A DNA stretch of 35,163 nucleotides. It comes from Candidatus Nomurabacteria bacterium RIFCSPHIGHO2_02_FULL_38_15 (GTDB taxonomy: Bacteria > Patescibacteriota > Minisyncoccia > Phycocordibacterales > UBA9973). The stretch's first letter is position 1, and each line of letters starts with the position of its first letter. Below are positions 1-35,163 of the stretch, in pieces. The stretch lies in assembly GCA_001785575.1 (NCBI GenBank), contig MFUC01000006.1, positions 1 to 35,163 of the forward strand, read 5' to 3'. The notes beneath the pieces were generated by a model that was not told the DNA's origin, searched no databases, and was given only the letters and a program-made list of their open reading frames with translations. The position numbers were made by a program, and so were the translations under genes.

Positions 1-1
1 G

Positions 2-271
2 GAGTTGGTTGACGAAAAAATTCAAGAGTTGAGTGATGAAAATTTTTACAGTACATTCAAACGCATTTGTTTGTACACGAACGATTTGCTATGGGTTGAC
101 CACCTTGAAACGATGGAATATATGCGCAATTCGGTGAACTTACGGGCCTATGGTCAGCGTGAACCTTTAGTTGAATATAAAAAAGAAGGCATTGAACGCT
201 TCAGGGCAATGGAGGTCAATTTTTTGGCTGAATGTCTTAATTTAATCAAGACAATGCAAAGGGCAGTTTAG
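2..271 (+). CDS. secA: Preprotein translocase SecA, C-terminal end (5' partial, enters from window edge)
   Basis: The frame is open from position 2. ...LLWVDHLETMEYMRNSVNLRAYGQREPLVEYKKEGIERF... matches the conserved SecA C-terminal helical region (LRxYxQxDPLxEYKxE). It ends at TAG 269-271 without a Cys-rich zinc tail. Confidence 0.8.
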   Translation, partial: ELVDEKIQELSDENFYSTFKRICLYTNDLLWVDHLETMEYMRNSVNLRAYGQREPLVEYKKEGIERFRAMEVNFLAECLNLIKTMQRAV

Positions 272-347
272 AGTTTAAAATAGCCAAAAACCCTTATTTT
301 GTATAGCTTTTTATACTATAAACACACTAAAAGTCAACTAAAATAGC

Positions 348-376
348 TTGACTTTTGACCCTCATTTTGCTATACT
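348..376 (+). promoter_or_regulatory. Sigma70-like promoter TTGACT-17-TATACT (extended TGc -10)
   Basis: ttgacttttgaccctcattttgctatact read directly, upstream of the 463 CDS. Confidence 0.6.
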
Positions 377-462
377 CCAGGTAGTCCCAAATATGTATTG
401 GGATTTTGCTTTTAAGGCAAAAAATACCACCTTGGAGTTCCGCAGGAGCACAACCTGCAACT

Positions 463-1005
463 ATGCATACAAAAATAAAATTAACATTTTTCCAGTCTTT
501 AATAGTAATGCCGCTTATGGTAACGAACATCCTCGCGGGTGTTCCAGGAAGTGCTACGATTATGACAGGTGAAATGAACTCTATAAATTTGGCTGTAACA
601 GATGTTAGAGCCGAAAAGATTGACAAGTACTTTAAAGATCGTAATATGCCACTCGCTGGCTATGGTCAAAAAATGGTTGACGTCGCCGATAAAAACGATA
701 TCGATTGGAGACTAATACCAGCGATTGCTGTGCGTGAATCAACCGGAGGTAAGTTTGCTTGTAAAAGTAAAACTTTCAATCCCTTCGGTTGGGGATCGTG
801 TAAAATTGGTTTTAAATCTTACGACCATGCGATCGAAGTACTTGGTCAAAATTTAGGAGGTAATAATCCAAATACGAAACGTCATTACGACGAAAAAACC
901 GTAGATGGGATATTAAAAGCTTATAACCCCCCATCAGTTGTTCCTCAATATGCGTCCCAAGTAATAAAGATTATGGATGCTATCGAGAACATAGAGTTAA
1001 AATAA
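463..1005 (+). CDS. Secreted peptidoglycan-hydrolase-like protein (glucosaminidase/FlgJ- or SLT-like motif)
   Basis: ATG at 463 gives a signal-peptide-like N-terminus (MHTKIKLTFFQSLIVMPLMVTNILAGVPG). AGGAG lies at 444-448. The motif AIAVRESTGG...NPFGWG...SYDHAI resembles the catalytic-Glu region of muramidase/glucosaminidase domains. The ORF-track TTG start at 406 seems less likely. Confidence 0.5.
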   Translation: MHTKIKLTFFQSLIVMPLMVTNILAGVPGSATIMTGEMNSINLAVTDVRAEKIDKYFKDRNMPLAGYGQKMVDVADKNDIDWRLIPAIAVRESTGGKFACKSKTFNPFGWGSCKIGFKSYDHAIEVLGQNLGGNNPNTKRHYDEKTVDGILKAYNPPSVVPQYASQVIKIMDAIENIELK

Positions 1006-1006
1006 T

Positions 1007-1038
1007 AAAAGCCCCTGCCCTAAGCGGGGGCTTTTATT
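1007..1038 (+). terminator. Intrinsic terminator hairpin
   Basis: aaaagcccc / ggggctttt stem (1007-1015 with 1027-1035) followed by a T-rich tract, directly after the stop at 1005. Confidence 0.7.
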
Positions 1039-1060
1039 ATCTATAAATTTATTACAAAAT

Positions 1061-1086
1061 ACAAAGCCCCGCAGTGTGCGGGGCTC
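1061..1086 (-). terminator. Intrinsic terminator for the 1097-1432 gene
   Basis: agccccgca-gtg-tgcggggct hairpin (1065-1085). On the minus strand it is followed by tttgtattttgt. Confidence 0.7.
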
Positions 1087-1096
1087 AAATATCGTG

Positions 1097-1432
1097 CTAG
1101 TGGTTTGAAAGTGTGAGTGGCTGATCTAGCTTATCATCCGCCCATTCTGGTGTGGACTTTGTATGCATATATTCTGCGTACATTTTTTCATCCGCAACCT
1201 GCTTCAACTCCGCGTCCTTTCTTTTTATACCACGCCTTTTTTTCAAATTGCGTGTTATCCAGCTTTTAAATGCTGAGATATCAAGGTCTGATTCTTCTGC
1301 AAAGCCTTGATATTTATAAAACAGGCTAGTGCAGATCTTTTCAAAGACGCCTTTTGTTGATTTTGAATTGCTTGTTTTTTTGAAGTTCCCGTACCTTGTA
1401 CAGAATTCATCAATAATAAACTTAGCTTCCAT
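1097..1432 (-). CDS. Hypothetical protein, 111 aa, basic central region
   Basis: The ORF has a dedicated consensus promoter and terminator. No motif recognised. Confidence 0.5.
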   Translation of the reverse strand: MEAKFIIDEFCTRYGNFKKTSNSKSTKGVFEKICTSLFYKYQGFAEESDLDISAFKSWITRNLKKRRGIKRKDAELKQVADEKMYAEYMHTKSTPEWADDKLDQPLTLSNH

Positions 1433-1447
1433 AATCTGTCTGATTGA

Positions 1448-1476
1448 AGTATACTACATTATTTATTTTTTGTCAA
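1448..1476 (-). promoter_or_regulatory. Promoter TTGACA-17-TATACT
   Basis: The minus strand reads ttgacaaaaaataaataatgtagtatact, 15 nt upstream of the ATG at 1432. It sits just downstream of the dnaE stop codon (1486-1488). Confidence 0.65.
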
Positions 1477-1485
1477 CATCACTTT

Positions 1486-4400
1486 TTACAGTGCTTTTAC
1501 TGCTTCAATTATAATGCTCTTTTCGTCATTACGCAAGGTGATTTTGCCAGCTAGGCCAACTGGTTCAGATTTTTCAATAAGGGGGAATAATTCACGATAA
1601 TTTTTAGGGAAAATTACGGCCTCGATACATCCGGTCTTGTCTTCAAATTTTACAAAAACCATTTGTTCGTTATTGCGTGTAAATATTTTGCGATAACTTA
1701 CTGGCAAGGCTACGATTTTAACAACTTGATTGTTTTTGCCAGTTTCCAAGATGTCTTTAATTCTAATTTCAGATTTACCATCATATTTATCAAGTGGGTG
1801 GCCCGAAACATACAAGCCCAACAGCTCCTTCTCCCAATCTAATTTTTGTTTTTGTGTCGCTGGCTGGCAAACCTCTAACTGCATTGATTTAGATTCTAAA
1901 CCTAATGAAAACAGTGAAGTTTGCTCGGTATTGGCCCCAATCGATTTGCGATGCTCTAGAATTTTTTCTAAATTAAACATTAACTGGTTGCGTTCGCCAA
2001 AGTCATCTAATGCACCTGAACAAATCAGGGCCTCCATAGATTTTTTGTTTAAATTTTTGTGTTGAACACGTTCAATAAAATTATCAATACTTGTAAACTT
2101 GCCATTATTTTTACGTTCAGTGATTATGGCTTTACCAATCTCATAGCCAAAGTTTTTAATACTGCGCAAGCCAAAGCGAATTTTGTCAGTTATAACTTCA
2201 CCCTCTACAACTGTGGTAAAGTCTGAAAATGATTCATTCACACTAGGTGGTAAAATTTTAAAGCCCATGCGCTTGGCTTCAATGATCATTTCGCTGACTG
2301 TGTCTAAGTTGTCTGACTCACACGACAATACTGCACTCATATACTCTGAAGGGTAGTGCGCCTTCATATAAGCTGTTCTATAAGCCAATAATGCATAGAC
2401 GGCCGAGTGTGATTTATTAAAGCCATAAGCCGCAAAAGTCTCAATCATTTGCCATAAATCTTTGGCATGTTTTGCCTGCATGCCATTTTCAACGCAGCCA
2501 TCAATAAAATGGTCTTTTTGTTTGGCCATTTCTTCGGGGATTTTTTTACCCACGGCTTTACGAAATTTGTCAGATTCTCCGCGGGTATAGCCGGCCAGAT
2601 CAGTAGCCATTCTCATCACGTCCTCTTGGTACACAATAATACCATATGTGTTTTTCAAAATAGCCTCCATGCGTGGGTCTAGATATTTAATTTTTTCGGG
2701 GTTATGTTTGCGTTCAACATAGTCTGGGATAAAGGCCATTGGTCCTGGACGGTACAACGAGGCCATGGCAATTAGGTCTTCCAAGGTTGTGGGTTTTAAT
2801 TCTTTCAACCATTTTTGCATACCACTTGAGCCAAACTGAAAGACACTAATTGTTTCACCTCGGCCAAAAAGTTCATAAGTTAATTTGTCATCCATGGGTA
2901 TTGTCTCTAGTGTCATGTCAATGTTCCTAATTTTTTTAACCCGCGTGATGGCTTCAGCAATAATTGACAAGTTACGTAAACCCAAAAAATCAAATTTGGG
3001 TAAATTAATAATACCTTCGCGGTCACCCGTGTACATGCTGTATTGGGTTATAATTTTATTCTCACCTTTGGGGTCAAACTGGACTGGTGAAAAGTCGTTG
3101 ATGTTGCCGGTTGGTGAAATAACCACCCCGGCGGCGTGGACTGAAATATGGCGCACATTGCCCTCAATTTTTTTAGCCATATTAATAATCGTTGTCACGT
3201 CACGTTCTTTTTCATAAGCCTCCATTAACTCGGGTGTAATTTTTAAAGCACGATCTATAGTCATGGGGAAGCCCTGTGAGCCCATGGGTATTAATTTAGA
3301 AATTCTATCCCCCGTCATATATGGGTAGCCCAAGGCTCGAGCTACATCGCGCACGGCTCCACGGGCTGCCATTGTACCGAATGTGCCAATTTGAGCCACA
3401 GCATTACTGCCATATTTTGTTTTGGCATAATCAATAATTTCATCGCGTCGTGTGTCGGCAAAGTCCATGTCAATATCAGGTAATGACGGCCGGTCGGGGT
3501 TTAAAAATCTTTCAAACAACAAACCATATTCTATGGGGTTAATGTTTGAAATACCAACCAAATATGAAACCATCGATCCTGCCGCGGACCCTCTCGTTTG
3601 GTTAAAAATCCCCATTCGGGTAGCATTATTTATAAAATCCGCCACACACAAAAAATATGACGAATAGCCTTTGTCGCTGATAATTTTTAATTCAAATTCT
3701 ACTCGCTCAGTAATTTCAGGTGTCTTTTGGATTTTTCGGTCAACATAGCCCTGCTCGACTAATTTTATTAACTCAGCGTTAAATGTTGTATTGGCATCTA
3801 TTGGAAAAGCCGGGAAGAACCATGAAGTAGTGTCAATATCAATATCAACTAAATCAGCCACACCCATTGTATTTTCTACAGCCTCCGGTATTTCAGCAAA
3901 CTCTTCGAGGGCCTTTTTTTCATCGATAAATGACCAGTTGCCGTCCATTTTAAATTCGGCACTATTTGTATTTATTTTCAATAAAGTATCGTGAGCCTCC
4001 TTGTCGTCCTCGCATAAATAATGCGAATCCCAGGTGCCAACAATTGGTATGCCAAACTCGGCCGAGATTTTTTTAATTTCAGGTATTACATTTTTATACC
4101 ATTCATTATAAAAATTAGTCTCACGGTGGCACATAACTTCTAAAAATACATGATCAAAACATTCAATATAAAATTTAATTAAGTCACGTGCCTCGGCGTA
4201 ATGTTTGTTTTTTAATAGCTGTATAAATTCACCGCCTGGGCAACCAGACAGGCAAATTATGCCTGCACCATACTGCTTCAATAAATCTTTATCCATGCGG
4301 GGCTTGTAATAAAAGCCTTCTAAATTAGCCAGTGACACCATCTTCATTAAATTTTTATAACCCAAATTATTTTTAGCAAGCAATGTTAAATGGTAGCGTT

Positions 4401-4674
4401 TAGTATCAGTGCCTGGCTCTTTGTCGAATCTGGTACGATTGGCAATATAAGCCTCAACTCCAATAATTGGTTTAATGCCATTTTTTTTGCACGCTTTATA
4501 AAATTCAATTGCCCCATACATCGCCCCGTGGTCGGTCAATGCCAGTGCCGGCATACCAAATTCTTTAGCCTTTTTAACTAAATCAGGAATTTTTGAAAGC
4601 CCATCCAATAATGAATAATGCGAATGCACGTGCAAATGCACAAAACCTTTATTAATTTCTTTTTCAGCTTCCAT
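1486..4674 (-). CDS. dnaE: DNA polymerase III alpha subunit
   Basis: 1062 aa. It has an N-terminal PHP domain ([15 protein letters not shown]), a polymerase core ([23 protein letters not shown]) and a C-terminal OB fold. Confidence 0.95.
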
Positions 4675-4681
4675 TGTCTAC

Positions 4682-4687
4682 ATTATA
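4682..4687 (-). promoter_or_regulatory. -10 box TATAAT, 7 nt upstream of the dnaE ATG
   Basis: The minus strand reads tataat-gtagaca-ATG. No good -35 was seen at 17 nt. Confidence 0.4.
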
Positions 4688-4721
4688 CTACTTTGTTACC
4701 GGTCAATGCCAAAATTTTGTG

Positions 4722-4730
4722 TGGTATAAT
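4722..4730 (+). promoter_or_regulatory. Extended -10 TGgTATAAT, 7 nt upstream of the rnhB ATG
   Basis: tgtgtggtataat-ttagctt-ATG. Confidence 0.5.
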
Positions 4731-4737
4731 TTAGCTT

Positions 4738-5355
4738 ATGAATAAGGGCCAAATGGAATATATTATTGGTATAGACGAAGTCGGGCGGGGGCCATTGGCT
4801 GGGCCTGTGGCCGTTTGTGCGTTTATGTTCTGCACCAGGCAAGACCTGGTGCAGGTTTTACCCAAGAATTTAAAATTGCGGGATTCCAAACAACTTTCAG
4901 TCAAACAGCGTCAAAAGTGGTTTGAAGTTATTTTGAATTGGAAAAAAGAAGGGCTAAGCGATTTTGCTATTTCGTATGTAGATTCAGTTAATATTGATAA
5001 ATTTGGTATTGTGCCATGTATTAAAAAAGCTTTAGCTGAGTGTTTAAAAAAACTTTTAATTTCTAATAAAATAAACCCCGCTGACTGCAAAGTCTTATTA
5101 GATGGGGGATTAAAAGCACCTGTTGAATATGTAAACCAGCAAACTTTTATCAAGGGCGACGAAGACTACCCGCAAATTTCATTGGCCTCGATTGTTGCCA
5201 AAGTCTCGCGCGATAAAATCATGGCCACTTATGCCAAAAAGTACCCCCAATATGGCCTTGGAACCAATTCAGGCTATGGCACATCTGTCCATATGCAAGC
5301 CATCAAAACCCACGGCCTAACCCCCATCCACCGCAAAACTTTTATACATCTGTAA
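4738..5355 (+). CDS. rnhB: Ribonuclease HII
   Basis: IGIDEVGRGPLAGPV catalytic motif, DSKQLS, ASIVAKVSRD. Confidence 0.9.
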   Translation: MNKGQMEYIIGIDEVGRGPLAGPVAVCAFMFCTRQDLVQVLPKNLKLRDSKQLSVKQRQKWFEVILNWKKEGLSDFAISYVDSVNIDKFGIVPCIKKALAECLKKLLISNKINPADCKVLLDGGLKAPVEYVNQQTFIKGDEDYPQISLASIVAKVSRDKIMATYAKKYPQYGLGTNSGYGTSVHMQAIKTHGLTPIHRKTFIHL

Positions 5356-5418
5356 AATCCCCTTTAAAATAAACATAAAAAGTGACTAAGGTCGAACCTT
5401 GAACATTATTTGTAATTT

Positions 5419-6300
5419 TTAAATTTTATGAGCTTTTTTAAACTCGGTAAAAGTAATTGGTTTTTTGCCCTCGGGGGTTACAAGGGTAGGGGTGAATTGA
5501 TTGTCTGCAAAAATAGCTTTGTTGATTTTGACATGTAATTTACTTGGGGGCTTAGCTCCCAATTTAGTTTGGTGTGGGTTATCTATTTCAAAATATAGGC
5601 CTGGCCATGGGTAATAGGCGCGCCATTTTGCCCACAGTATTTTAGGGTCATCAGAGAGATTTATTTTAGCATCTAATTTTTTAGTTTTATATGTTAGTGT
5701 TGCTTGTGTGTGATCTTGATCAGTAGAATTTATTTTGCCCTCTAGCCACTTGGGTATAATATTGACTAGCATTTTGCCACCAATTTCAAATAAATTTTTG
5801 GCCAAGTCGTGACTAAATTCATTGCCATTTAAAACTATTTCTTCTTGAGCAAGTATCGGCCCATGGTCAACTAATTGGTCAAGTAATATTATCGTTACTC
5901 CGGTTTTAGTATCACCATTTAAAATAGGTGCAATTTCTGGTGCAGGGCCCCGATATTTTGGCAGTAATGATGGGTGCACATTTAAAAAGCCATATGGCAC
6001 AGCGTCTAACAAAATGTTTGGTAAAATTTTGCCATAGGCTGCTACAACTGCATATGCGGGTGCGTATTTTAAAATTCCATCTACTGTTGCCTGGTCAATT
6101 TTTGTTGGCTGTAGTATGGGCATGTTATTTTGAAGTGCGAAAAGTTTAGCCGGTGGGGCCGTTAATATTTGCTTGCGACCAACTTTGGCATCGGGCGAAC
6201 ATACTATTAAAGACGGTAAAAAGCCTGAAAGTTTTAAAGATTCAAGTGTGTGTACGGCATAATCAGGCGTACCAAAAAATATAAAGTTATTGTTTTTCAT
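5419..6300 (-). CDS. fmt: Methionyl-tRNA formyltransferase
   Basis: The start is chosen at MKNNNFIFFGTPDYAV (ATG 6300). Motifs NVHPSLLPKYRGPAP are present. It overlaps the def stop by 14 nt. The ORF-track extension to 6366 lies inside def. Confidence 0.9.
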   Translation of the reverse strand: MKNNNFIFFGTPDYAVHTLESLKLSGFLPSLIVCSPDAKVGRKQILTAPPAKLFALQNNMPILQPTKIDQATVDGILKYAPAYAVVAAYGKILPNILLDAVPYGFLNVHPSLLPKYRGPAPEIAPILNGDTKTGVTIILLDQLVDHGPILAQEEIVLNGNEFSHDLAKNLFEIGGKMLVNIIPKWLEGKINSTDQDHTQATLTYKTKKLDAKINLSDDPKILWAKWRAYYPWPGLYFEIDNPHQTKLGAKPPSKLHVKINKAIFADNQFTPTLVTPEGKKPITFTEFKKAHKI

Positions 6301-6856
6301 TAGTAGTATTGTTTTCGGGTAAAATTTCTTCAACATCGGTGGCTTTGTCAATAAATAAAATACCATTCAAGTGGTCAACTTCATGCTGAAAAATGTGGGC
6401 CAAAAGTCTGCCCGAACCGCGCACGTTTAGTTTGCCGTTTTGATCATGGTATTTAAGTGTGACGTTACTGTGGCGCACAACTTTACCATACAGCCATCTG
6501 ACTGATAGACAACCCTCACCCTCTTTTAGGACAGTTTTTTTGGAAAACTTAATAATTTCAGGATTAATAAAGGCTTGATTAGGTATTTTTTTACTAGCTG
6601 GATTTTTATCGTCCTGGAAAATTTTACCAGAAACCATAAAAATACGTAGGCCAATGCCTATTTGTGGGGCGGCAATCGCAACACCATCACTTTGCGAATC
6701 AAGTGCTAGCGACATGTCATGCAAAATCTTTTTTATTTTCGGGCTTTTGATTTCAGCAATTTTTACTTCCTTACTAATTTTGCGCAAGACTTTATTGTTT
6801 TGATCAACAATTTTATCACCAGCTTTATTTTTTTCGTGAATAAGTTTTTTCATCAC
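6287..6856 (-). CDS. def: Peptide deformylase
   Basis: The three deformylase motifs are present: GVAIAAPQIG, EGCLS and HEVDHLNG. Confidence 0.9.
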   Translation of the reverse strand: MMKKLIHEKNKAGDKIVDQNNKVLRKISKEVKIAEIKSPKIKKILHDMSLALDSQSDGVAIAAPQIGIGLRIFMVSGKIFQDDKNPASKKIPNQAFINPEIIKFSKKTVLKEGEGCLSVRWLYGKVVRHSNVTLKYHDQNGKLNVRGSGRLLAHIFQHEVDHLNGILFIDKATDVEEILPENNTTNEKQ

Positions 6857-6877
6857 GTTCTTTTTATATGATTATTT

Positions 6878-8203
6878 CTACTTAAGTTTTTTAAGATATT
6901 CAGCTAAATGATCAAGCTTGATTGTTTCCTGCTTGCGGTTTTGCATGTCACGTACAATAACGGTATTATCAATGGCTTCCTTGTGGCCAAAAATCAAGGC
7001 ATAAGGCGCGCCTGATTTTTCGGCAATGGCTAGCTGTATACCCAAGGTATCCTTGGAAATTGACTGCATAATTGGAATATGCGCCATGCGTAATTGCTCA
7101 ACAACATTCAGGCTTTTTAGTTTAGCCTCAAAGCCAAGTTGAATAAAGTAAATTTTTGGTTTTTTCATGATGCGGGGCTCTAATTTTTTAAACCAAGTAG
7201 CCTCAACAACACGATCAACACCAATAGCCATACCCATAGCTGGCACGTCCTTTTTAGCTCCCAAAGTTTTAGCTAAATAATCATACCGGCCACCGCCACC
7301 AATAGCTAATGGTGTAACATCAGTACCACCGCTTGTCTCAAGAATTTCAAATACGGTGTGTGAGTAATATGAAAGCCCGCGTACTAAATTTTTATTGATA
7401 CGATAAGCAATATTCATTTGATCCAAGTATTCCAGCACTTGCTTGAAGTGTTTTTTACCAGCTGAACTTAAACTGGCAATTGAGTCAGGCGCATTTTCAT
7501 TGATCTTGATTGTGCGGGGGTCTTTGGAATCCAAAATTCGCAAGGGATTTGTTTTCAAACGCTCGCGGTCAATTGGCGATAAATCAGCAATGTGTTTTTT
7601 GTAATAATTTACCAATTCTTTGATATATACTGGACGTGATTCTTTGTCGCCAATTGAATTGATATCAACGATAATTTCTTGGGCACCAGCTTCCTTTAAA
7701 ATTGAAACGGCTGTTTTAATAATCAAGGCATCAGCAATACTTTTTTCAGTGCCTAGAATTTCTAAATTAAATTGACGAAATTCGCGGTAACGACCATTTT
7801 GTGGGTTATCGTGGCGATAAACTGGGCCATAGCTGTACAGCATGACTGGTTGAGGTAATGACTGCATTCCTTTTTCAAAATAGGCTCGCATAATTGAGGC
7901 TGTATATTCTGGGCGAATAGCCAATTTGTCGCCACCTTTGGTTTTTAAAGTGTACATTTCCTTGTCGATAATATCGGTACCTTCACCTATACCGCTAGTC
8001 CATAAAGCTTCTTGCTCCATAATTGGAGTCTCAATTGGTTTAAAGCCGTAATACATGGCAACTTCTTGGGCCTTTTCAAAAAAGCCTTGATAATAGTAAT
8101 AGTCTTCGTTGAAAATATCACGCATACCACGAACTGACTGAGCCATTTCTTTCTTTGGCTCTTTTTTGATCTCATTTTTTTGATTTATTTTTTTATCTGT
8201 CAT
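6878..8203 (-). CDS. hisS: Histidyl-tRNA synthetase
   Basis: VRGMRD, LAIRPEYTAS, YRHDNPQNGRYREFRQ and GGGGRYD motifs. It has a Lys-rich N-terminal extension. An alternative start is MAQSVRG at 8146. Confidence 0.9.
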   Translation of the reverse strand: MTDKKINQKNEIKKEPKKEMAQSVRGMRDIFNEDYYYYQGFFEKAQEVAMYYGFKPIETPIMEQEALWTSGIGEGTDIIDKEMYTLKTKGGDKLAIRPEYTASIMRAYFEKGMQSLPQPVMLYSYGPVYRHDNPQNGRYREFRQFNLEILGTEKSIADALIIKTAVSILKEAGAQEIIVDINSIGDKESRPVYIKELVNYYKKHIADLSPIDRERLKTNPLRILDSKDPRTIKINENAPDSIASLSSAGKKHFKQVLEYLDQMNIAYRINKNLVRGLSYYSHTVFEILETSGGTDVTPLAIGGGGRYDYLAKTLGAKKDVPAMGMAIGVDRVVEATWFKKLEPRIMKKPKIYFIQLGFEAKLKSLNVVEQLRMAHIPIMQSISKDTLGIQLAIAEKSGAPYALIFGHKEAIDNTVIVRDMQNRKQETIKLDHLAEYLKKLK

Positions 8204-8221
8204 ATTTTTTATTACAAAGCT

Positions 8222-8815
8222 TTATTGATTAAGTAAATTAGTTTTGCCTGGTAGATAATCAATGCGAGTAAGTGGCCAAAGTCGTAAATAAACTCGACCA
8301 ACCATCCTGTCTTCATCTAGTAAACCCCAAGCTCTGGAATCGTAACTGACTGGTCGGTTATCACCCAAAACAAAAACCTTTTTTTCGGGTACGGTGATTG
8401 TTAAATTATAGCCATCATGATTTTCTAAATAATCCTCGGCTACTGTAAAGCCATTTGGATGAAGTCTGTTTTTGATTGTCACTGTGCCATCAGATCTAAG
8501 AGTTACTGTGTCGCCCGGCAGGCCGATCAGGCGTTTGACCAAGTACTTACGCTTTTCCAAGGGGAAGTGAAAAACCACGGCATCGCCTCGGTGGATTTTG
8601 TTTAGGTTGTAGCTTAGTTTATCAACAATTAAATATTCGTTATTATGGAATGTTGGGTCCATTGACGAACCTGAAACAACAAATGGTTGCATAATAAAGT
8701 ATCTAATTGGCACGACAATTATAGCCGCAACAAGTAAAAACCTAAAAAGCTCTTTTGCATCAGTCATTGAAAAGCCTCCTTTTTTTACAATTTCCACCTT
8801 ACTTTCTTCGTTCAT
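8222..8815 (-). CDS. lepB: Signal peptidase I
   Basis: GSSMDPT (catalytic Ser), VKRLIGLPGD and GDNRPVSYDSR motifs. The start at 8815 (MNEESK) is 7 nt downstream of a TATACT box. An alternative ATG at 8767 is preceded by AGGAGG. Confidence 0.85.
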   Translation of the reverse strand: MNEESKVEIVKKGGFSMTDAKELFRFLLVAAIIVVPIRYFIMQPFVVSGSSMDPTFHNNEYLIVDKLSYNLNKIHRGDAVVFHFPLEKRKYLVKRLIGLPGDTVTLRSDGTVTIKNRLHPNGFTVAEDYLENHDGYNLTITVPEKKVFVLGDNRPVSYDSRAWGLLDEDRMVGRVYLRLWPLTRIDYLPGKTNLLNQ

Positions 8816-8822
8816 TTGTGTA

Positions 8823-8851
8823 AGTATACACTTTTTTAAACATTGACACAA
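8823..8851 (-). promoter_or_regulatory. Promoter TTGTGT-17-TATACT for the lepB-hisS-def-fmt operon
   Basis: The minus strand reads ttgtgtcaatgtttaaaaaagtgtatact, then 7 nt, then the ATG at 8815. Confidence 0.5.
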
Positions 8852-8856
8852 ACACA

Positions 8857-8896
8857 CCCCACCCCTAACCCCTCCCCGGCAGAGCCAAGGAGGGGG
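8857..8896. repeat. GC-rich hairpin element, copy 1 (CCCCACCCC..CCCCTCCCC..GGAGGGGG)
   Basis: ccccacccctaacccctccccggcagagccaaggaggggg. The stem is cccctcc (8869-8875) with ggagggg (8889-8895). A related copy lies at 30579-30619. It stands out as a G/C run in AT-rich DNA. Confidence 0.6.
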
Positions 8897-8911
8897 AAAG
8901 CTACAATAATG

Positions 8912-8920
8912 TGATATAAT
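8912..8920 (+). promoter_or_regulatory. Extended -10 TGaTATAAT, 7 nt upstream of the pth ATG
   Basis: aatgtgatataat-ttaaaat-ATG. Confidence 0.5.
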
Positions 8921-8927
8921 TTAAAAT

Positions 8928-9485
8928 ATGTATGTATTTGGTTTAGGCAATCCTGGCAAGAAATATGAAAATACCCCACACAATGCGGGCCAGATTGCCT
9001 TGGGTAATTTGCCCAGTATTGTGGGTGTAGAAATAATTTACCCTGACACATTCATGAACGAGTCGGGCAAATTTATTAAAAAGTTTTTAAGCTACAAAAA
9101 TCTTTCTAAAAATACAAATACTAATCAATATGCAAATATAGTAATAGTGTATGATGATATTGACTTGCCACTAGGTGAGTTTAAACTGGCATTTGGGCGG
9201 GGTGATGGTGGCCATAATGGCTTAACTTCAGTTATTAACGAATTAGGCACAAAAGATTTTATTAGATTGCGCATTGGTATTTGCCCAACTGATAAAGATG
9301 GCCTTATGCGCAAACCAAAAAATATTTTTGGTGGGAATGCTACGCATAAATATGTTTTACGCCCTCTTTCAGAGACAGGGTTTCAAAAAATAAAATCAAA
9401 CAGTTTAAAAATTAAAGCCATTTTAGAATCTCTTTCTACAAATGGCTACGAAAAAACCACCAGTTTTATGGGGGTTTTGTCGTAA
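8928..9485 (+). CDS. pth: Peptidyl-tRNA hydrolase
   Basis: FGLGNPGKKYENTPHNAG, FMNESG and GGHNGL motifs. Confidence 0.9.
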   Translation: MYVFGLGNPGKKYENTPHNAGQIALGNLPSIVGVEIIYPDTFMNESGKFIKKFLSYKNLSKNTNTNQYANIVIVYDDIDLPLGEFKLAFGRGDGGHNGLTSVINELGTKDFIRLRIGICPTDKDGLMRKPKNIFGGNATHKYVLRPLSETGFQKIKSNSLKIKAILESLSTNGYEKTTSFMGVLS

Positions 9486-9489
9486 ATTA

Positions 9490-10650
9490 TTAAGCTTCAG
9501 TTTTTGCTTCTTCTATTTTTGCTTCAGCTTTTTTATCAGGATCTATATATACCAATGTCATACGCTGATCTTTGGGCTCAAACAATGTTACTTGAAAGCC
9601 ATAAGTTTTGCCCAAGGTTAATTTTTCGCGCAAGCGTTGCTCGCCCCCAATTGATGAATTATGAATCAATCCGGCCACGCCCTCTTTGATTGAAACTAAC
9701 GCTCCATGTTTGTTGTATTTAATAACAACACCTTGCACAACATCACCCTTCTTCAAAGAGTTTTCAAAATCACGCCATGGGTTTTCGCGCAAAGCTTTAA
9801 TTGACAGCGAAACTTTACCATCTTTAATTTCAATAATTTTAGCTTTAACCTTGTCGCCGATTTTAAATCTTGAACGTGTATCATCAACCAAGCCCCAATC
9901 AATTTCAGAAATGTGCACCAAACCCTCTAATCGGTCTTCTAGTTTTAGAAATACTCCAAAATCTACGATACCAGCAACAGATGTTTCAACCTCATCGCCA
10001 ACATTGTATTTGATTAGCATTTCGCCACGGCCTGCATCCTCGCCAGTCTTTTCAGAAAAAATTAGCTTGCCTTCTTTGGGTAATGCCGAGATCATAGTTA
10101 GATTTAGTTTTTGGCCAACTAATTTTTTTAATTCAGTATGAATTTTGTCTTTGTCTGAATCAGCCACCCGTGGATAATTTTCAGGTGATAGTTGCGAAGC
10201 CGGCAAAAAGCCCATAATACCATTCCACTCAATAATCAAACCACCTTTGTTGGCATCTTTGACGACTACTTCAATAGGAGTTTTAGCCTTAATTAGTTTA
10301 TCAGCCTCGCTCCAAATCAATGCTTGCTTGGCCTCTTTTAGTGATAGCTCAACATAGCCATTTTCGTTTTCAGTATCAACTACCTTGGCCTTGATTGAAT
10401 CGCCAACGGCTACCTTTTTAATAATGTCACGCGCGACCATAAATTCACGACCGTAAATTATACCTGTGCTTGCGGGCCCCAGGTTAACGTAAACTGCGCT
10501 TTTGGTAATTGAAATTACTGGGCCTTCAACCAATGTATCAATAGCTGGTTTGTCGCCAGTTTTTTCCAATAAACTTTTAGCCTCACTTACTTTGTGAATT
10601 ATTATATCGTCTGCACCATTTGCATTACTTGTATTATTTGTATCATTCAT
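9490..10650 (-). CDS. rpsA: 30S ribosomal protein S1 (short, about four S1 domains)
   Basis: Repeated S1/OB motifs are present: GVFLKLEDRLEGLVHISE, GALVSIKEGVAGLIH and GFLPASQLS. The start is chosen at MNDTNN (ATG 10650). The upstream in-frame extension to 10788 is Arg/Cys/Pro-rich and looks non-coding. Confidence 0.8.
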   Translation of the reverse strand: MNDTNNTSNANGADDIIIHKVSEAKSLLEKTGDKPAIDTLVEGPVISITKSAVYVNLGPASTGIIYGREFMVARDIIKKVAVGDSIKAKVVDTENENGYVELSLKEAKQALIWSEADKLIKAKTPIEVVVKDANKGGLIIEWNGIMGFLPASQLSPENYPRVADSDKDKIHTELKKLVGQKLNLTMISALPKEGKLIFSEKTGEDAGRGEMLIKYNVGDEVETSVAGIVDFGVFLKLEDRLEGLVHISEIDWGLVDDTRSRFKIGDKVKAKIIEIKDGKVSLSIKALRENPWRDFENSLKKGDVVQGVVIKYNKHGALVSIKEGVAGLIHNSSIGGEQRLREKLTLGKTYGFQVTLFEPKDQRMTLVYIDPDKKAEAKIEEAKTEA

Positions 10651-10787
10651 AAATATAAAATCCGCACTATTTGCGGAGGCCTCAAGTGTTCCTATTAATC
10701 CAAAATCTTTGAACGAGTAGGGGTTACATCTTGTGGCTCTATGTCTGGGGTATTCCCTAGACCTCCTAATAATATTTAAGTACATCA
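10651..10787 (-). promoter_or_regulatory. Structured, relatively GC-rich 5' leader of rpsA
   Basis: Read on the minus strand there are three pairings. GGAGGTC can pair with GGCCTCC about 85 nt downstream. There is an internal GTCTAGGG-AATA-CCCCAGAC hairpin. A CCGCA-AATAG-TGCGG hairpin lies just before the ATG. Confidence 0.35.
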
Positions 10788-10816
10788 ACCTTACTACAAA
10801 ACCCTAACTTTTGCAA
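10788..10816 (-). promoter_or_regulatory. Candidate rpsA promoter TTGCAA-17-TAAGGT
   Basis: The minus strand reads ttgcaaaagttagggttttgtagtaaggt. The palindromic TTGCAA could also serve the divergent gene. Confidence 0.35.
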
Positions 10817-10828
10817 CTCTACTCCCAA

Positions 10829-10837
10829 TGATATAAT
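10829..10837 (+). promoter_or_regulatory. Extended -10 TGaTATAAT, 6 nt upstream of the ATG at 10844
   Basis: caatgatataat-aaattt-ATG. Confidence 0.5.
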
Positions 10838-10843
10838 AAATTT

Positions 10844-11287
10844 ATGAAGTCTAAAATCACTTTATTTGAAGGTCAAAACATAAGGCGAGAATGGGACGGC
10901 GAAAATGAGCTTTGGTATTTTTCAGTTGTTGATATTGTAAAAGCACTAACGGAGCAGTCAGATTTCCAAACAGCTCGAAATTATTGGAAAGTCTTAAAAC
11001 ACAGGCTTATTGCCGAAGGAAGTGAACTGGTTACAAAATGTAACCAGTTGAAAATGATAGCTGATGACGGCAAAATGCGAGAAACTGATGTTCTAGATAC
11101 AGAAAATATGCTTCGCTTGGTGCAATCTATTCCAAGTCCAAAAGCTGAACCATTCAAACTTTGGCTTGCGCAAGTTGGCTATGAAAGATTAGAGGAAACG
11201 GCTGACCCAGAGCTGGCTATTAATCGAGCGCTTAAAACATATTTTGTCGCAAGGACAGTCCTTGCGAATGGTTGCATAGTTTTTTGA
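10844..11287 (+). CDS. Bro-N domain protein, C-terminally truncated paralogue (possible gene remnant)
   Basis: FEGQNIRREWDGENELWYFSVVDIVKAL...LRLVQSIPSPKAEPFKLWLAQVGYERLEETADPE is nearly identical to the 30863-31540 protein. Homology stops after RALKTYF, followed by 13 unrelated codons and TGA. Confidence 0.65.
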   Translation: MKSKITLFEGQNIRREWDGENELWYFSVVDIVKALTEQSDFQTARNYWKVLKHRLIAEGSELVTKCNQLKMIADDGKMRETDVLDTENMLRLVQSIPSPKAEPFKLWLAQVGYERLEETADPELAINRALKTYFVARTVLANGCIVF

Positions 11288-11300
11288 CTAGATATATAAT
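11272..11300 (+). promoter_or_regulatory. Promoter TTGCAT-17-TATAAT, 6 nt upstream of the ATG at 11307
   Basis: ttgcatagttttttgactagatatataat-tggact-ATG. It overlaps the stop codon of the truncated Bro-N gene. Confidence 0.55.
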
Positions 11301-11306
11301 TGGACT

Positions 11307-11687
11307 ATGAAAAAGAAAGCCACTACAATTGAAGATTTGGCAGTTCTAATCACTAAAAATAGTGATAGTTTAGAAAAACGTTTAGGTGATCGTATTGCAA
11401 AAAGTTCTGATGCTCTAGAAAAACGTTTAGGTGATCGTATTGCAAAAAGTTCTGACTTTTTAGACAAGCGCATTGATGATTTGGCGCTAATGACAGCCAG
11501 GGGGTTTACTAGTGTTGATGAGAGATTTGAAAAAGTAGAAACTCGCCTAGACTCTTTAAACGAGAATATTAAATCCACTCGTCGTGATGTATTGGCAATA
11601 GGCGATAGATATGTACCACGTTATGAATTTGACAGTCTTTTGATACGCTTTAATAGCCTAGAGGAAAAGTTAAGACCTAAAAGATAG
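11307..11687 (+). CDS. Coiled-coil repeat protein, 126 aa, unknown function
   Basis: Heptad-like LEKRLGDRIAKSSDA repeats are followed by ERFEKVETRLDSLNENIK. It contains the 45-bp tandem duplication. Confidence 0.6.
   Translation: MKKKATTIEDLAVLITKNSDSLEKRLGDRIAKSSDALEKRLGDRIAKSSDFLDKRIDDLALMTARGFTSVDERFEKVETRLDSLNENIKSTRRDVLAIGDRYVPRYEFDSLLIRFNSLEEKLRPKR
11371..11460 (+). repeat. 45-bp in-frame tandem duplication (two copies plus a degenerate third)
   Basis: The 40-nt string tagaaaaacgtttaggtgatcgtattgcaaaaagttctga occurs identically at 11371-11410 and 11416-11455. The next period (11461 onward) matches partially (tagacaagcg...). Confidence 0.9.
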
Positions 11688-11688
11688 T

Positions 11689-12093
11689 ATGAAAATGTTT
11701 AATTTGTTTAAAAAGAAAAAGGACTCAGTTTTTTCTTGGTTAAAAAGAATAAACAAAGCGGAGCAACCGCAAGCAGAAATAAATTCCTTTCATTTTGGAA
11801 TCCTTGAATTTGAAGACACTGGGTATTCTTTATATCTTACTGGTTCATCAAAATATGGTAAAGATGAAGAATGGTATTGTTTTTCAGACTTCACTCCAAA
11901 GGAAAAATATTTTAATTTAAAGGAGCAGTTTGAAAAAGTATATTCAAGCGAAGAATGGAAAGACGTTTTATATAATACAGAATTTCTTATAAGGGAGTTT
12001 GTTGCTTCACCTGAATTTAAGAAACATTTTATTTCCAAAGCAGAAGCAATAACTTTGGCTTTTGATGACGGTGATTTGGTAAGAATAATTTAG
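11689..12093 (+). CDS. Hypothetical small acidic protein, 134 aa
   Basis: The ATG lies 1 nt after the upstream stop, so it is translationally coupled. No motif recognised. Confidence 0.55.
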   Translation: MKMFNLFKKKKDSVFSWLKRINKAEQPQAEINSFHFGILEFEDTGYSLYLTGSSKYGKDEEWYCFSDFTPKEKYFNLKEQFEKVYSSEEWKDVLYNTEFLIREFVASPEFKKHFISKAEAITLAFDDGDLVRII

Positions 12094-12099
12094 GGCTGT

Positions 12100-12124
12100 T
12101 TGCGCTAGGTCTTGCCTAGCGCAA
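12100..12124 (+). terminator. 10-bp hairpin after the cassette (no U-tract)
   Basis: ttgcgctagg-tcttg-cctagcgcaa. No T-run follows, so terminator function is uncertain. Confidence 0.4.
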
Positions 12125-12175
12125 CTATACAAGTGAATTTTTAGGCCTAAATGGGTTTTATTGTTCACTCATATA

Positions 12176-12184
12176 TGCTATAAT
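12176..12184 (+). promoter_or_regulatory. Extended -10 TGcTATAAT, 6 nt upstream of the ATG at 12191
   Basis: atatgctataat-ggttgt-ATG. Confidence 0.5.
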
Positions 12185-12190
12185 GGTTGT

Positions 12191-12847
12191 ATGATAATTT
12201 CTTATTTGGGCAAGGAGTGTTTTAAAATAACCCAGGGGGATTTTACCTGCGTTTTAAACCCACCTAACAAGGACTCGGCGTGGTCAAAGGGCATGTCGCG
12301 CTTTGGGGCGAATGTGGCTATTTCCACCACATTGACTGATGACTTTTCAGGCACAGATTTATTTTCGTATGGCGAAACAGTGCCTTTTGAAATTCGCGGG
12401 GCAGGAAGGTACGAAATTGACGGCATTGAGGTTACGGGTGCGGGTTTTTATATTGACAGGGCAGTTGGCAATGGCAAGGGGACTGAAAAAATCTTGAACA
12501 CAGTTTATAGCATAACAATAGACGACATTGACATTGCCTTTTTGGGGCCAATTAATACAGCTGAAATTACCGGTGAGGCACGTGAAGTTTTGGGTAGTCC
12601 ACATATTTTATTTGTACCAATTGGCGGGGCCGATGTGATTGACCCAAAACAAGCGGCTAAAATTGCCGTGATGCTAGACGCCCACATTACCATACCCATG
12701 GATTATGGTAGTGACCAAAATCCTGACGCCTTGAAAATGTTTTTGAAGGAAATGGGCGCCGAGGGTGTAAAACCCGAGGACAAGCTAACCCTAAAACGTC
12801 GCGACATTGAATCAAAAGAAGGCGAAGTTATGGTTTTGAGCTGTTAA
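12191..12847 (+). CDS. MBL-fold (UPF0173-like) protein with a degenerate metal-binding motif
   Basis: MIISYLGKECFKI...NPP..., FVPIGGADVIDPKQAAKIA and ITIPMDYG follow the layout of the small MBL-fold hydrolase family. Where that family has THxHxDH, this protein reads STTLTDDF. Confidence 0.55.
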   Translation: MIISYLGKECFKITQGDFTCVLNPPNKDSAWSKGMSRFGANVAISTTLTDDFSGTDLFSYGETVPFEIRGAGRYEIDGIEVTGAGFYIDRAVGNGKGTEKILNTVYSITIDDIDIAFLGPINTAEITGEAREVLGSPHILFVPIGGADVIDPKQAAKIAVMLDAHITIPMDYGSDQNPDALKMFLKEMGAEGVKPEDKLTLKRRDIESKEGEVMVLSC

Positions 12848-12877
12848 ATTTTTTATGTAAATATTATAAAAGATATT

Positions 12878-13156
12878 ATGGACGATCAAAATAATCACAC
12901 TAATAACAAGCAGGCAAATAATACCAAAGATTTGCAACACAAAATCAAGGCGGGTTTTTATACAGCTATAATTTTTGCTATAATCGTTGTAATTTGGGTT
13001 TATACTAACCCAATGTTTAATAAAAAAAGCTTAACAAACGGTAGTGCAGGTAATATAATAACCCCTGATATTGTGGGGCAAGTGCAGTCAATTGGGCAAA
13101 GCTTCAGCACAATGTGGGCCGACATGGTTAATGGTGTTAGGAATCTAAAAAAATAA
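12878..13156 (+). CDS. Small single-TM protein, 92 aa
   Basis: A polar N-terminus is followed by one hydrophobic helix ([17 protein letters not shown]). No motif recognised. Confidence 0.45.
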
Positions 13157-13175
13157 AACTAAACTAAAAACAGCT

Positions 13176-15695
13176 ATGCCAAAAGAAAAAGCTTCAAAAC
13201 TAAATGATGATTTTGACCCAAACGCAAACAACGGTGGGGTTAATAATACTGGCATAAATGTAGCGGGCTTTAAAAGTATTTTGCCTGTGTCTATCGTGGA
13301 CGAAATGAAAAGCTCATATTTGGACTATGCCATGAGCGTGATTACGTCGCGAGCCTTGCCCGATGTTAGGGACGGCTTGAAGCCCGTACACCGCCGGATA
13401 CTTTTTTCAATGTATGAAAATGGCCTAACCGCCAGTGCCAAGTTTAAAAAATCAGCTTTTATTGTGGGTGATGTATTGGGTAAATACCACCCGCATGGTG
13501 ATGCGTCAGTGTATGATGCCATGGTTAATTTGGCTCAACCTTTTTCAACTCGCTACCCATTGGTTTTTGGGCAGGGTAACTTTGGTTCAATTGATGGTGA
13601 CAGTCAGGCCGCCATGCGTTATACCGAGGCCCGCATGTCTAAAATCGCCATGGAAATGATGCGCGACATTAACAAGGAAACTGTCAGTTTTTCACCTAAC
13701 TATGACGGCACCCGCAAGGAACCAACGGTTATGCCTACTGTTGTGCCACAGCTATTATTGAACGGTACATTGGGTATTGCCGTTGGTATGGCTACAAATA
13801 TGGCACCGCATAATTTGCGCGAAGTTGTTGATGCAACCGTGCATATGATTGATAATCCAAATGCCACAACCGAGGACTTGATGGACTATATACAAGGCCC
13901 CGATTTCCCAATAGGTGGTATTGCTTATGGCAAGGCCGACATTTTGCGAGCCTATTCATCGGGCCGGGGCGGGGTAGTTACACGAGGCGAGGCTGAAATT
14001 GTTGAAACAAAAAGCGGGCAATTTAATATTATTATTTCATCGATCCCATACAGGGTAGTTAAACAAAATTTAGTCACAGCTATTGCCGAGTTGGTACATG
14101 AAAAAAAGCTGGAGGGTATCAAAGACATGCGCGACGAATCAACCGATGAAATTCGCGTTGTCATAGAATTAAAAAACGGTGTGGCCCCTGAAAGAGTTTT
14201 AAATTATTTATATAAACACACACAATTGGAACAAGCCTTTCATTTTAACATGGTGGCATTAGTTGATGGCGTACCCCAAACATTGTCATTGTCATCATTA
14301 ATTAGTAATTTTATATTGCACCGCGAAACGGTTGTGCGCTTGCGTACTGAATATGACTTGAAAAAGGCCAAAGAGCGCGAGCACATATTACTGGGCTTGA
14401 AAAAGGCACTTGACCACATTGATCAAGTTATAAAAATTATTCGCGAATCCAAAGACGCGAGTGTGGCCAAAGTTAATTTGATGAAGGAATTCAAATTCTC
14501 GGAACTGCAAACAATGGCAATATTGGAAATGCGTTTGCAAAAACTGGCTGGCCTTGAGCGCAAAGCCGTTGAGTTGGAGTTGAAGGAAATACAGGTGTTA
14601 ATTGGCGAGTTGGAAGCAATTTTGGCTTCACGCCCTAAAATGCTTAAAATTATCAAGGACGAATTGTTGGAAGTGCGTGAAAAATACGGTGACGACCGCC
14701 GAACTAAAATTGTCAAAGGTGGGGTTAAATCTATTAATGACGAGGACTTGATCCCCAACAAAGAAACAGTTTTGGTTTATACAAAAGGTGGCTATATCAA
14801 ACGTACCGATCCTGATGAGTACCGCGCCCAAAAACGTGGCGGTGTGGGGGTAATTGATATTGAAACCAAGGACGAGGATTTCGTAACGATGTTGATTTCA
14901 GCCAATACGCATGCTGACTTGCTATTTTTTACCAATTTAGGCAAAGCTTACCAAATAAAAATGTACGATATCCCCGAGGGTAAAAAGGCGACCAAGGGCA
15001 AATCGATTATGAACTTTTTGTCTATTACCCAAAACGAATTTATTACATCTATTTTGCCAATCTCCAAGGAAAATAAAGACAGCGTAAAAGCTTTGGTTTT
15101 GGTCACGAAAAATGGTGATGCCAAGAAAGTCTCGGCTAGTAGTTTTAAAGATGTGCGTCGCAGTGGCATAATTTCTATCAAATTAGGCGCTGGCGACGAA
15201 CTGGTTTCAGTGCTACCTGTAACTGACTCTGACGAAGTCGTGATTGTTTCAACCGAGGGTCAATCAATTAGGTTCAAAGAATCAGACATTCGCGAAATGG
15301 GTCGTTCGGCCGGTGGGGTGCGTGCTATGAAGCTTGATAAAACTGATTTTATTGTAGGTGTAGATGTTATTAAAAAGAATGGCGACAACAAAAGTGCCGG
15401 TAAGCTCTTAACTATGAGCGCGCATGGTTTGGGCAAACAAACAAATTTAAACGAATATAAAGTTCAAAAGCGTGGTGGTAGTGGTATTAAAACTGCCAAG
15501 GTCACTGAAAAAACTGGTAATTTAATTATTGCCAAAGTCATAAATGATCAAGAGGAATTAATTGCCGTTTCGCAAAAAGGCCAAATAATTCGTACCAGCA
15601 TACAATCAGTGCCAACACTGGGCCGTGACACCCAAGGTGTTACCGTCATGAAGCTTCGCCCCGGCGACAGTATTGCCTCGTTTACGTGTTTGTAG
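13176..15695 (+). CDS. gyrA: DNA gyrase subunit A
   Basis: [19 protein letters not shown] and [10 protein letters not shown] (active-site Tyr) motifs, plus C-terminal beta-pinwheel repeats with a QKRGGVG GyrA-box-like motif. Confidence 0.95.
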
Positions 15696-15722
15696 AAAGG
15701 GGTGGGTAATTCGTGTCGTGTT

Positions 15723-15731
15723 TGATATACT
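15723..15731 (+). promoter_or_regulatory. Extended -10 TGaTATACT, 6 nt upstream of the ATG at 15738
   Basis: gtttgatatact-atgtac-ATG. Confidence 0.4.
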
Positions 15732-15737
15732 ATGTAC

Positions 15738-16250
15738 ATGATCGATGCGCCGCATAAAATTTTGGCACAGTTAGTTATACACCCCGGGGCGTGTGTAATT
15801 GATTTTGGGGCGGGCTTTGGTACGTATTCATTACTACTTTCAGATATGGTTGGCCCCAAGGGTAGCGTTTTTGCCGTTGATGTACAAAGCCATTTAATTG
15901 ACCAAATAAAAAAGAGTGCGAATGATAAGGGTAAAAAAAATGTGTACCCCATGCATGCCGATGTTGAAAAATTAGGTGGCGTGCCATTAAATTCGGACGT
16001 AGCCGACTATATTTTTATTGTAAATGTTTTAAACGAAGTAGATGACAAAAGGATTGTTTTTGAAGAGGCTAAAAGGTTGTTAAAAAACTCGGGCCACCTA
16101 GTCGTTGTTGAGCATGCCAATACGCCCTTGCCAGGCATAAAAGAGTTTAAACTAAACGAATGTGAGGCGGTGGCCAAAAATATTGGCTTTAATAAAATTG
16201 AAAAAGTTGATGCGGGCGAATTTGCTTATGGTATAATATATCAAGCATAA
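15738..16250 (+). CDS. Class I SAM-dependent methyltransferase
   Basis: SAM-binding motif I is VIDFGAGFGTYS, followed by acidic post-I residues (VFAVDV). The start could instead be the ATG at 15732. Confidence 0.7.
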   Translation: MIDAPHKILAQLVIHPGACVIDFGAGFGTYSLLLSDMVGPKGSVFAVDVQSHLIDQIKKSANDKGKKNVYPMHADVEKLGGVPLNSDVADYIFIVNVLNEVDDKRIVFEEAKRLLKNSGHLVVVEHANTPLPGIKEFKLNECEAVAKNIGFNKIEKVDAGEFAYGIIYQA

Positions 16251-16253
16251 TAT

Positions 16254-17576
16254 ATGAAAGACGGACAAAGTAAAAAAAGATTTGCCATAATACTAGCCTT
16301 TGTGGGGGCGGGAGTTTTTATTTTAGGTGTCTTGTTCTTTTCGGGCAAATTGGGTGGCAACAATAGTAATACGGCCACAGCCCCTGAGGGTACAATTGTA
16401 GTATGGGGTACATTGCCTGATGAGGCTTTTAATAATGCCGTGCAAGTTATAACCAACAAGCAAAGCAAAATCGCAGTTTTGTATACGCAAGTTAAACCAG
16501 ATGAATTAAAATCTAAATTAGTTGAGGCAATTGCCTCGGATGTCAGCCCCGACATGATTGTGTCCGACACTGCAACTTTTTATAGTATCAAGCAATACAC
16601 CCAAGCCTTGCCCTATACGACCTACCCCGAGGCTGGCTTTAGGCAAAGCTTTTCAAATGCAACACATGACATGGTTGCACCCGAGGGTATTTTAGCTATA
16701 CCAATTGGTATTGATCCAATGATGATGTTTTATAACCGCGAAATCTTGGCGGCCGCCGGTTATGCCAACCCGCCAACTACTTGGGCCAACGTATACAGTA
16801 TGGCACCTGATATTATAAAAATTGAAAAAGGCCAACTAATTCGCCAGGAATTGTTGCCTTTTGGGCAGTATAAAAATGTTGATAATGCATGGGCCATACT
16901 TTCAACACTGTTTGCCCAATCACGCGTGCCAATTGCTAAAACTGACCCTACAATGGGTAAGGCCGTGAATATGGCTACATCTGACGTTGGTGAACTGTCC
17001 AATGCCGGGCAAAAAGTTTTAGAATTTTACACCCAATTCTCTGACCCCAAGAGCGAATTTTACACTTGGAACCGGTCAATGTTGGATTCAAAAAAAGAAT
17101 TTTTAGAGGGTCGGTTGGCTTTTTTACCAAACTTTGCCTCATTGACCAAAGACATTCGTGACCGCAACCCAAATTTGAATTTTGCCGTGGCCAGCATGCC
17201 CCAGTTAAATACTGACCCTAAATATCAGGCCACATTTGGTAATGTATATGTGGCTAGTGTTTTAAAAAAGACCACGAACCCCAATGCCGCCTATGCAATT
17301 TGGTTTGAAATGGCCGGGGCCGACTTTCAAAAGGCTTTTGCCCAAAGCCTAATGATGGCTCCGGCCCTAAACACACTACTAATGTTGCCACCTGAAACAA
17401 CCTATTTGCCGGTTGTGTATAAAAGCGCCCTGATTGCTAAAACTTGGTATAATGATGACATGCTTAAAACTAACCAAGCCTTTAATCAAATGATTGAAGG
17501 GGTCATTTCAGGCAAGCAAACACCCCAAGAGGCAATTTATCAGGCCGAAAGGATTTTAAGCGGCGATAACTTCTAA
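16254..17576 (+). CDS. Membrane-anchored extracellular solute-binding protein (family 1, sugar-type), orphan
   Basis: It has an N-terminal TM (FAIILAFVGAGVFILGVLFF). IVVWG..., MMFYNREILAAAGYANPPTTW and LAFLPNF follow the MalE-like SBP pattern. No permease or ATPase gene is adjacent. Confidence 0.65.
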   Translation: MKDGQSKKRFAIILAFVGAGVFILGVLFFSGKLGGNNSNTATAPEGTIVVWGTLPDEAFNNAVQVITNKQSKIAVLYTQVKPDELKSKLVEAIASDVSPDMIVSDTATFYSIKQYTQALPYTTYPEAGFRQSFSNATHDMVAPEGILAIPIGIDPMMMFYNREILAAAGYANPPTTWANVYSMAPDIIKIEKGQLIRQELLPFGQYKNVDNAWAILSTLFAQSRVPIAKTDPTMGKAVNMATSDVGELSNAGQKVLEFYTQFSDPKSEFYTWNRSMLDSKKEFLEGRLAFLPNFASLTKDIRDRNPNLNFAVASMPQLNTDPKYQATFGNVYVASVLKKTTNPNAAYAIWFEMAGADFQKAFAQSLMMAPALNTLLMLPPETTYLPVVYKSALIAKTWYNDDMLKTNQAFNQMIEGVISGKQTPQEAIYQAERILSGDNF

Positions 17577-17960
17577 ATGATCAAAAGAATTAAAAACAAA
17601 ATACTTTTTTTGCTAGCTTTAGGTAGTATATTTATTGGTGGGGGTGTCAGTGCCGCAGGACTTGTGCCATGCGAGGGAATTGACGATTGCAACTTTGACA
17701 CATTGATTTTGCTTTTAAACAATATTGCCAGTTTTATATTCTTTCGTTTACCTATTATATTATTGGTCGTGTTTTTTGCCTGGAACGGTATTAATTTAAT
17801 AATTTACCGCGACCGCCCAGCCTTTATGAAGCTTTTTAAAAAAAATATTTGGAATGTTTTGCTGGGTTACCTGCTGGTCGTGGGGGCATATTTGCTGGTT
17901 AAAACATTTATTACCATTATTGCTGGTCAAGACTTAACATTTAAGGTATTCTTTAATTAG
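17577..17960 (+). CDS. VirB2/TrbC-like T4SS pilin family protein (CPR-type), paralogue 1
   Basis: The ATG directly abuts the SBP stop (TAAATG). A signal peptide is followed by AGLVPCEGIDDCNFDTLILLLNNI and then two TM helices separated by a basic loop. Confidence 0.6.
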   Translation: MIKRIKNKILFLLALGSIFIGGGVSAAGLVPCEGIDDCNFDTLILLLNNIASFIFFRLPIILLVVFFAWNGINLIIYRDRPAFMKLFKKNIWNVLLGYLLVVGAYLLVKTFITIIAGQDLTFKVFFN

Positions 17961-17961
17961 T

Positions 17962-18444
17962 ATGAAAATTATGAATTCTAAAATATTTACAAATAATTTC
18001 AAGAGAGTTTTTATAAGTTTATTTTTTGTCAGCATTTTGTTTACTGGCACGTTGGTTGTAAATAACCAAAGTGCTTTTGCCGATAAACACGAAAAAGTTG
18101 ATGTTAAAGCTGACAAGGATGATGCCGACGTAAAAGCTGATGATCCAGCGGGCGCAAAACCAGGCCTACAAATAACCCTAACCAACCCTCTAAAATCAGA
18201 AAATCTAGAGGATTTTGTGCAAGTTGTGCTGGCGGTGATTCTTAAATTTTTAATCCCAATCTTGGCGATTTTGTTTATTTATACCGGCTTTCAGCTGGTT
18301 ATGTCAGGTGGTGACAAAGCTGCCAGGAAGACGGCTAAAGACAACTTCTTTAACCTAGTTATTGGGGCAGTGTTGATTTTGGGTGCTTGGACATTTGGTA
18401 ATGTTATATTAAATACATTAAGAGAAACTGGAATTTTAAACTAA
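17962..18444 (+). CDS. VirB2/TrbC-like pilin, paralogue 2 (long acidic N-terminal extension)
   Basis: The signal peptide ends in SAFA. A KADKDDADVKADD region follows, then FIYTGFQLVMSGGDKAARKTAKDNFFNLVIGAVLILGAW (TM-loop-TM). Confidence 0.6.
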   Translation: MKIMNSKIFTNNFKRVFISLFFVSILFTGTLVVNNQSAFADKHEKVDVKADKDDADVKADDPAGAKPGLQITLTNPLKSENLEDFVQVVLAVILKFLIPILAILFIYTGFQLVMSGGDKAARKTAKDNFFNLVIGAVLILGAWTFGNVILNTLRETGILN

Positions 18445-18449
18445 ATACT

Positions 18450-18842
18450 ATGATTAAAACAAAAAACATATTAAAAAAATCATTAAAAACTTTACCCCTA
18501 GCCTTTTTACCGCTCATAGCTTTTGCCCAAACTGGCAGTACTTTGTGCGGGCCAATTAAGTACTCTAAATCATTGCAATGGTATTTGTGCGAAGTGTACA
18601 AAATTATTGGCCAGTATTTAATACCTTTGTTAATGTTGGCGGCCACTGGGTTTTTTATTTACGGCATTGTAATGTTTATTAAAAATGCCAACAATGAAAC
18701 CAAGCGCACAGAGTACAAAAATTACATGACCTGGGGTATTGTGGCATTGTTTGTGATGGTTTCAGTTTGGGGTATTGTGGCGATTTTGGGCCAAATTGTG
18801 GGTACAGATACATCAGTTATTCCACAAATTCGGTATAAATAG
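18450..18842 (+). CDS. VirB2/TrbC-like pilin, paralogue 3
   Basis: The signal peptide ends in AFAQ. There is a Cys pair (LCGP...YLCE), then FFIYGIVMFIKNANNETKRTEYKNYMTWGIVALFVMVSVWGIV. Confidence 0.65.
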   Translation: MIKTKNILKKSLKTLPLAFLPLIAFAQTGSTLCGPIKYSKSLQWYLCEVYKIIGQYLIPLLMLAATGFFIYGIVMFIKNANNETKRTEYKNYMTWGIVALFVMVSVWGIVAILGQIVGTDTSVIPQIRYK

Positions 18843-18873
18843 TTGACTTTTTATTTATGATATATGCTATAAT
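18843..18873 (+). promoter_or_regulatory. Promoter TTGACT-19-TATAAT (TGc extended -10)
   Basis: ttgactttttatttatgatatatgctataat. The spacer is slightly long. Confidence 0.45.
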
Positions 18874-18918
18874 CTAACTATAAAGGTTTTTATTAGTAAA
18901 CATTTATTTAATTTAATT

Positions 18919-19305
18919 ATGAAAAAAGTATTATTGATTTTAGGTTCAGCCTTGGCACCAGTTTTAGCTTTTGCGCAAGCAACGCCTAATTTTGGGTATG
19001 TTACAAGTGGTGTTACTCAAATATACACCTTATTTACAACCTACCTTATACCAGGGTTAATGCTAATAGCTACGGGCTTCTTCATTTGGGGAGTTATTGG
19101 TTATATAAGGGCTAGCAGTGACGATGCCAAGAAGGAGGCTAAACACCGATTGGTTCAAAGCGTCATTGCCTTGGCCGTTATTGTATCAGTTTGGGGTATT
19201 ATTGCATTGTTGCAAAGTATTTTAGGTGTTAGGGCGTCATCAACAACAAATGTTGTTTGTCCTCCTGGGTATACTGCTGTTGGTGCACGTTGCCTACCTA
19301 TATAA
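18919..19305 (+). CDS. VirB2/TrbC-like pilin, paralogue 4 (C-terminal Cys-loop tail)
   Basis: Signal peptide MKKVLLILGSALAPVLAFAQ, then FFIWGVIGYIRASSDDAKKEAKHRLVQSVIALAVIVSVWGII, and a tail VVCPPGYTAVGARCLPI. Confidence 0.65.
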   Translation: MKKVLLILGSALAPVLAFAQATPNFGYVTSGVTQIYTLFTTYLIPGLMLIATGFFIWGVIGYIRASSDDAKKEAKHRLVQSVIALAVIVSVWGIIALLQSILGVRASSTTNVVCPPGYTAVGARCLPI

Positions 19306-19327
19306 ATAATAATGTTTATAAACCATT

Positions 19328-19633
19328 ATGTTTAACATTGCCTATGCTGAAACAGACTCAGTTGTAAATGCAATTTTTGCCAAAGTTGTTGATCCAGTAA
19401 TAAACTTTTTGTTTATCCTAGCCTTCCTATACTTTATTTATGGCATTGTTGTGTTTATTCAAAATGCTAACAACGAGGAAGCCCGTGCAAAAGGCAAACA
19501 GCATATGGTATGGGGGATTGTGGGCCTACTAATAATGTTTAGCGCCTTTACCATAATGCAAATTATTGTAAATACGCTTGACCTGGAATCGCCACCCAAT
19601 GGCCCAAATTACCGCCAAATTGACCAAAATTAA
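19328..19633 (+). CDS. VirB2/TrbC-like pilin, paralogue 5 (no signal peptide)
   Basis: YFIYGIVVFIQNANNEEARAKGKQHMVWGIVGLLIMFSAF is close to paralogue 3. The N-terminus is only MFNIAYA. An in-frame TAA at 19319-19321 prevents extension. Confidence 0.55.
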   Translation: MFNIAYAETDSVVNAIFAKVVDPVINFLFILAFLYFIYGIVVFIQNANNEEARAKGKQHMVWGIVGLLIMFSAFTIMQIIVNTLDLESPPNGPNYRQIDQN

Positions 19634-19648
19634 ATTCGTGTAAAATAA

Positions 19649-19676
19649 AAAAGCCCCCACCTAAATGGGGGCTTTT
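19649..19676. terminator. Bidirectional intrinsic terminator
   Basis: aaaagccccca-cctaaa-tgggggctttt, with A/T runs on both sides. It lies between the convergent pilin operon and the 19689 gene. Confidence 0.75.
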
Positions 19677-19688
19677 GGCAAGTGTTTG

Positions 19689-20393
19689 TTAAAAGACTCG
19701 CCATTCTCTTACTGTAGCTTCTCCTCTGACCTCTTCAAAAAGTACTCTACTCCCAACTCTGGCTCTTTCTGGGTCACCTTTTATTATTTGGTCTGTTTGA
19801 ATACCAAGCGAATCAGTGGTGAGCTTTTTCTCAAAACCATTGCCCCTAATCGAGACTTCTGAGTTTGGTTCAAGCATAACCCTAAATCTACCACCATCTA
19901 AAACGGTTGTTATAAAAACTCCGTTAATTTGGGTTTCAGTTGTGTCAGGCACTTGAGGTTTACTTTTGTCCATCAAACCTGATGCTGGTGGGTCTTTGGA
20001 CACAACGGGATTATTTTTGAACTCAAGGTATGTTACAAAAATTGGTATTATTACAAGAAGTATGTAATACCAACTTGAACTAACAAACCTCAAGAAATTT
20101 AAAATTACAGCTGTTGCTATTGCGACCAAGCTTATCCAAAATGCGAATGAGCCCATCCAAACATTCCATATGCCATCAAGGTGATACCTTACAATCATGT
20201 GAATCAAAATGATTGCAACAATTGGGCCAATTAGAAACAGCAAACTATTCCTGTTTCTGGCCATCCAATTTGGGTTGTTTGTGTTTCTGTTCTGTGGCGT
20301 TGTACCTGTACCTGAAAGGGACCACGCTGCTATAAATAGTGATATTATCACAATTACCAGCAGTACTATTATTACTATTGTTGTTGTTTCCAT
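19689..20393 (-). CDS. Four-TM membrane protein with a C-terminal beta-rich soluble domain (NfeD-like architecture)
   Basis: Four hydrophobic helices lie in the first ~125 aa. A Pro-rich linker follows, then an ~85-aa domain (INGVFITTVLDGGRFRVMLEPNSEVSIRGNG...). The NfeD assignment rests on architecture and neighbour only. Confidence 0.35.
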   Translation of the reverse strand: METTTIVIIVLLVIVIISLFIAAWSLSGTGTTPQNRNTNNPNWMARNRNSLLFLIGPIVAIILIHMIVRYHLDGIWNVWMGSFAFWISLVAIATAVILNFLRFVSSSWYYILLVIIPIFVTYLEFKNNPVVSKDPPASGLMDKSKPQVPDTTETQINGVFITTVLDGGRFRVMLEPNSEVSIRGNGFEKKLTTDSLGIQTDQIIKGDPERARVGSRVLFEEVRGEATVREWRVF

Positions 20394-20420
20394 AAAATGT
20401 ACAATTAATTAACTTTGCTA

Positions 20421-20449
20421 ACTATAGCATATACAAACATAAAAGTCAA
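20421..20449 (-). promoter_or_regulatory. Promoter TTGACT-17-TATAGT (TGc extended -10)
   Basis: The minus strand reads ttgacttttatgtttgtatatgctatagt, 27 nt upstream of the ATG at 20393. Confidence 0.6.
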
Positions 20450-20450
20450 A

Positions 20451-20478
20451 TAAAAAGCCCCTACCTTAAAGTAGGGGC
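20451..20478 (-). terminator. Intrinsic terminator for the 20495-22036 gene
   Basis: gcccctac-cttaaa-gtaggggc. On the minus strand it is followed by TTTTTA. Confidence 0.75.
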
Positions 20479-20494
20479 AAAATCGCTAATTAAT

Positions 20495-22036
20495 CTAAGG
20501 CTTTTTTGGTTTTTTAGCCTCAACTTTACTTTTTAGGTGTTCGTCAACATTCAATATCATTGACGCATCACCACCCAGTGAAAGCAACTCGCTTTCTTTC
20601 AACTGTTCGGATATATACATACTATGGCCGTTATTCTCAGCAACAGCCTTGTATTTTTCTCTTATAACTGCGGTCTCAGCTTTGCCGATGTTTTCTTTCG
20701 CGGTAGATTCTGCGACAGATTTTGAAGTTATTCTTCGATTTTCTCCATCTTGCTGAACATCCAACTTTTCTTGTCTCACAACCTCAGCCTTTTTTAGGTA
20801 TACTTCTTTTTGCTCCTCCAATTGGATTTCTTTCATTGCTGCATTCTCAGCACTTTCAAAAAGTACTATTTCTACATCAATGATTGCAACTCCCACAGTA
20901 TAAACAAGGTGAATATCGTTTGCCGAATCCTTAGGAACAAACTGATCATCTTCAAATCTATGCCCAGATAATTCAATCAGCTTATTGTAAATCGAATCAC
21001 TTTCCAAGTCCTTGTACTGAGCTTCGCTGTTTAGACTTGTAAAATCTTTTGAAGCAACATAGTCACGACAAATGGATTCTATTTCTGCCTTAGCTTTTAC
21101 CAACCAATTACCGGGACTGTCATTTTTGAACAATTGTTTTTTAGGGAATATGGAGTGAAATGTAATTACAAAACCATAGTTAACCCTTTCTAACCCCTTT
21201 GTTTCAAGGTCTCTTACTGTGACATACTGTTGTTGGCGTATTCGTAAGCCATAAACCAACTCTTCTCGAAGGATCGGGTCAATATTGTTTGGATCTTTTA
21301 TTTTAGTCCATTCCCAGTTGTAAGTGAAGATTCTTCTAATGGGTGGAATTCCAACCCAGTAAAGTCCTCCAAAATAGGTCGGCATTGAGTTCTTACCTTT
21401 AACAAGTATTCCGTCTATTTCATTTTCGTTACTTGCTTTGTTTACGTAATAACCCCTAGGCGTTAATGTTTTAATAAGTTGATTACTTTGGTCAACAACA
21501 AATTTTATATCATTTTCACCAACACCTGTGAACCAAAGAGTTCTAAACTGAGCATTCAAACCAAAAACTTTGGATAGTGCCAAGTAAAGAGGCCAATACA
21601 TAACAGACCACAAGGCAAGTATGGTTATACCAGCCAATATGTTATCAGTAATCGAAATTAGTAAACCTAACACAAAACCTAATACGAAGTAAAAGGTCTT
21701 TAAGATTATTTTTGTCACAGATACTTGTTCTATAGAAGATTTTTCCCTCCAATTTTTCAAAAACTTCTTGAACCATGACTCTTTTTTAGGTCTTGGATTT
21801 GATGGTTGAGGGTTAAGAATTGGCATAAGTTCCTCAAAATGAGCAAATTCCGCTTCTTCTTTTTCGATAGGTTTTCCTGAAAATAAGTCTATTAGACCCA
21901 ATATCAGGAATATAGTTACGATAAATATAACCGCAACTACTAGGGCAAGCGAGGGTTTGTTAAGTACAACCCATGCTATAACTAGCAATGGCAAAAATAT
22001 GCACATCACCACAGAATCATTCTTATTCTTTTTCAT
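20495..22036 (-). CDS. Four-TM membrane protein with an SPFH/band-7-like domain and a Glu/Lys-rich coiled-coil tail
   Basis: Two pairs of TM helices are followed by a ~230-aa domain ending in VGVAIIDVEIVLFESAENAAMKEIQLEEQKE.... An A/E/K-rich helix follows. This resembles the stomatin/flotillin layout, but the call is by eye only. Confidence 0.4.
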   Translation of the reverse strand: MKKNKNDSVVMCIFLPLLVIAWVVLNKPSLALVVAVIFIVTIFLILGLIDLFSGKPIEKEEAEFAHFEELMPILNPQPSNPRPKKESWFKKFLKNWREKSSIEQVSVTKIILKTFYFVLGFVLGLLISITDNILAGITILALWSVMYWPLYLALSKVFGLNAQFRTLWFTGVGENDIKFVVDQSNQLIKTLTPRGYYVNKASNENEIDGILVKGKNSMPTYFGGLYWVGIPPIRRIFTYNWEWTKIKDPNNIDPILREELVYGLRIRQQQYVTVRDLETKGLERVNYGFVITFHSIFPKKQLFKNDSPGNWLVKAKAEIESICRDYVASKDFTSLNSEAQYKDLESDSIYNKLIELSGHRFEDDQFVPKDSANDIHLVYTVGVAIIDVEIVLFESAENAAMKEIQLEEQKEVYLKKAEVVRQEKLDVQQDGENRRITSKSVAESTAKENIGKAETAVIREKYKAVAENNGHSMYISEQLKESELLSLGGDASMILNVDEHLKSKVEAKKPKKP

Positions 22037-22064
22037 AATTTTTTAAGGTTCTATTTCAGCCCAT

Positions 22065-22094
22065 ACTATAGCACGAAAGGGTAGTAAAAGTCAA
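22065..22094 (-). promoter_or_regulatory. Promoter TTGACT-18-TATAGT (TGc extended -10)
   Basis: The minus strand reads ttgacttttactaccctttcgtgctatagt, 28 nt upstream of the ATG at 22036. Confidence 0.6.
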
Positions 22095-22122
22095 GCCCAA
22101 AAAAGTTCTTAAGTTTATGCTG

Positions 22123-22195
22123 TCCACCCGGTTGGATTCGAACCAACGACCCTCCGCTTAAGAGGCGGGTGCTCTACCAACTGAGCTACGGGTGG
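22123..22195 (-). tRNA. tRNA-Lys (anticodon CTT)
   Basis: The cloverleaf was folded by hand. The acceptor is CCACCCG/CGGGTGG, with U8-A9, D arm GCTC-AGTTGGTA-GAGC, anticodon loop CTCTTAA, T arm GTTGG-TTCGAAT-CCAAC and discriminator A. No CCA is encoded. Confidence 0.9.
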
Positions 22196-22228
22196 ATATT
22201 TAAATAAAGGTTCTTAACCAGTCTTAGG

Positions 22229-22257
22229 ATTATAGATTAAAAACTCTAAAATTTCAA
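22229..22257 (-). promoter_or_regulatory. Promoter TTGAAA-17-TATAAT for tRNA-Lys
   Basis: The minus strand reads ttgaaattttagagtttttaatctataat. Confidence 0.65.
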
Positions 22258-22263
22258 CACCTA

Positions 22264-22291
22264 TTGAAAAAATTTTATTTTCGTGTAGACT
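22264..22291 (+). promoter_or_regulatory. Promoter TTGAAA-16-TAGACT for tRNA-Leu(TAG)
   Basis: ttgaaaaaattttattttcgtgtagact, about 29 nt upstream of the tRNA 5' end. Confidence 0.55.
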
Positions 22292-22320
22292 GTTATGATA
22301 ATAGTTAAATAATAAAATAT

Positions 22321-22402
22321 GCCCAGGTGGCGAAATTGGTAGACGCACTGCTCTTAGGAAGCAGCGAGGTGACTCATGAAGGTTCAAGTCCTTTCCTGGG
22401 CA
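22321..22402 (+). tRNA. tRNA-Leu (anticodon TAG), long variable arm
   Basis: Acceptor GCCCAGG/CCTGGGC, anticodon stem CTGCT/AGCAG with loop CTTAGGA, T loop TTCAAGT and discriminator A. No CCA is encoded. Confidence 0.9.
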
Positions 22403-22415
22403 CAAAGGTTATACG

Positions 22416-23057
22416 CTAACCATGTGCTAGAATTTTGTTAGCAATAACTCTTTTTCTACTTAGAGCAATGCTATTTCTTGTGTATAGTATGGGTAGTATT
22501 TTTATTGCATCATACTTACCGAAAACAAGCGTGTACACAGAAGATTTCTTGGGTTTATGAATTGATCCACCACTTATCTTGTAAAGCTTACTTACTTGAG
22601 AAAGTATCCAAACAAGAAAGTTTTTACTAGCAGAAGATAACCTGAGTTTATATTGAGGTTGCTTACTTTGTGAATGTTTAAAAATCGAAATGCAACCATC
22701 ACCATCTATACAGCCTCTTAAAAAATCTTTGAAGTATTTTTCAGGTATCTTTAACACATCAATAGTTTTTGACTTATTTGTAGTTAAGCCAATACTTACT
22801 AAAAATTCAAAAAAGTTCACATCGCTAAATTGTAATACAAAATATTTTTTATCATGTTCTCCACCACGTGCTTTTTTAGAATATTTCATTTCTATTTTTA
22901 AACCTATTGCGCAGTTACTAATCATTTCTAGATCTTTAGACGTGATAACTACATGCCTTTGGTCGGGTGACAAATTACCATCAGTCGCAATAACGCCTAT
23001 TGTATAAGCAAAATTAGAATTCCACTTTGTTTGAACCTTTGATTTTCTGTGGGCCAT
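22416..23057 (-). CDS. LAGLIDADG homing endonuclease, two-motif monomeric type, free-standing
   Basis: Two LAGLIDADG motifs are present: FAYTIGVIATDGNL and FLRGCIDGDGCI. It lies between tRNA-Leu(TAG) and tRNA-Cys on the opposite strand. Confidence 0.8.
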   Translation of the reverse strand: MAHRKSKVQTKWNSNFAYTIGVIATDGNLSPDQRHVVITSKDLEMISNCAIGLKIEMKYSKKARGGEHDKKYFVLQFSDVNFFEFLVSIGLTTNKSKTIDVLKIPEKYFKDFLRGCIDGDGCISIFKHSQSKQPQYKLRLSSASKNFLVWILSQVSKLYKISGGSIHKPKKSSVYTLVFGKYDAIKILPILYTRNSIALSRKRVIANKILAHG

Positions 23058-23063
23058 ATGTTT

Positions 23064-23092
23064 ATTATACTATGACATATAGCGTTTACCAA
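23064..23092 (-). promoter_or_regulatory. Promoter TTGGTA-17-TATAAT, 6 nt upstream of the endonuclease ATG
   Basis: The minus strand reads ttggtaaacgctatatgtcatagtataat-aaacat-ATG. Confidence 0.55.
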
Positions 23093-23142
23093 ATATCTTT
23101 TGTGGATTTAAGCTAATAAAAATAGTATACTTGTTATTACAA

Positions 23143-23214
23143 GGTCTAGTCGCCAAGTGGTAAGGCAAGAGTCTGCAAAACTCTTATACGGCGGTTCGAT
23201 TCCGCCCTAGACCT
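23143..23214 (+). tRNA. tRNA-Cys (anticodon GCA)
   Basis: Acceptor GGTCTAG/CTAGACC, anticodon stem AGAGT/ACTCT with loop CTGCAAA, T arm GGCGG-TTCGATT-CCGCC and discriminator U. No CCA is encoded. Confidence 0.9.
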
Positions 23215-23225
23215 CAAAAATTTTA

Positions 23226-23254
23226 TTGAAACGATGTTAATTTTATGATATATT
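23226..23254 (+). promoter_or_regulatory. Promoter TTGAAA-17-TATATT (TGa extended) for tRNA-Leu(TAA)
   Basis: ttgaaacgatgttaattttatgatatatt, 10 nt upstream of the tRNA 5' end. Confidence 0.6.
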
Positions 23255-23264
23255 TCAACAACAA

Positions 23265-23348
23265 GGGCCAGTGGCGAAATCGGTATACGCGCGACACTTA
23301 AAATGTCGTTCCATTATTGGGGTGCGGGTTCAAGTCCCGCCTGGCCCA
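23265..23348 (+). tRNA. tRNA-Leu (anticodon TAA), long variable arm
   Basis: Acceptor GGGCCAG/CTGGCCC, anticodon stem CGACA/TGTCG with loop CTTAAAA, T arm GCGGG-TTCAAGT-CCCGC and discriminator A. No CCA is encoded. Confidence 0.9.
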
Positions 23349-23355
23349 CAAAAAC

Positions 23356-23384
23356 AAAAAACACCTTATGATAAAGTGTTTTTT
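23356..23384. terminator. Weak AT-rich bidirectional hairpin between tRNA-Leu(TAA) and rbfA
   Basis: aaaaaacac-(11-nt loop)-gtgtttttt. Only three G/C pairs. Confidence 0.35.
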
Positions 23385-23386
23385 GT

Positions 23387-23722
23387 TTACTTTTTTTCAT
23401 CAGCGCGTAATAAGTCATTAATATGTCTAAAGTTTTTCTCGCCATCATCAACCATTACATCAAGGTAGGGTATAGTATGAGTTTTAATGCGCGATTCGCA
23501 AAATTCACGAATACCAGTTAGGCTGCGTTTTAAAAATCCAAAGGCCGCATTTTCCTTGTCTTCAGGTATGCAGGTATAGTAAATCATTGCCCGGCGACCT
23601 TTTTCATCCAGCACTACACGAGTAATTGTAATAATAGACGTTGTGCCGCCTTCACGTGCCACATATAAACCCGCCGCTTCGCGAATGGCTTCCTCTATTC
23701 TGTTATGCTTGATATTGTTCAT
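23387..23722 (-). CDS. rbfA: Ribosome-binding factor A
   Basis: RIEEAIREAAGLYV...ITITRVVLDEKGRRAMIYY...IREFCESRIKTHTIPYLDVMVDDG follows the RbfA pattern. Its start overlaps the infB stop by 1 nt, the classic infB-rbfA order. Confidence 0.8.
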   Translation of the reverse strand: MNNIKHNRIEEAIREAAGLYVAREGGTTSIITITRVVLDEKGRRAMIYYTCIPEDKENAAFGFLKRSLTGIREFCESRIKTHTIPYLDVMVDDGEKNFRHINDLLRADEKK

Positions 23723-25242
23723 TATTTTACAACTATTTTAAAAGCTTCTAAATAATCACCAGGGGCGATTTCGGTTTTTGATTCAACTGTCAGGCCACAT
23801 TCGTTGCCCTCGCCTAACTCTTTAATTTTAATTTTTTGACTTTGAATTTCAATAATTTTTCCAACACCAATTTCGTTCTCACGGCGCAATATCTTAACCA
23901 AACTACCTGAAATAATCACACCCTCATCAATGCGCCCACCAATAACTTGCTTGTCTTTGGTTTTACTAAAAAACTTCAAGACTTTTATTTTACCAATTGA
24001 TTCATGTACTTCTTGGCGGGGGCGTAGGGTTTCGATATATTCATCTAACCATTCGGTTAGTTTATAAATAATATTAAAAATTTCAACCCGCACACCCACC
24101 TGCACCTGCTCGTTAATGTCGCGAGCAATGTTACCAATTTTTACATTAAAACCAACAATAATAGCTTCTTTGTCGCCACTGGCTAATTTAATATCACCCT
24201 CGTTAATATCGCCCACACCAACTGAAATAATTTTATAGCTAATACATTCCTTTTTGATTTTACCAATTTCACGAACTATAGCCTCGGCAGTGCCAGCCAC
24301 ATCAGTTTTAATAATGATGGGTATAATTTTATCACCCTCGGGGCAAGTATTATTATCCAGTACACTTTTATTTTGCTCTTGATTATTTTCAACGCATAAA
24401 CCCTCGGCTTCTTTTTTAGTTTTTGTTGTTTGGAATAAGTCTCCAACATTTGGCACGTTGCTAAAGCCGGTCAAGGTTATGGGTTGCGATGGGCCGGCCA
24501 TGTCAATGCTTTTACCAAAGTAATTTTCAAGCATACGAGTCGTCGCAAAGCTTTGACCAGTGGCTATAAATTCACCCTTTTTAACTACGCCGTCTAAAAT
24601 TACCAATGTGGCTTTAGCACCGGTCTTGGCATCAATATGTGACTCTATCACAATGCCTGTGGCCAGATTTGTGTAATCACCCTTCAGTTCGGTAATATCA
24701 GCCACTAATAAAACAGTTTCTAGTAATTCATCAATGCCTGTGCCCTTCAGGCTGGAAATTGGTACAAAGGGCACGTCGCCACCCAGGCCTTCCAAGTATA
24801 CTTCGTGTTCAAGTAATTCGTATTTAACTTTTTCAACATTGGCGTTGGGCTTGTCTATTTTATTAATCGCCACTATGTAGGGCATATGGCTTTTTTTAAT
24901 CAGCTCAATAACTTCTTTGGTTTGGGCCTTGATACCATCCTCGGCCGAAATAACTAAAATCGCAATATCGGCCACGGTTGCACCCCGCGAACGCATACCG
25001 GTAAAAGCCTCGTGACCAGGAGTGTCCAAGAAAGTAATTTTGCGCATCTTGCCATCCTTGTCGGTATGCTCTACTTCATAGGCCGAAAGGTGTTGAGTAA
25101 TGCCACCAGCTTCGCGGTCAACGATATTGGTTTTGCGAATGTAATCAAGTAAAGTTGATTTGCCATGATCAACGTGACCCATAACTACAACAATGGGGGG
25201 GCGTTCGCGCAAATCGGTGCCGGCAGTTTTTTTAGCGTTCAT
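23722..25242 (-). CDS. infB: Translation initiation factor IF-2, minimal form (506 aa)
   Basis: The G domain begins at residue ~17 (VVVMGHVDHGKSTLLD, DTPGHEAF, NKID). The C-terminal beta-barrel domains are present. There is essentially no N-terminal region. Confidence 0.9.
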   Translation of the reverse strand: MNAKKTAGTDLRERPPIVVVMGHVDHGKSTLLDYIRKTNIVDREAGGITQHLSAYEVEHTDKDGKMRKITFLDTPGHEAFTGMRSRGATVADIAILVISAEDGIKAQTKEVIELIKKSHMPYIVAINKIDKPNANVEKVKYELLEHEVYLEGLGGDVPFVPISSLKGTGIDELLETVLLVADITELKGDYTNLATGIVIESHIDAKTGAKATLVILDGVVKKGEFIATGQSFATTRMLENYFGKSIDMAGPSQPITLTGFSNVPNVGDLFQTTKTKKEAEGLCVENNQEQNKSVLDNNTCPEGDKIIPIIIKTDVAGTAEAIVREIGKIKKECISYKIISVGVGDINEGDIKLASGDKEAIIVGFNVKIGNIARDINEQVQVGVRVEIFNIIYKLTEWLDEYIETLRPRQEVHESIGKIKVLKFFSKTKDKQVIGGRIDEGVIISGSLVKILRRENEIGVGKIIEIQSQKIKIKELGEGNECGLTVESKTEIAPGDYLEAFKIVVK

Positions 25243-25678
25243 TAAGTAATTCTTTTTCTTCGTCTGATAATTCTTGCTCGGTCGACCAATTGTTTACAGG
25301 TTTGGCAAAAACTGAAGTTTTTTCGCGTGCGTAAAGTGTAGAAACAATTACGCCATTGCCATTTTCGTCAAGCAATCGGGTTGTAAAGCTTTGGTTACCC
25401 GATACATCACCCCAAGCATTAAACCTGATGGTTTTGGGTGTGGTTATACTTTTTTTAATTCTGTTTTCGTGGTCGCTTAAAACTTTTTTATTTTGATCAA
25501 AATTTTCGTATAAATCCTCAATGGCTACACGATAGGCAGTTAATATTTCGTCAATACTTTTAGGTTGACCACCCTTGAAAAGCTTTTTTAAACGCACATA
25601 TAAAATTAAGTGCAGTATTAATGTTAGAACTGCTACTGTGCCAATAGCTATAATTATAATAAGTTCTGTCCCCAACAT
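25232..25678 (-). CDS. DUF4446-family single-TM protein
   Basis: The start is chosen at MLGTELIIIIAIG (ATG 25678). RFNAWGDVSGNQSFTTRLLDENGNGVIVSTLYAREKTSVFAKPV matches the DUF4446 pattern as I remember it. It overlaps the infB start by 11 nt. Confidence 0.55.
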   Translation of the reverse strand: MLGTELIIIIAIGTVAVLTLILHLILYVRLKKLFKGGQPKSIDEILTAYRVAIEDLYENFDQNKKVLSDHENRIKKSITTPKTIRFNAWGDVSGNQSFTTRLLDENGNGVIVSTLYAREKTSVFAKPVNNWSTEQELSDEEKELLNER

Positions 25679-25685
25679 AATTGTT

Positions 25686-25714
25686 AGTCTACCACATTTT
25701 TGTTGTCTTTTCAA
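25686..25714 (-). promoter_or_regulatory. Promoter TTGAAA-17-TAGACT, 7 nt upstream of the ATG at 25678
   Basis: The minus strand reads ttgaaaagacaacaaaaatgtggtagact-aacaatt-ATG. It interdigitates with the divergent promoter. Confidence 0.55.
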
Positions 25715-25731
25715 TGTTTTTTTGCTTAAAT
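25703..25731 (+). promoter_or_regulatory. Promoter TTGTCT-17-TTAAAT (TGc extended), 6 nt upstream of the ATG at 25738
   Basis: ttgtcttttcaatgtttttttgcttaaat-caagct-ATG. Confidence 0.45.
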
Positions 25732-25737
25732 CAAGCT

Positions 25738-26931
25738 ATGGGATTTATAAACAAGTTTAAGGCTAAATTCAAGCGCCAAGTCTATGCTGATAATGCTTCG
25801 TGCACCAAGCCTGATAAGTCAGTTTTAAAGGTGATACGCGAGGCTGAAAATTTATTTGCCAACCCAGGTAGTTTGCATCGCCCGGGCGTTTTAGCGCGTC
25901 AAAAAATAGAATATTCACGGTCAATTGTGGCGGGCTTTATTGGGGCGCACAGCGATGAAGTAATTTTTACCACTAGTGGTACCGAGAGCGATAGCTTGGC
26001 TATTTTAGGCGTGATTGAAGAGGCTACAATTTTTGGTATAGAAATTCCACATATTATTATTTGCGAAATAGAGCATTCGGCCATTTTGGATTTGGTTAAA
26101 AAGTTGGAGCAAAAAAATAAAATAAAAGTTAGTTATTTAAAAGTAGATGAAAATGGCTTGATAAATCCAAAAGAACTTTTTGGGCTTATCAATACCGAGA
26201 CAGTCTTAATTTCAGTACATTTAGTTAATAACGAAATTGGTACATTAGAGCCAGTTAAAGAAATTGCCAAAATTGTCAGGCAATATAAAAAATTAAAAAA
26301 CCAAACAACTTATCCATTGGTGCACACTGATGCTGCCCAAGCTACTGCCTACATATCAATCAATATTAACCAACTAGGTGTTGACTTATTATCGTTTAAC
26401 GGCCAAAAAATGTATGGGCCCAAGGGTGTTGGTGTATTATTTGTTAAACGCAACACACCAATTAAAATAGCTTTTAGGGGGACTGAGGCTTTACCGCAAA
26501 TTGCGGGATTGGCCCAAGCTTGCAAAATTACAAAATTACATCAACAAAAAGATTTTGATAATTTAACTAATTTGCGCGAATATTTTATCGAAAAATTAGA
26601 AACAGAGTTTAAAAATATTTGCAGTGTGCATTTGTATGCTAAAAATGTTTTAGTCAGTCCACATATTCTAAATGTAACTTTTAAAAATATTGCCAGTGAA
26701 ACTTTAATTTTATATTTAGATGCACGGGGCATTTACGTAACTGGCAAAAGTGCTTGCAAGTCGGGTGAGCCAGGCGAATCACACGTGCTTGAGGCCTTAA
26801 AACGTGCTAAAATGAATGAATACAAGGAGGGCAGTGTTAGATTTTCATTCGGTCGAGAAACTAAAAAATCTGATGTTGACTATATAATTAAAAGTCTAAA
26901 AGAAATTTTTAAAATCTTAAATATTAATTAA
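25738..26931 (+). CDS. Cysteine desulfurase (class V aminotransferase, NifS/IscS-like)
   Basis: FTTSGTESD, HTDAAQA, NGQKMYGPKGVGVLFV (PLP lysine) and SACKSGEPGESHVL (active-site Cys loop). The start is chosen at MGFINKF. Confidence 0.8.
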   Translation: MGFINKFKAKFKRQVYADNASCTKPDKSVLKVIREAENLFANPGSLHRPGVLARQKIEYSRSIVAGFIGAHSDEVIFTTSGTESDSLAILGVIEEATIFGIEIPHIIICEIEHSAILDLVKKLEQKNKIKVSYLKVDENGLINPKELFGLINTETVLISVHLVNNEIGTLEPVKEIAKIVRQYKKLKNQTTYPLVHTDAAQATAYISININQLGVDLLSFNGQKMYGPKGVGVLFVKRNTPIKIAFRGTEALPQIAGLAQACKITKLHQQKDFDNLTNLREYFIEKLETEFKNICSVHLYAKNVLVSPHILNVTFKNIASETLILYLDARGIYVTGKSACKSGEPGESHVLEALKRAKMNEYKEGSVRFSFGRETKKSDVDYIIKSLKEIFKILNIN

Positions 26932-26934
26932 ATT

Positions 26935-29649
26935 ATGATTCCATCATTTAACCAATTTACAACCAAAGCCAAAGAGACAATCAAAAGGGCTCATGAATTT
27001 GCGATTGAGCGCGGGCAAAATCATGTTAATTCAATGCATCTTTTAGCGGCCATCATGTTTCAGGAAGAAGGCATTGTTTTTTCAATGCTGGAGTCAATCA
27101 ATGTTGACGTTATGTTACTGTCTGATAATGTGGTTGATACTCTTGAGGAACCGACCAGTCAAAGTGTTTTGTCGCAATCGTATCAAATGTATTTGGCCCA
27201 AGACTTGGCCACAATATTGGAAACTTCGCCCGAGGTGGCCAAGTCAATCGGTGAGGAATTTGTTTCAACTGAACATTTATTTTTGACTATACTTGAGGTT
27301 GATTCGCCAGCTTTGGAATTATTAAAAAAGTTTTCAATAGACGCAAAACAAATTAGAAATTTTTTAGCTGAAAATAAAGACAATAAAGATTTAAATAAGA
27401 ATGTAGATAAAAAAAATCGCAACTTAAATAAATTTACGCGTAATTTAACTAATTTGGCGCGGGCCGACAAACTTGACCCAGTCATTGGTCGTGATAATGA
27501 AATTATGCGTGTAATGCAAATATTGTCACGGCGCACCAAAAATAATCCAATTTTAATTGGCGAGCCAGGTACTGGTAAAACCGCCATTGTTGAGGGCTTG
27601 GCTGTGAGGATTGCTAAAAATGACGTGCCTGAATCGCTAAAGGACAAAGAGGTTGTATCATTAGACATTGGCTTGTTACTAGCTGGTACAAAATACAGGG
27701 GTGAATTTGAGGATAGGTTACGTGGGATTATTAAAGAGGTTGAAAAATCTGAAGGCAAGATTATTTTATTCATTGATGAAATCCATACAATTGTTGGTGC
27801 AGGCGCCGCCGAGGGTAGTGTTGATATGGCCAATATGTTAAAACCGGCCCTGGCCCGGGGTGAATTAAAGGCCGTGGGTGCTACAACTTTAAAAGAGTAT
27901 CAAAAATATATTGAGCGTGACCCGGCCCTTGCACGACGTTTTCAGCCTGTGTATATTGATGAACCAAACATTGAAGATGCTGTGGCGATTTTGCGAGGCT
28001 TGAAGGACAAGTATGAATTATTCCATGGTGTGCGTATTACCGACGACGCAATTGTTTCAGCGGTTGAATTGTCGTCGCGCTATATCACTAGTAGATATTT
28101 GCCCGACAAGGCCGTGGATTTGATTGATGAGGCCTCATCAACTTTAAAAATGTCACTTGAAAATAAGCCGGCCGTTTTGGAGGAAGCCGAGCGCAAAATT
28201 ATGCGCTTAGAAATTGAGCGCCAAGCATTGAACAGTGATTTGAGTAAAGATATTGGTATTAGTAATTTGGATGCCAAGCAAACTAAAGACATAAAAGCCC
28301 GAATAAAAGAAATTGAAATAAGTATGGCCGATATTGGCGAAAAGACCAATGAAATTGGTATTCGTTGGAAGAACGAAAAAAGTATTCTTGTTGATATGCG
28401 CGCCATGAAAAAGGAATTAGAGCAATTAAAAATTGAGGCCGAGAACGCTGAAATGCAAAGCGACTTGAGCCTCGCCGCTGAAATTCGCTATGGCAAGATT
28501 CCAAATTTACAAAAAGAGATTGATCAAAAAATTGACAAATTGCGCAAACTGCAAAAAAGTCGCCGAATTTTAAAAGAGGAAATTAATGCCGAGGACATTG
28601 CCAATGTTGTGTCACGCTGGACTGGTATACCACTATCACGCATGCTTGAGGAAGAGCGCGCTAAATTGATGCGCATGGAGGCGGAGCTTGCTACACGAGT
28701 CAAAGGCCAAACTGAAGCGATTGAAAAAATCACCAGTGTTATTCGTCGTAACCGAGCCGGTATTTCAGACCCAAACAAACCAATTGGTTCATTTATATTC
28801 CTAGGCCCAACGGGTGTGGGTAAAACTGAATTAACCAAAACTTTAGCTGAGTTTTTATTTGATGACGAGAAGGCCTTAATACGAGTTGACATGAGCGAAT
28901 ACATGGATAGGCACAGCACTTCAAAACTAGTTGGTTCACCGCCTGGCTATGTTGGTTATGACGAAGCCGGCCAATTGACCGAAGCCGTACGTCACAGACC
29001 CTATTCAGTGGTTTTGTTTGACGAAATTGAAAAGGCTCATCCTGAAGTTTTCAACGTGCTTTTGCAAGTTTTAGATGAAGGTGTACTAACCGATTCAAAG
29101 GGGCGTAAAGTTAACTTTAAAAATACGGTCATTGTTTTGACTTCTAATATTGGTAGCGAGCATATTCAAAAAATGGAAAGCCTGGGCTTTTCAAACGGTG
29201 ATCAAGTTGGTGAGTATAATTTAACTAAAGAAAAAGTCATGGATTCGTTAAAAAATCACTTCAGGCCTGAGTTTTTAAATCGTTTGGACGAAGTTGTAGT
29301 TTTTGATGTTCTTTCACCTGGGGTTGTGCGCGAAATTGTTGACGTGCGTATTGCCGAGATCAGTGAAAGGCTTAAACAAAAAGGCATTAATTTAATTATC
29401 AGTGGCAACGCGGTTGATTTTATGGCACGTGCTGGTTACGACCCGGCCTATGGTGCACGACCATTAAACCGCCTAATTCAAACTAAAATTTTAAATCCAG
29501 TAGCCAACCACATAATTCGTGATGGCGTAAAGCCCGGCGAAAGTGTACTGGTAGATGTTGTGGACGGCCAGCTAGTTGTTGAAACTAAAAAGAAAAACAA
29601 AAAAACTATTTCAAATATTGCAACTAAAAGCCTAAAAGCTAGAAAGTAA
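26935..29649 (+). CDS. clpB: ATP-dependent chaperone ClpB
   Basis: Clp N domain, two AAA+ modules ([30 protein letters not shown]) and a long middle coiled coil (residues ~410-540). The signature [10 protein letters not shown] is present. Confidence 0.95.
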
Positions 29650-29664
29650 AATATAAATAAACTC

Positions 29665-29693
29665 TTGAAAAGCACCACAAAACCTGCTATGAT
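29665..29693 (+). promoter_or_regulatory. Promoter TTGAAA-17-TATGAT (TGc extended) for tRNA-Tyr
   Basis: ttgaaaagcaccacaaaacctgctatgat. Confidence 0.6.
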
Positions 29694-29731
29694 GCTTTTT
29701 GTACATGTGATTTAAGTATGGAATTTAATAA

Positions 29732-29814
29732 GCGTCGGTGGTGGAGTGGTCTATCACAACAGACTGTAAATCTGTCGCCTTCGGGCTTCGTTGGTTCGAA
29801 TCCAACCCGGCGCA
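29732..29814 (+). tRNA. tRNA-Tyr (anticodon GTA), long variable arm
   Basis: Acceptor GCGTCGG/CCGGCGC (one G-U pair), anticodon stem ACAGA/TCTGT with loop CTGTAAA, T arm GTTGG-TTCGAAT-CCAAC and discriminator A. No CCA is encoded. Confidence 0.9.
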
Positions 29815-29831
29815 CAAAATAAAAAACAAAT

Positions 29832-29872
29832 AAAAAACCTGCTTGAAAATTTTTCAAAAATTTTCAAGCAGG
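29832..29872 (-). terminator. 16-bp perfect palindrome terminator (usable in both directions)
   Basis: cctgcttgaaaatttt-tca-aaaattttcaagcagg (29838-29872) is preceded by aaaaaa. On the minus strand the hairpin is followed by TTTTTT. It overlaps the stop and last codons of the 29864 gene. Confidence 0.7.
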
Positions 29873-30310
29873 TAGGATTATTTCTATCTTTTTCCAAACA
29901 ACCTCGTCATCGTCACTGGCGTCTTCGTCTGGGTCTATAGGGATTTCTATTATCGAACCTTCTGTAGCAAGAATGACGGTGTAGGCGATATTTTTAGGAT
30001 GATAAATTGTTTTGACCCAGCCGTTCATGCGTTTGTAGGCTCTTCTTTTTAAAAGTATTAGCAACAAGTCCCGTTCTCCACTTTGTTGTGCAGTGAAAAA
30101 CAATGACCCGCCTACATCAATACAATTAGCGTCATAAATAAAATCTTTAATTACTTCAGGCTGGTCTTTTTTATACGTATAACCTCTGGCAAGTTGCAAG
30201 GGTCTAGTTTGAGTGTGGAGCTGAACAAATTGGTCACCCCCCGGTTCAGTCGCAATGCACTTAATCCCTCGGGTTATGGCACCCTTTTTATCAATTGTTA
30301 ATGTTTTCAT
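29864..30310 (-). CDS. Hypothetical protein, 148 aa, acidic C-terminal patch
   Basis: The start is chosen at MKTLTIDKKG (ATG 30310). There is a DPDEDASDDDE patch. No motif recognised. Confidence 0.45.
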   Translation of the reverse strand: MKTLTIDKKGAITRGIKCIATEPGGDQFVQLHTQTRPLQLARGYTYKKDQPEVIKDFIYDANCIDVGGSLFFTAQQSGERDLLLILLKRRAYKRMNGWVKTIYHPKNIAYTVILATEGSIIEIPIDPDEDASDDDEVVWKKIEIILPA

Positions 30311-30398
30311 AGTTAAAGCACGTTTATTTCTAAGCTGACTGTACAGCATTTATAAAATTTTGCAAGAGTTTAAAAGGGTTTGTTTATTTTGGGGTTTA

Positions 30399-30407
30399 TG
30401 CTATATT
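30399..30407 (+). promoter_or_regulatory. Extended -10 TGcTATATT, 9 nt upstream of the rpmG ATG
   Basis: tttatgctatatt-agacagact-ATG. Confidence 0.4.
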
Positions 30408-30416
30408 AGACAGACT

Positions 30417-30578
30417 ATGGCATGGTATAAAGACAAATTGGTAAAACTAATGAATAAAGACACCAATGAGGTGCGTTTTGTTCGTAAAAATAAAAAACAA
30501 GTTCAACGCAAGCTGGAATTGAAAAAGTTCTCAAAAAAGCTTAAAAAACGTATTGTATTTAAAGAGGCTAAAAAATAA
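30417..30578 (+). CDS. rpmG: 50S ribosomal protein L33
   Basis: 53 aa. ...VRFVRKNKKQVQRKLELKKFSKKLKKRIVFKEAKK matches the L33 C-terminal signature (KLELxKF....R.H..xKE.K). The ORF-track start at 30360 is an upstream extension. Confidence 0.8.
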   Translation: MAWYKDKLVKLMNKDTNEVRFVRKNKKQVQRKLELKKFSKKLKKRIVFKEAKK

Positions 30579-30619
30579 CCCCACCCCCTGGCCCCCTCCC
30601 CATTAAAATGGAGAGGGGG
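30579..30619. repeat. GC-rich hairpin element, copy 2
   Basis: ccccaccccctggccccctccccattaaaatggagaggggg shares the CCCCACCCC...CCCCTCCCC...GGAG(A/G)GGGG layout with 8857-8896. Confidence 0.6.
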
Positions 30620-30630
30620 TTTGGTTTTTT
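30592..30630 (+). terminator. Intrinsic terminator of rpmG, formed by the GC-rich element
   Basis: The ccccctcccc / ggagaggggg stem (one mismatch) is followed by tttggtttttt. Confidence 0.7.
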
Positions 30631-30632
30631 AT

Positions 30633-30661
30633 TTCACTTTCGCCAATAAATTTGCTAGAAT
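30633..30661 (+). promoter_or_regulatory. Promoter TTCACT-17-TAGAAT (TGc extended) for tRNA-Trp
   Basis: ttcactttcgccaataaatttgctagaat, 10 nt upstream of the tRNA. Confidence 0.5.
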
Positions 30662-30671
30662 GATGGGTAAT

Positions 30672-30742
30672 GGGTCTATAGTTCAGTGGTAGAATTCTCG
30701 TCTCCAAAACGAGCGACCGAGGTTCAAATCCTCGTGGGCCCG
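30672..30742 (+). tRNA. tRNA-Trp (anticodon CCA)
   Basis: Acceptor GGGTCTA/TGGGCCC (two G-U pairs), anticodon stem CTCGT/ACGAG with loop CTCCAAA, T arm CGAGG-TTCAAAT-CCTCG and discriminator G. No CCA is encoded. Confidence 0.9.
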
Positions 30743-30862
30743 CAAAAATAAGGAGTGAAAAGACTTTTTATTTTTTGCTTGCCCTTTACAGGATCTTCGA
30801 GGTGACGTACTGCAAAGTACGGCCGAGCAAAATAGAGTCAGAAATAACACAAGAATAATAAT

Positions 30863-31540
30863 ATGACTAAAAAAACAAAAAACAGAATAGCGATTTTTGA
30901 AAATAAAGAAATTCGTCGTCATTGGGATGATGAAAAAGAGGAATGGTATTTTTCTGTTGTTGATATTATTTTTGCATTAACAGGCAGTATTAATCCACAA
31001 GTTTATTGGCGTGTTTTAAAGAAACGCCTTATAGACGAAGGCTCAAATGAAACCGTTACAAAGTGTAACGAGTTGAAAATGATAGTCATAGATGGCAAAA
31101 TACGTATTACTGATGTAGCTGATACAAAAACAGTTCTTCGGCTTGTGCAGTCTATCCCTTCGCCAAAAGCTGAACCTTTCAAATTGTGGCTTGCAAGAGT
31201 TGGCTATGAAAGATTGGAGGAAACAGCCGATCCTGAAATAGGCATACACCGAGCATTGAAAACTAAAAATTTAAAAGGATTAAAAAAAGAAAGCTTACGA
31301 GACAATATGACCAATCTGGAACTTGTACTAAATATGCTTGCGGAAACAGCAACTAATGAAATACACAAAAAAGAAAATTCAAAAGGTATGGTAAAATTAA
31401 AATCTGATGCCAAGGCAGGAGGTAGTGTTGCAGGAGGAGCTCGTAAAAAACTTGAAAAGCGTCTCAAGCATCCCATAGTATCAAAATCGAATTTCTTGAA
31501 AAATAAAGAAAATGTAAAGAGTTTAAAAGGTAAAAAATAA
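30863..31540 (+). CDS. Bro-N domain protein, longer paralogue with a C-terminal LRDNMTNLELVLNMLAE module
   Basis: FENKEIRRHWDDEKEEWYFSVVDIIFAL...LRLVQSIPSPKAEPFKLWLARVGYERLEETADPE is the Bro-N-type N-terminal domain. The C-terminal part (SLRDNMTNLELVLNMLAETATNEIHK...GGSVAGGARKKLE) matches what I recall of this family. Confidence 0.7.
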   Translation: MTKKTKNRIAIFENKEIRRHWDDEKEEWYFSVVDIIFALTGSINPQVYWRVLKKRLIDEGSNETVTKCNELKMIVIDGKIRITDVADTKTVLRLVQSIPSPKAEPFKLWLARVGYERLEETADPEIGIHRALKTKNLKGLKKESLRDNMTNLELVLNMLAETATNEIHKKENSKGMVKLKSDAKAGGSVAGGARKKLEKRLKHPIVSKSNFLKNKENVKSLKGKK

Positions 31541-31553
31541 GTTTATAAGCAAA

Positions 31554-34500
31554 ATGGCAAAATCAATAAACAAAATTTTAATACTCTCAGCCTTCCTTTT
31601 TCTTTTTTCCGCAAGTCATGCCTTTGCCGCGAATAGGTATTGGGTAGGGGGAACTGGTAACTGGAGTGACGATGATAACCATTGGTCTACAACGGATGGT
31701 GGTGCTCCAGGTGATGGTAATGTTCCGAGTGGTTCGGACAATGTAATTTTTAATACTAATTCAGGGTCTGCGGATTATACTGTAACTGTTACATCTGGAG
31801 CAACAAGTCTTAATTTAACAGCATCTGCTCCATCTTCAGGTAATTTGACAGTAAATGTTGCTAATACATTTACTGTGAATGGAAGTTTTACATTATATTC
31901 TGGTTTAGTACTTAGTAATGCTTCAACTATTTTGTTTTCTGGCTCTGGCACAACTAAGACGGTTACGATGGCAGGAACTACTTATGCAGGTCGCATGTTG
32001 TTTAACACAAGTGGAGCGAAATGGACTTTACAAGATACATTTTCAATTACAGATGATATTCAATTAACAGCAGGAACGCTGGATACTAACGGGCAAGCTG
32101 TTACAGCTAGAGCACTTTTTACATTTGGCTCAAGCACTAAAGTCCTTACATTTGGAGCTAGCGTAATCACTTTAACAGGATCCTCTGGTTTAGGAAATGT
32201 TGTTGACTTTTCTGGAGGCAATTTGACTGTTAATGCGAACACTTCAACAATTAAATTAACTGATTCTAGTACAAGTACAAAAACAATCGGTGGTAACGGA
32301 AAGACGTTTAATAAAATATGGATAGCTACAGGTAGCACTGGTTCGACAAACATAACTGGATCAAACACTTATGATGAAATTTATATTGATGGTAATGATA
32401 GGATTGTTAAATTTACCGCTGGAACAACTCAAACATTTACATCAGCGGGTCCTGGAATTACAACAAATGGAACTGGCATAACATTGGGTTCTATTACGTC
32501 TGCAACTCACACACTTACAAAGCCATCTGGTACTGTATCTATTTCAAATACAACACTTTCATATTCTGTTGCACAAGGTGGGGCACCTTGGAGAGCATAT
32601 ACTTCTAATACTAATGTTGATGGAGGAAATAATTCAGGTTGGTTTTTTACGCCATTTAGCATTTCAGGAACAGCCAATGGCAACAATGGAGCCACCGTAA
32701 AAGTTGCAATCAATGGCACAGTCCAAGCCCAAACGGGAACAATTGCAAGTTCTGCTTGGAGTATAGCAAGTGTGACTGAACCATCAGTCAACGACATCAT
32801 TACTGTATGGGTTGATGGTGCAACTGCTGGAGATGTTTCAGATGCCAATGAATCAACCGCTGTGACGAAATACAATGCTGGCGATGTGACTGGTATGGTC
32901 CTTAACACTGGAGTTTTGACCGTGGGTAGTAGTCAAAATACAAGTGTGTCCACGACAAATATGACTCAATATGAAAATAGTGATGACGAAGATGTGATGC
33001 ATAGTTCAACGAGTGGAGCATTAACTGTAGATGCTGGGGGTGTATATAGTGGAGAAACATTATCAATATTGGCAAGCAATACTTTAACCGTGGCTAGTGC
33101 ATCGACTGAAACTGTCACGACTGAGAAAATTACTAATGCCGGGACAATTACATCAACAGGTAGTCCGACATATACTTTAACAGGAACATCAGGAACTTTG
33201 TTTACAAATACAGGCACATTTACAGCGGACAGTTCAACTGTAACTATGAATCCTGATGGTGCAGTTACACTTACGTCAGGTAGTATCACATTTTATAATT
33301 TAACCTTAAATCCTACAATTACAAGTAGTCGGGTATATACTTTTGGTTCTAGTGCTTTGGCGATTAATGGAGATTTTAATATTAATCCAACAGCAGGATC
33401 AGCTCTTTCTTTGACTGTGAATGCAGGTGCAAATATTACTGTTGCAAGTGGCAAAACAACAACAATTTCAAGAGCAAATTCAGCTACATCAATCCTTGAT
33501 ATGCGTCCATCAGCATCTGATTATGATTTATCCACTGGTTTATTAAATGTAGCAACTGGTGGAACTCTTGATTTAACTTCTGTGGCGTCTGAAACTGCCC
33601 TGACTTTAACTGCAACATCTGGAACACTATTTACACTTGCTGGTACATTTACAATTACCAGTGGTACACCGACGGTTGTAATGTCAGGTAATGGTGATGC
33701 TACGATCAACTCAGGTGCGATCACATTTTATAATTTAACTTCTTCAGGTACAGGCACAAAAACCCTTGGAGCAGCTATCGAAGCTGGTGGAGCCCTGACT
33801 ATTTCAGCTGGAACTTTTGCTGGAAGCTCATACACCATTACACTTTCAGGTACTGGCACGGTATTTAATAACACGGCGACATATTCGGCAGGAACTTCAA
33901 CAATCAAATTTACAAATAATTCTTCTAGCGCTAAAACTTTTGCTGGTGGTGGTTCGACATTTAATAACTTTTGGTATGCACCTGGATCGGGTACTGGATC
34001 GTTAACAATTACAGGTTCTAACACTTTTGCTGATTTTAAAGATGATGGAACAGCTGCTCATTCAATATTGTTTACAACTGGAACGACTCAAACAGTTACG
34101 ACATTTACGGTTAATGGTACTGCCGGGAATTTAATTACAATCAACAGTACCGATACTGGTACCCATGCATTAGTAAAGTCTGGTGGTGGGACTATTACTT
34201 CAGATTATTTAAGCATTCAACACTCAGTTGCTACTCCAACTTCAACGTGGCTGGCCACCAACAGTACAAACAATCAAGCTGTTACAACTGCCGGCAGTGG
34301 TTGGTATTTTGGAGCTTTTAATGCCAATCCTGATACGCCAACATCTCTCGGTGCCACTGCCTACGTTAACGGCTCACTAGGCAATGACAATACCCCTACA
34401 CTTACTTTTACGCTAGCCGACAGTGACGTAGCCGATACTGTAAAATTCCAAATTCAAATTGATGACAGTTCAGATTTTGCTTCGGCTGTTGTGGACTATA

Positions 34501-35163
34501 CTTCTGCACTGGCCGCACAAGGTAGCGCCTCATTCACTGTTGGTCAAGCCGCTGGTTCGGGCACATATACTACCGGTTCCTCTGGTCAAACACTTAACGA
34601 CACAAGTTATTATTGGCGAGTCAAAGCCATAGATAATAGTGACGCTGCTTCAAGCTATGCTACGGCCAATTCTGGAAGTGTTGCATTTATTCTAGAAACT
34701 GTTGTGCCAACTATTACAAACGTCTCCTCTGACAAAACTAACGGTACATATACCACAGGTGAAGTCATTGATATAGATGTTACATTCTCTGAAGCTGTCA
34801 CTTCAACCGGTAATGTGACCGTAACTTTAGAAACTGGCACCACTGACCGAACTTGTACATTTACGGTCTCAGCCAGTACGACCGGTACATGTAACTATAC
34901 TGTCCAAGCCGGGGATACCACTTCTGACTTAACGGTCTCAACCATCTCAGGTACGATTGCTGATGCTGCCGGCAATGCCGTCTCTGACTTTGCCCCAGCT
35001 ACTAATTTAGCCGCTAACAAAGCTTTGGTCATTGACACCACGGCTCCGACTATTACAAACGTCTCTTCTTCTATCCCTTCTTCATCCACAACAACAGCCA
35101 CCATCACGTGGACTACCGACGAAGCCGCATCTTCGATTGTTGAATATGGCGAAACAACAAGCT
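31554..35163 (+). CDS. Giant secreted repeat surface protein (beta-helix-like repeats, FN3-like and Ig-like domains), 3' partial, >=1203 codons
   Basis: It is not in the supplied ORF track. I translated the frame by hand from ATG 31554 to the window end, spot-checking the register at 32040, 33300, 34200, 34620, 34680, 34980 and 35040, and found no stop. The signal peptide is MAKSINKILILSAFLFLFSASHAFA|ANRYWVGGTGNWSDDDNHWS. The body is a Thr/Ser/Gly/Asn-rich repeat region. The C-terminal part has YYWRVKAID (FN3-like), an Ig-like segment (TNGTYTTGEVIDIDVTFSEAV...YTVQAGDTTSDL...IADAAGNA) and TATITWTTDEAASSIVEYG (FN3 start). Confidence 0.85.
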   Translation, partial: MAKSINKILILSAFLFLFSASHAFAANRYWVGGTGNWSDDDNHWSTTDGGAPGDGNVPSGSDNVIFNTNSGSADYTVTVTSGATSLNLTASAPSSGNLTVNVANTFTVNGSFTLYSGLVLSNASTILFSGSGTTKTVTMAGTTYAGRMLFNTSGAKWTLQDTFSITDDIQLTAGTLDTNGQAVTARALFTFGSSTKVLTFGASVITLTGSSGLGNVVDFSGGNLTVNANTSTIKLTDSSTSTKTIGGNGKTFNKIWIATGSTGSTNITGSNTYDEIYIDGNDRIVKFTAGTTQTFTSAGPGITTNGTGITLGSITSATHTLTKPSGTVSISNTTLSYSVAQGGAPWRAYTSNTNVDGGNNSGWFFTPFSISGTANGNNGATVKVAINGTVQAQTGTIASSAWSIASVTEPSVNDIITVWVDGATAGDVSDANESTAVTKYNAGDVTGMVLNTGVLTVGSSQNTSVSTTNMTQYENSDDEDVMHSSTSGALTVDAGGVYSGETLSILASNTLTVASASTETVTTEKITNAGTITSTGSPTYTLTGTSGTLFTNTGTFTADSSTVTMNPDGAVTLTSGSITFYNLTLNPTITSSRVYTFGSSALAINGDFNINPTAGSALSLTVNAGANITVASGKTTTISRANSATSILDMRPSASDYDLSTGLLNVATGGTLDLTSVASETALTLTATSGTLFTLAGTFTITSGTPTVVMSGNGDATINSGAITFYNLTSSGTGTKTLGAAIEAGGALTISAGTFAGSSYTITLSGTGTVFNNTATYSAGTSTIKFTNNSSSAKTFAGGGSTFNNFWYAPGSGTGSLTITGSNTFADFKDDGTAAHSILFTTGTTQTVTTFTVNGTAGNLITINSTDTGTHALVKSGGGTITSDYLSIQHSVATPTSTWLATNSTNNQAVTTAGSGWYFGAFNANPDTPTSLGATAYVNGSLGNDNTPTLTFTLADSDVADTVKFQIQIDDSSDFASAVVDYTSALAAQGSASFTVGQAAGSGTYTTGSSGQTLNDTSYYWRVKAIDNSDAASSYATANSGSVAFILETVVPTITNVSSDKTNGTYTTGEVIDIDVTFSEAVTSTGNVTVTLETGTTDRTCTFTVSASTTGTCNYTVQAGDTTSDLTVSTISGTIADAAGNAVSDFAPATNLAANKALVIDTTAPTITNVSSSIPSSSTTTATITWTTDEAASSIVEYGETTS
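32297..32649 (+). repeat. Intragenic ~118-aa module, copy 1 (GKTFNKIW...GNNSGWFF)
   Basis: It aligns by eye with 33951-34310. Shared landmarks are TFNxxW, (N/T)ITGSNT(Y/F), FT(A/T)GTTQT(F/V)T, a conserved His plus a KxxGT motif (THTLTKPSGT vs THALVKSGGGT) and a terminal SGW(F/Y)F. Confidence 0.7.
33168..33305 (+). repeat. Intragenic ~46-aa module, copy 1 (TYTLTGTSGTLFTNTGTFT...SGSITFYNLT)
   Basis: It aligns with 33597-33740. The 17-nt string acattttataatttaac is identical at 33288-33304 and 33723-33739. Confidence 0.7.
33597..33740 (+). repeat. Intragenic ~46-aa module, copy 2 (ALTLTATSGTLFTLAGTFT...SGAITFYNLT)
   Basis: See 33168-33305. Confidence 0.7.
33951..34310 (+). repeat. Intragenic ~118-aa module, copy 2 (GSTFNNFW...TAGSGWYF)
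   Basis: See 32297-32649. Confidence 0.7.

Follow-up and report, generated by a model that had tools for sequence, protein, structure and literature searches.

Earlier work on Patescibacteria had already described pilin arrays and a chromosomal T4SS encoded at another site (PMC12102498). That T4SS is MPF-FATA-like and usually lies near dnaA, VirB4 occurs in 2,417 of 3,035 assemblies, and the arrays, of 2 to 11 genes, are often apart from virB4 (PMC12102498). The pilin series of Southlakia is essential (PMC10633639), and in cultured Paceibacteria T4SS pilins are among the top-expressed secreted-protein genes (PMC10936435). The sole described system coupling solute-binding proteins (SBPs) to pilin-like subunits is the Sulfolobus bindosome (PMC3047682).

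Here, we show that a methyltransferase gene, a gene for a membrane-tethered MalE-like SBP, and an ordered set of PF18895 genes form a module conserved across the class Paceibacteria (Parcubacteria). Both the ordered architecture and the linkage of pilin arrays to the SBP and methyltransferase appear to be new; we found no published mention of this linkage. In hundreds of ultra-small parasitic bacteria, a transporter-less sugar-binding-type receptor is co-encoded with ordered pilins and a methyltransferase. The module is a concrete, testable clue to the purpose of the enigmatic T4SS in these bacteria.

Organization and conservation of the module

The window, which is the whole 35,163-nucleotide stretch that we analyzed, comes from a housekeeping part of a Paceibacteria (CPR) genome. 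The initial annotation had placed an SBP gene and five small VirB2-like genes at 16254 to 19633, and all six plus-strand open reading frames were recovered exactly (Table 1). As it had also read, the SBP stop codon (TAA, 17574 to 17576) is followed without a gap by the first pilin ATG at 17577, and the gaps after the first and second pilin genes are 1 and 5 nt. In 56/79 species, the first pilin gene starts −10 to +15 nt from the SBP stop, which favors this ATG over the gene caller's TTG at 17610. The adjacency of SBP and pilins stood, but a SAM methyltransferase gene with its stop codon 3 nt upstream of the SBP start had been missed. The operon begins at least one gene before the SBP, at this methyltransferase, the first gene conserved in the module, whose best PDB match is the uncharacterized SAM methyltransferase 3dh0. 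The genes of the module are tightly or translationally coupled.

Table 1. Features of the module and its transcription signals
Feature	Positions	Strand	Description
Class-I SAM-dependent methyltransferase, 172 aa	15732-16250	+	Pfam Methyltransf_31/11/25, Ubie_methyltran
Membrane-anchored MalE-like (family-1) SBP, 440 aa	16254-17576	+	phmmer, AF2, Foldseek
Pilin paralogue 1, front class	17577-17960	+	Predicted signal peptide, GLVPCEGIDDC Cys-pair motif, two TM helices
Pilin paralogue 2, front class	17962-18444	+	Predicted signal/anchor segment, ~45-aa charged extracellular extension, two TM helices
Pilin paralogue 3, core class	18450-18842	+	Predicted signal peptide (AFA/Q, cleaved at the slash), Cys33/Cys47, two TM helices; PF18895 35.9 bits
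Internal sigma70-like promoter candidate	18843-18873	+	TTGACT-N19-TGcTATAAT, TGn extended −10, read from sequence
Pilin paralogue 4, core class, penultimate orthologue	18919-19305	+	Predicted signal peptide, two TM helices, C-terminal Cys114/Cys125; PF18895 32.6 bits
Pilin paralogue 5, terminal class, 101 aa	19328-19633	+	Leaderless, two TM helices only; PF18895 35.1 bits
GC-rich hairpin, intrinsic terminator	19649-19676	both	Common to convergent transcription units

The promoter-like site proposed inside the array is present. Our consensus scanner missed it because its spacer is 19 nt and the scanner covers 16 to 18 nt. The hairpin beyond the array had been described as a bidirectional terminator. 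It does fold on both strands (−19.4 kcal/mol and z = −2.8 on the plus strand; −19.6 kcal/mol and z = −3.3 on the minus strand), but the terminator scanner reports it solely for the minus strand, where the U-tract is better.

Conservation was assessed from both ends of the module. With the SBP as seed, 2 to 8 pilin genes (mode of 5) directly followed it in 61/61 species loci with room, defined as at least 3.5 kb downstream. With pilins as seed, the SBP was upstream in 33/33 metagenome loci with room, and the same was true for 3/3 distant pilin homologues. The adjacency that the initial annotation had set as its own test is conserved in all relatives with room, and this recurrence in each of the related species examined goes beyond chance. 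Across 1.3 Mb, a single pilin-family open reading frame lay outside an array. The methyltransferase gene was immediately 5' of the SBP in 75/77 species loci, with a 4-nt overlap in 15 of these. The module was whole although flanking synteny was broken in two loci (L091 and L007), and the methyltransferase stayed with the SBP there, where GyrA synteny was lost.

Position-specific classes of VirB2-like proteins

Profile searches support the assignment of the five small proteins to the VirB2-like T4SS_pilin family. Proteins 2 to 5 score 30.9 to 35.9 bits against PF18895 (T4SS_pilin), passing the Pfam cutoff of 26.6 bits, but paralogue 1 alone reaches 19.2 bits and falls below it. Jackhmmer, which retrieved the same ~448 open reading frames when seeded with any of the five, joins paralogue 1 to the family. 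By these searches, paralogue 1 is a divergent member of the same family as paralogues 2 to 5; identity among the five is 22 to 49%. Among array members, 93/95 match PF18895 and 24/95 match TrbC (best, 8e-8). Paralogue 2 (PF18895, 30.9 bits) scores 21.3 bits against TrbC and 35.6 bits against NF045849. Against the PDB, the family profile has TraM, the pilin of the N-pilus, as its top match, with an E of 0.001 only, and a fold search of the pilin model against the PDB was uninformative. We know of no filament made of a PF18895 protein that has been demonstrated experimentally.

The two-TM layout read from the translations was found in all five products, with a signal-like segment in proteins 1 to 4 and the two helices alone in protein 5. 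The GLVPC..C motif reported for paralogue 1 occupies residues 28 to 38. In the AF2 model of paralogue 3, helices 42-78 and 83-118 form a hairpin (pLDDT of 80), and the core of this protein is 39% identical to that of paralogue 4 and 49% identical to that of paralogue 5.

Comparison across species showed that the paralogues are old, position-specific classes: front, core, and a leaderless last one, which lies behind the internal promoter candidate. The diagonal of the position matrix for positions 1 to 5 was 0.61/0.44/0.37/0.74/0.90, versus 0.2 by chance. The best cross-species match of paralogue 1 was always array position 1 (35/35), paralogue 2 corresponds to positions 1 and 2 in other species, and position 4 matched position 4 in 74% of cross-species comparisons. 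Paralogue 5 matched the last array position in 73/78 species and in 90% of position-matrix comparisons. The last-position protein has two hydrophobic segments only in 70/74 species (median length, 95.5 aa). A [LIVM][LIVMA]PxC..C motif occurs in 25/79 position-1 proteins and in just two cases elsewhere. A 45- to 400-nt gap precedes the penultimate pilin gene in 59/74 species, and promoter matches of at least 10/12 were found in 27% of these pre-penultimate gaps versus 1.8% of random segments of the same length. The front subunits have extracellular N-terminal modules; FN3-like repeats fused to the pilin domain at two loci (L082 and L024) count in favor of this exposure.

A membrane-tethered SBP without a transporter nearby

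The family-1 assignment of the SBP held up. Phmmer against the PDB matched MalE (E ~1e-7), and Foldseek with the AF2 model (pLDDT of 88.5, pTM of 0.83) returned oligosaccharide SBPs (E ~1e-22, TM up to 0.79). Most of its 382 homologues carry PF13416/PF01547; the SBP itself has no Pfam match at E ≤ 1. It consists of an N-terminal TM anchor (residues ~8 to 32, nt 16275 to 16349), a short disordered linker (33 to 45), and a two-lobe alpha/beta body. The protein contains no Cys and so is not a lipoprotein, and its N terminus lacks the Gly-1 and Glu+5 of a type IV pilin-like class III signal. Conservation in the anchor equals that in the lobes (F10, 0.98; Q11, 0.80; F18, 0.86; G25, 0.81; F29, 0.93), and the conserved residues fall on one face of the helix. 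The tether between membrane and body is short, at 10 to 15 residues. The MalE maltose-contacting N-lobe residues are mostly unconserved, with D154 (equivalent to E111) alone kept, which makes the ligand class putative. Neither the window nor six annotated relatives nor a motif scan of 80 species loci showed an ABC permease or ATPase near the SBP.

Proposed mechanism and related systems

Taken together, we believe that the best reading is a surface module that would couple ligand capture to T4SS-derived pilin assembly, and we give it about an even chance (roughly 0.5). The initial annotation had left the assembly machinery unexplained and had seen no VirB4, VirB6, VirB11, ABC permease, or ATPase gene in the window. 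These absences were borne out, VirD4 is likewise missing from the window, and no T4SS machinery genes occur at the loci of six relatives with Pfam annotation. Because of this, the link between pilins and T4SS comes from family homology and the literature rather than from this genome. For the phylum, the published answer, from other genomes, is the chromosomal MPF-FATA-like T4SS (PMC12102498).

The pilin-like subunits would enter the membrane through Sec/YidC and be processed by signal peptidase I. The chromosomal MPF-FATA-type T4SS (VirB4/VirB6/VirB3-like), in Patescibacteria usually encoded elsewhere, near dnaA, would draw them from the membrane pool into a short heteromeric filament or stalk across the wall. 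The front subunits could be distal as adhesin carriers, with the last two, separately promoted, as the bulk. The SBP would remain at the membrane, its conserved helix packing on the pilin hairpins or the T4SS platform. By capturing a host-derived, probably carbohydrate-type ligand, it would tie host recognition or nutrient capture to the apparatus. The short tether counts against the SBP riding on the filament, and it suits an ordinary SBP for a permease encoded elsewhere equally well.

Such an ordinary ABC-importer SBP would serve a distant carbohydrate permease/ATPase and share the pilin operon through a strong housekeeping unit (gyrA-MTase-...), both products being abundant envelope proteins. 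We regard this as unlikely, even though the complete two-lobe MalE-like fold resembles bona fide ABC SBPs and monoderm ABC SBPs typically have a membrane anchor and a short tether. Orphan SBPs with distant permeases exist, such as PrgZ with the chromosomal Opp system. Patescibacteria are also reported to have many energy-dependent solute uptake systems (PMC11665869). However, the SBP-pilin adjacency is obligate in both directions and outlasts synteny breaks, the frequent 4-nt overlaps suggest stoichiometric co-production, and one-face conservation would be unusual in a passive anchor. SBP genes normally adjoin their transporter genes, yet none of the 80 species has a permease or ATPase near the SBP. 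We are more doubtful still that the two-TM proteins form a membrane pore or platform without a pilus or T4SS. In this view they and the SBP, possibly with the methyltransferase as a cytoplasmic trap for the substrate, would make up a self-contained complex for uptake or sensing that is not of the ABC type. The hairpin proteins are the sole conserved membrane proteins co-encoded with the SBP, and the short tether, the conserved TM face, and the tightly coupled methyltransferase would all fit. The module is also never beside T4SS genes at the loci examined, and PF18895 filaments have never been seen; one paper speaks of no more than the "potential to elaborate conjugative pili" (PMC12857230). 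Nevertheless, the family is homologous to VirB2/TrbC and ICE pilin-like proteins, and other Patescibacteria have members of it inside their T4SS clusters, where they are essential (PMC10633639, PMC12102498). The FN3 fusions on front subunits suit surface display better, and the module has no energy-coupling component.

It is very improbable that there is no functional link at all and that the adjacency is inherited gene order in a slowly rearranging, streamlined genome core. The whole neighborhood (LepB, Pth, S1, MBL, GyrA ... RbfA, IF-2) is indeed syntenic across the class, but the flanks are lost or rearranged far more often (GyrA retained in 69 loci, RbfA/IF-2 in 38, LepB in 29) than the methyltransferase or the pilins. 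Start and stop codons overlap, and the module outlasts rearrangement (L091). The SBPs of the compared species are only ~30 to 35% identical, and at such divergence the order of unlinked genes is seldom preserved.

Among known systems, the Sulfolobus bindosome (Bas) is similar in that sugar-binding proteins need a group of small pilin-like proteins for their surface function (Zolghadr et al. 2011, PMC3047682). However, the Bas pilin-like proteins and the signal peptides of Sulfolobus SBPs belong to the type IV pilin (class III) kind, with PilB/PilC-type assembly, whereas the small proteins here are VirB2-like, and Sulfolobus SBPs have ABC transporters. T4SS-linked orphan SBPs include the PrgZ/TraC pheromone binders of enterococcal conjugative plasmids and ChvE, which acts in ChvE-VirA sugar sensing in Agrobacterium; like the SBP here, they are permease-less SBPs encoded with or signaling to a T4SS. 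Unlike it, PrgZ binds peptides as an OppA-like family-5 protein and relies on the Opp permease of the host, ChvE is not transcribed together with the pilin, and neither is joined to a pilin array or methyltransferase.

The diderm VirB2/TrbC/TraM pilins (PF04956; pKM101 N-pilus TraM, PDB 8cw4) share a signal peptide, two hydrophobic helices, a short charged loop, and a small mature protein, with weak but specific profile similarity. The array here differs in its monoderm organism, its lack of adjacent virB3/virB4, its one leaderless paralogue, the N-terminal Cys-pair knobs or FN3 repeats of some paralogues, and the putative nature of its filament. The Mycoplasma/Mollicutes ICE "Mbov_0395 family pilin-like conjugal transfer protein" NF045849 gave near-threshold scores, with the lowest E-values among the scanned libraries for paralogues 2, 3, and 5 (35.6 to 38.5 bits, E of 7e-10 to 6e-9, all below the curated cutoff of 40 bits); paralogue 4 scored 28.3 bits, weaker than its PF18895 match. 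Those proteins likewise come from a monoderm lineage with an MPF-FATA-type T4SS, but they are single genes on mobile elements beside conjugation genes. The Patescibacteria T4SS pilin arrays (Southlakia epibionticum SEML1_0006-0019; Quinonero-Coronel et al. 2025, PMC12102498; Wang et al. 2023, PMC10633639) are also tandem PF18895/PF04956 two-TM proteins in sets of 2 to 11 genes with low paralogue identity, chromosomal, in a monoderm CPR bacterium, and without relaxase association. In contrast, the array described here lies in a housekeeping block outside any T4SS cluster, in fixed linkage with a SAM methyltransferase and a MalE-like SBP, and its paralogues are class-wide position-specific orthologues, not merely variable copies.

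Conservation of the methyltransferase-SBP-pilin module

The initial annotation described an orphan solute-binding protein (SBP) gene leading five tandem VirB2/TrbC-like pilin genes. We found this arrangement to be real and its interpretation supported. All six ORFs lay exactly at the coordinates first proposed, with the SBP stop codon (TAA, 17574-17576) directly followed by an ATG at 17577 and the next two intergenic gaps measuring 1 and 5 nt. The promoter-like site in front of paralogue 4 was also present and reads TTGACT-N19-TGcTATAAT; our consensus scanner did not call it because the spacer is 19 nt. For the proposed bidirectional terminator, both strands gave the hairpin, with a folding energy of about −19.5 kcal/mol; the scanner called it on the minus strand only. 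In public gene calls, pilin 1 begins with a TTG at 17610 (116 aa), with the ATG at 17577 as the alternative (127 aa). We favor the ATG as the likely start because of the stop/start coupling seen across species and the basic n-region (MIKRIKNK) that it would provide. The first reading overlooked a class-I S-adenosylmethionine (SAM) methyltransferase of 172 aa that ends 3 nt ahead of the SBP.

Features of the window and of two related loci
Feature	Coordinates	Strand	Remarks
Bro-N domain protein	10844-11287	+	Amid otherwise housekeeping genes
SAM methyltransferase	15732-16250	+
SBP	16254-17576	+
Pilin paralogue 1	17577-17960	+
Pilin paralogue 2	17962-18444	+
Pilin paralogue 3	18450-18842	+
Promoter-like site	18843-18873
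Pilin paralogue 4	18919-19305	+
Pilin paralogue 5	19328-19633	+
Terminator hairpin	19649-19676
Membrane protein	19689-20393	−	234 aa; convergent to array; no family assignment
Membrane protein	20495-22036	−	513 aa; convergent to array; no family assignment
tRNA-Leu	22321-22403
LAGLIDADG homing-endonuclease-like ORF	22416-23057	−	Free-standing; inside cluster of four tRNA genes
tRNA-Cys	23143-23215
Bro-N domain protein	30863-31540	+	Amid otherwise housekeeping genes
Giant ORF	31557-35162	+	At least 1,202 aa, runs off right end; clear signal peptide (MAKSINKILILSAFLFLFSASHAFA); no Pfam match
Enlarged front pilins, loci L082 and L024	L082, 11335-13548; L024, 11336-12883 and 12899-14026		Positions 1 and 2; 375-737 aa

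A scan of one genome per species matched the SBP family at least 556 times; 80 loci were retrieved. Downstream sequence of at least 3.5 kb was available in 61 loci, and in every one of them the SBP was followed on the same strand by two to eight pilin-family genes (mode, 5); the adjacency on which the initial annotation depended is thus kept in these relatives. Only one pilin-family ORF occurred elsewhere in 1.3 Mb. In 56 of 79 species, the first pilin gene began −10 to +15 nt from the stop codon of the SBP; in 11 of these the two genes overlapped by 4 nt. Conversely, metagenome loci seeded by the pilin core motif carried the SBP upstream in every case with room for it (33/33), and it also lay upstream of three distant pilin homologues. 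The methyltransferase was immediately 5′ of the SBP in 75 of 77 loci, overlapping it by 4 nt in 15. Its homology search returned 14 matches, from close relatives only and all but one at least 68% identical; the solved structure closest to it is an uncharacterized protein. We conclude that a conserved, tightly coupled methyltransferase-SBP-pilin module exists in Paceibacteria, the largest class of Patescibacteria.

The rest of the window encodes housekeeping functions (DnaE, RNase HII, Fmt, Def, HisRS, LepB, Pth, S1, GyrA, RbfA, IF-2, ClpB, a metallo-beta-lactamase [MBL]-fold protein, DUF4446, a cysteine-desulfurase-like aminotransferase, and six tRNAs), and several metagenomes yielded assemblies of the same contig. 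The two membrane proteins convergent to the array were considered as module partners and excluded as lineage specific, with homologues in only one to three of the 80 loci. The LAGLIDADG ORF, flanked by tRNA-Leu and tRNA-Cys genes, occupies the same site in other assemblies of the contig and has a homologue in only one of the 80 loci. Bro-N domains are typical of phage and virus genes, and the first of the two Bro-N proteins has a counterpart in none of these loci. The ORF running off the right end probably encodes a giant protein that is secreted or displayed at the surface.

Pilin family membership and ordered subunit classes

The initial annotation assigned all five products to VirB2/TrbC-type pilins. 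By profile, this held for paralogues 2 to 5, which scored 30.9, 35.9, 32.6, and 35.1 bits against PF18895 (T4SS_pilin; cutoff, 26.6), and failed for paralogue 1 at 19.2 bits. Iterative jackhmmer searches from each of the five, including paralogue 1, gathered the same set of about 448 ORFs. When array members from other species were sampled, 93 of 95 matched PF18895 and 24 of 95 matched TrbC/VirB2 (PF04956). Hydropathy agreed with the two-helix layout first described: two transmembrane (TM) helices follow a signal peptide, and the short charged loop between them is cytoplasmic. Paralogue 5 is the one of the five without a signal peptide. In the AlphaFold2 (AF2) pilin model, helices 42-78 and 83-118 pair as a hairpin; Foldseek with the paralogue 3 model returned nothing significant (helical hairpin; best E = 0.5). 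The top PDB match of the family profile was TraM, the N-pilus pilin of pKM101, with a modest E value of 0.001 for a match covering the signal peptide and first helix. The paralogues share 22 to 49% pairwise identity, with paralogue 1 matching none of the others by BLAST, and the five tandem genes fit the definition of Patescibacteria VirB2-like arrays (2 to 11 genes of low paralogue identity; PMC12102498). The pilin array is a known kind of feature.

Against NCBIfam NF045849, the “pilin-like conjugal transfer protein” family of Mycoplasma ICEs, paralogues 2, 3, and 5 scored 35.6 to 38.5 bits (cutoff, 40), above their TrbC scores, and paralogue 4 scored 28.3. This similarity hints that VirB2-like proteins already occur in MPF-FATA-type monoderm systems, a point relevant to the proposal, made in PMC12102498, that pilins of Patescibacteria were co-opted from diderm type IV secretion systems (T4SSs).

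We examined subunit order with a position matrix built on 35 five-gene arrays, having dropped simple best-hit orthogroup strings as noisy. The best cross-species match fell at the same position in 61, 44, 37, 74, and 90% of cases for positions 1 to 5 (chance, 20%). Positions 1 and 2 intermix, position 3 resembles position 4, and the LVPC..C motif is essentially confined to position 1. The last protein was leaderless in 70 of 74 species, and the penultimate gene was preceded by a gap of 45 to 400 nt in 59 of 74. Sigma70-like matches of at least 10/12 occurred in 27% of those gaps versus 1.8% of controls, a contrast to which the AT-richness of the gaps contributes because the controls are mostly coding sequence. 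Taken together, the pilin paralogues are not interchangeable but form ordered, distinct classes.

In five loci, 0.8 to 2.7 kb separated the SBP from the pilins, and foreign genes were considered as the cause. The two that we inspected, L024 and L082, instead contain enlarged front pilins (positions 1 and 2). After the signal peptide, each carries a series of FN3-like (Pur_ac_phosph_N) repeats and an [LI][IV]PC..C motif, and the T4SS_pilin domain forms the C terminus. This architecture places the N terminus of these subunits outside the cell, able to display adhesin-like modules, and shows the front subunits as surface exposed. We saw no report of such pilin-adhesin fusions in the papers examined.

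The SBP and its membrane anchor

Pfam returned no match for the 440-aa SBP at an E value of ≤1, and homologues 72 to 75% identical to it do match SBP_bac_8. The hmmscan filters may lose true but divergent family members, as with this protein. The proposed family-1 identity was borne out by a phmmer match to Escherichia coli MalE (N-lobe only; E of ~1e-7) and by the fold, since the AF2 model matched oligosaccharide-binding ABC SBPs (Foldseek E of ~1e-22; TM score up to 0.79). Most of the 382 detectable homologues are annotated SBP_bac_1 or SBP_bac_8 (PF01547/PF13416), and wherever a source is named, it is either a member of Patescibacteria or an unclassified bacterial MAG.

Built from the homologue alignment, the model (pLDDT, 88.5; pTM, 0.83) starts with a TM helix (residues 3-29), which a disordered linker connects to a two-lobed alpha/beta body with a hinge. 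This agrees with the earlier claim of membrane anchoring and with retention at the surface; the SBP has no cysteine and is therefore TM anchored, not lipidated. The linker is short and variable across relatives. Conservation in the TM segment equals that in the lobes (mean top-residue frequency, 0.51 versus 0.47 to 0.55), with F10, Q11, F18, G25, and F29 nearly invariant and spaced approximately along one helical face. This pattern suggests that the helix has a specific intramembrane partner. We considered a class III (prepilin) signal for the invariant F10-Q11 and excluded it, as Gly−1 and Glu+5 are lacking; the residue preceding Phe10 is P, N, T, R, K, L, or S and never predominantly Gly. 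About 50 alignment columns are at least 90% conserved, including D154 (at the position of MalE E111) and several Trp, Tyr, and Asn residues. In the comparison with MalE, equivalents of W62, D65, and R66 were not conserved.

Interpretation and comparison with known systems

Our main reading, with a probability of roughly 0.5, is that T4SS-assembled pilins and the SBP cooperate in recognizing or capturing host ligands. The pilin-like subunits would be assembled by a T4SS encoded elsewhere, the SBP would act together with the pilin assembly, and the last two subunits, having their own promoter, may be its bulk components. One rival is that the SBP serves a distant ABC permease. The window lacks MalF/G-type permeases and an ABC ATPase, as the term orphan implied. 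A motif scan of the 80 species loci found no EAA-loop permease ORF and a single ABC-motif ORF (861 aa, L015), and the loci of six annotated relatives held no cognate permease or ATPase. The SBP is a MalE-like receptor whose anchor is conserved and which has no nearby transporter, and we consider service to a distant permease unlikely.

The absence of VirB4, VirB6, VirB11, and VirD4 from the window was confirmed, and genes of VirB3, VirB4, or VirB6 type were found neither there nor within ±10 kb in the six annotated relatives. A membrane complex independent of any T4SS would fit such loci, and we hold this explanation to be somewhat less probable again. That the gene order is merely inherited, with no functional link, seems improbable to us. 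Flanking genes are retained much less (GyrA in 69 loci, RbfA/IF-2 in 38, and LepB in 29), and the methyltransferase-SBP pairing survives displacement of GyrA in two loci (L007 and L091). Explanations outside these carry a similarly small weight.

Cooperation between pilins and SBP could also be part of something larger, a T4SS-derived nutrient-capture organelle or bacterial “bindosome” of VirB2-like subunits. The MalE-like receptor would dock by its conserved TM helix on a heteromeric pilin channel or stalk and supply it with glycans from the host, or some other ligand, for import, and the coupled cytoplasmic methyltransferase might modify cargo or subunits. As a whole, this picture is doubtful. 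If true, it would be the first SBP-dependent function of any type IV secretion apparatus and would explain why CPR bacteria without biosynthetic pathways retain a T4SS as an essential system.

In Paceibacteria, the pilin array is firmly tied to a ligand-binding receptor and a methyltransferase, and the pilins make up a fixed set of distinct subunits. CPR pilin paralogy should hence not be read solely as antigenic or host-range variation. The question shifts from what the apparatus secretes to testable ideas of host-glycan recognition or uptake, for which the ectodomain of the SBP, the terminal pilin that lacks a leader, and the FN3-bearing front pilins are singled out.

A survey of 3,035 Patescibacteria assemblies (Quinonero-Coronel et al. 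2025, PMC12102498) detected VirB4 in 2,417; these proteins form a clade within MPF-FATA, and the gene often lies elsewhere than the loci studied here, near dnaA. VirB2-like pilins occur in 1,948 assemblies, 1,135 of which have pilins near virB4, and 441 pilin arrays of 2 to 11 genes were described (PMC12102498). Wang et al. (2023, PMC10633639) showed that Southlakia requires the T4SS and its pilin series as essential components, and T4SS pilins are among the most highly expressed genes for secreted proteins in cultured Paceibacteria (Kuroda et al. 2024, PMC10936435). The field describes the role of the Patescibacteria T4SS as completely unknown, although the only species tested cannot do without the system (PMC11665869, PMC10633639). 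Our nonexhaustive search of the Patescibacteria literature, including PMC12102498, PMC10633639, and PMC10936435, found no report linking an SBP or methyltransferase to pilins. Neither the obligate coupling of the array to both nor its fixed order of subunits throughout Paceibacteria seems to have been described before. In concept, the Sulfolobus bindosome (Bas; PMC3047682) comes closest. Its SBPs carry a class III signal peptide, whereas the SBP here does not. Bas has type IV pilin-like parts and PilB/PilC-type assembly; no PilB/PilC gene is present at the window locus, and the module here is instead built of VirB2-like two-TM hairpins.

What the first reader, a model, noticed from the sequence alone, without database searches (positions are those of the whole stretch)
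31554..35163. Giant secreted repeat protein that the ORF track missed
The + frame starting at ATG 31554 stays open for 1203 codons to the last base of the window. The ORF track lists only seven short minus-strand ORFs here (32060-35107), whose Pro/Val/Ala-rich translations are typical antisense shadows.

The + product has these parts:
- a textbook signal peptide (cleavage after AFA);
- the N-terminal RYWVGGTGNWSDDDNHWS motif seen in many very large bacterial surface proteins;
- about 900 aa of Thr/Ser/Gly/Asn-rich beta-strand repeats;
- FN3-like and Ig-like modules.

Its ATG lies 13 nt after the stop of the Bro-N paralogue. If this is a CPR-type episymbiont, such a protein is a prime candidate host-attachment adhesin. 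Its true size is unknown because it runs off the contig.
Basis: partly seen in the sequence, partly recalled or inferred. Interest (0 to 1): 0.75.

Follow-up and report, generated by a model that had tools for sequence, protein, structure and literature searches.

The report
Wall-anchored beta-solenoid surface protein, CPR bacterium
The open frame is a real gene for a 1398-residue secreted surface protein of a tiny Paceibacterota (CPR) bacterium, built from an uncatalogued beta-solenoid module that is also common in phage tail proteins and ending in a peptidoglycan-binding anchor; this is a fairly ordinary kind of protein, and its role in attaching to a host cell is still a guess.

Summary
Frame 31554+3n is open for 1203 codons to the window end, and the seven minus-strand ORFs are antisense shadows. 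Of 34 polymorphic sites among seven strain contigs, 29 sit at codon position 3 of the + frame (31 synonymous, 4 nonsynonymous).

The protein is not giant and its size is no longer unknown. P0145 differs from the window product at one residue and is 1398 aa. Sister alleles are 1373 and 1486 aa. The contig breaks where these alleles diverge.

Architecture: Sec signal peptide, ~340-aa beta-solenoid module, beta-sandwich, second divergent solenoid, two Ig-like domains, an FN3-type domain, a linker, and a C-terminal PG_binding_1 domain.

The solenoid module matches nothing in Pfam, NCBIfam, PHROGs or PDB. It still defines a family of about 18,800 representative proteins. The four leaderless relatives whose loci I inspected all sit in phage structural gene blocks.

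The organism is Candidatus Paceibacterota. The best reading is a fibril held on the cell's own wall that displays a ligand-binding solenoid. Adhesion to a partner cell is plausible but untested, and the literature already proposes it for similar Paceibacteria proteins. Interest is moderate to low. The undescribed module shared between phages and cells is the only new element.

The parts
31554..31628 (+). Sec-type signal peptide, residues 1-25 (MAKSINKILILSAFLFLFSASHAFA | ANRYW).
   Evidence: It is the only hydrophobic 19-aa stretch in the whole protein. It has a basic n-region, an 11-residue hydrophobic core with KD 3.05 and A-F-A at positions -3 to -1. The leaders of the close relatives P0002 and P0003 end in AFA|AD and ASA|AD. 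Phage relatives begin MADRYWVGG, exactly at the predicted mature end. SignalP was not run.
31629..32651 (+). Beta-solenoid module 1, residues 26-366. It runs from the N-terminal cap RYWVGGTGNWS...P..D.V.F to the C-terminal ...GGNNSGWFF.
   Evidence: The profile of 38 modules matches residues 26-366 with E = 6.5e-102. The AlphaFold2 model has pLDDT above 90 in nearly every 10-residue block of this stretch and consists of short beta-strands only. There is no hit in Pfam, NCBIfam or PHROGs, no PDB sequence relative and no PDB fold match better than E = 0.3. BFVD matches to uncultured phage proteins reach E = 1e-13.
32652..32948 (+). Beta-sandwich (Ig-like-type) insert domain, residues 367-465.
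   Evidence: The AlphaFold2 model has pLDDT about 90 over slice residues 1-100 and is all-beta. This region and the stretch after it, residues ~368-565, are conserved in only a few relatives: P0002, P0003, P0012, P0077, P0151 and P0152. Pfam gives no hit.
33036..34373 (+). Second, divergent solenoid region, residues ~495-940. It includes a partial copy of the module at residues 667-921.
   Evidence: The module profile matches residues 667-921 (profile positions 105-338, E = 3.5e-24). There is an internal duplication with residues 205-375. AlphaFold2 pLDDT is 64-85 for residues 495-635 and 86-95 for residues 785-905. The overall BLAST alignment of query residues 686-919 to phage protein P0004 is 50% identical, and by eye the last ~140 residues are about 70% identical.
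34386..34697 (+). Ig-like domain 1, residues ~945-1048, containing YYWRVKAID.
   Evidence: Pfam gives Ig_Rha78A_N at E = 0.0016 (19.1 bits, cutoff 27.4) and Big_13 at E = 0.014, both below threshold. The AlphaFold2 model is poor here. Relatives P0006 and P0068 carry PF25788 above threshold.
34698..35036 (+). Ig-like domain 2, residues 1049-1161, with the Cys1101/Cys1113 pair.
   Evidence: Pfam gives Big_12 at E = 4e-4 (20.9 bits, cutoff 27), below threshold. AlphaFold2 gives a beta-sandwich at pLDDT 62-72. This domain is duplicated in tandem in the 1486-aa allele P0143.
35037..35163 (+). Start of an FN3-type domain, cut by the window end. The last 103 nt (35061-35163) are strain-variable.
   Evidence: In P0145 the complete domain matches Pur_ac_phosph_N at 33.1 bits against a cutoff of 30. 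Bases 35061-35163 do not align to six sister contigs that are otherwise 99.0-99.5% identical. P0145, whose gene lies on contig L016, carries this tail at the protein level, and L016 shows only 15 mismatches over the whole gene. Beyond the window P0145 continues with a linker and PG_binding_1 (E = 8.4e-13), reaching residue 1398.
30863..31540 (+). Upstream Bro-N gene, probably co-transcribed with the surface-protein gene.
   Evidence: Pfam gives Bro-N at E = 3.8e-7. PHROGs gives phrog_15286 at E = 3.3e-76. The gap to the ATG is 13 nt and no + strand terminator-like site lies between them. The same gene order is seen in seven strain contigs.
32060..35107 (-). Seven antisense shadow ORFs; these are not genes.
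   Evidence: All seven are in one antisense frame. In the minus frames the strain polymorphisms are less often synonymous: 4/31, 0/35 and 23/12 synonymous/nonsynonymous, against 31/4 in the + frame.

Best explanation
The ORF is the first 1203 codons of a 1398-codon gene of a Candidatus Paceibacterota (CPR/Patescibacteria) bacterium.

The product is exported through Sec and its leader is cut after AFA. It is then held non-covalently on the cell's own peptidoglycan by its C-terminal PG_binding_1 domain.

A stalk of one FN3-type and two Ig-like domains projects about 900 residues of beta-solenoid away from the wall. The solenoid consists of one complete ~340-aa module, a beta-sandwich insert, and a second divergent module.

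The solenoid is the working end. By homology with the same module in phage tail-region proteins, it most likely binds a surface ligand on another cell or particle, probably a glycan, without catalysis. The protein is therefore an adhesin-like fibril.

Shown here: coding status, full length, domain order, solenoid fold, PG-binding domain, homology to phage proteins, and taxon. Inferred: leader cleavage, self-anchoring orientation, ligand binding, and any role in attachment to a host cell.
For: Coding status:
- 34 polymorphic sites among seven strain contigs, 29 at codon position 3.
- 31 synonymous against 4 nonsynonymous changes in the + frame.

Full length and anchor:
- P0145 differs from the window product at 1 of 1203 residues. 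It is 1398 aa and ends in PG_binding_1 (E = 8.4e-13).
- The gene order ClpB, L33, Bro-N, this gene is the same on the sister contigs. On the P0001-allele contigs that extend downstream, MiaA and ParB follow.

Export:
- The leader is the only hydrophobic segment of the protein.
- Eight relatives have leaders ending in an AXA-type site right before the motif, and 94 relatives lack any leader.
- All six cysteines lie in the C-terminal stalk and linker, at positions compatible with three local disulfide pairs.

Fold:
- AlphaFold2 pLDDT is above 90 over most of module 1, which is made of short strands only.

Module context:
- Leaderless relatives lie between capsid or adaptor genes and tail-fibre genes.
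- Other cellular relatives pair the module with other surface or secretion domains: PF18962, LamG, DUF2341 and G8.

Non-catalytic reading:
- Across 38 diverse modules only seven columns are at least 60% acidic or basic. Only D62 reaches 90%, and it lies in the N-terminal cap.

Taxon and literature:
- The 90%-identity cluster of GyrA contains a protein named from a Candidatus Paceibacterota MAG.
- Three T4SS-pilin paralogues lie in the window.
- Paceibacteria highly express secreted proteins with PG-binding and Ig-like domains, and these have been proposed to act in host attachment (PMC10936435).
Against: - No binding partner, expression data or localisation is available for this protein.
- PG_binding_1 is best known for targeting wall hydrolases to peptidoglycan, so it could bind a partner cell's wall rather than the cell's own.
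- The solenoid is nearly invariant between strains while the stalk and anchor vary. This is the opposite of what is usual for adhesin heads in an arms race.
- Foldseek finds no significant PDB match, so 'beta-helix like tailspikes' rests on weak hits (E of 0.03 or worse, TM of 0.22 or less) and on the secondary-structure pattern.
- AlphaFold2 is poor for parts of the central region (residues ~640-670) and for most of the stretch from residue 924 onward, including Ig-like domain 1 and the truncated FN3.
- No Shine-Dalgarno sequence precedes the ATG.
Confidence: 0.55

Rival explanations
1. It is a secreted polysaccharide- or wall-degrading enzyme. The beta-solenoid would be a depolymerase like phage tailspikes or pectate and alginate lyases. 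The PG_binding_1 domain would target it to the wall of a partner or prey cell so the CPR cell can feed on it or breach it.
For: The weak top Foldseek hits are the tailspike CBA120 TSP4, PL6 alginate lyases and polygalacturonases. PG_binding_1 typically accompanies wall hydrolases (established knowledge, also stated in PMC10936435). Homologues sit in phage tail regions, where depolymerases are common.
Against: All those fold matches are non-significant (E of 0.3 or worse, TM of 0.22 or less). No Pfam beta-helix, lyase or glycosidase family matches even at E = 1. No conserved acidic or basic cluster is present in the body of the module across 38 sequences.
Confidence: 0.15
2. It is a phage-derived gene kept by the cell: either a prophage remnant or a domesticated receptor-binding protein. 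It might block or decoy phage adsorption, for example, rather than serve cell-cell attachment.
For: The two closest non-orthologous relatives of the solenoid modules, P0004 and P0056, lie in phage structural blocks. The gene directly upstream is a Bro-N protein matching phage family phrog_15286 at E = 3.3e-76. tRNA-Trp, a classical type of integration site, lies 120 nt upstream of Bro-N. A second lineage also has Bro-N, plus AbiEii, just upstream of a related gene.
Against: There are no other phage genes around it. The flanks are ClpB, L33, MiaA and ParB. The gene has a signal peptide and a wall anchor that virion proteins lack. Only 5 nt separate its stop from MiaA, which leaves no room for an att repeat. 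The phage contigs differ in GC content, 46-57% against 38.5%.
Confidence: 0.12
3. It is a structural envelope protein, an S-layer or sheath subunit, anchored to peptidoglycan, with no specific ligand.
For: It is a large, Thr/Ser-rich, low-charge secreted protein with a wall-binding domain. CPR cells are known to carry surface layers (established knowledge from cryo-EM of groundwater ultra-small bacteria). Purifying selection on the exposed part is strong.
Against: No SLH or other known S-layer anchoring or lattice domain was found. The same module is used in single phage tail proteins and in multi-thousand-residue fibrillar proteins. The elongated arrangement of solenoid plus Ig stalk suggests a fibril, not a lattice.
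Confidence: 0.12
4. The long + frame is a chance or non-coding open frame, and the minus-strand ORFs are the real genes.
For: None beyond their appearance in the ORF list.
Against: The chance of such an open frame is about 1e-33. Polymorphisms concentrate at codon position 3 of the + frame. There are hundreds of homologues. AlphaFold2 folds the product confidently.
Confidence: 0.01

Closest known systems
Phage tail-region beta-helix proteins (tailspikes and tail fibres), including the uncharacterised proteins of Limnohabitans phage DC31 and Methylophilaceae phage P19250A and many uncultured phages
   Same: The ~340-aa module is homologous. Identity to phage-contig proteins such as P0004 ranges from about 40% to, by eye, about 70% in the best stretch, and is 32-34% to the two cultured phages. 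It has the same N-terminal cap motif and the same predicted all-beta solenoid, with BFVD matches at E = 1e-13 to 3e-5.
   Different: The window protein has a Sec leader, an Ig/FN3 stalk and a peptidoglycan-binding anchor, and it sits among housekeeping genes. The phage proteins have no leader and lie between adaptor and tail-fibre genes. None of the phage homologues has a tested function.
Secreted PG-binding-domain and Ig-like proteins highly expressed by archaea-parasitising Ca. Paceibacteria (Kuroda et al. 2024, PMC10936435)
   Same: Same bacterial class-level group, same secreted status, same PG-binding and Ig-like domains, and the same proposed role in host attachment.
   Different: Sequence relatedness was not tested because those sequences were not at hand. 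The paper does not describe a beta-solenoid module or any link to phages.
Autotransporter passenger beta-helix adhesins (JGI labels some relatives 'fibronectin-binding autotransporter adhesin'; IgA1 protease passenger 3h09)
   Same: A long Thr/Ser/Gly/Asn-rich beta-solenoid displayed on the cell surface. The W..G....W....NW...P...D..F type of N-terminal cap resembles, from memory, the starts of PATR-repeat proteins. The best PDB fold hit of the second model is 3h09 (E = 0.03, TM 0.17).
   Different: There is no C-terminal beta-barrel translocator, no PATR (PF12951) match and no outer membrane in this lineage. The anchor is PG_binding_1. The fold match is not significant.
Wall-attached beta-helix adhesins of monoderm bacteria, such as Streptococcus pneumoniae PfbA (PMC3718772)
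   Same: A secreted protein attached to the cell wall, whose functional core is a beta-helix used for binding rather than catalysis. This comes from the paper's abstract listed; the right-handed parallel beta-helix detail is from my own knowledge.
   Different: PfbA is covalently anchored through LPXTG and sortase and is much smaller. No sequence or significant structural similarity was found here.

Membership tests
Sec-exported protein with a type I signal peptide | N-terminal basic n-region, hydrophobic h-region of 7-15 residues, AXA-type cleavage site, and no lipobox | tested here: met
   The leader is MAKSINK / ILILSAFLFLF / SASHAFA|A. The maximum 11-residue KD value is 3.05. There is no Cys before residue 1101. 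Relatives have leaders ending directly before the motif. SignalP itself was not available.
PG_binding_1 (PF01471) wall-binding proteins | A Pfam PF01471 match above the gathering score | tested here: met
   P0145 C-terminus scores 48.7 bits (cutoff 23, E = 8.4e-13). P0001 scores 57.3 bits. The domain lies beyond the window end, and P0145 differs from the window product at 1 of 1203 residues.
PG_binding_1 (PF01471) wall-binding proteins | Actual binding to peptidoglycan, and whose peptidoglycan (own or partner's) | not testable with these tools
   This needs a pull-down of the recombinant domain with purified sacculi.
Type V autotransporter adhesin (the label that JGI gives relatives) | A C-terminal beta-barrel translocator domain | tested here: not met
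   Full-length P0001 and P0145 end in PG_binding_1, and no autotransporter domain appears in Pfam scans.
Type V autotransporter adhesin (the label that JGI gives relatives) | PATR / autotransporter-associated beta-strand repeats (PF12951) | tested here: not met
   No such hit appears even at E = 1.
Right-handed parallel beta-helix (pectate-lyase-like) superfamily | A sequence match to a Pfam beta-helix family, or a significant structural match to a solved beta-helix | tested here: inconclusive
   There is no Pfam hit. Foldseek PDB hits to tailspikes, PL6 lyases and polygalacturonases are only E = 0.3-3 with TM 0.13-0.22. The AlphaFold2 secondary structure fits a solenoid. One BFVD homologue is named 'Parallel beta-helix repeat'. 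Handedness and coil geometry could not be inspected.
Phage tail fibre / tailspike (virion receptor-binding protein) | Encoded within a phage structural module and lacking a secretion signal | tested here: not met
   The window gene is flanked by ClpB, tRNA-Tyr, L33, tRNA-Trp and Bro-N on one side and MiaA and ParB on the other, and it has a leader. Homologues P0028, P0004, P0043 and P0056 do meet this feature.
FN3 / Ig-like (E-set) stalk domains | A Pfam match above the gathering score, or a confident beta-sandwich model | tested here: met
   Pur_ac_phosph_N scores 33.1 bits against a cutoff of 30 in P0145 residues ~1162-1270. Residues 366-465 form a beta-sandwich at pLDDT about 90. Big_12, Big_13 and Ig_Rha78A_N for residues 917-1163 are below threshold.
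SLH-anchored S-layer protein | SLH domains or another known S-layer anchoring or lattice domain | tested here: not met
   No such Pfam or NCBIfam hit was found.
CPR / Patescibacteria genome | Housekeeping proteins cluster with named Patescibacteria sequences | tested here: met
   The 90%-identity cluster of GyrA contains MBP6912325.1 from 'Candidatus Pacebacteria/Paceibacterota bacterium'. Relatives of the gene occur in 'Patescibacteria group bacterium' MAGs.

The most novel reading that the evidence does not exclude
The ~340-aa 'RYWVGG-capped' beta-solenoid is an uncatalogued receptor-binding module that moves between phages and cells. This Paceibacterota lineage would have recruited a phage tail-type receptor-binding module, added a Sec leader and a peptidoglycan anchor, and now uses it either to grip its host cell or to interfere with phage adsorption. 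The episymbiont's attachment device would then be, in evolutionary terms, a domesticated phage tail protein, and the module family would give a handle for predicting partner specificity in CPR bacteria.
Probability: 0.18. Interest if true: 0.65.

Novelty: new member of a known kind. Interest (0 to 1): 0.35.

Why it matters
How CPR bacteria recognise and hold on to their partner cells is still largely unknown, and candidate attachment proteins are useful. This one now has a defined full length, domain map and anchor.

The more general gain is a large, unannotated beta-solenoid module family of about 18,800 representative proteins. It is present in phage tail regions and in cell-surface proteins of up to 7,761 residues. 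It could be added to domain databases and tested as a receptor-binding unit.

As a single gene, though, it is an expected type of protein for this lineage, and no new mechanism is shown.

Tried and rejected
- Pfam, NCBIfam and PHROGs scans of the whole product gave nothing significant for residues 1-940.
- PDB sequence searches found nothing relevant, either with the single protein (only spurious COP9 hits at E about 0.4) or with the module profile (0 hits).
- Foldseek against PDB with both models gave no match at E of 0.001 or better.
- BLASTP self-comparison found no repeats. A Smith-Waterman slice scan was needed to find the internal duplication.
- Hydrophobic autocorrelation did not exceed the shuffle null, so there is no regular coil period in the sequence.
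- Tandem Repeats Finder found no DNA repeats.
- A homologue search with the central region, residues 366-700, returned only four short fragments. The second AlphaFold2 alignment was therefore shallow and its model only partly confident.
A scan with P0004 gave three IMG/VR loci.
- The genome-contig scan did not recover the window's own species, only distant relatives.
- Bro-N relatives in the phage collection are only short, unannotated faecal 'Bacteriophage sp.' fragments.
- The prophage-island idea was considered and downgraded. No att-type space exists downstream, and the neighbours on both sides are housekeeping genes.

Full report
**1. The observation**

Translating 31554-35163 on the + strand gives 1203 sense codons and no stop. 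At the gene's 41% GC the expected stop frequency is 0.061 per codon, so an open run this long has a chance of about 1e-33.

The ORF lister shows seven minus-strand ORFs between 32060 and 35107 and no + ORF. By its own rule it leaves out ORFs that run off the source. The 'missed' gene is therefore a listing artefact, not a biological oddity.

The seven minus ORFs all lie in one antisense frame and are rich in Val, Pro, Leu and Ala. The Bro-N ORF ends at 31540, 13 nt before the ATG.

**2. Coding status**

Seven near-identical contigs from other samples cover the gene: L001-L006 and L016, at 99.0-99.5% nucleotide identity. Within codons 1-1169 they differ from the window at 34 sites:

- 29 of the sites are at codon position 3 of the + frame.
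- 31 changes are synonymous and 4 nonsynonymous in that frame.
- In every other frame fewer changes are synonymous, and in four of the five nearly all are nonsynonymous (first seen).

The + frame is the gene, and it is under purifying selection.

**3. True length and the contig break**

The closest database protein found first, P0001, is 1373 aa. It matches the window product up to residue 1169 and then diverges. At the DNA level the last 103 nt of the window (35061-35163) do not align to six of the sister contigs.

The same 90%-identity cluster holds two more full-length alleles:

- P0145 is 1398 aa. It differs from the window product at 1 of 1203 residues and carries the window's divergent tail.
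- P0143 is 1486 aa and has the second Ig-like domain duplicated in tandem.

The window's gene is therefore 1398 codons. The assembly broke where co-existing strains carry different C-terminal cassettes. On the P0001-allele contigs that extend downstream, the gene is followed 5 nt later by MiaA on the other strand, and then by ParB.

**4. Organism**

The window carries DnaE, RNase HII, Fmt, HisRS, signal peptidase I, S1, GyrA, IF-2, ClpB, L33 and six tRNAs. It is chromosomal.

GyrA falls in a 90%-identity cluster with a protein named from a 'Candidatus Pacebacteria/Paceibacterota bacterium' MAG. Three T4SS-pilin paralogues are present. Relatives of the gene occur in 'Patescibacteria group bacterium' MAGs.

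**5. Anatomy of the protein (residue numbers of P0145)**

- Residues 1-25: a Sec-type leader. It has a basic n-region, an 11-residue hydrophobic core and AFA at positions -3 to -1. It is the only hydrophobic segment in the protein.
- Residues 26-366: a complete module. It starts with RYWVGGTGNWSDDDNHWS...P..D.V.F and ends with GGNNSGWFF.
- Residues 367-465: a beta-sandwich, followed by a short acidic stretch.
- Residues ~495-940: a second, divergent solenoid. Its C-terminal half (residues 667-921 by profile) duplicates residues 205-375, scoring 271 against 76 +/- 10 for shuffles.
- Residues ~945-1048 and 1049-1161: two Ig-like domains. Ig_Rha78A_N, Big_13 and Big_12 all score below threshold.
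- Residues 1162-~1260: an FN3-type domain. Pur_ac_phosph_N scores 33.1 bits against a cutoff of 30.
- After this come a Cys-containing linker and PG_binding_1 (E = 8.4e-13).

All six cysteines lie after residue 1100, at positions compatible with three local pairs. Charged residues are scarce: D 4.7%, E 1.5%, K 2.5%, R 1.0% (measured on the near-identical P0001).

**6. Structure**

The first AlphaFold2 job used a 38-sequence module alignment. It models residues 26-365 at pLDDT above 90 in nearly every 10-residue block, as some 35 short strands with no real helices, which is a beta-solenoid.

The second job covered residues 366-1203 with a shallow alignment. Its confidence varies by region:

- Confident: the 366-465 beta-sandwich and residues 785-905.
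- Moderate: residues 495-635 and the second Ig-like domain.
- Poor: elsewhere.

Neither model has a significant PDB neighbour:

- The second model's best hit is the IgA1 protease passenger at E = 0.03.

The module profile has no PDB sequence relative at all. Predicted structures of uncultured-phage proteins do match, at E = 1e-13 to 3e-5.

**7. The module family**

No Pfam, NCBIfam or PHROG model matches the module. A 343-position profile nevertheless finds many proteins among 1.84 billion representatives:

- 18,816 proteins at E of 0.001 or better
- 14,220 at E of 1e-10 or better
- 9,012 at E of 1e-30 or better
- proteins up to 7,761 aa long, with up to 29 matched stretches in one protein

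Of the 120 best word-indexed hits, 94 start directly with the motif (M-A-D-R-Y-W-V-G-G) and have no leader. Eight have a hydrophobic leader ending in an AXA-type site right before the motif.

I inspected the loci of four leaderless proteins. All four sit in phage structural blocks:

- P0028 (1487 aa) lies between capsid and SU10-type adaptor genes and a Peptidase_S74 tail-fibre gene.
- P0004 lies downstream of a capsid gene.
- P0043 lies next to an SU10-type adaptor gene, on a contig that IMG/VR lists as a viral genome.
- P0056 lies just downstream of a gene with a faint SU10-type adaptor match.

Two cultured freshwater phages, Limnohabitans phage DC31 and Methylophilaceae phage P19250A, also carry the module in unannotated or misnamed genes.

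Cellular carriers combine it with other surface devices: PF18962 (a type IX secretion sorting domain, from my knowledge of Pfam), LamG with DUF2341 (including a Hadesarchaea protein), G8, and PT-HINT.

The module is thus an extracellular building block whose export and anchor parts are swapped according to the carrier. P0004, a phage protein, is about 42% identical to module 1, including an almost identical cap. Its overall BLAST alignment with query residues 686-919 is 50% identical, and by eye the last ~140 residues of that alignment are about 70% identical. Its contig has 50% GC against 38.5% for the window.

**8. Mechanism**

Most likely the protein is exported by Sec and processed after residue 25. 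It would then be retained on the cell's own peptidoglycan through the C-terminal domain, with the Ig/FN3 stalk holding the solenoids away from the wall.

The C-terminal position of the anchor matches the logic of the relatives. In those, the C-terminus carries a sorting domain or, in P0003, a short hydrophobic tail.

The solenoid body has no conserved acidic or basic cluster across 38 diverse modules. Only D62, in the cap, is at least 90% conserved. I therefore favour binding over catalysis. A role in partner-cell attachment follows by analogy with two published observations:

- Secreted PG-binding and Ig-like proteins that Paceibacteria express strongly while parasitising methanogens (PMC10936435).
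- The large surface proteins of Vampirococcus (PMC8080830).

That role is inference, not a result.

One point counts against a fast-evolving adhesin head. Between strains the solenoid is almost invariant, while the stalk and anchor cassette vary by replacement and duplication. The few SNPs cluster in two patches, codons 754-768 and 1094-1168.

**9. Rivals**

- A depolymerase targeted to a partner's wall is possible but lacks any catalytic signature.
- A phage-derived gene is suggested by four observations: the phage affinity of the module, the co-transcribed Bro-N gene (phrog_15286, E = 3.3e-76), the nearby tRNA-Trp, and a second lineage in which Bro-N and AbiEii precede a related gene. Against it, the flanks are housekeeping genes and the protein carries cellular export and anchor signals.
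- An S-layer role cannot be excluded without abundance data.
- The non-coding reading is refuted.

**10. Comparison with known families, and novelty**

The protein works like a wall-attached beta-helix adhesin (PfbA type) or like an autotransporter passenger. It fails the autotransporter membership tests: it has no translocator barrel and no PATR repeats.

It shares a homologous module with phage tail-region proteins, but it is not a virion protein. It fits the class of secreted PG-binding-domain and Ig-like proteins already discussed for Paceibacteria.

I rate it a new member of a known kind. The unannotated module shared between phages and cells is the one new element worth recording.

**11. 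Verdict**

Interest is 0.35. The most novel reading still open is that this is a domesticated phage receptor-binding module serving as the episymbiont's attachment or anti-phage device. I give that a probability of about 0.18.

Noticed in passing
window 17962-18444, 18450-18842, 18919-19305 (+): Three tandem small ORFs each match T4SS_pilin (PF18895, E = 3e-7 to 8e-9). This is a paralogous pilin cluster downstream of a 440-aa ORF with no Pfam match.
   Followed up: no
window 22416-23057 (-): A free-standing LAGLIDADG homing-endonuclease-like ORF sits between tRNA-Leu(tag) at 22321-22403 and tRNA-Cys at 23143-23215, inside a cluster of four tRNA genes.
   Followed up: no
window 10844-11287 (+) and 30863-31540 (+): Two Bro-N paralogues are 69% identical over 132 residues. 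The one next to the surface-protein gene matches phage family phrog_15286 at E = 3.3e-76 and has an extra C-terminal part matching phrog_28094.
   Followed up: partly
L019 5739-14030: In another lineage a related 2009-aa module protein (P0012) is preceded by HSP20 on the other strand, a Bro-N gene, a 201-aa ORF and an AbiEii toxin gene. In L017 the related P0003 also follows an HSP20 gene. Bro-N therefore lies near a module gene in two separate lineages.
   Followed up: no
window 35061-35163; P0001, P0143, P0145: Three C-terminal alleles co-exist in closely related strains: 1373, 1398 and 1486 aa. The FN3-linker-anchor cassette is replaced in one, and the Ig-like domain is exactly duplicated in another. 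SNPs elsewhere cluster in two short patches, codons 754-768 and 1094-1168, which suggests recombination tracts.
   Followed up: partly
L014 1-13959 (Neptuniibacter sp. MAG): One reading frame is open over the whole 13,959-nt locus (more than 4,653 codons) and contains two copies of the module. This is a genuinely giant protein in a gammaproteobacterium.
   Followed up: no
window 31541-31553 and 30850-30862: Neither the surface-protein gene nor the Bro-N gene has a recognisable Shine-Dalgarno sequence upstream of its ATG.
   Followed up: no
window 406-1005 (+): A 199-aa ORF has a sub-threshold match to the Glucosaminidase family (PF01832, E = 4e-4, 21.5 bits against a cutoff of 30.2). It may be a small wall hydrolase.
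   Followed up: no
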